Shown piece by piece: positions 1 to 20,382 of a DNA stretch of 20,382 nt. The number at the start of each line of letters is the position of its first letter. Positions within the stretch are counted from its first letter, which is position 1. Under the pieces are notes generated by a model that saw nothing but the letters and a program-made list of their open reading frames with translations, ran no database searches and had not been told where the DNA came from. The position numbers and the translations under genes are program-made. This DNA is from an uncultured Verrucomicrobiota bacterium. Lineage in GTDB: Bacteria; Verrucomicrobiota; Verrucomicrobiia; Limisphaerales; Palsa-1400. The stretch is from the NCBI GenBank assembly GCA_964558455.1, contig CAZLEE010000067.1:1-20382 (forward strand). Reading direction: 5' to 3'.

Positions 1-180
1 GCCGATACGCGTCGGCGTCGGCAAAATGTTGCGCTCCATCCAACTCAATGACCACGCCGGTTTCAGCGCTTAAAAAATCCACCTCCATTTTGCCATGTCC
101 ATCGAATGAAATCGGCAATTCCACATTCAGGCGAAAACGACCGGACGTTGCGGGCAGGCTTTGCAGACGACGAAAAAGAA
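1..180 (-). other. DUF559 / Vsr-like endonuclease-fold domain (C-terminal domain of the helicase fusion, truncated by the window edge)
   Basis: Hand translation gives ...LQSLPATSGRFRLNVELPISFDGHGKMEVDFLSAETGVVIELDGAQHFADADAYR. This is the characteristic DUF559 core (VDF...IELDG..H). It continues beyond position 1. Confidence 0.7.
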
Positions 181-2755
181 AGGCTTCGCTGGCGCTCCGG
201 GCACGATCTTCTCCCTTGGCGTTGACATCGGGCGTCCGGGCCGCATGCACGAACAAATTCGCCAGCGGAACATCCACTCCGTCGCGAATGAGCCGGCGAA
301 CGCTGGCGGCGTAATCCTTTTTCCATTCCGGGTCTATCGGAAGCGGAACCTCAGCCGGCCAGCCCGGCAGAGCACTGCCTGGCAGCAGGATGGTGTAGCC
401 AAGTGATTCGTATCCACGGCACCGTCTGTCGAACATTCTGGAAAGCATCGGAACGTTCAGGTCGGCGTAGTCATAGACCCGCACTTCGCGTTTGCCTTCA
501 TGCAGACGATGGAGCCGCCCGACGTACTGCGCAATGGTTCCCCGCCATGAAACCGGCAGGGCCAAAAACAAGGTGTCCAAGCGCGGGTCGTCGAAGCCTT
601 CTCCGATGTATTTTCCCGTGGCCAGAATCACCCGCCCCACACTCCCGGGAATCCGGGCCAATTGCGCAAGGGCGGCGGCTAACACCTTTTTGCCCTGACC
701 TCCTTGCAACAGAATCAAACGCGGGATTTCCGGGGACAGTAGTTGAGCCAAACGTTGCAGGTGTTCTATTCGTTCGGTCAGCACCAAGGGCGACCGCCCC
801 TGGTTGATGGTGCTTACGACGTCTGCGCAAATCATTTGATTGCGCTTGTCGTCATTCCACAAGGCCTCATATAGCTGTTGAAATTCCGCGCGCGGATCAG
901 GCTCGGACACCACTGCCGCGCGAAAACTGGTCGGGCGGACCATGACATGATGCGTGAAAGGCCGCGCCGCCGCCTGGACCTTCGCGTTCACACGATGCCG
1001 AACCGGGCCGCACTGCATGAAAATAATCGGATGGTGCCCGTCCTTGCGGGCCACTGTGGCGGACAAGCCGGTGATGAACTTCGCTTTGGCGCGACGGACG
1101 GCCAATTCAAAGCTGCGCGCTGAAATATGGTGGCATTCATCCACAATCAAATGTCCGTAATCGGCCACGCAATCATCCACCACTTCTTTGCGAACAAGGC
1201 TCTGGATTAATGCCACATCCAATACGCCCGTCAACTTGTTGCGTCCGCCCCCCAATCGCCCGATGCTCTTGGCTGGCAGACCCAGAAACGAGGATAAGCG
1301 GTCAATCCACTGTTCGAGGAGTTGCTGGCGGTGAACTAATACTAATGTGTTGACGCCGCGTTGAGCAATGAGCCAAGCCGCAACCACTGTTTTGCCAAAA
1401 GCCGTGGTCGCAGCCAGAACGCCCGTGTCATGCCCGAGCAACGCCTCAGCCGCTGCTTGCTGCTCAGGCCGCAATGTGCCACAGAAAGAAACGTTCAATG
1501 GAATGCCTCCGTTGCGTTCATCACGTAGAACCGGTTGAATGTGGAGAGACTCAAGCGCCGACTGAACTTCATCCAAACACCCTCGTGGCAGAGCGAAATG
1601 CTTTGGGTGATCCTCAGCGCAAGAAATGATTCTTGGCTTGTTGTAGGTCGGCAGGCGCATGGCTTGCGCGCGATAGAACTCGGGGTTTTGAAACGCGGCC
1701 AAACGCAGCAATCGGTTGCGCAGCCCCGGCGCAAGGTTTTCTTTGGCGATATAGATTTGGTCTCCGAGAATTACCTCGATCTTGTCCGGAAGAGGACCGG
1801 GGATGGGGGGGTCCTTTCGGTGACGTGATGGGGGCGCCGTCCAAGGATTGTCATCATCCTCGTCCGCCATGGCCATGCGCACTCCAATAACCCGTCCTTT
1901 GGAATCCGCGTCACGCACCAAAGCCTCGGCTCGCGCACGGCTCATTCGCCGCACTGAGGCCAGGAAAGCCCATTGATCGGCGTATGGCCCGAACTGTTCG
2001 TCGAGGAAAAGAGTGTTGCCGCGCTGCCTTGCCTGTTTTTGCAGGGGAAGCGCGATCAGATTTCCAAACCCGCCTTTGGGCAGCGTGTCCTGGTTGGGAA
2101 ACAGCCGGTCATAGGAATTAAGGCCAATTTCGGGCCGGTGCTCCATCGTCTCAGTGAGAATGTGCGAACCAAGTTTGCGCGCCAGACTGGCGGAAATAGC
2201 CTCTTCAAAGAAAAACCACACATGGCCGCCGTTGCCGGATCGCGAGCGTTCCAAGACGGCGGGCACGTCCAGCCGTCGGCACATTTCGAGAAACGCGGCC
2301 GCATCCCGCTGCCAATCTTCGCCGTCGAAGTCCACTGCCAGAAAGAAACAAGTCTCGTCCTGCAACATGGCATAGACACCCATGACAAAATTGAGGCCGC
2401 GAGCGTCCCGGCCCGAAAGATGCCAGCCGGTCACTTCGTCAGTGATCTGAAGAAACCGGCGATTGGGACAATCGGCGCATTTGATTCGCGGTTTTTCACA
2501 GACATCCCGAACCCATTCATTGGCGCAGGCGGGCGAATAGCCGGATTTTCCGGTCTTCCGGCTCTCGAAACGGCGGGGATAGACATCCTCTCTGCCCCGG
2601 AAAAGTGATCGAAACAACTTTATCTTGGCAACTGGCGGAGAAAGGTTCGTGATCGCGGTATTTTGAGGTTTTGAAACATCGGCTTCCTGAGTCAGGAACC
2701 GCGCCTCGCTGCCGCTGATTTGGCCGATCGTTTCCACGCGGCAATTATAAGACAC
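1..2755 (-). CDS. Large multidomain protein, 3' end (C-terminus) runs off the left edge of the window. Domains in N-to-C order are a Cys4 zinc ribbon, an AEP-like (LigD-Pol/PrimPol-type) primase-polymerase domain, an SF2 DEAH-box helicase core and a DUF559 (Vsr-like PD-(D/E)xK endonuclease) domain. The start codon is uncertain: in-frame GTG at 2755 and 2737, TTG at 2617.
   Basis: I translated the minus strand by hand. The reading frame whose codon low coordinates are 2 mod 3 is open from position 1 to a double stop (TGATGA) at 2789-2794. It is absent from the ORF track only because it lacks a stop inside the window. Zinc ribbon: CANEWVRDVCEKPRIKCADC at about 2468-2527. AEP motif I: FLAVDFDGEDW, with DxD at 2324-2332. 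AEP motif II, about 30 aa later: RSRSGNGGHVWFFF, with SGxGxH at 2222-2239. A downstream stretch SYDRLFPNQD...GFGNLIALPL resembles AEP motif III and the following strand. Helicase motif I: GVLAATTAFGKTV, with GKT at 1388-1396. Motif II: LIVDECHH at about 1127-1141. Motif III: GLSATV. Motif VI: QYVGRLHR at 506-529. The C-terminus reads FRLNVELPISFDGHGKMEVDFLSAETGVVIELDGAQHFADADAYR at 1-180, which matches the DUF559 consensus (fRRQ..i..y.vDF......IElDG..H). The first roughly 50 codons after the stop are low complexity, so the true start is probably internal. Confidence 0.8.
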   Translation of the reverse strand, partial: MSYNCRVETIGQISGSEARFLTQEADVSKPQNTAITNLSPPVAKIKLFRSLFRGREDVYPRRFESRKTGKSGYSPACANEWVRDVCEKPRIKCADCPNRRFLQITDEVTGWHLSGRDARGLNFVMGVYAMLQDETCFFLAVDFDGEDWQRDAAAFLEMCRRLDVPAVLERSRSGNGGHVWFFFEEAISASLARKLGSHILTETMEHRPEIGLNSYDRLFPNQDTLPKGGFGNLIALPLQKQARQRGNTLFLDEQFGPYADQWAFLASVRRMSRARAEALVRDADSKGRVIGVRMAMADEDDDNPWTAPPSRHRKDPPIPGPLPDKIEVILGDQIYIAKENLAPGLRNRLLRLAAFQNPEFYRAQAMRLPTYNKPRIISCAEDHPKHFALPRGCLDEVQSALESLHIQPVLRDERNGGIPLNVSFCGTLRPEQQAAAEALLGHDTGVLAATTAFGKTVVAAWLIAQRGVNTLVLVHRQQLLEQWIDRLSSFLGLPAKSIGRLGGGRNKLTGVLDVALIQSLVRKEVVDDCVADYGHLIVDECHHISARSFELAVRRAKAKFITGLSATVARKDGHHPIIFMQCGPVRHRVNAKVQAAARPFTHHVMVRPTSFRAAVVSEPDPRAEFQQLYEALWNDDKRNQMICADVVSTINQGRSPLVLTERIEHLQRLAQLLSPEIPRLILLQGGQGKKVLAAALAQLARIPGSVGRVILATGKYIGEGFDDPRLDTLFLALPVSWRGTIAQYVGRLHRLHEGKREVRVYDYADLNVPMLSRMFDRRCRGYESLGYTILLPGSALPGWPAEVPLPIDPEWKKDYAASVRRLIRDGVDVPLANLFVHAARTPDVNAKGEDRARSASEAFLFRRLQSLPATSGRFRLNVELPISFDGHGKMEVDFLSAETGVVIELDGAQHFADADAYR
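506..1490 (-). other. SF2 (DEAH-type) helicase core of the fusion protein
   Basis: Motifs occur in the correct order and with correct spacing. They are a Q-like LRPEQ, Walker A AFGKT, Walker B DECHH, SAT, VILATGKYIGEGFD (motif V-like) and QYVGRLHR (motif VI). Confidence 0.8.
2042..2340 (-). other. AEP (archaeo-eukaryotic primase superfamily; LigD-Pol/PrimPol-like) catalytic domain. Tentative.
   Basis: The motif I to motif II spacing is hhhDhD (LAVDFD) followed about 30 aa later by SGxGxHhhh (SGNGGHVWF). This order and spacing is typical of AEPs, and a motif III-like DRLFPNQD...NLIALPL follows. There is no YxDD and no GS...DxD order, so a reverse transcriptase or Pol-beta nucleotidyltransferase fold is unlikely. 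The call rests on motifs read from the sequence only. Confidence 0.5.
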
Positions 2756-2917
2756 CCGGGATGACGCTGGCGAACTCGTTTTTCGTAATCATCAAGTCAG
2801 GAATTCTCCGGCCTTGACGCTTCCAAAACAACTCGCGTCCCTGCACGATAACCTTTGTGAACAACCGGCGAATAATTCCTGGTTGACTCCGCCATCGGAG
2901 TCGAGATGCTTTGATGC
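2756..2917. promoter_or_regulatory. Divergent intergenic and promoter region between the two helicase genes. It contains two plus-strand TTGAC hexamers (2814-2819 and 2884-2889) and an 8-bp inverted repeat CAGGAATT / AATTCCTG (2798-2805 and 2874-2881).
   Basis: Both features were read directly from the sequence. There is no strong -10 hexamer. Spacing would place any transcription start at or next to ATG 2918, which hints at a leaderless or short-leader mRNA. A perfect TATAAT sits on the minus strand at 2747-2752, but it lies inside the ORF if GTG 2755 is the start. Confidence 0.3.
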
Positions 2918-5662
2918 ATGCAGAACAAAGTGAAATCGGCGCCCGCCGTGCCGTCGCACCATAATTGGCGCACCACCGATGAGGACGAAATCAACCGCCG
3001 CCGGGAGCGCGCACTGAACGAGGATTTCAAAATCACCAACGCCACTCCCGCCCATCCCATTTTCTCCAACTTCCAGGTCAAGTCGGGCAGCGGTCTGACT
3101 TATTCGGTCGAGGTGCGCGATTTGGGCCAGCGCCAGTTTGCCTGCCAATGCGTTGATTTTCGCATCAATGGCTTGGGCACTTGCAAACACGTCGAGGCGG
3201 TCCTGCTTTACTTGCAGGCGCGTTATGCAAGGGCCTTTCGGGCCGCCGGCCAAAAAGGTTCCACTCGCATCGAGGTGCTGCCGGACCCGTTGCACGACAC
3301 CTTGCGTCTGGTCAACGGCCATGGCCCGTTGCCCCCGACTTTGCGCGAATGGTTCAACGACGATGGACAATTGATCGAATCCGCGCCCGAAACCGCGGCG
3401 GAAGCGTTGCGGCGGCTGGCGGCCAGCCAACTGCCCCAACTGCGCGTCTCGCAGGAGTTGGACCCGTGGCTGCAAGCGCGCGGCCAGGCCGCCGAGCGCA
3501 AAGAGTTGCGCCGCCAGTACGAACTCAAAGTGCAGAGCGGCCAATGGCCGGCGCACGAAACCAAAATGCCGCTCTTTCCGTATCAGCGCGAAGGGATGCT
3601 TCACCTGGCCTTTACGGAGCGGGCCTTGCTGGCCGACGAAATGGGCCTGGGTAAAACCATTCAGGCCATTGCCGCCTGCGCTTTGCTCCACCGGATGGGG
3701 AAAGCCCGCCATGTGCTCGTTGTCACACCGGCCTCGCTCAAGAGCGAATGGGAGGAACAAATCCAGCGTTTCACGGCGCTGCCGTACCAACTGGTTTTTG
3801 GCGCCCGCACGCGACGATTGGCCGCTTACGCCAGCGCCCCGTTCTTTACCATCGTCAATTACGAACAAATGCTGGCCGACTCGCTGGACGTGAACACCCG
3901 CCTGCGGCCGGACATCGTGGTGCTGGACGAAGCGCAACGCATCAAAAACTGGAGCGCCAAAACCACCCAGGCGATCAAGCGCCTGCGCAGCCGTTATGCT
4001 TTTATTCTCACCGGCACCCCGATTGAAAACCGTCTTGATGAATTATATTCGCTGATGGATTTCCTGAACCCGTCGCTGCTCGGCCCGCTCTTTCGCTTCA
4101 ACCGCGAGTATTATGAATTGGACGACCGGGGACGGCCCACAGCCTATCGCAACCTCGACAAACTGCGCCAACGCGTCAAGCCCCTCATCCTCCGCCGCCG
4201 CAAAGCGGATGTTGAGACCGAGTTGCCCGAACGCACCGACCGCAACCACTTCGTCCCACTCAGCACGGAACAGCAGGGCGAGTATGACGACCATGAAGCG
4301 GTCGTCGCCAGATTGGCTTCCATCGCCGCGCGCCGTCCCCTGGCCCAACCGGAACAGGACAAGCTGATGCGCCATCTGAACATGATGCGCATGGTTTGCA
4401 ACACCGATTACATCCTGAACCCCGAACACCGCGCCTGCCCCAAAATCAAGGAGCTGGAAAAAATCCTTGAGGAATGCCGCGACAACCAGGACGTCAAGGT
4501 GATCATTTTCTCGGAATGGACGCGGATGCTGGAACTGGCGCGGGATTTGTGTCAGCGGCTCGGACTGGGCTTTGCCTGGCACACAGGCGCCGTCCCGCAA
4601 AAGCGGCGGCGGGCCGAGATCAATCTTTTTAAATCAGACCCGCACTGCCGCGTATTCCTCAGCACCGATTCCGGCGCGGCGGGCCTGAACCTGCAAAACG
4701 CCAGCGTCGTCGTCAACTGCGACCTGCCCTGGAATCCGGCCAAGCTGGAGCAACGCATCGCGCGCGCCTGGCGCAAAAACCAGACCCGCCCCGTCACCGT
4801 CATCAACCTCATTTCTGAAAAAACCATCGAGCACCGCATGCTCGAAACCCTCTCCAACAAGCAGGCATTGTCCGACGGCGTGCTGGACTTCAAAGGAAAG
4901 CTTGCCGAAATCAAACTGCGCAGCGGACGACAGGCTTTCCTGTCCAAGCTTCAGCAATTGATCACCCCGGCGGCGGGGAACCCCGCTGCCGCAATTCCCA
5001 AGCCGCCGCTTCCCGCCGATCGTCCGCTTGGTTTTGCCCAAGCCGCCCATCAGCGGGTCAACGGCGCGTTGTGCCGCTGCGAAGAACGTTACCCGCTGGA
5101 AGGCCCCCATTCGGTGCTCTACGTGGTGGTGGAACGCGACGCCGCGCAATGGCGCGAAAACCTTAATGCCTTGCACCAGGATTACTTTGGCCCCGGGCAA
5201 TCAGACCCTTTGGCGCCGGTACGCCTGGAAGTTGTTGACCGTGCGACGGATGAAGCCTTGCATCGGTTGATTGAGGCGGGACTGGTGGCCCGGACCACCC
5301 GCGCCACCCGTGCGCTCTGGCCATTGGAGGCTGGTCCGGGATCGCCCGCCCCTCTCTCTGACGTGGAACGAGAGAAAGCCGCCGCCCATCGCCAGCGAGC
5401 GGCGCGCAAATTAAAAATGGCCGCGGTCCTGGCCGGTGGAGGCTTGCCCGAGGAAGCCCGCACCGCGCTGCTGGACGCCCTGCTTCCCTTGGGATGCGCC
5501 TTGGCCGTTGAAAACCGCCTGCCGGAACCCGCCTCGTTGCAGGACGCGTTCCTGCCTCCATTGGGCCTGGTTTGGAAGGACGCGTTGTCAATACTGCGGA
5601 GTTTTGTGCAAGACGACTCCCAACCCGTCGCGGCGGCCGCAGCGGCGCTCGAAAGGATTTGA
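2918..5662 (+). CDS. SNF2/RAD54-family DNA-dependent ATPase (helicase-like) with an N-terminal SWIM zinc finger and a C-terminal extension of about 250 aa of unknown function
   Basis: The ORF is 914 aa. The SWIM finger CQCVDFRINGLGTCKHVEAV (CxC...CxH) lies at about 3141-3200. The SNF2_N motifs are LFPYQREGMLHLAFTERALLADEMGLGKTIQAIA (motif I), VVLDEAQRIKNWSAKT (DEAQ box) and FILTGTPIENRL. The helicase-C motifs are KVIIFSEWTRMLE, STDSGAAGLNLQNASVVVNCDLPWNP and QRIARAWRKNQ (motif VI). The first ATG follows an in-frame TGA at 2912-2914. Confidence 0.9.
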   Translation: MQNKVKSAPAVPSHHNWRTTDEDEINRRRERALNEDFKITNATPAHPIFSNFQVKSGSGLTYSVEVRDLGQRQFACQCVDFRINGLGTCKHVEAVLLYLQARYARAFRAAGQKGSTRIEVLPDPLHDTLRLVNGHGPLPPTLREWFNDDGQLIESAPETAAEALRRLAASQLPQLRVSQELDPWLQARGQAAERKELRRQYELKVQSGQWPAHETKMPLFPYQREGMLHLAFTERALLADEMGLGKTIQAIAACALLHRMGKARHVLVVTPASLKSEWEEQIQRFTALPYQLVFGARTRRLAAYASAPFFTIVNYEQMLADSLDVNTRLRPDIVVLDEAQRIKNWSAKTTQAIKRLRSRYAFILTGTPIENRLDELYSLMDFLNPSLLGPLFRFNREYYELDDRGRPTAYRNLDKLRQRVKPLILRRRKADVETELPERTDRNHFVPLSTEQQGEYDDHEAVVARLASIAARRPLAQPEQDKLMRHLNMMRMVCNTDYILNPEHRACPKIKELEKILEECRDNQDVKVIIFSEWTRMLELARDLCQRLGLGFAWHTGAVPQKRRRAEINLFKSDPHCRVFLSTDSGAAGLNLQNASVVVNCDLPWNPAKLEQRIARAWRKNQTRPVTVINLISEKTIEHRMLETLSNKQALSDGVLDFKGKLAEIKLRSGRQAFLSKLQQLITPAAGNPAAAIPKPPLPADRPLGFAQAAHQRVNGALCRCEERYPLEGPHSVLYVVVERDAAQWRENLNALHQDYFGPGQSDPLAPVRLEVVDRATDEALHRLIEAGLVARTTRATRALWPLEAGPGSPAPLSDVEREKAAAHRQRAARKLKMAAVLAGGGLPEEARTALLDALLPLGCALAVENRLPEPASLQDAFLPPLGLVWKDALSILRSFVQDDSQPVAAAAAALERI

Positions 5663-6440
5663 TTAAAATGGTCGGGGCGGTGAGGTCAGGGTTGCGATCT
5701 GGTCGAACGGCGAAAGGCGCGCATTTGGACCAGGGCCGTTTTGAAAAAAGGTTCGCCGAAAAGCTCGTGCCCGGTGCTCTTGGGGGTTTTGGGGGCGAAG
5801 TGATCGTGCCTCAACCAGCCGTCCACCAGCGCGGAGGAAATCCGCCCGCGCGCGGCCCATCGGCCATGTCAATCAAAACGTTGCCCGGGCCGGTGTCAAA
5901 GGCCAGCACGCGCGGCTGGCCGCCTTTGCGCCAATCGAGGGATGTGACGTTGCTGATGCCGCCCAGATTATTGACGCAGACGTGGGTGCCGCGCCGGGCA
6001 AAAACAAATTGGTGAAACAACGTCGCCAGCGGAGCGCCCTGCCCGCCCGCCGCCATGTCGGCTGCGCGAAAATTGCTGACCACCGGCGCGCGCAACGCCT
6101 CCACCAGATAGGCGGGTTCGCCCAGTTGCAACGTGGCCGGCGCATCCGGCGACGGATTATGGAAAACCGTCTGACCGTGCAACCCGGCATAATCCGGGCG
6201 CGCGATTTTTTTCCCCCTGGGCCGGGCGTGCAAGGCGTAAAAGCGGCCCAAATCATGGTGCAATTGCGCGAGCGGATAGCAGGACAAATCGCCTCGCGCC
6301 GCGGCGTGCAGGGCGGCCCGGAGCGGTTTGGGAAAGTCGGCGGACCAGAGATGAAGCAACCGGATGGCTTTGCCGTCGATTGAAGGCTGAAGACTAAAAT
6401 AAAACGTGGCGTAATCGGAGAAGGCGTCAGACCAGAGCAC
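5663..6440 (-). pseudogene. anmK: anmK (anhydro-N-acetylmuramic acid kinase) remnant. It is truncated at the 3' end, frameshifted, and has a degenerate N-terminal phosphate-binding loop.
   Basis: ORF 5811..6440 (GTG start) translates with a strong match to the AnmK core: GLHGQTVFHNPS...ATLQLGEPAYLVEALRAPVVSNFRAADMAAGGQGAPL...VCVNNLGGISNVTSL...VLAFDTGPGNVLID. The frame then ends in an unrelated 20 aa. A different frame (5663..5872) carries AnmK-like ...FDQIATLTS and stops at 5663, which is exactly where the convergent SNF2 gene ends. The roughly 100 C-terminal residues of AnmK are absent in every frame. The N-terminal loop reads FSLQPSIDG instead of the canonical GxMSGTSLDG. Confidence 0.7.
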
Positions 6441-6510
6441 GGTTCGTTTGAGGGTTGACTAAGAGTGCGAAAAAGTTATAGGCGCATCATGCCAAGGCAG
6501 TTGCAAGTGC
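6441..6510 (+). repeat. Copy A of a conserved ~70-bp element. It reads GGTTCGTTT...TTGACT-N16-TATAGG...ATGCCAAGGCAGTTGCAAG.
   Basis: It aligns to copy B (8803-8870). The core TTGACTAA(A)GAG.GCG/CGTAAAAAGTTATA is about 90% identical. Flanking GGTTCGTTT and a downstream ATGCC..G..AGTTGC..G are also conserved. The -35 TTGACT is at 6455-6460 and the -10 TATAGG is at 6477-6482 with a 16-bp spacer. Confidence 0.7.
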
Positions 6511-6586
6511 AGTGCATCAGTCCTCACTTTTTAAACCATCCTGTTTACGCCTCCACACGTCCACCGCCACCGCTCCCGCCGCCAGA

Positions 6587-8590
6587 CTAACTCTTGGGTT
6601 TGGCTGGTGCTGCTTCTGTTGCGGCGGGTGCGTTCAGAGATTTGGCAAACATCCCCGTCAATGTCGCCATCAATCCGTTAGCGGCGTTCCCATCGCCATT
6701 TCCACCCGTCACCAGGATGTTGGGCATGAAGGGTACGGTGCCGCGGGAGAGCACGTCGGCCACGTTGACCAAGGCGGTTTGGGCCTGGCCAAGAGCAGAA
6801 ACCTGTTCTTTGTACGCTTTGGCTTTGGCCAATCCGACCGCTTCCACTTCGGCGGCTTTGGCGGCGCCGGTGCGGGAGGTGAAGGTGGCCTCGCCATCGG
6901 CTTCGGCTTTGCGGGCCTTGGCATTGTTTTCCTTGATGGAAATCTCGACTTCCGAGCGCGCCAGCGGGCTTTGCATATCAGCGGTGCCCTTGGCTTTTTC
7001 CATTGCCACGCGGCCCTTCTGGGCTTCCTCCTGTTTTTGGAACGTGGCGATTTGTTGATTGGCAATCTCGCGTTCGGTCAGCACCCTGACCAGGTCTTCC
7101 GGCAAAATGACGTCCTGGATGTAAACGCCGCGCGTTTCAACGTCATATTGGGCCAGTTGAGCTTGAATGTGTTTGAAAGCTTCCTGCTGAACTTCCTGGC
7201 GAGTCTCGATGAATTGGATGGCATGCATGGACCCCAACTTGTCGCGAAAAAGGTTGCCCACGGCGGCCTGAAGCACATCGTCCACAAGGTTCTTCATGGT
7301 TCCCACCATCGAGATGACCTTGGGCGCCTTGGTGTCGGGCACATGGATGAGGACCTGCAAATCAATTTTGAAAACGAATCCTTCGTCGCTCTTGGCGACA
7401 ATGGGCTGGAGGTTTTTGTCCAGGCCATGAGCGCCGGTGACTTCGGCGGCCCAATCCAGCTTGAGGATGGCCGTCGGCACAACCTCTGCCTTGTAGATGC
7501 GCGGATTGATGGCGTACTTGCCGGTACGCAACGGGTCTTCCCAAAGACCGCGATGGCCCGGTTTGACCAACGAACCAAATTTGAAGTTCGGTCCGGAGGT
7601 GTCTTGCGTGACCAGTCCGACGTAGGCTTTGATGGCAGCAGCTTCACCCTGTTTGACCACCAGCATGGGGACGGTTTCCACCCGCACCAGGAATGGGTTC
7701 AGAGTGTAGGCCCCGTAGCGGAGGACATCGTGCTGCAAACCCATTTTCCCGCCGGCATTCAGGAAGGCCTGGAAGTCTTGGTAATTATTGTGAGACGCAT
7801 TTTTATCGCCTAACAGCACTTCGATGAGCTTCTGGTCGTCAGCACCCTCCAGTTCGAGCTTTTCCATGTCTCCAAACCCGCCCAGACGACTGGCAATGTG
7901 ACCGGACTCAAGGGGATCACCTTCGAGCGTCGTGACCACGCCCACCACATCGAGCTTTTCCTCGCTGCCCTGCTGTAATTGCGGTTCGACCCGGAACACA
8001 TCAAGTTGTCTGGGTTCGAGATTGAAGGAGGCGGGCGTCAGCCTTTCATCTCTTCCCTCGAACGCCTGAAGATCGCGAGAAATGGGAAGCCCGAAGACTT
8101 TGTTCTTGGTGATGACCAGGAACGCAACCGGGTGAATGGGCAAAAGACTGCCAGGAGCCAGAACCGGACGTTGAACCCCTTTTTCGCCCTCGTTACTGAT
8201 GAAGCCGGGGAGGTCCGTGAAGTTCCCAAATTCCTTTTTATAGCGGGCGGACTTCGCCCCGGCAGGCAAGGTTTTGCCGACTTGGGCAATCAGGACACCG
8301 ATTTCGTTGGCCGGCACCTGGACCCAGGGAAATTTTTCCACTTTGTATAGGAACCACCATTTGAAACGTACACCCGGCATCAGGAGTTCCGCCTGATAAC
8401 CGGCCTCACCTTGGAACGCAACAGGATTGTCGGTTGGCAGCTTGTGGCCGAACCGCTTCATGACCAGACCGACTTCCGCCGGTCCAACGATGCGAATGGA
8501 CTTCCAGACAGTCAAAAATATCAACACGGCCAGCGCCGTAATTTCCAAGGCCAGGATGGGATGGGCCATCAGAATTGGCATAATGGGCAT
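6587..8590 (-). CDS. Flotillin-family SPFH/band-7 domain membrane protein. ATG start at 8590; the ORF track begins at an upstream in-frame TTG at 8680.
   Basis: The ORF is 667-697 aa. It has an N-terminal hydrophobic hairpin (PILALEITALAVLIFLTVW), an SPFH domain (EVGLVMKRFG...VPANEIGVLIAQVGK...) and a long charged coiled-coil region (QQIATFQKQEEAQKGRVAMEKAKG..., ARKAEADGEA..., AKAKAYKEQVSALGQAQ) typical of flotillin/YqiK-like proteins. The sequence MPIMPILM immediately precedes the membrane hairpin, which makes ATG 8590 the more plausible start. Confidence 0.85.
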   Translation of the reverse strand: MPIMPILMAHPILALEITALAVLIFLTVWKSIRIVGPAEVGLVMKRFGHKLPTDNPVAFQGEAGYQAELLMPGVRFKWWFLYKVEKFPWVQVPANEIGVLIAQVGKTLPAGAKSARYKKEFGNFTDLPGFISNEGEKGVQRPVLAPGSLLPIHPVAFLVITKNKVFGLPISRDLQAFEGRDERLTPASFNLEPRQLDVFRVEPQLQQGSEEKLDVVGVVTTLEGDPLESGHIASRLGGFGDMEKLELEGADDQKLIEVLLGDKNASHNNYQDFQAFLNAGGKMGLQHDVLRYGAYTLNPFLVRVETVPMLVVKQGEAAAIKAYVGLVTQDTSGPNFKFGSLVKPGHRGLWEDPLRTGKYAINPRIYKAEVVPTAILKLDWAAEVTGAHGLDKNLQPIVAKSDEGFVFKIDLQVLIHVPDTKAPKVISMVGTMKNLVDDVLQAAVGNLFRDKLGSMHAIQFIETRQEVQQEAFKHIQAQLAQYDVETRGVYIQDVILPEDLVRVLTEREIANQQIATFQKQEEAQKGRVAMEKAKGTADMQSPLARSEVEISIKENNAKARKAEADGEATFTSRTGAAKAAEVEAVGLAKAKAYKEQVSALGQAQTALVNVADVLSRGTVPFMPNILVTGGNGDGNAANGLMATLTGMFAKSLNAPAATEAAPAKPKS

Positions 8591-8802
8591 AAAAGATTTC
8601 TTTTCTGTTGAGTGGTCTGCATCGTGATCTGTGCGGGATTTTGGGCTGATTTCGGGCTCTTGCAAGCGTTTTTCGCTCAAGAGCTACATACCGCTGGTCG
8701 TTCGCAAAGGCGAGGCGGTCTCGCAGAATACCGGCAGAGCCGTGTTCGTTTATGGTCTTTGCGATGAGCGCAATAGCCCGTCCGAGGGGTCACCCATGGC
8801 AT

Positions 8803-8870
8803 GGTTCGTTTCTGTTGACTAAAGAGCGTAAAAAGTTATAAGCCAACTATGCCGCGAAAGTTGCGGGTCT
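8803..8870 (+). repeat. Copy B of the same ~70-bp element. It reads GGTTCGTTT...TTGACT-N16-TATAAG...ATGCCGCGAAAGTTGCGGG.
   Basis: The -35 TTGACT is at 8815-8820 and the -10 TATAAG is at 8837-8842 with a 16-bp spacer. It is in direct orientation relative to copy A, 2362 bp away. It lies about 400 nt upstream of lysS and 125-280 nt upstream (on the opposite strand) of the flotillin start. Confidence 0.7.
8815..8842 (+). promoter_or_regulatory. Near-consensus sigma70-type promoter (TTGACT-16-TATAAG) oriented towards lysS
   Basis: The hexamers match 6/6 and 5/6 of the TTGACA/TATAAT consensus with near-optimal spacing. A twin promoter in copy A (6455-6482) points antisense into the flotillin gene. 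Confidence 0.45.
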
Positions 8871-9135
8871 GAGCTTCCGTCCGCCATCCGCCCTATCAGA
8901 CCTATTCGTTGTGTTTACCCTATTCTTCCGCCCCTCCCGCGCTGTCCGCCAGATAATACTTTTCGCAAAATATTTTCAAATGTCTTTTTACTATCAAATA
9001 CACTAGTTGTGGTTTTAGTCTAACGAATATTTAAAACCATGAACTCAAACCAAACGCCCCAGCCAGCCATTGTTCCCGGTTTCTGTTTTCTGCTTTCCCA
9101 ATTTCTGCTTTTCCCGCCGCCTTTTCCCATTCCGA

Positions 9136-9175
9136 TTTCAGCGTTTCAGCGTTTCAGGATTTCAGCGTTTCGCCC
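9136..9175. repeat. Tandem octamer repeat (TTTCAGCG) x about 5 in the lysS 5' region
   Basis: The repeat reads cgaTTTCAGCG TTTCAGCG TTTCAGGA TTTCAGCG TTTCGCCC. It is preceded (9078-9132) by phased TTTCTG(C)/TTTTCCC T-tracts. Confidence 0.8.
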
Positions 9176-9251
9176 CCTCCCACCCTTCCGCCTTTCATTT
9201 CGGACGCGGACTTTGTAGCATCGACCTGAATTAAGAGATTGAGAGATTATT

Positions 9252-11132
9252 GTGGCAACGAATCCTTTGATAGAAATACGCAACGGTCGTGTCGGCAAAG
9301 CCGACGCGCTTCGCACCCTTGGCCTTAACCCCTATCCGTCGCGCAGCAAACGCACCCATTACGCCAAAACCATCCTGACCGATTTCGACAAGCTGAATGG
9401 GCAGGTCGTCACCGTGGCGGGCCGCCTGCTCTCATGGCGAAAACAGGGCGCCTTGGCCTTCGCCCATTTGCAGGACCAAACCGGCAAACTCCAATTATTC
9501 CTGCGCAAAAATCTGGTGCAGCCCACCCAGCCCGACACCGCCACCCTCGGCTATGCCAATATAAACCTGCTCGACATCGGCGACATTGTCGAAGCCACCG
9601 GCAAGGTCATTCGCACCGAACGCGGGGAAATTTCCGTCCTGGTTGAAACCCTCCGCATCCTGACCAAGGCCATCCGCCCGCTGCCGAGCCAATGGTCGGG
9701 CTTGAAAGATCGCGAACAGGTTTTGCGCAAACGCTACCTCGATTCCATCCTGGAACCGGAATCATTCGTCCGATTCGGCGTCATCAGCAAAATGGTGGCC
9801 GACATCCGCACCTTCCTGAACGAACGCGGTTTCATGGAGTTTCAAACCCCCATCGTCCAACCCCAATACGGCGGCGGCACGGCCAAACCTTTCAAAACCC
9901 ACGTCAACGCCCTCGGCTCCGAAATGTACCTCGCCATTTCGCACGAGCTTTACCTGAAACGGCTCGTCGTCGCCGGGTTCGACAAGGTCTATACCATCGG
10001 ACGCTACTTCCGCAACGAAGGGATGGACCGCAGCCATCATCCCGAATTCTCCATGGTCGAAACCATGGCGGCCTACGAGAACTACGAATACAACATGAAC
10101 CTGATCGAGGACATGTTCCGCCACATCGCCACCAATGTTTTTGGCCGGACGGAATTTGACGTGCGCGGGCACAAGGTTGATTTTGCCAAACCGTGGCGGC
10201 GCATCAGCATGTGCGACGCGGTGCAGGAAAAAACCGGCATCGATTTCCGAACCTGCCCCTCGGTGGAGGCGGCCAACGCCCATCTCGCCGCCTTGGGCGT
10301 CAAAGAATCACAACCCAGCATCGGCGAGGCCCTGGTCAGCGCCTTTGAAGCCACGGTGGAAAAGGATTTGATCCAGCCGACATTGGTTTTTGGACACCCG
10401 ATTGAAATTTCGCCCCTGGCCAAACCCATGGCTGCGGACCCCCGCTTTGTGGAGCGTTTCGAAATTTTCATCGCCGGCATGGAGTGCGGCGATAATTGGT
10501 CCGAACAAAACGACCCCGTGCGCCTGCTCGAAACGTGGCGCAAATCCTATCACGCCGACGAACGCGACGCGGGAAAATTCCACACCCTGGACTTCGATTT
10601 CCTTGAAGCGCTTGAATACGGCATGCCGCCCACCACCGGTATCGGCCCCGGCATTGAACGCATGGCGATGATCTTCACCGGTCAGGAAAATATTGATGAC
10701 GTCATCTTTTTCCCCATGATGCGCCCCTCCATTTCGCCCTTGAACGCGGCCATTTACGGCGTGCCCGAAAATTCCGCCGCCCCCGTGGACGACCTTGCTC
10801 TTTCCTTTGATGAGTTTGAGGCCCTTTGCGCCGCCGGGTCGCTCAAACCGGCCACCCGCAATCTCCTGGTCAAACCGCACCTGCGCGTCTGGAAAACAAC
10901 CGCCGCCGGCGGCAAATCCGCCGTCTCGGCCCACGCTGAAATCGAGGGCTTCCTGCCCAACGGCGTGTTGCGCGTCGCCGGCTGCAAAATCCAGCCCGCC
11001 GAAATTTCGTCTGAGGACGACCAGAAAAAAATCTCCGATTTCCTGGAAAAATCGTGGGGAACATTCCTCCACAAAAAATTCCCGGACTGCGAATCCATCG
11101 TGTCTCTGGCCACGGTGTTGGGCCAGGGCTGA
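9252..11132 (+). CDS. lysS: Lysyl-tRNA synthetase, class II, with a C-terminal extension of about 130 aa
   Basis: The 626-aa ORF has a GTG start. It carries the anticodon-binding OB fold (VTVAGRLLSWRKQGALAFAHLQDQTGKLQLF), class II motif 2 (YTIGRYFRNEGMDRSHHPEFSMVE) and motif 3 (GMPPTTGIGPGIERMAMIFTGQENIDDVIFFPMMRP). After the canonical end of the enzyme there is a tail with no recognisable motifs. Confidence 0.93.
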   Translation: MATNPLIEIRNGRVGKADALRTLGLNPYPSRSKRTHYAKTILTDFDKLNGQVVTVAGRLLSWRKQGALAFAHLQDQTGKLQLFLRKNLVQPTQPDTATLGYANINLLDIGDIVEATGKVIRTERGEISVLVETLRILTKAIRPLPSQWSGLKDREQVLRKRYLDSILEPESFVRFGVISKMVADIRTFLNERGFMEFQTPIVQPQYGGGTAKPFKTHVNALGSEMYLAISHELYLKRLVVAGFDKVYTIGRYFRNEGMDRSHHPEFSMVETMAAYENYEYNMNLIEDMFRHIATNVFGRTEFDVRGHKVDFAKPWRRISMCDAVQEKTGIDFRTCPSVEAANAHLAALGVKESQPSIGEALVSAFEATVEKDLIQPTLVFGHPIEISPLAKPMAADPRFVERFEIFIAGMECGDNWSEQNDPVRLLETWRKSYHADERDAGKFHTLDFDFLEALEYGMPPTTGIGPGIERMAMIFTGQENIDDVIFFPMMRPSISPLNAAIYGVPENSAAPVDDLALSFDEFEALCAAGSLKPATRNLLVKPHLRVWKTTAAGGKSAVSAHAEIEGFLPNGVLRVAGCKIQPAEISSEDDQKKISDFLEKSWGTFLHKKFPDCESIVSLATVLGQG

Positions 11133-11135
11133 TCT

Positions 11136-11915
11136 TTATTTGGCCCCGATTGCGGCCGGCGGCATCCCCGGCAAGTGCCATGCCTCCCGCAGCCGCGCAT
11201 ATTCGGGTTGGGGCAGTTGCACCAAAATCGGATGAGCCTGCGCGTCCAGCCAGGCCACCACGGTTTCAATGTCGCTTTCGCTCATGGCCGTGCAACCGGT
11301 GGTTCCGTGTTCCGGCCCAAGCCAGATATGCATAAAGACGCACGACCCGCCCCCCGGCACAGGCGGCGACGTATTATGTTCAATCACCACGCCCAGGCGA
11401 TACTGCCCGTTGCTCATTCTCATTTTTTCCGAACTGGTCCAGTCGGGTTTCGGCACGGAAGAGCGTTCCAGGACCCGGTTGTAACTGGCGGATTTTGGGT
11501 CGTCCACACATTCCAGGGTTCCGGTGCATTGGGTGTAGGGCATTTTTAGCGCGCCCATTTTTTCCAAAGGCGCGTAGCCAAAAGTGGCAAGCAATTGGAA
11601 TGCGCCGGCGGGAGACTTGCGGTCGCCTTCCTTCTTTTGCGGCCCCGGTTCGGGCATGGGATGCACCCCGGCGCCCCATCCCATTCCATTCCGGCCCACC
11701 ACAATTTGAATCGACGGTCCGACCGCCTGCCACAAATTGCTGTTCAACTCAAAGCGCTGCAGGCGGCCCCCGACGGCCTGCCAGTCCTTGGTTACAACCA
11801 AAATCATTTGCCGCGGCGGTTGCGGCGTGGTGAAAGCCGGCAGGCCGGTTCCGGCCCCGGCCAGCGGCGCCAGCAACAAGACCGGGCCGGCCAAAGTAAA
11901 AAATCGCATTTTCAT
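11136..11915 (-). CDS. Secreted L,D-transpeptidase-like (YkuD-fold) protein
   Basis: The ORF is 259 aa with an N-terminal signal peptide (MKMRFFTLAGPVLLLAPLAGAG). Its C-terminal region GGGSCVFMHIWLGPEHGTTGCTAMSESDIETVVAWL fits the catalytic signature of L,D-transpeptidases (H...(S/T)xGC). The gene ends 3 nt after the lysS stop on the opposite strand. Confidence 0.6.
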   Translation of the reverse strand: MKMRFFTLAGPVLLLAPLAGAGTGLPAFTTPQPPRQMILVVTKDWQAVGGRLQRFELNSNLWQAVGPSIQIVVGRNGMGWGAGVHPMPEPGPQKKEGDRKSPAGAFQLLATFGYAPLEKMGALKMPYTQCTGTLECVDDPKSASYNRVLERSSVPKPDWTSSEKMRMSNGQYRLGVVIEHNTSPPVPGGGSCVFMHIWLGPEHGTTGCTAMSESDIETVVAWLDAQAHPILVQLPQPEYARLREAWHLPGMPPAAIGAK

Positions 11916-12127
11916 TCTCTTTCAGTTGACGACTGAACCCATTATAACGCAAGCTGTAACACAGGTGAGCAACAAGGATAGAGATTTGTATTATTTGTTC
12001 CCCGGCCAAGGCCGGGGAAAACGGAGGCAGTTTATTCATTTGGCGGTGGCGTTCATCGTGGGACTGGGCGCGGCCGGGGCAATAGCGGCGCTCTGCTACT
12101 GGTACTCCAACAAGGGACCATAAAGCC

Positions 12128-12925
12128 ATGGCCATCCTTACGGTGACCGGCCTGACCGTCCAGCGCGGCGGCTCCGTCATTCTTGATCGTATCCGCTGGC
12201 AGGTCATGTCCGGGGAGCATTGGGCCATTCTGGGCGCGAACGGTTCCGGCAAAACATCCCTCCTCAGCGCGTTGACCGGTTATTTGACTCCGACGGACGG
12301 CGAGGTGGAGTTGTTATCGCATCGCTACGGCGCCGCCGATTGGCGGGAGTTGCGCAAGAGAGTCGGTCTGGTCAGCTCAACCGTCCGGCAAAAGATACCG
12401 GAAGACGAACCGGCGCTCGAGACGGTCATCAGCGGACGCCAGGCCATGATTGGTTTTTGGGGGCGCATAACCGCATCGGATCGAAAACGCGGTCTGGCCA
12501 TTCTCAAGGATATCGGGTGCGCGGACTTGGCGGACCGGCCCTGGCTTTACCTTTCGCAAGGGGAACGACAGCGCCTTCTGATCGGCCGCGCCCTCATGGC
12601 GCGCCCGGCGTTGCTGATCCTGGATGAGCCGTGTTCCGGGCTTGATCCGGTCGCGCGGGAACAATTCCTGCAATTCCTGCAAAACCTGGGGCATTCCCCC
12701 AAACCACCCGCGATGGTGCTGGTCACTCATCATACCGAGGAAATCATCCCCGTCTTCTCGCACGTCTTGGTTCTGCGCCAGGGCCGCGTCCTCGCGGCCG
12801 GGGAACGAAGGAAAACGCTGACCTCCCCCATCCTATCGCGCGCCTTCAACGCCGACATTCGTTTGACAAGGAGAAATGACCGCTACCGGATTGAAATCCG
12901 CCGCAAAAGCAAAAAGCCGATGTGA
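12128..12925 (+). CDS. ABC transporter ATP-binding protein (orphan ATPase with no adjacent permease)
   Basis: The ORF is 265 aa. It has Walker A GANGSGKTS, the ABC signature LSQGERQR, Walker B LLILDEP and an H-loop LVTHH. Confidence 0.9.
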   Translation: MAILTVTGLTVQRGGSVILDRIRWQVMSGEHWAILGANGSGKTSLLSALTGYLTPTDGEVELLSHRYGAADWRELRKRVGLVSSTVRQKIPEDEPALETVISGRQAMIGFWGRITASDRKRGLAILKDIGCADLADRPWLYLSQGERQRLLIGRALMARPALLILDEPCSGLDPVAREQFLQFLQNLGHSPKPPAMVLVTHHTEEIIPVFSHVLVLRQGRVLAAGERRKTLTSPILSRAFNADIRLTRRNDRYRIEIRRKSKKPM

Positions 12926-13159
12926 TCAGTCCCGCCGCGACCAATAATATACCCCGGCCATGATGCCGACGGCCGCGACGCTCATCCAGAAAGCGGACTG
13001 AATCAAAAAAGTAATGGCGATCAGCCCGACGCCTCCGAAAAGCGGCGGACCTGAGCGTTGTTTTTTTCCGTAAATCCAGAATCCGGCCCCCACCGCGCTC
13101 CAAAACATCGAGACAAAGAGGTAGCTCGTGTCGAGTTTGAATGGAAAAATGTTCTCCAT
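12926..13159 (-). CDS. Small two-helix membrane protein of unknown function
   Basis: The 77-aa ORF has an ATG start. It contains two hydrophobic segments (YLFVSMFWSAVGAGFWIY and GGVGLIAITFLIQSAFWMSVAAVGIMAGVYYW). It begins immediately downstream of fbaB on the same strand, so co-transcription is possible. Confidence 0.5.
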   Translation of the reverse strand: MENIFPFKLDTSYLFVSMFWSAVGAGFWIYGKKQRSGPPLFGGVGLIAITFLIQSAFWMSVAAVGIMAGVYYWSRRD

Positions 13160-13278
13160 AGCCGGATCAACACCATGAAAAAGCCGCGTCCAGGTTGATC
13201 AAATCAACCCGTCCCGCGGCAGGCAAAGGCCTGGAACCCATCCCCGGTTCAGGAGACGGGTTCCATGAGCTTGAAAGT

Positions 13279-14196
13279 TTATTTCCCGTAGATGGAAATG
13301 ATCTTGCCGAGAAACTTGACGGCATCATCGTGTTTCCGTTGGAAAGAATTCCGGCCCATGATGGACCCAAACCCGCCGCCGTCGTGAATGGCGGTCACCT
13401 CTTGGAACACCGCTTCATCGCTGTTGGTCGCGCCGCCCGAGAAAATGACAATGCGGCGGCCATTGAAGGCGCATTGCACAACGTGGCGGACGCGTTCGGT
13501 GAGGCTGGAAATCGGGATTTTTTCCTTCTCATACACCTTCTTGGCCGCTTCCTGTTCCAAATCGGACGTGGGAAGTTTGACCTTGATGATGTGCGCGCCC
13601 AACTCGGCGGCAATGTGTGCGGCATAACCGGCCACATCCATGGCGGTCTCGCCTTTCTTGCTCAGGGTGGAACCGCGCGGATAAGACCACACGACCACGA
13701 CCAGGCCGTTTTTCTTGGCCTCGGCGGCGGCGGTGCGCAGTTGCTCATACATCCTCACGCGCTCACACGAGCCGGGATAAATGGTGAACCCGATCGCGGC
13801 GCAACCCAGACGCACCGCGTCGGCAACGCTGCTGGTCAGCGCGGGCAGGGGATCCTTCTCGTCATAGAGCAGGTCGTGATTGTTGATCTTGAGAATCAAT
13901 GGAACCTCGCCGGCAAACTCGCGCGCGCCCGCCTCAATGAATCCGAGAGGCGCGGCAAAGGCGTTGCACCCGGCATCCATGGCCAGTTGAAAATGGTAGC
14001 GCGGGTCGTAGCCCGGAGGATTAACCGCAAAACTGCGCGCCGGTCCGTGTTCGAATCCTTGGTCCACGGGAAGAATAACCAATCGGCCCGTGCCGGCGAG
14101 TGCGCCGTGATTGAGCAAACGGGCCAGGTTGGTCAACGTTCCGGGATTATCGCTGCCGTACCAACTCAGTATCTCTTTTACTTTTGGAGTATTCAT
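13279..14196 (-). CDS. fbaB: Class I fructose-bisphosphate aldolase (FbaB/DhnA type)
   Basis: The 305-aa ORF closely matches the E. coli FbaB core: LAGTGRLVILPVDQGFEHGPARSFAVNP, AMDAGCNAFAA, LILKINNH, AAIGFTIY and VVVWSYPRG. The ATG at 14196 was confirmed. Confidence 0.9.
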   Translation of the reverse strand: MNTPKVKEILSWYGSDNPGTLTNLARLLNHGALAGTGRLVILPVDQGFEHGPARSFAVNPPGYDPRYHFQLAMDAGCNAFAAPLGFIEAGAREFAGEVPLILKINNHDLLYDEKDPLPALTSSVADAVRLGCAAIGFTIYPGSCERVRMYEQLRTAAAEAKKNGLVVVVWSYPRGSTLSKKGETAMDVAGYAAHIAAELGAHIIKVKLPTSDLEQEAAKKVYEKEKIPISSLTERVRHVVQCAFNGRRIVIFSGGATNSDEAVFQEVTAIHDGGGFGSIMGRNSFQRKHDDAVKFLGKIISIYGK

Positions 14197-14244
14197 TTTC
14201 TGTTTTTACTTTCTGCTTGGGGTTTAAAAACGCCCCTGGCCAGG

Positions 14245-15477
14245 TCAGGCTTCAGCCTGATTGGTCACCGGCTTCCACTCATGGACAGCAAGGGCCGCCG
14301 CACCCAGTGCGCCGCTGAATTCGCCAATATCCGACACCACCAACGCGGGCAATTCCTGGCCGCGTGAAAATTTCTGGAAGTTTTCCTCCACCAAACCCAG
14401 AAAGGCGGAGCCAAAAGCCGGAAATACGCCCGCCAATATGATCTTGCTGGGATTGAAAGCCCGGTTCAACTGGCTGGAAACCAATCCGAGGGTCGCCGCC
14501 ACGCGATTCAACAGGGCCAAAATCAGTTCATCCTTTTCATGCGCCGCCTGAAGAAGGCGGGTCAGGCTGAAGTTGGCCGCCAGTTCGGCATGCATCGCGT
14601 TGGTTCCGCTGGCGGCAAGAAACGACTGCATGCCGTGCAGGGAGGCGATCTCTTCCAACGTGGGCAGGCCCGGCCCGTCGCCGTCGAGGTGACCGAGGGC
14701 GCATGGCCAGTCGCCAATTTCACCGGCGAGGTTGTGGCTGCCATGATAGACTTGCCCGTCAATCATAACGCCCGCGCCAATGCCGCTGCGCATGCCCAGA
14801 CAGATAAAATTCTTCAAGCCCCGCCCCTGACCAAACCACAATTCCGCCAGCGCCATCGAGCGAATGGTGTTCTCCAGAAAAACAGGCACGGAAAATCGCG
14901 CGCTCAACCGTTCCGCCAACGGAATGTTGCTCCAACCCCGGATGTGCTTGTATTGCCTGGCGATGCCGCGAACCGGATCAATCACGCCGGGAACCCCGAC
15001 CCCTATGCTCAACAACCGGCGGTCGTCGCCCTCTTCAACTTCATGAATGGCGCGCTCTATTTTTTCCAGGATGTGTTCAACCGTGTCCCCCTGATCGATG
15101 GTGTCGTGAAATCGTTTGAGGGGCTTTTGCGAAAAATCAACCGCTATGGCCATGATGTTGCGCGCCTCAAAATCCACCCCGATGAATCGGCCGCCCTGCG
15201 CGTTCAATCCCAGCGCCGTGGGGGGCCGGCCAAAGTCCCGTCCCACCCGCTTGCCCTCGGATAGAAAACCTTCCTCTATCAAGTGATCAACGTAGATGCC
15301 GACGGTCGAAGGGGCGAGATTCAAACTGCGGGCCAGCTCAATGCGCGACAGCCCGTCCTGCGCCCGAACCCGCCTTAGCAAGTCCCCTTCGATATTGGCG
15401 ATGGTTTCGTGTTTGATTTTGAACCGTTGCGGACTGGTCCGTTTAGTGCGGCAAATCTGTATGTTCTTGTCTGCCAT
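14245..15477 (-). CDS. ROK-family transcriptional regulator (NagC/XylR-like: N-terminal HTH plus ROK sugar-kinase-like domain)
   Basis: The ORF is 410 aa. The N-terminal HTH is LSRIELARSLNLAPSTVGIYVDHLIEEGFL. The ROK domain shows FIGVDFEARNIMAIAVD and LSIGVGVPGVIDPVRG, and a Cys/His region is present in the second half. Confidence 0.85.
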   Translation of the reverse strand: MADKNIQICRTKRTSPQRFKIKHETIANIEGDLLRRVRAQDGLSRIELARSLNLAPSTVGIYVDHLIEEGFLSEGKRVGRDFGRPPTALGLNAQGGRFIGVDFEARNIMAIAVDFSQKPLKRFHDTIDQGDTVEHILEKIERAIHEVEEGDDRRLLSIGVGVPGVIDPVRGIARQYKHIRGWSNIPLAERLSARFSVPVFLENTIRSMALAELWFGQGRGLKNFICLGMRSGIGAGVMIDGQVYHGSHNLAGEIGDWPCALGHLDGDGPGLPTLEEIASLHGMQSFLAASGTNAMHAELAANFSLTRLLQAAHEKDELILALLNRVAATLGLVSSQLNRAFNPSKIILAGVFPAFGSAFLGLVEENFQKFSRGQELPALVVSDIGEFSGALGAAALAVHEWKPVTNQAEA

Positions 15478-15722
15478 GTGATTACAAAAAATTCGCCATT
15501 AGGGTATTTAATCCGCGGCGATTGTGCGAGAAAAAAGTCGAAATAATTGCGTCCCGGGTGTGTTTCTGTGATTGCAAAATATCTTCCAATGAGCCGGCTA
15601 TCCCGGCCCCAACCGGGCCGGGCGCGGCCAAAACAGAAAAAAGTGGGAAGTGCGCCTGACGCGCGCAGGGGCCTTTTCTCTTGCGCTCCTTGCGGCGCCA
15701 GTTACAAAGGGGCGGCTGATTA

Positions 15723-16649
15723 ATGAATTGTATTGCCCGATGGTTTCTCGCCTCCGTCTTTGCCGCCGCCTGGACCGCTCCTGCCGCGCCGCTGAATCGC
15801 GCGGATGTTCCCGCCCGCCCGCTCTGGGTGGCGCACATGGATTGTGACGCGCTCCGGCCCACGCGCCTGGGTAAATACTTGCTTGCCCAGATGGCCAGTC
15901 CGGAGTGGAGCGCCGACTTGCCGGCCAGCCGGTTCATTTTCGCCTTCAACTTGCGCCCCCGGCTCCATGGGGTGACGGTTTACAGCCCCGGCCCTTCGCC
16001 GGATGAGACTGTTTCCATCGTCTACGCCAACCTCGTCCCCCAACGCCTGATTGCCTGGGTCAAATTGGGTGCGGCGGTGGAAATCATCCCGGCTGGCCGG
16101 CATCTGATTTATGGATGGAGTGAAACGGGCCGGAATCCCGGCGGGAAAGAAGCCGCCCGCACTTACGGTGTGTTCGAAAAAAGCCGCCTGGTCATCGGCC
16201 AGCGCCGGGCAAGTGTGGTTGCGGCAATGGCCGTGATCGACCAAAAATCGGCCAATCTCCACGCGAGCGGAGAGTGGCCGGAACTGGGTTCGGAAAAAAG
16301 CGGCGTTTTCGCCCAGGGCGAGGCGCGTAAATTGGATTTGCCCGGCGCCGATCAATACCTGGCCCTGTCGAAATTCGCGTGTCAAATGAAATTCCAGGCG
16401 GCTGAAAATGGCGGACGCCTCAATGCCGTCCTGACGCTGAACGAGGGCGATGAAAGCGCGGCCCGGCAGACGTATTTCGTGGCCCGGAGCCTGATCGCCC
16501 TGGCGTCGTATCAGATGAATGATCCGCTGGCCGCCTGGTCGGCCCGCAACACAACGGTGAAAAACGAGGGATCTGTTGTGACTGCCACATTATCGGCGAC
16601 TTCCTCCGATTTCGTTGCGGCGCTCAAAACGGACGCGACTCGAAAATAG
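15723..16649 (+). CDS. Secreted hypothetical protein (signal peptide, no recognisable domain)
   Basis: The 308-aa ORF has an N-terminal signal-like sequence (MNCIARWFLASVFAAAWTAPAAP). Its composition is protein-like, and it lies in a divergent arrangement with the ROK regulator. Confidence 0.6.
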   Translation: MNCIARWFLASVFAAAWTAPAAPLNRADVPARPLWVAHMDCDALRPTRLGKYLLAQMASPEWSADLPASRFIFAFNLRPRLHGVTVYSPGPSPDETVSIVYANLVPQRLIAWVKLGAAVEIIPAGRHLIYGWSETGRNPGGKEAARTYGVFEKSRLVIGQRRASVVAAMAVIDQKSANLHASGEWPELGSEKSGVFAQGEARKLDLPGADQYLALSKFACQMKFQAAENGGRLNAVLTLNEGDESAARQTYFVARSLIALASYQMNDPLAAWSARNTTVKNEGSVVTATLSATSSDFVAALKTDATRK

Positions 16650-16682
16650 CAATCAGATAACAAAATCGGCCGGTTCCCGGTC

Positions 16683-17486
16683 TCATGAATTGGGAGCGGA
16701 CGGTGTTTCGGTCGTCTCAGCCGCTTTGGTCTCTTCAGTTGTCCCGGTTGTCTCGGCCTCCTCGGTCACTTCAGTTCCTTCAATCGTCTCAGCCCCTTCG
16801 GTCGTTTCAGTCGTTTCGGTGCTTTCGGTCGCAGGGGTGGCTGATTCAACATCGGTCAAGGCCAGTTGTTCCGGCGGAGTGGCGGCCAGGCCGGGGTCGG
16901 TGGTCAACAAGGCTTCCGGCTTGGTGACGGGGATGCGGCGGAGTTCATCGGCGGCGGGCAAATCTTCCAAAGCGCGCAAACCGAAATACTCGAGGAAAAA
17001 GGCGGTTGTCCCATAGGTCATGGGGCGTCCCACAACTTCGGCGCGGCCAACTTGCTCAACCAAACCGCGTTCAAGAAGGGTTTGCATGACGCCGTCAACA
17101 GCCACGCCGCGCACCTGCTCGATTTCGGCGCGGGTGATGGGCTGGCGGTAAGCGACGATGGCCAGCGTTTCCAAGGCGGGTTGGGAGAGGCGCGAAGGGC
17201 GGACCTTCAAGCCGACCAGGGCGATGATCCAAGGGGCGAAGTCCGGCTGGCTGACGAATTGCCATCCGCCGGCGACGCAGGCGAGACGGTAGCTGCGCTG
17301 GGCGGCTTCGTGATCTTTCTGCAATTGTTCCAAAGCGGCGGTGATGTCGGCTTCCTTGGTTTTCTTGAACGGCTTGGCGGCTTCGCCATGTTCGGCGGCG
17401 GCGGCAAGCAGATCGCGCAATTCCTTCGCGTTGAGCGGCTTTTGCGCTGAAAATAAAATCGATTCCAGTATGAATTTCAATTCCAT
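16683..17486 (-). CDS. scpB: Segregation and condensation protein B (ScpB) with an unusual Thr/Glu-rich acidic C-terminal tail
   Basis: The sequence MELKFILESILFSAQKPLNAKELRDLL matches the ScpB N-terminus, and the winged-helix regions are conserved (GGWQFVSQPDFAPWI, LETLAIVAYRQPITRAEIEQVRGV). The ATG at 17486 is the likely start; the track's TTG at 17501 overlaps the scpA stop. The tail ESATPATESTETTETTEGAETIEGTEVTEEAETTGTTEETKAAETTETP is low complexity. Confidence 0.85.
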   Translation of the reverse strand: MELKFILESILFSAQKPLNAKELRDLLAAAAEHGEAAKPFKKTKEADITAALEQLQKDHEAAQRSYRLACVAGGWQFVSQPDFAPWIIALVGLKVRPSRLSQPALETLAIVAYRQPITRAEIEQVRGVAVDGVMQTLLERGLVEQVGRAEVVGRPMTYGTTAFFLEYFGLRALEDLPAADELRRIPVTKPEALLTTDPGLAATPPEQLALTDVESATPATESTETTETTEGAETIEGTEVTEEAETTGTTEETKAAETTETPSAPNS

Positions 17487-17497
17487 GTGAACATCTC

Positions 17498-18266
17498 TCA
17501 ACTGGCCGGAACAGGATCCGGCCCGGCGGGGGCGGCCGGATGGGCGGGCGCCTTGGTAATTTCAATCGCGCCAAAATCCTCCGACTGCCGGCAGACCATT
17601 TTTCTCAGGCGGATCAATTCCAACATGGCCAGAAAGGTGCAGATGACTTCGGCGTGGCTGGTGGCGGCGCTGAACAACTCGGAAAACTGGATGACCGGCT
17701 TTTCCTCGAGCATCTTGACGAACATTTCAATCTTTTCGCTGACGGAACATTTGTCCTCAAAAATTTCGCGCAAATCCTCGCGCTTGTTCAGACGCTTGAG
17801 AATCTCGCTGACCGCGTTGACCAGATCGAAAATGGAGGCCTCGTGCTTGGCATCCGGGGCGGTGACAAACTCCTCATGCGCCGGCAGACGGGGAAAAACG
17901 TGCTCCTGCTGGATTTCGCGGAACTGAAGCTGGACGGCGGCGTCCTTGAATTTCTTGTAGGCGACCAATTGGCGGATCAGTTCCCAACGAGGATCCTCCT
18001 CTTCGTCTTCCGCGCTGTTTTCGACTTGCAGGTCCCTGGGCAAAAGCTCGCGGCTTTTGATGTACATCAACGTGGAAGCCATGACCAGAAATTCACCGGC
18101 AATATCCAGATCAAGCAGGCGCATGACTTCAATGTGTTCGATGAACTGGGTGGCGAGCTTGGTGAGATTGACTTCGTAAATATCAACTTCCTCCTTTTTA
18201 ATCAAATAAAGGAGTAAATCCAAAGGGCCCTCGAACACTTCAAATTGGACTTTGTATTCAGCCATG
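17498..18266 (-). CDS. scpA: Segregation and condensation protein A (ScpA)
   Basis: MAEYKVQFEVFEGPLDLLLYLIKKEEVDIYEVNLTKLATQFIEHIE is a canonical ScpA N-terminus. The ATG at 18266 is chosen because the longer track ORF (to 18421) would overlap the upstream gene and adds non-conserved residues. The stop is at 17498-17500, directly upstream of scpB. Confidence 0.85.
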
Positions 18267-18356
18267 ACGACTGGGGGGATCGTAGAACCGCAAGGGATGG
18301 TTGGCAACGCAATACCGCCGCAAAAACCGCCGTGCCGGACAATGAAATCCAACGAT

Positions 18357-18863
18357 TTATCGGGCTTTTTTCCTAAAGTGCCGGATAAAAGTGAAAGCCC
18401 ATATCGCGTTCGCAGCCACAAAACAGCCTAGAACCGTCAAAAACCCGGCCATCGGCAGACGCACCGGCGCCGAATGATTGGCCTGAATCGTCAGAAAGTG
18501 GCTTCCACCCAAAAACAAGACCTGCAAGCATCCCACCCAAAGCAATTGTTGGGAAATATACGCGCTCGTCTCCTCCCGATGCTCCGGCCCCAACCAATAT
18601 TCCCGGTCGGGAATATTTATAAACTGGACTGGCACGAACCGGACTATCAGGGAGAAAGCCACAAACAACAACGGCAGGCCCACTCCCACAGCCCCGAAGA
18701 AAGCCAGGTATGTGGAACGTTTCATCCAACCGTTAGGCTGGCCACCCGCCCCGAAATGTGTCGCCATCCGCTCCGGCAAAAGCGGCGCCGAGCACGCCAG
18801 ATAAGCCAGAAGCCCGATGCAGCAGGCCAAAAAAATAAGCGTCGGCATCCGCAATGTTTTCAT
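18357..18863 (-). CDS. DUF1648-like multi-pass membrane protein
   Basis: The ORF has an ATG start (MKTLRMPTLIFLACCIGLLAYL...). It has at least four hydrophobic helices and a motif HFGAGGQPNGWMKRSTYLAFF typical of the DUF1648/SdpI-like N-terminal region. Confidence 0.6.
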   Translation of the reverse strand: MKTLRMPTLIFLACCIGLLAYLACSAPLLPERMATHFGAGGQPNGWMKRSTYLAFFGAVGVGLPLLFVAFSLIVRFVPVQFINIPDREYWLGPEHREETSAYISQQLLWVGCLQVLFLGGSHFLTIQANHSAPVRLPMAGFLTVLGCFVAANAIWAFTFIRHFRKKAR

Positions 18864-19022
18864 AATCAAGCAAGGGTCAACTTTTGCGTTACAATGGCGG
18901 TTCGCGCGTTAAAACGCAAAGCGGAAATGGAGATGCGGAAAATTCCGCCGTCGCGGGGCTATGGCGGACGTGGGCTGGGGATGGTCTAATCTGGAGTTGA
19001 CGCCTCCTGCGGGATGGGTTAG

Positions 19023-19205
19023 GTGGCAGATTTGGGGCGTAAGAAAGACATGGTTCACCGGCATCTTAATCATCAGGAGTTGACCCTTGCGGCCATTGAC
19101 GACGTGATTTCTCGCGGCAAGCGCAGGGACTGGGAGGGCTTGCGCCTGGCGATCATGGCTGATCGGGAGCGGGTTCTTTCCGCCGCGGCGCGTCTGCAAC
19201 AGTGA
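19023..19205 (+). CDS. Small hypothetical protein (51-60 aa) with no recognisable family
   Basis: The ORF lies in an otherwise non-coding gap. Its composition is charged and helical (ELTLAAIDDVISRGKRRDWEGLRLAIMADRERVLSAAARLQQ). An internal ATG at 19050 is preceded by an A-rich stretch. Confidence 0.3.
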   Translation: MADLGRKKDMVHRHLNHQELTLAAIDDVISRGKRRDWEGLRLAIMADRERVLSAAARLQQ

Positions 19206-19360
19206 GCGTGCGCACGGTAATTGATGGCGGTCTATGCTGAATAATTGATGGATTTGCGTTCGGCTGTCTGCCGGTGTGGGTGAGGTGGATCTATCGCTTA
19301 TTTGCTGCTCCAGCAGAAGCATGGCGCTCTGATGGCTGCTGGATTGTCTCAGGACGGCGT

Positions 19361-20129
19361 CTATTTCAAAACCTCTTGTCGCAACAGGTTCTTGAAGCGC
19401 GTTTTGCTCACATAATGGTCCGAAAGCAGACGGCCGTTCCAAAGCAAGCTAAAGACACCATAGGAGGAAGGCGTATTCTGGGCCGCGTGGGCGCTATCCA
19501 GAACCGTGACCTTCAACTCCAAGCCATGCTCGGTTGCCGTTTCCGAAAGGTCGTTCACCGACTTCGGCAGCATTGGGCACTGAGCGCAATACACGACATG
19601 TAAACCTCGATATTGGGTTGCGTTGCCACTGATGTCACGGAAACGTGGTTCAGGACCGTCCCTGAGGGGGTAGGTGACCAACTGAAATCGGTCTGCTGTT
19701 CCGACCATGCGAAAGCCATTCTTTAGGAAAACCTCTTTGCCTGCCATCCAAGGTCCCTCGCTTACCATGGCTGCCACGCCTTATAGCGCGAGTCTGCCGC
19801 GCCTCTTCGAGACAGGCTTGGATCAGCCGACCACCCAGCCCTGCTATCCTCTGGCCTCTGGGATACACCCACAGGCAATGCACAAAGAGCCAACCCCTGG
19901 CGTCAACCGGTCGCCAAGCGTGCTCGCCTGGCACGTACTCGAGGAAGCCAAGCGGTCTGCCTTCTCTGTCCCGGAACAAAAAAAACCGAAGACCGTCGGT
20001 GAAGCACTGGTGCAGCCACTTAACTTTACGTTGGAACCCCTGATTCTTCCGATTCACGAGACAGCCGATCCCGCACTCGGAGAGGTTTGCGGGGCCAACC
20101 TTCTCTAGCACGATCTTGTCAGCGCGCAT
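19361..20129 (-). pseudogene. GNAT-family N-acetyltransferase with a YoaP-like C-terminal domain, disrupted by a 1-nt frameshift near 19780
   Basis: Two overlapping minus ORFs (19650..20201 and 19361..19777) together match B. subtilis YoaP end to end. The matching segments are MRADKIVLEKVGP...GFLEYVPGEHAWRP...LFVHCLWVYPRGQRIAGLGGRLIQACLEEARQTRA, then after a frame change GVAAMVSEGPWMAGKEVFLKNGF...YCAQCP...TPSSYGVFSLLWNGRLLSDHYVSKTRFKNLL. Removing one A from the minus-strand run TATAAGG (plus-strand 19780-19786) restores ...ARQTRAIGVAAMV... Confidence 0.75.
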
Positions 20130-20282
20130 TGTCTTCACCTGTGGTTTGGGGTGGTCTGAAAGGTCGGGCGCGTCGGGCCTGTATGCAAGCAGAAAACACA
20201 AAGTAAATGAAAAGCGAGTTGCATCAAATTAAATGTCACCCGGGAGTAAAGGGGATAGGGGGTCAAATCATAAAGGAATTAT

Positions 20283-20313
20283 GTCTCACACCTTGCCCCG
20301 CAGGGTGTGAGAC
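20283..20313. promoter_or_regulatory. 10-bp perfect inverted repeat GTCTCACACC-N11-GGTGTGAGAC in the AT-rich region upstream of the GNAT gene
   Basis: Read directly from the sequence. The loop is TTGCCCCGCAG and there is no U-tract after it on either strand. Confidence 0.5.
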
Positions 20314-20382
20314 GGATTTCTTAAATATGGTTCCTCGACGTTTTTAATGGGTAAAAGGGGGAAAATCGGTTTTTCTGGTGGG

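Follow-up and report, generated by a model that had tools for sequence, protein, structure and literature searches.

What kind of enzyme is encoded by a gene that joins an AEP (primase-polymerase) domain, an SF2 ATPase and a DUF559 nuclease domain in a single polypeptide, and what might such an enzyme do? The question is raised by a minus-strand gene at the start of the window (here, the whole 20,382-nucleotide stretch of DNA from an uncultured Verrucomicrobiota bacterium that was analyzed). The reading frame noted in the preliminary description is real: positions 2755 to 1 of the minus strand translate to 918 codons with zero stops, and the quoted motifs (LAVDFD, SGNGGHVWFFF, DRLFPNQD/NLIALPL, AFGKT, DECHH, SAT, QYVGRLHR, and VDF...VIELDGAQH) were all found. 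The window edge cuts the gene 43 codons short of its stop. On contig JGI Ga0455670_0021414 (22,202 bp; locus L001), the complete gene is uninterrupted and encodes a 961-aa protein (P0001, whose residue numbers are used below). The upstream in-frame stop is a TGA at 2791-2789, and the candidate starts are GTG 2755 and GTG 2737, with no ATG; conservation begins at approximately residue 33 in an alignment of close homologues (alignment A1). A promoter-like site on the minus strand (2773-2744; −35 TCGCCA, −10 TATAAT), recognized as a consensus match, overlaps the candidate starts. The gene, its parts and the region upstream of it are as follows.

1..2755, minus strand: predicted gene of the IEE family (AEP polymerase, SF2 ATPase, and DUF559 nuclease), from its translation and 48% identity to IEE
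1..376, minus strand: C-terminal tail of ~170 aa without counterpart in E. coli IEE, cut by the window edge, with a low-confidence linker at P0001 788-841
~1..214, minus strand: predicted DUF559/Vsr-like PD-(D/E)xK nuclease domain (P0001 ~842-957; Pfam DUF559, 6e-12)
377..1495, minus strand: SF2 (XPB/RadD/UvsW-like) ATPase-helicase core (Pfam ResIII/DEAD)
1496..1924, minus strand: linker region between AEP domain and ATPase (P0001 ~272-414; LAAFQNPEFY...LPRGC block)
1925..2626, minus strand: AEP (primase-polymerase) domain, Z1568-like / Pfam AEP-TOTE (6e-100)
2468..2527, minus strand: Cys4 motif, putative zinc site at the N-terminal edge of the AEP domain
2756..2917: intergenic region between the divergent IEE homologue and SNF2 gene

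Pfam upheld the proposed domain order, with AEP-TOTE (PF22548) at residues 38-271, followed by ResIII/DEAD at 421-564 and DUF559 at 882-951; the last match was obtained once the full C-terminus was included. A full-length AF2 model of P0001 had a pLDDT of 48 and was unusable for domain arrangement.

A known family accounts for most of this protein. Residues 38-787 of P0001 aligned with residues 50-781 of E. coli O157:H7 IEE with 48% identity and 64% positives over 751 aa (BLASTP, 679 bits, E = 0), and PF22548 matched both proteins alike at ~1e-100. With E. coli IEE (ECs_1305/Z1568), the window protein shares the AEP-TOTE domain, the Cys4 motif, AEP motifs A, B, and C, the sugar-selectivity tyrosine, the linker, and all SF2 motifs. 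Motifs A (D136/D138 in FLAVDFD), B (H172 in SGNGGH), and C (D210 in SYD), together with Y122, a tyrosine at the steric-gate position, align with D142/D144, H178, D216, and Y128 of IEE, respectively (numbering of PMC9943667). The AEP assignment of the preliminary description thus held, both at the level of fold (the Pfam match, similarity to 7nqd at 5.7e-9, and three conserved motifs) and of conservation: D136, D138, H172, and D210 were kept in 110-121 of 123 representatives. Y122 did not vary among the 12 close homologues in alignment A1, and its conservation in alignment A2 was 90% or more. The four cysteines (C71, C80, C87, and C90; C-x8-C-x6-C-x2-C) lie within the span of the AEP-TOTE model, are invariant in close homologues, kept in 108-110 of 123 representatives, and also present in E. 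coli IEE; they probably bind zinc. The linker, which matched no Pfam model or other family, is conserved in both alignments. In the SF2 core, motifs I (GKT, 448-450), II (DECHH, 533-537), III (SAT, 559-561), and VI (QYVGRLHR, 737-744) could be located, and K449, D533, E534, R741, and R744 were kept in 118-122 of 123 representatives; K449 corresponds to K451 of IEE. Against the PDB, this core matched XPBII (7.7e-15) and RadD (6.1e-9). Judged by its sequence, the window gene is an intact member of the IEE (IS-excision enhancer; Z1568-like AEP) family.

The preliminary description had regarded the architecture as one that could not be assigned to any characterized protein, a view that would fail if it belonged to a widespread family already characterized. 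For the AEP and SF2 core it does belong to such a family, with the same architecture in E. coli IEE, so that the view is refuted in part; the DUF559 tail is absent from IEE. IEE was genetically characterized by Kusumoto 2011, according to 10.1101/2023.06.07.543989. Biochemically, it combines an AEP polymerase and an SF2 ATPase in one protein, which carries out microhomology-mediated end joining (PMC9943667): the polymerase is Mn2+-dependent, joining of 3'-overhang ends requires both domains, and the protein is a DNA-dependent ATPase for which unwinding was not detected (PMC9943667). The mechanism in vivo is disputed between end joining (PMC9943667) and strand switching during copy-out (10.1101/2023.06.07.543989). 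IS excision and its dependence on transposase have, like these biochemical activities, been demonstrated for E. coli IEE only (PMC9943667; 10.1101/2023.06.07.543989). The two proteins are alike in being encoded by stand-alone accessory genes that spread horizontally. They differ in host phylum, the closest genome matches of the window protein being mostly Verrucomicrobiota MAGs; moreover, the window gene has no nearby IS element and is paired with an SNF2 gene in its lineage. Lastly, E. coli IEE stops at residue 786, whereas the window protein continues for ~170 aa with the DUF559/Vsr-like domain.

This tail is a putative nuclease. In the full protein, DUF559 scored 45.8 bits against a gathering cut-off of 20.6, and a profile match to 3hrl was obtained at 2.7e-7. 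An AF2 model of the tail alone had a core pLDDT of 80-93, and Foldseek matched this model to 3hrl (TM 0.84), I-Bth0305I, and Vsr, albeit with weak E-values of 0.01-0.03. The fold and the D...ExD..QH motif are shared with DUF559/Vsr-like endonucleases (NGO0050, 3hrl; I-Bth0305I, 3r3p; E. coli Vsr, 1vsr). We compared 56 DUF559 tails from at least eight phyla, with hosts among Verrucomicrobiota, Planctomycetota, Acidobacteriota, Lentisphaerae, Chlamydiae, Gammaproteobacteria, and others. E885, D887, E898, D900, Q903, H904, D914, K917, D918, and R930 were present in 53-56 of the 56 tails, and the first six of these in 55-56. Taken together, the tail has a Vsr-like fold, and its putative catalytic residues, with acidic, histidine, and lysine residues among them, are conserved across phyla. 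A text search of PMC9943667 and 10.1101/2023.06.07.543989 found no mention of such a tail.

Tails are a variable part of the family. Among 118 family representatives, seven carry a DUF559 tail, 51 a PLD-like tail, and 58 none, as in E. coli IEE, and there have been at least ten gains or losses of tails on the tree of the core. The PLD-tailed proteins have the same AEP and SF2 core, and their ~145-aa nuclease-superfamily domain is joined at the identical point, but its fold (PLDc_2; nearest solved relatives NucT, Zucchini, and Nuc) differs from that of the DUF559 tail. Whereas the DUF559 tail keeps all of its putative catalytic residues, in most PLD-like tails the HKD motif is degenerate and the HxK catalytic pair is gone. 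Tails of the IEE family therefore need not be catalytic, and could instead serve in DNA binding or dimerization.

The window gene was also described as half of a divergent two-gene unit with an SNF2 ATPase, lying in an acquired island next to a destroyed housekeeping gene. The features concerned are these.

2918..5662, plus strand: SNF2/Rad54-like ATPase, 914 aa (Pfam SNF2-rel_dom, 4e-47, and Helicase_C)
1..5684, no strand assigned: two-gene cassette of IEE homologue and SNF2 gene, delimited by blastn and continuing 151 nt past window position 1
5811..6440, minus strand: remnant of anmK, truncated at its 3' end (209 aa; matches Pfam positions 31-194 of 367), immediately beside the cassette

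The SNF2 protein matched PDB 1z63 at 1e-50; no Pfam match was found in its N-terminal 210 aa or C-terminal 250 aa, and PADLOC returned generic ZorD/DpdE/DrmD-like matches. By blastn, the cassette is a 5,850-nt block with 90.8% identity between L001 (7054-12889) and a second metagenome contig, L088 (10767-4925); it ends at the stop codon of each gene, and outside it the two loci are unrelated. The pairing therefore holds as a cassette in close relatives. As a general rule it does not: SNF2 is the commonest neighbor, yet it occurs at eight of 84 loci and in every orientation. Three of four sampled SNF2 orthologues have no IEE neighbor, and two of these three lie on the chromosome within a conserved FKBP-SNF2-esterase arrangement. 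We conclude that SNF2 is an optional accessory to the IEE homologue, not a required partner. The destroyed housekeeping gene was seen as the truncated anmK, and fragments of AAA_14 and of NAGLU_N, the latter 3'-truncated, lie on the opposite flank, beyond the window. An acquired island is plausible in view of the 3'-truncated housekeeping genes on both sides and of the integrase, AbiE, and similar genes that recur as neighbors elsewhere; against it, we found neither flanking repeats nor a GC shift.

More widely, no gene partner was shared consistently by the 84 loci. Recurrent neighbors were integrase, AbiE, AAA_14/DUF4143, and Schlafen-AlbA_2 genes, of the sort usually seen in islands and mobile elements, and CBASS was also among the neighbors of IEE-family genes. 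For one homologue, a DnaE2-ImuB mutagenesis cassette lies 3.5 kb away. Short forms of the family are carried by 122 plasmids, on which the genes sit in accessory regions; no full-length homologue was found among 50,697 phage records. Conservation across phyla is strong (57-84% identity). At six of 83 screened loci, matches fell in two or more reading frames, and one gene was split by an IS. The 22-kb contig contains no IS element, and IS3-type transposases were not enriched in the flanks of the 84 loci, L075 being the sole case; since IEE acts in trans, these results are weak counter-evidence to a role in IS excision. The IEE homologue is an autonomous, horizontally spread accessory gene that, in its lineage, travels with SNF2 as a 5.85-kb cassette.

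Several other known systems resemble the window protein in part. The closest solved AEP by sequence is CAPP (7nqd/7nqe; 5.7e-9), and PADLOC named its 'PrimPol, CAS-associated' profile (3.8e-91). We rejected identity with CAPP: NCBIfam PrimPol_Msp scored 80.8 bits against a cut-off of 200, the window ORFs include no cas genes, and the fusion partners of CAPP differ. TOTE stands for TPR, OB, TBP, and Effector, and its systems have linked TPR-OB/cold-shock-domain and TBP-domain genes, by the definition in PMC12458937. The window protein does match the TOTE AEP model (PF22548, 6e-100), but a full TOTE system was rejected, as TPR-OB/cold-shock and TBP genes are absent from the 22-kb contig and the other contexts examined; TPR-OB/TBP genes are likewise absent from the recurrent neighbors of the 84 loci. 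According to the ARMADA passages of that source, ARMADA YprA also has a Vsr-type nuclease C-terminal to an SF2 helicase, but its helicase is of the YprA family whereas that of the window protein is XPB/RadD-like, no AEP domain is reported there, and the ARMADA partner genes are absent at the window locus. With LigD and polymerase theta there is a common functional logic, namely a microhomology-bridging polymerase and an end-processing or ATPase module in one polypeptide. A LigD-type protein was rejected since Pfam and NCBIfam scans found no ligase or phosphoesterase domain; the LigD AEP belongs to the AEP-proper clade, that of the window protein to the PrimPol clade. The polymerase of Pol theta is of the A-family, so the likeness is one of function, not of family membership. 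An AEP-SF3/D5 replicative primase-helicase was also rejected, given the XPB/RadD-like SF2 motor and the lack of a full-length phage homologue.

What, then, would the protein do? Most likely, it would process, synapse, and fill in the ends of DNA breaks that are connected with mobile DNA. By homology to IEE, the AEP domain would be a Mn2+-type DNA polymerase that extends 3' ends annealed via microhomologies of at least 4 nt (PMC9943667), and the SF2 ATPase would stabilize synapsis or displace proteins, with no classical unwinding (PMC9943667). The published IEE model requires unidentified nucleases for resection, and has nicking or trimming done either by the transposase or by cellular nucleases yet to be identified (PMC9943667); the added DUF559 domain may provide this activity in cis. 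One protein could then cut or trim, synapse, and fill in at breaks or intermediates arising from mobile DNA, for example in IS excision, and sealing would need a host ligase. We give a probability of roughly 0.6 to this explanation as a whole, an IEE-family polymerase/ATPase with an in-cis nuclease at mobile-DNA breaks. It is favored by the IEE homology, the conserved catalytic residues, the need for a nuclease in the IEE model, the recurring nuclease-type tails, the island-like neighbors, and plasmid carriage. Against it stand the loss of the catalytic pair in most PLD-like tails, the missing IS elements, the disputed mechanism of IEE itself, and the TOTE name of the Pfam domain, which points to immunity over repair.

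That name also lends some credit to a different explanation, which we consider possible though distinctly less probable: an immune effector against mobile elements or phages, acting alone or with SNF2, whose ATPase senses or tracks DNA, whose DUF559 domain cleaves it, and whose AEP domain blocks replication or makes an aberrant product, IS excision in E. coli being a by-product of general immune activity. Consistent with this are the CRISPR-associated PrimPol profile as best PADLOC match, the helicase-Vsr nuclease fusions of ARMADA, an experimentally validated defense system (PMC12458937), and the AbiE, integrase, and CBASS neighbors. The swapping of PLD and DUF559 tails also resembles effector swapping in defense systems, and the commonest neighbor, SNF2, shares a sharply bounded cassette and belongs to a class of ATPase that, going by profile names, occurs in DISARM, BREX, Zorya, and Dpd. 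However, the whole protein matches no PADLOC system model, TPR-OB and TBP partner genes are missing from its contig, the 84 loci share no conserved partner, three of the four SNF2 orthologues lack an IEE neighbor, and the only experiments on the family have dealt with IS excision and end joining and not with phage defense.

End joining of microhomologies in vitro (PMC9943667) would also suit a host double-strand-break repair enzyme analogous to polymerase theta or LigD, with no specific tie to mobile elements and a nuclease that trims flaps or damaged ends. The pairing of a polymerase with a helicase-like ATPase follows the logic of Pol theta, a comparison already made for another PrimPol, AgaPP (PMC11724360), and the nearby mutagenesis cassette of one homologue and the strong conservation across phyla also fit. 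We nevertheless think it improbable: distribution is patchy, genomic context differs at every locus examined, short forms are on plasmids, no Ku or ligase partner is nearby, and the multi-frame matches and IS-split gene better fit a dispensable accessory gene. Another option, which found no support and is highly improbable, is a primase-helicase that initiates the replication of an integrated element resembling a plasmid or phage, on the pattern of pRN1 ORF904 or the D5-type AEP-SF3 proteins. Mobile-element replicases are often AEP-helicase fusions (PMC5862659), and an insertion would truncate both flanking housekeeping genes. But the motor is an XPB/RadD-like SF2 and not a hexameric SF3, DnaB, or MCM, unwinding by E. 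coli IEE was not detected (PMC9943667), the conserved unit is two genes without integrase, partition, or other replicon genes, and the family is represented by accessory-region copies on plasmids and by no full-length phage homologue.

The window gene therefore belongs to a known family and carries an extra, putative nuclease domain, rather than encoding a new kind of enzyme: the AEP and SF2 core was already known, and what is new relative to E. coli IEE is the C-terminal DUF559 tail. A bolder and rather unlikely reading takes the whole IEE family to be a nuclease-armed system against mobile DNA, of which the tail-less E. coli IEE is a reduced form that borrows cleavage by the transposase. If so, the DUF559 nuclease of the long forms, with the SNF2 translocase as an option, would itself recognize and cut the intermediates through which invading DNA transposes or replicates, and the AEP domain and ATPase would reseal the host chromosome by microhomology, resulting in a transposase-independent 'erasure' of inserted elements. 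This would be a repair-coupled immune mechanism not yet described.

Translation of the minus strand from window position 2755 to 1 gave 918 sense codons, which bore out the open reading frame of the preliminary description together with all the motifs that it had quoted. The gene is complete on the source contig (L001; JGI Ga0455670_0021414, 22,202 bp), where a further 43 codons lie outside the window before a normal stop, with no interruption of the frame. A public protein collection held an exact match, a protein of 961 amino acids (P0001, the numbering of which is used here). The open frame is preceded by a TGA at 2791-2789, and the sole plausible starts are GTG 2755 and GTG 2737. In an alignment of close homologues, conservation begins at about residue 33 (SPPxAKIxLF), hence translation must start upstream of this position. 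We also noted a sigma-70-like site, a consensus match only, at window 2744-2773 (minus strand; -35 TCGCCA, 18-nt spacer, -10 TATAAT) between both candidate GTGs. If this site were used, GTG 2755 would be excluded as a start and GTG 2737 would be at or near the 5' end of a leaderless mRNA. An Rfam scan of the window returned zero matches.

Pfam domains of the full protein P0001
Residues 38-271: AEP-TOTE (PF22548), E-value 6.5e-100
Residues 421-564: ResIII/DEAD
Residues 882-951: DUF559, E-value 6e-12

The solved structure nearest to the AEP domain is the CRISPR-associated PrimPol 7nqd (5.7e-9), and those nearest to the ATPase are archaeal XPB/Rad25 (7.7e-15) and RadD. The domains proposed at the outset, including the AEP call that had been put forward as open to refutation by such searches, were therefore upheld by Pfam and by structure matches. 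NCBIfam gave sub-threshold matches only (PrimPol_Msp, XPB and RadD). The AlphaFold2 model of the whole protein, for which 12 near-identical sequences were used, had a mean pLDDT of 48 and was discarded; the model of the tail alone was used.

The IS-excision enhancer (IEE) of E. coli O157:H7 is a 786-aa fusion of a Z1568-like AEP domain and an SF2 helicase-like domain (PMC9943667), and ECs_1305 on the Sakai chromosome is annotated as 'IS-excision enhancer IEE'. Residues 38-787 of P0001 aligned to IEE residues 50-781 with 48% identity, 64% positives, 679 bits and few gaps, and the AEP-TOTE model also matched IEE (1.7e-98). The experimentally defined residues D142, D144, H178, D216, Y128, and K451 of IEE (PMC9943667) correspond to D136, D138, H172, D210, Y122, and K449 of P0001. 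In a family alignment of 122 representatives of 50%-identity clusters plus IEE, D136, D138, H172, D210, K449, the four cysteines of a Cys4 motif, the DE of motif II, and the arginines of motif VI were kept in 108-122 of the 123 sequences; Y122 was invariant in 12 close homologues and at least 90% kept in the wider alignment. Because the alignment, the Pfam match and the catalytic residues are all shared with IEE, the AEP + SF2 core belongs to a known and characterised family, and the earlier view that the architecture was unassignable was mistaken. Judged by its sequence, the gene belongs to the IEE/AEP-TOTE family and carries a DUF559 tail; it is a widespread variant of a characterised enzyme and encodes no new enzyme class. 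LigD-like, CAPP, and replicative primase-helicase assignments were also considered and were dropped on membership tests. Apart from IEE, no bacterial enzyme is known to be dedicated to IS removal.

Excision of elements of the IS3, IS1, and IS30 families, which depends on the transposase, is enhanced by IEE, as are the deletions that go with it. In vitro the protein acts as an error-prone, Mn2+-dependent DNA polymerase and joins 3' overhangs given at least 4 nt of microhomology, with both domains required; it is also a DNA-dependent ATPase for which unwinding was not detected (PMC9943667). The end-joining model requires further, unnamed nucleases (PMC9943667), and a strand-switch model has been proposed as an alternative (10.1101/2023.06.07.543989). 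Homologues of IEE in Verrucomicrobia have been on record since 2011 (10.1101/2023.06.07.543989).

The Cys4 motif (C71, C80, C87, C90) lies within the AEP-TOTE model and is invariant among close homologues. Its C-x8-C-x6-C-x2-C pattern (window 2468-2527, minus strand) is kept in E. coli IEE (residues about 83-102) and in ~90% of the family, and might form a zinc site in IEE. The word 'cysteine' is absent from the IEE biochemistry paper (PMC9943667), which mentions zinc only with regard to human PrimPol.

By contrast with the core, the tail sets P0001 apart from E. coli IEE, which ends where residue 787 aligns, whereas P0001 has 174 more residues. A profile search with the tail retrieved the DUF559 structure 3hrl (2.7e-7), and the AlphaFold2 tail model had a confident core (pLDDT 80-93, residues about 842-957). 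Foldseek matched this model to 3hrl (TM 0.84, target-normalised), to the catalytic domain of the homing endonuclease I-Bth0305I (0.70), to Vsr, and to the Vsr-like domains of PvuRts1I and AbaSI; its E-values were weak (0.01-0.03), yet in line with the sequence evidence. We consider the fold of the tail established. When one genome per species was scanned, 80 loci with 57-84% identity to the query emerged, and the tail was in frame with an IEE-like gene in 71 of them. The hosts were Verrucomicrobiota, Planctomycetota, Acidobacteriota, Lentisphaerae, Chlamydiae, Legionellales/Coxiella, other Gammaproteobacteria, Deltaproteobacteria, and Riflebacteria; an Akkermansia MAG was among them. Residues E885, D887, E898, D900, Q903, H904, D914, K917, D918, and R930 were kept in 53-56 of 56 aligned tails; this conservation indicates that the predicted nuclease site is under strong constraint, and the nuclease is probably active. 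Of the two IEE papers whose text was searched, PMC9943667 and 10.1101/2023.06.07.543989, neither mentions DUF559, Vsr, or a fused nuclease. Among homologues from genomes, the closest (84%; L008, DASRLE010000360.1) belongs to a bin named as Candidatus Saccharimonadales (CPR). This is odd, since most of the other closest matches are Verrucomicrobiota, and may reflect recent transfer or an error in binning.

Good coverage of the core was available for 118 representatives, of which 58 had no tail, like IEE, seven had DUF559, 51 had a different tail of ~145 aa, and two had other tails. The ~145-aa tail is PLD-like: in a scan of 22 sequences PLDc_2 matched 19, and among solved proteins NucT, Zucchini, and Nuc are nearest. 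It takes the place of DUF559 in ~43% of sampled IEE-family clusters (51 of 118; family representatives P0133-P0267, tails past the position aligned to P0001 residue 785, alignment A3), and was not found in the IEE papers searched. Only ~7 of these tails keep the HxK pair, hence most look catalytically dead. A rough neighbour-joining tree of the core placed the PLD forms largely in one clade and the DUF559 forms in two separate groups, and it requires at least 10 changes of tail state. A tblastn search found matches in 122 plasmids; the alignments stopped at query residues 783-804, and the top 30 plasmid hits were all of the short form. No full-length homologue was found in phage records.

Some copies are disrupted. 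In a Verrucomicrobiae MAG (OY970364.1, L075:12217-13555), an IS3-family element with an OrfB-type DDE transposase ORF (12377-13111, minus strand) splits the IEE-like gene between residues ~768 and 828, so that a homologue of an IS-excision enhancer has itself been disrupted by an insertion sequence. In L088 (JGI Ga0427940_0000815, 4928-7863), gene calling gave two ORFs that overlap, one of 430 aa with AEP-TOTE and one of 548 aa with DEAD/ResIII/DUF559; the split is either genuine or due to a frameshift or to faulty assembly. Matches in more than one frame occurred at six screened genome loci (L016, L050, L060, L065, L072 from an Akkermansia muciniphila MAG, and L075).

We then considered the genomic setting of the gene.

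Features flanking the gene under study
Window 2918-5662, plus strand: SNF2 gene
Window 5811-6440, minus strand: anmK fragment, 3' half missing
L001:12852-13480, outside the window: 80-aa AAA_14 fragment and 134-aa NAGLU N-terminal fragment

Comparison of L001 with L088 by blastn gave a single 5,850-nt block of 90.8% identity with unrelated flanks, which runs from 22 nt beyond the SNF2 stop to the IEE stop. Such a sharply bounded block indicates that the IEE homologue and SNF2 form a discrete cassette in this lineage. The two genes are divergent in the window and in L088, tandem in L009 and L068, and convergent in L041; in L009, SNF2 is inverted but still adjacent, and in L071, L021, and L013 it lies further away. 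SNF2 as an obligate partner was ruled out by a reciprocal neighbourhood test, in which only one of four SNF2 orthologues at 75-93% identity (that of L088) had an adjacent IEE gene; two others shared a conserved FKBP-SNF2-esterase context. We read the association as facultative, enriched above expectation and not required; it is possibly functional.

In L001, the cassette and the AAA_14 fragment lie between 3'-truncated anmK and 3'-truncated NAGLU genes, which supports the acquired island first proposed; the remainder of the window consists of ordinary housekeeping genes. Neither att-like direct or inverted repeats nor a GC shift above chance was found at the cassette borders. It is reasonable to suppose that an insertion took place here and that neighbouring sequence was lost with it. 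IEE has been linked to deletions beside excision sites (PMC9943667); any connection with the present locus would be speculation. A 433-aa ORF without a family match (window 6512-7813, plus strand), wholly antisense to a 697-aa SPFH/Band_7 gene (6587-8680, minus strand), is most likely a spurious high-GC ORF.

Recurrent neighbours among 84 loci (flanking ORFs within 8 kb, clustered)
SNF2 ATPase: 8/84
Tyrosine integrase: 6/84
AAA_14 + DUF4143 ATPase, intact: 5/84
AbiEii, two clusters: 4/84 and 3/84
AbiEi: 3/84
Schlafen-AlbA_2 protein: 4/84

The five close homologues each had a different context, no conserved partner gene emerged among the 84 loci, and the gene is autonomous. TOTE systems are defined, in the summary given by PMC12458937, by TPR-OB and TBP partner genes; none was present in the L001 contig or among the recurrent neighbours. 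E. coli iee has AlpA, DUF3987, and a Rep-like fragment of the SpLE1 element beside it, none of which is a TOTE partner. Across the flanks of all loci, an IS3-type transposase occurred only in L075, inside the gene. PRiA4_ORF3-domain genes and DUF6880 adjoin close IEE-DUF559 homologues in two unrelated contexts (L004:12922-14370; L005:6265-9910; L006:2682-6117).

Family membership and intact polymerase, ATPase, and nuclease motifs are evident at the level of sequence. By homology to IEE, the AEP domain would extend 3' ends paired through microhomology, by templated and Mn2+-dependent DNA synthesis, and the ATPase domain would aid synapsis or protein displacement. In the E. coli model, nicking or end trimming is left to the transposase and unnamed nucleases; the architecture suggests that here the tail nuclease might supply it in cis. 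A separate ligase would still be required.

The main rival to this end-joining role is that the protein, alone or with SNF2, is an immune effector. The 'conflict system' label in Pfam, the swapping of nuclease tails within the family, and neighbours of the defence type all argue for such a role, as do the analogous fusions of helicase and Vsr domains in ARMADA (PMC12458937), but the 84 loci lack a conserved partner and PADLOC returned zero whole-system matches, hence no matching defence model. A pure host-repair role or a replication-initiator role is less likely, given the patchy distribution and variable context, the frameshifted or IS-split copies, an SF2 rather than a hexameric helicase, and the absence from phages.

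The homology to IEE joins the 'IEE' and 'AEP-TOTE conflict systems' literatures, which deal with the same domain under names that are not cross-cited. Genome engineers, too, could take an interest in a compact end-joining enzyme that combines polymerase, ATPase, and nuclease. About half of the sampled IEE family carries a fused nuclease-superfamily domain, and the active-site residues of the DUF559 version appear intact across many phyla. This raises the question of whether, with a fused nuclease, excision or deletion might no longer depend on the transposase or on host nucleases. The main value of the finding is the testable suggestion that IEE-type enzymes may generally work with a nuclease, which would here be built in.

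Follow-up and report, generated by a model that had tools for sequence, protein, structure and literature searches.

It is textbook knowledge that the junctions of genomic islands carry pseudogene remnants and tRNA tails, and an orphan repeat of the 3′ part of a tRNA that starts at the anticodon loop is the classical attachment (att) signature of an integrase-type island. Here we describe a locus in a Verrucomicrobiota metagenome contig in which a fragment of anmK, the gene for anhydro-N-acetylmuramic acid kinase (AnmK; PF03702, NCBIfam PRK09585 family), lies beside a pair of helicase genes; the whole stretch of DNA analyzed, 20,382 nucleotides long, is called the window. The fragment resembles the AnmK family in that its central 174 residues are 98.9% identical to those of an intact 373-aa AnmK of the same metagenome, and differs from it by lacking codons 1-23 and 273-373 and by carrying 46-nt and 1-nt deletions; it is a pseudogene fragment and not a member of the family in the functional sense. 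As in tRNA-linked islands and prophages, foreign genes abut the 3′ end of tRNA-Pro(GGG), the cargo varies between genomes, and seven related loci combine the intact tRNA with an orphan 30-50-nt copy of its 3′ part. Unlike in such islands, neither an integrase nor a second att repeat was found at the present locus, the tRNA is reduced to 16 nt, and the site is not native to this tRNA. The locus also resembles the outcome of imprecise excision (a capture similar to specialized transduction), since a host gene fragment and a tRNA tail are attached to a mobile module in a non-native context and, in two other contigs (L170 and L176), this module is accompanied by tRNA-Pro fragments that vary in length; it differs in that no phage or integrative-element machinery was identified here, and the mechanism of movement is one that we infer.

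The helicases themselves have likenesses among defense proteins. The SNF2-family product resembles defense-associated SNF2 proteins (ZorD of Zorya, DpdE, and DrmD of DISARM; PADLOC ZorD 1.5e-68, DpdE 8e-65), and its partner resembles the primases of TOTE conflict systems (PF22548; Pfam AEP-TOTE 6.5e-100, PADLOC CRISPR-associated PrimPol 4e-91). In contrast to genuine Zorya, DISARM and Dpd proteins, the NCBIfam equivalog scores all fell far short of their cut-offs (ZorD 179 bits vs. 1500, DrmD 126 vs. 610, DpdE 114 vs. 500), and no Zorya, Dpd or DISARM partner genes were present in the window. A defense role for the helicases is thus a guess from domain content, and we assign them to no system. 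A literature search for the TOTE conflict system gave no papers, and one for anmK pseudogenes gave unrelated genome papers only.

The anmK fragment and its lesions

The window differs by two mismatches in 15.7 kb from a 22-kb contig (L001; JGI 3300041809 contig Ga0455670_0021414), whose positions are converted to window positions by subtracting 1781. The fragment is also carried by a contig of ENA ERZ27249945 (L002) and a contig of JGI 3300014199 (L003). For comparison we used an intact anmK at positions 8308-9429 of a second contig from the metagenome of L001 (L004) and, for tblastn, the closest intact AnmK protein (P0001, 373 aa). The features of the window are as follows.

1-2737, minus strand: AEP-TOTE primase/ResIII-DEAD helicase/DUF559 protein (PF22548, E = 6.5e-100; 961 aa in L001)
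2918-5662, plus strand: SNF2-family helicase, 914 aa (Pfam SNF2-rel_dom 4e-47, Helicase_C 3e-24)
5663-5668, no strand: 6 nt separating the 3′ end of the tRNA from the SNF2 stop codon, read from the sequence; island/att junction
5669-5684, minus strand: last 16 nt of tRNA-Pro(GGG), CTCACCGCCCCGACCA (17/17 match to L004 9571-9587, including the next base)
5685-5719, minus strand: anmK remnant segment 3, anmK nt 781-815, third frame (alignment, tblastn)
5720-5867, minus strand: anmK remnant segment 2, anmK nt 632-779, second frame (Pfam profile positions 225-258)
5867-5868, minus strand: scar of a 46-nt deletion (anmK nt 586-631), first frameshift (alignment; also in L001, L002 and L003)
5868-6381, minus strand: anmK remnant segment 1, anmK nt 72-585 (codons 24-195), in frame with the 209-aa ORF
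5811-6440, minus strand: 209-aa ORF, called AnmK by gene callers (Pfam AnmK profile positions 31-194 of 367, E = 3e-35)
6382-6586, no strand: 205-nt spacer from the 5′ breakpoint of the remnant to the SPFH stop codon, without homology to the native anmK upstream region
6587-8680, minus strand: SPFH/Band-7 protein, 697 aa (Pfam Band_7), the neighbor on the 5′ side of the remnant
9252-11132, plus strand: lysS

Pfam, tblastn and nucleotide alignment bore out the original prediction that the DNA between the SNF2 and SPFH genes holds a truncated, frameshifted remnant of anmK. By blastn and global alignment against the intact gene, window 6381-5685 (minus strand) corresponds to anmK nt 72-815, and three frames are needed to cover AnmK residues 24-272, with no single frame of ~370 aa. 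The tblastn search with P0001 recovered residues 24-197 in one frame at 98.9% identity, in agreement with the close match that had been claimed for the central residues, and a second and a third frame gave residues 208-260 and 261-272, respectively; the central sugar-kinase core is therefore present by both Pfam and tblastn, and Pfam in addition placed AnmK profile positions 225-258 in the second frame at 5686-5826. A frame break had been predicted after GPGNVLIDM; it is indeed there, and its cause is the 46-nt deletion, the interval of which is flanked by ATGGCC in intact anmK. A 1-nt deletion at anmK nt 780 produces the second frameshift, and a small compensated slip is seen near anmK nt 703-717. 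In segment 2 the PKSTGRE motif is damaged to PKSTGHE within a cluster of three non-synonymous changes. Altogether the remnant shows 13 substitutions relative to intact anmK, and it has lost anmK nt 1-71, the 46-nt internal block, single bases and a block of 448 bp. Since L001, L002 and L003 align gaplessly to the window across this region, identical indels are present in four independent assemblies, and the lesions are real rather than assembly noise.

Both ends of the coding sequence are missing. The 5′ end had been read as a degenerate P-loop, FSLQPSIDG, and this turned out to be a chance resemblance: homology begins only at codon 24 (IDGKAIRLL, window 6381), so that the P-loop is missing rather than degenerate. 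The N-terminal phosphate-binding motif GxMSGTSxDG is absent, the first 23 codons with the whole GIMSGTSIDS having gone, and a sensitive local alignment upstream of anmK nt 72 returned noise only. At the other end, the absence of the last ~100 residues with their GGG motif held up, as P0001 residues 273-373 (including LTGGGASNP) gave no tblastn match in any frame in the window or in the longer L001; a C-terminal AnmK portion elsewhere on the contig, which had been named as something to look for, was accordingly not found in either. The first 20 codons of the 209-aa ORF (6382-6440) are non-anmK sequence, its last 17 codons are out-of-frame read-through past the 46-nt deletion, and NCBIfam scores for the remnant were at most 166 bits vs. 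curated cut-offs of at least 352 (166 vs. 387). Window 5685-6381 (minus strand) is a non-functional anmK pseudogene fragment, cut at both ends, and cannot encode a kinase. The possibility that the remnant is nearer to another allele was rejected, given that it matches P0001, not P0247, everywhere except K79R.

A tRNA-Pro tail, its native locus and the helicase module

The AnmK-like sequence had been predicted to resume in another frame and to end exactly at the 3′ end of the SNF2 gene, at 5663. The resumption and the call of a junction at this place both stood, whereas anmK homology stops at 5685, positions 5663-5665 are merely the stop codon of an incidental ORF, and 5663-5684 consist of the tRNA tail and the spacer. 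The tail was detected within the window by blastn-short (E = 3e-4), and the 17-nt stretch is identical to the tRNA at 17/17 positions, compared with 12/17 when the matching part of anmK is used. The tail keeps the strand and order of the native locus and lies at the exact end of anmK homology, 6 nt from the SNF2 stop codon (5660-5662). ARAGORN found no complete tRNA in the window and Rfam found no RNA families at 5000-7000; tRNA-Pro(GGG) is represented here by its last 16 nt, without a complete cloverleaf or anticodon. The tail is a relic of the tRNA gene and attachment site that natively lie 3′ of anmK. Because these last 16 nt still sit between anmK and SNF2, the 3′ end of anmK must have been lost through a separate deletion of 448 bp, and the earlier proposal that an inserted island had replaced this end does not hold. 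The deletion runs from anmK nt 816 to tRNA nt 61 and corresponds to L004 9123-9570, so that the final 307 nt of anmK went together with the spacer and tRNA nt 1-61. The sequence TCACCGCCC is shared by anmK nt 821-829 and the tRNA; the deletion junction (GAC/CTCACC) falls outside this motif.

At the intact locus on L004 the order is anmK, an 80-nt spacer and tRNA-Pro(GGG), all on the same strand, and then an island. This pairing was scanned in fetched loci whose AnmK is ~66-80% identical, with L004 itself outside the scan: tRNA-Pro(GGG) was present ≤300 nt downstream of anmK in 21 loci, at a distance of 53-85 nt in all of them, and in L040 and L092 it was found 573 nt and 2.3 kb downstream, respectively. 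Seven loci contained an orphan 30-50-nt copy of the 3′ part of the tRNA as a direct repeat 0.9-6.8 kb downstream, and the repeats examined in L006, L008 and L010 all begin at the anticodon loop. These arrangements indicate that the 3′ 50 nt of tRNA-Pro(GGG) serve as an island attachment repeat in the closest relatives. Upstream, the native locus is flanked by gap in L004, L006 and L093, with a methyltransferase gene also upstream in L006 and L093; downstream, a gene for a 449-aa protein is shared by L004 and L009, the latter also having an HTH_17 gene. None of these native flanks is present in the window or in L001, and nothing else of L004 matches either. On L004 itself, positions 9741-15606 hold the gene for the 449-aa protein, which neither Pfam nor PADLOC matched, along with an excisionase-like HTH_17 gene and a series of small ORFs; they are probably another integrated element. 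A peat contig (L103) carries at 8919-9869, ~1 kb downstream of anmK-tRNA-Pro and on the same relative strand as the window SNF2, a different SNF2-family gene that is 33% identical to residues 346-661 of the window SNF2, so that the hot spot also receives SNF2 cargo unrelated to that of the window.

The SNF2 and AEP-TOTE helicase genes of the window are divergently arranged, SNF2 being the right-hand gene; the AEP-TOTE gene has its 5′ part ending at 2737 and its 3′ end running off the left edge of the window. SNF2 recurs at 87-94% identity in two other genomic contexts. On a 146-kb contig of a different Verrucomicrobiota MAG (L170; JBEKDI010000002), the same divergent pair lies between DUF5060/DAHP synthase and beta-helix/G6PD genes, with homology of 87.7% over 5.8 kb (L001 1629-7444) that extends exactly from the AEP-helicase stop codon to one base past the SNF2 stop codon. 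The end of this homology at window 5663 supports the earlier view that the SNF2-proximal end marks a boundary of the mobile helicase module. On L170 a 49-nt orphan tRNA-Pro 3′ fragment, oriented as the 16-nt tail of the window, follows 45 nt past the homology end; it has the module on its 3′ side, which under the textbook att layout is the chromosomal side. In the second context (L176), SNF2 occurs alone beside a MatE gene at 90.6% nucleotide identity, and the homologous stretch, which takes in a vestige of the tRNA end, reaches window 5675. A further contig (L091) has an intact anmK-tRNA-Pro pair and, 17 nt further on, an AEP-helicase homolog of which the promoter region and 84 N-terminal codons remain, this 84-aa remnant having 77% amino acid identity. 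Together, these three contexts show a module that is repeatedly tied to the tRNA-Pro 3′ terminus and takes parts of this tRNA along to new surroundings. The module is thus polymorphic in presence and context between genomes (L170 at 87.7%, L176 at 90.6%, with unrelated flanks), and foreign DNA abuts the tRNA 3′ end both here (6 nt) and in L170 (45-nt gap). No integrase domain was found among the genes called on L001 or the window ORFs scanned, and blastn-short with the 50-nt 3′ part of the tRNA found just the 16-nt tail and no second att repeat in L001, which extends only 1.6 kb beyond the module.

Several further features of the helicase genes were recorded. On L170 (10001-12705) SNF2 is called as two ORFs (770 and 131 aa, with a 4-nt overlap) vs. 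the single 914-aa ORF of the window and L176; the split could stem from a sequencing error or from a frameshift, programmed or otherwise. The N-terminus of SNF2 (window 2918-3300) has a CxC...CxH motif (CQCVDFRINGLGTCKH) resembling a SWIM zinc finger, with no SWIM domain found by Pfam at E ≤ 0.01, and the C-terminal 250 residues gave no domain match. L002 and L003, from independent assemblies, begin no more than 10 nt apart, at window ~1972-1981 in the AEP-TOTE helicase gene, which points to a second repeat in these communities, perhaps a further copy of the AEP-helicase gene.

Origin of the fragment

The surroundings of the module bear on how the fragment came to lie here. Left of the module in L001 is ppk1, followed by two N-terminal gene stumps. 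These lie between ppk1 and the AEP-helicase gene at L001 1039-1667 (window -742 to -114), and both read toward the module and are cut short: the first encodes the N-terminal 134 aa of a NAGLU-family glycosidase (PF12971, E = 7e-21), the second the N-terminal 80 aa of an AAA_14 ATPase. With these stumps on the left and the anmK remnant on the right, the helicase module is bordered by gene debris on both sides, and the region is evidently an accumulation of scars. An imperfect 18-nt direct repeat, GCTTTGCCGT(T/C)..., was also observed, 15 of 18 bases being shared between window 6367-6384 and L001 964-981 (GCTTTGCCGTCGATTGAA and GCTTTGCCGTTCAATGAA), 7.2 kb apart. It sits exactly at the 5′ breakpoint of the remnant and upstream of ppk1, and so brackets the debris and the helicase pair; the repeat may mark an insertion, and with a post hoc shuffle test of p ~0.005 it could also have arisen by chance. 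No empty site, with ppk1 adjoining the SPFH gene, was found via the relatives of SPFH or Ppk1. The SPFH orthologs (94% amino acid identity in L086 and L087, 76% in L088) have only coding sequence in common with the window, and the best Ppk1 match (77%, L175) has unrelated neighbors. In L086 and L087 the SPFH homology (window 6591-8584, 85-89% nucleotide identity) lies between entirely different genes; its confinement to coding sequence implies that the 697-aa flotillin-like gene also behaves like a relocating cassette. The SPFH gene is not a native anmK neighbor.

All three of the assemblies that carry the remnant also contain an intact anmK in its native context, at 97.6% nucleotide identity. 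In JGI 3300041809 the intact locus is on L004. In JGI 3300014199 it is 100% identical and split into L141 and L131 at anmK nt 465/469, and the corresponding base is where the remnant contig L003 stops. For ERZ27249945, the native contig (L173) stops at nt 483, and of the remnant contigs one (L002) stops at nt 343 while the other (the contig of L174) starts at nt 483; this pattern is the one expected of a k = 141 fork. The contigs break here because a 243-nt stretch (anmK nt 343-585) is identical in both copies. The remnant and the intact locus are each ~100% conserved between samples. A scan with intact AnmK found no species-level genome with both loci in GTDB, the nearest AnmK being 76% identical, and sister-strain variants of LysS, ROK, GAPDH, AnmK and SNF2 at 94-99% identity are present in these habitats. 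Several GTDB MAG contigs (L034 and L045 of MAG DASTLJ01, SMAG_U2734; L037 and L039) end in anmK at about residue 249-252, and one MAG has AnmK residues 50-249 on each of two contigs; assemblies in this clade may thus often be broken by partial anmK duplicates.

The substitutions that separate the two copies are unevenly distributed. Between anmK nt 72 and 342, where all segment 1 substitutions lie, there are nine differences, eight of them synonymous, and the next 309 aligned nt contain none (Fisher p = 0.001). A further cluster at anmK nt 697-731, the PKSTGRE region, consists of three non-synonymous changes and one synonymous change. The synonymous bias indicates that the two copies acquired most of their differences when both were functional and under selection, so that the source of the remnant was an allele that had diverged slightly and not a recent neutral duplicate. 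The central 309 nt free of substitutions suggest later recombination or gene conversion with the intact copy.

Taken together, window 5669-6381 is probably a decaying piece of the anmK-tRNA-Pro(GGG) attachment region that is still attached to the mobile helicase module. Given that an intact locus is present in every remnant-bearing assembly and that native flanks are missing on both sides of the remnant, we most likely see a second, redundant copy at an ectopic position and not the cell's own anmK broken in place. A block made up of part of anmK, tRNA-Pro and the helicase module would have left the native site of a very close relative, or been duplicated within the genome; illegitimate recombination would then have inserted it between ppk1 and the SPFH gene, where deletions subsequently eroded it. 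The near-identical proteins (97-99%) of sister strains in these habitats and the absence from GTDB of a species-level genome count against an ectopic copy, and the missing empty site, integrase and second att repeat, the possible chance origin of the 18-nt repeat and the side of the tRNA fragment on which the module lies in L170 were counted against it as well. A rival that we consider rather unlikely is decay in situ in a separate strain, the sole anmK-tRNA-Pro locus of which received the helicase island at the tRNA; anmK would then have become dispensable and eroded, a further rearrangement at anmK nt 72, for instance an inversion or translocation, would have swapped the gap flank for SPFH, and the intact locus on L004 would be that of a co-occurring sister strain. 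The order of anmK, tRNA tail and island does match the native order, the mostly synonymous divergence fits orthologs that diverged under selection, and sister-strain variants at 94-99% identity exist. However, both native flanks are missing and nothing else of L004 is present in the window or L001, loss of the upstream flank by deletion would take out gap, and the remnant and intact locus occur together in all three assemblies, each ~100% conserved. That the module carries tRNA-Pro fragments into unrelated contexts (L170, L176) further indicates that such scars travel.

The 243-nt identical stretch raises the question of whether the two loci were joined wrongly, so that the true loci would be two other hybrids: gap, the intact 5′ half of anmK, the deleted 3′ half, the tRNA tail and SNF2 on the one, and SPFH, the 5′-truncated anmK, its intact 3′ half and tRNA-Pro on the other. 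The contigs of JGI 3300014199 and of ERZ27249945 (k-mer 141) break exactly inside this stretch, which makes the repeat a real assembly problem. All assemblies that bridge it (L001, the window contig and L004) nevertheless give the same pairing, and a mispairing would be less parsimonious in that it leaves two half-intact pseudogenes and no functional anmK; we therefore regard it as very improbable. Still harder to credit is a functional truncated product of the 209-aa ORF, such as an AnmK-derived regulatory or sugar-binding domain. Such a product could be argued for from the frame being open for 209 codons, from its annotation as AnmK by gene callers and from the few non-synonymous changes in the 5′ part, but it would be without the N-terminal phosphate-binding motif and the whole C-terminal half of the fold, and its N-terminal 20 and C-terminal 17 residues would be fortuitous non-anmK or out-of-frame read-through. 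The AnmK-homologous sequence moreover runs on in two other frames, which is a signature of decay, and among the best 120 homologs the shorter ones checked were contig-end partials or frameshifted calls and did not represent a short form kept by evolution.

Significance of the locus

The locus is a new and well-resolved instance of a common process, an ordinary scar of island traffic that will not surprise specialists, and only the mode of movement of the module has some potential for novelty. One speculative reading, which we put forward with considerable doubt, is that the SNF2 and AEP-TOTE genes are gene-sized cassettes that move among peat Verrucomicrobiota by a route other than a classical integrase. 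Such cassettes may have boundaries within ≤13 nt of stop codons, without a visible recombinase, and may drag along tRNA-Pro/anmK sequence of differing length (~7 nt in L176, 49 nt in L170, and 16 nt plus 0.7 kb here), moving possibly by means of the primase-polymerase itself. If this were true, the anmK fragment would document the donor site at the molecular level.

For the annotation of these genomes, the 209-aa ORF is wrongly named 'anhydro-N-acetylmuramic acid kinase' in public records, and a metabolic reconstruction from this contig should read muropeptide recycling from the intact copy. The 243-nt repeat is an example of how assemblies of this population fragment. In addition, base-level boundaries were obtained for an AEP-TOTE/SNF2 helicase module that recurs in different contexts, and tRNA-Pro(GGG) beside anmK is identified as an island hot spot in peat Verrucomicrobiota.

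Follow-up and report, generated by a model that had tools for sequence, protein, structure and literature searches.

The flotillin-like gene in this DNA is bracketed by two diverged copies of a non-coding segment in direct orientation, and both the duplication and the mosaic context in which it lies are evident in the data. The repeat is most probably the trace of an old duplication at this locus, in a region that varies between strains and is prone to rearrangement, and not the control element of lysS, anmK or flotillin; it is best filed as a locally duplicated intergenic segment, a known kind of genome-plasticity footprint. As to its particular history, we give about even weight to the reading that the two units (A and B) are old paralogous copies of one ~175-nt non-coding segment and border a flotillin module that has been relocated or duplicated. 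None of lysS, flotillin and anmK has the element as its principal promoter, and all three genes are independent of it.

The window referred to throughout is the whole 20.4 kb stretch analysed, a contig of ~58% G+C from an uncultured Verrucomicrobiota bacterium. The nearest homologues of its AnmK and LysS products are labelled Limisphaerales, Verrucomicrobiae or Verrucomicrobiota by their sources. The positions of the repeat units and of the features around them are given in Table 1.

Table 1. Features of the repeat region and adjoining genes (positions in the window)
Feature	Position	Strand	Remarks
anmK remnant	5811..6440	-	Matches positions 31-194 of the 367 in the Pfam AnmK profile
Repeat unit A	6422..6595	+	Robust over 6422-6523; gapped tail to 6595
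Copy A promoter-like core	6455..6491	+	TTGACT 6455-6460, 16-nt spacer, TATAGG 6477-6482; ATG 6489 is the predicted +1
33-codon ORF, MPRQLQV..., MPRQLQVQCISPHF...PPPD	6489..6590	+	Lacks a Shine-Dalgarno sequence; overlaps the flotillin stop by 4 nt
Flotillin-like SPFH/Band_7 gene	6587..8590	-	667 aa; between units A and B
Flotillin promoter-like motif TTGCAA-16-CAAAAT	8638..8665	-	Conserved with L044 and L046; moves with the gene
Repeat unit B	8785..8961	+	Robust over 8785-8882; gapped tail to 8961
Copy B promoter-like core	8815..8851	+	TTGACT 8815-8820, 16-nt spacer, TATAAG 8837-8842; ATG 8849 is the predicted +1
7-codon ORF, MPRKLRV*	8849..8872	+	5/7 residues in common with copy A
Tandem repeat (TTTCAGCG)x4.5	9136..9171	+	Spans 9160/9161, where sister-strain homology starts
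lysS proximal promoter-like motif TTCATT-16-TAGCAT	9194..9221	+	TG precedes TAGCAT; conserved in L040, L056 and sister strains
lysS	9252-11132		

Extent and copy number of the repeat

The pattern GTTGACTAA-N7-AAAAAGTTATA occurs exactly twice in the window, at 6454-6480 and 8814-8840 on the forward strand, and is absent from 100 dinucleotide shuffles even when three mismatches are allowed. In the repeat search (family D3) the pair formed by units A and B is the sole notable long-range direct repeat of the window. A local alignment of 6422-6523 with 8785-8882 scores 55, as compared with 18.5 +/- 2.4 and a maximum of 27 in 200 shuffles, and with these values a chance similarity between the units can be practically discounted. 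Gapped extension to 6595 and 8961 scores 40.5 against 30.2 +/- 3.9 for shuffled sequences, 2 of 300 of which reach the observed score, so that the similarity of the tails is of only modest significance; no homology was found past the ends of this gapped alignment. The original prediction of an element duplicated in direct orientation on the two sides of the flotillin gene is thus borne out in its coordinates and strand, with exactly two copies, although the size of ~70 bp proposed for it is too small, as the alignments extend over ~100-175 nt. Two other assemblies of the same strain (L001 and L002) are 99.97% identical to the window and show the same structure, and the arrangement is therefore not an assembly artefact.

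The units are ~67-70% identical overall, with 87% identity in the segment from the -35 to the -10 box and 61-69% elsewhere. The additional conservation of the core gives a Fisher p of 0.008, yet 23% of random placements equal it, and we have rejected it as a sign of selection since it is non-significant once the choice of comparison window is corrected for. Unit A takes up all of the space from the anmK fragment to the stop codon of flotillin; unit B is situated between flotillin and lysS, at 195-371 nt upstream of the flotillin ATG. In the alignment the right end of unit B resembles the final flotillin codons and stop present at the right end of unit A, which fits a duplicated 3' flank. Each unit can be read as a promoter-like core followed by a tail, and the sequence past the ATG is in both units rich in C and poor in G (36-38% C as against 17-20% G).

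Searches of 324 kb of related loci with both profile and single-sequence nhmmer yielded no further copies, such that the two copies in the 20.4 kb window, both adjoining flotillin, compare with none in the related loci. Exact scans for the core in public collections, which do not include the source contig, returned 14 genome, 19 metagenome and 1 viral contig matches, and these were rejected as family members because they are single occurrences in unrelated AT-rich DNA that lack the flanking blocks and are attributable to chance. Nothing was found by blastn against plasmids and phages.

Promoter-like cores and short reading frames

The two cores have the same spacing between the -35 and -10 boxes and the same distance from the -10 box to the ATG, whose A is in both copies the seventh base past the -10 box, so that a transcript from either would be leaderless. 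The -35 hexamer TTGACT agrees with TTGACA at 5 of 6 positions in both copies and the 16-nt spacer lies within the usual 16-18 nt, but neither -10 box conforms to TAnnnT, with G at position 6 in both TATAGG and TATAAG. A standard promoter scan omits both cores because their -10 boxes end in G and lack the highly conserved final T; with relaxed criteria, and only then, they are the top-ranked promoter-like sites of the window. The element had been described as near-consensus and as a better sigma70 match than anything else in the window. The TTGACT-16-TATA(G/A)G geometry is indeed present, but near-consensus is a generous term for a -10 box missing its final T, and the superiority over other sites holds under the relaxed criteria and not in the standard scan, where the cores are unlisted. 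The core may be a real sigma70-type promoter, judging from its sequence. Readings as sigma54, ECF-sigma or T7-like promoters, a LexA box, an IHF site or dif/parS were considered by eye, and none fits both copies.

Both of the short open reading frames predicted to begin with MPRxLxV are present as described (Table 1). Five of the seven residues are kept across 7 nucleotide differences, an outcome reached by 2.5% of random changes (nominal p ~0.025, calculated post hoc). In six frames, no reading frame common to the two copies extends beyond these seven codons, and the 33-residue product of the copy A frame has no homologue among 1.84 billion representative proteins. The units likewise give little indication of a structured RNA or of a palindromic element. 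Rfam searches of the whole window at E<=1 gave no match; the sole sub-threshold hit, of copy B to CRISPR-DR41 (20.8 bits against a gathering score of 36), was set aside as chance, copy A being unmatched and a repeat array absent. Neither strand shows an RNA folding signal (z-scores from -0.6 to +1.3), the units share no inverted repeats of either terminal or hairpin type, ARAGORN detects no tRNA in the window, and no intrinsic terminator was found.

If active, the core would behave as an orphan rightward sigma70-type promoter with its +1 on the AUG. Copy A would then yield a short antisense transcript over the 3' end of flotillin, and copy B a C-rich untranslated transcript directed towards lysS that would probably terminate early. 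An antisense transcript across the flotillin gene had been proposed for copy A; its reading frame does run into the 3' end of the gene, and a transcript, if made, would be short and lie across that end. Should the cores fire, they would provide a natural case in which duplication of a promoter creates an antisense transcript.

Neighbouring genes and their genomic contexts

The anmK gene to the left of unit A is an internal fragment that aligns, at 79% identity, with residues 24-187 of an AnmK of 360 residues. It lacks both the N-terminal GxMSGTSxD nucleotide-binding motif and the entire C-terminal half, and unit A adjoins the point at which anmK homology fades. Because only this internal fragment is present, a bidirectional promoter in copy A would have no target on that side, which contradicts the suggested role of copy A for anmK. 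The corresponding role of copy B for flotillin is contradicted as well, as flotillin has a conserved proximal promoter-like motif of its own. This motif and a Shine-Dalgarno sequence both lie within 85 nt of the ATG and are common to relatives in other contexts, and copy B is further out, at least 195 nt upstream of the ATG.

Four or more further contexts (L041/L062-63, L044, L046-51 and L052-55) contain flotillin homologues that are at least 90% identical in amino-acid sequence, and in these the nucleotide homology to the window extends no further than the gene or its promoter region of 85 nt. In L046-L051 a different direct repeat, of 35 nt, brackets the flotillin segment, and in L042 dispersed REP-like repeats flank the same gene. 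PADLOC and NCBIfam gave no matches for flotillin.

On the other side, synteny with L040, L056 and L057 breaks off upstream of lysS. The LysS proteins of L040 and L056 are 81-83% identical to that of the window, and the lysS proximal motif, ~30 nt ahead of the lysS start, is conserved in both. Contigs from sister strains (L059-L061 and L003-L006) have 97.4-98.3% nucleotide identity with the window and are homologous to it only from 9161 rightwards; to the left of the equivalent position, copy B is replaced by a gene for a 151-residue Y1/IS200-like transposase (Pfam PF01797, E = 2.7e-20; NCBIfam IS200/IS605 at 53.5 bits, below the cut-off of 55). REP-like hairpins flank the transposase gene, after which comes a partial copy of its 5' end. 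No repeat unit was found in the sister-strain contigs and no kinship between units A and B and this IS200-like element, and the region ahead of lysS lacks the element in the sister strains as well as in L040, L056 and L057. Since sister strains that are ~98% identical do without copy B, it is not needed for expression of the essential gene lysS; together with the proximal motif, this contradicts the proposal that copy B drives lysS. Three annotations are thereby corrected: that the lysS promoter is copy B, that copy A is a promoter of anmK, and that the anmK gene is intact.

Origin of the repeat and comparison with known systems

We favour a local duplication as the origin of the repeat because several features of the locus point the same way. 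The repeat is real and ~100-175 nt long, and unit A exactly fills the gap from the dead anmK fragment to the flotillin stop. Flotillin homologues occupy four or more further contexts, in which homology stops at the module edges, and synteny breaks in relatives at the region ahead of lysS, which is fully different in the ~98% identical sisters from 9161 leftwards. Moreover lysS and flotillin have their own conserved promoter-like motifs, and no other copy of the unit was found in the 324 kb of related loci. A module consisting of the flotillin promoter and gene would have come to lie immediately ahead of the lysS promoter, in a region that varies between strains and is prone to rearrangement. 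The repeat could have arisen through tandem duplication of flotillin together with its 3' flank, with one gene copy lost thereafter, or through duplication of local sequence upon arrival of the module; no empty-site relative that would fix the order of events was found among the relatives examined. As direct repeats, the two units could permit loop-out deletion of flotillin.

It is also conceivable, though in our judgment unlikely, that both copies are functional regulatory promoters, with B acting distally for lysS and A producing a cis-antisense RNA against the flotillin 3' end; the leaderless 7-codon frame of copy B and its C-rich, rut-like leader would then bring about Rho-dependent attenuation of lysS. 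The like geometry of the boxes and of the ATG spacing in the two copies is in keeping with such a role, as are the retention of five of seven MPRxLxV residues through 7 nucleotide changes and a downstream region that is C-rich and G-poor with no intrinsic terminator found. However, the statistic for the peptide was chosen after the fact, copy A has a Gln codon where copy B has Lys, and neither -10 box has the final T. The sister strains have only the proximal lysS promoter and no copy B, and no relative conserves the element upstream of lysS.

A further account, which we regard as doubtful, makes the units two representatives of a dispersed family of intergenic repeats, specific to the lineage and of low or medium copy number and non-palindromic structure, which would occupy both flotillin-side intergenic regions by coincidence and could cause local rearrangements by recombination between copies. 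The ~30% divergence of the copies, set beside a strain split of ~2%, is what would be expected of old members, the units sit at rearrangement junctions, and dispersed REP-like repeats do flank flotillin in a related genome such as L042. Against this, only two copies are present in 20.4 kb, both beside one gene, none was found in the 324 kb of related loci, the public matches to the core are all single, flank-less and due to chance in AT-rich DNA, and terminal inverted repeats and hairpins are absent. The original prediction had allowed for a lineage-specific regulatory cassette or miniature repeat, a fallback that may still hold. Recombination sites of att or attC type bounding a mobile flotillin cassette are very unlikely. 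Direct repeats do bracket a single gene that is found in many genomic contexts, and another such repeat brackets the flotillin segment in L046-L051, but the main ORFs include no integrase or transposase Pfam family, the ORFs of 1-2900 have no Pfam match, and there is no tRNA. The copies, at ~70% identity, also lack the long exact core typical of attL and attR as well as the imperfect palindrome of attC sites, the flanking repeats differ in sequence between contexts, and the unit does not accompany flotillin elsewhere. Equally improbable is that the flotillin promoter-plus-gene module is itself mobile in these Verrucomicrobiota and duplicates a local target of tens to more than 100 nt. If this were so it would explain why the direct repeats differ from one context to another (~100-175 nt here and 35 nt in L046-L051), and the promoter-like unit would be a duplicated target that is by chance a promoter for a leaderless small transcript.

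A local duplication thus remains our preferred origin, and by itself the finding is of small weight, as such segments are ordinary genome-plasticity debris. It does serve as a worked example of how a tidy pattern of promoters flanking a gene can be what remains of a local duplication in a strain-variable region, with no regulatory design behind it.

Several known systems can be compared with the units. The core resembles sigma70-type promoters in its -35 hexamer (TTGACT, 5/6), its 16-nt spacer, a -10 box starting TATA with A at position 2, and a predicted +1 located 7 nt past the -10 box; it differs in that G replaces the final T of the -10 box in both copies and in having no downstream gene that needs it, whereas the conserved promoter-like motifs of lysS and flotillin end in T (TAGCAT and CAAAAT). 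In copy B a C-rich, G-poor untranslated stretch separates a tiny reading frame from the gene beyond, as in leader-peptide and Rho-dependent attenuators of the tnaC type, but this arrangement is not conserved in sisters or relatives, lysS has its own promoter further downstream, the Lys codon is not kept between copies, and copy A has no downstream gene. Like REP/BIME, ERIC, Correia/NEMIS elements and MITEs, the units are short, non-coding and intergenic, and are located at gene ends and rearrangement junctions. Some dispersed repeat families, such as the Correia elements, bear promoter-like boxes. The units differ from all of these in lacking a palindrome or terminal inverted repeat, in being known from two copies only, and in that none was found in relatives. 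A further parallel is with the flanking direct repeats that remain when one gene copy decays after a tandem or segmental duplication. Although a remnant of a second flotillin copy is undetectable beyond ~9 nt, two diverged, directly oriented non-coding flanks bracket one surviving gene, one of the copies adjoins its stop codon, and a gene fragment and junctions specific to the strain lie nearby.

Sister-strain junction and the interval upstream of lysS

The sister strains, which are ~98% identical in nucleotide sequence, carry a Y1/IS200-like (RAYT-like) transposase at the place occupied in the window by the flotillin gene and the repeat units A and B, the diverged direct copies on either side of it. 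The transposase is bounded on both sides by inverted REP-like hairpins, and its 5' end is present again after it, in truncated form. Homology between these strains and the window begins ~30 nt upstream of the lysS promoter-like motif, and the last unit of the tandem repeat at this junction loosely resembles GGTTCAGACCGT, which the sister strains have at the truncated end of the transposase. The segment 8950-9050, between unit B and lysS, is unusually rich in A+T, with a G+C content of ~47% around it (300-nt windows) compared with ~58% for the contig, and the plus strand of the whole 8850-9190 interval has a strong excess of C over G.

Coordinates of repeats, gene fragments and related loci
Feature	Location	Strand	Remark
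Sister-strain transposase region	L060 1-940; L059 1-730		junction at window 9160/9161
Tandem repeat (TTTCAGCG)x4.5	window 9136-9171		exactly at the strain-specific junction
AnmK-labelled ORF (gene-caller label)	window 5811-6440	-	internal gene fragment
35-nt direct repeat pair	L046 9176-9209 and 12019-12055; same in L047-L051		~92% identity
REP-like repeat GGGAGCCTCGCCCTCC	L042 6716-12155		5 copies in 22 kb, inverted pairs
Flotillin homologue, NUDIX/lpxC context	L041 3270-5263; L062/L063 9543-11563		two overlapping ORFs called

Neighboring genes and the left end of the window

LysS is ~620-630 residues long in the window (9252-11132) and in its relatives; the match to the class II catalytic domain extends as far as residue 490, and the final ~135 residues C-terminal to this have no Pfam match. 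The AnmK fragment, lying between a SNF2 helicase gene and unit A, spans only residues 24-187 of a ~360-residue protein; the C-terminal half is missing, and so is the nucleotide-binding motif near the N terminus. Nearly 3 kb at the left end (1-2900) contain no ORF longer than 211 codons; the short plus-strand ORFs here follow one another with changes of frame, none has a Pfam match, and the region is possibly non-coding or what is left of a decayed gene.

Flotillin in other genomic contexts

In the related loci L046-L051, whose genomic context differs from that of the window, 35-nt direct repeats lie on either side of a segment containing a 180-aa ORF and flotillin. This repeat includes a perfect 9-bp hairpin, GCGGCTTTC-TGCC-GAAAGCCGC, and in 22 kb of L046 has no copies beyond the two, one of which adjoins the flotillin stop codon, as does unit A in the window. 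The REP-like copies in L042 also flank the flotillin homologue there. The NUDIX/lpxC context is abundant (at least 24 contigs), and its overlapping flotillin ORFs, of 161 aa and 511-520 aa, point to a frameshift in the gene or else to a sequencing error that recurs.
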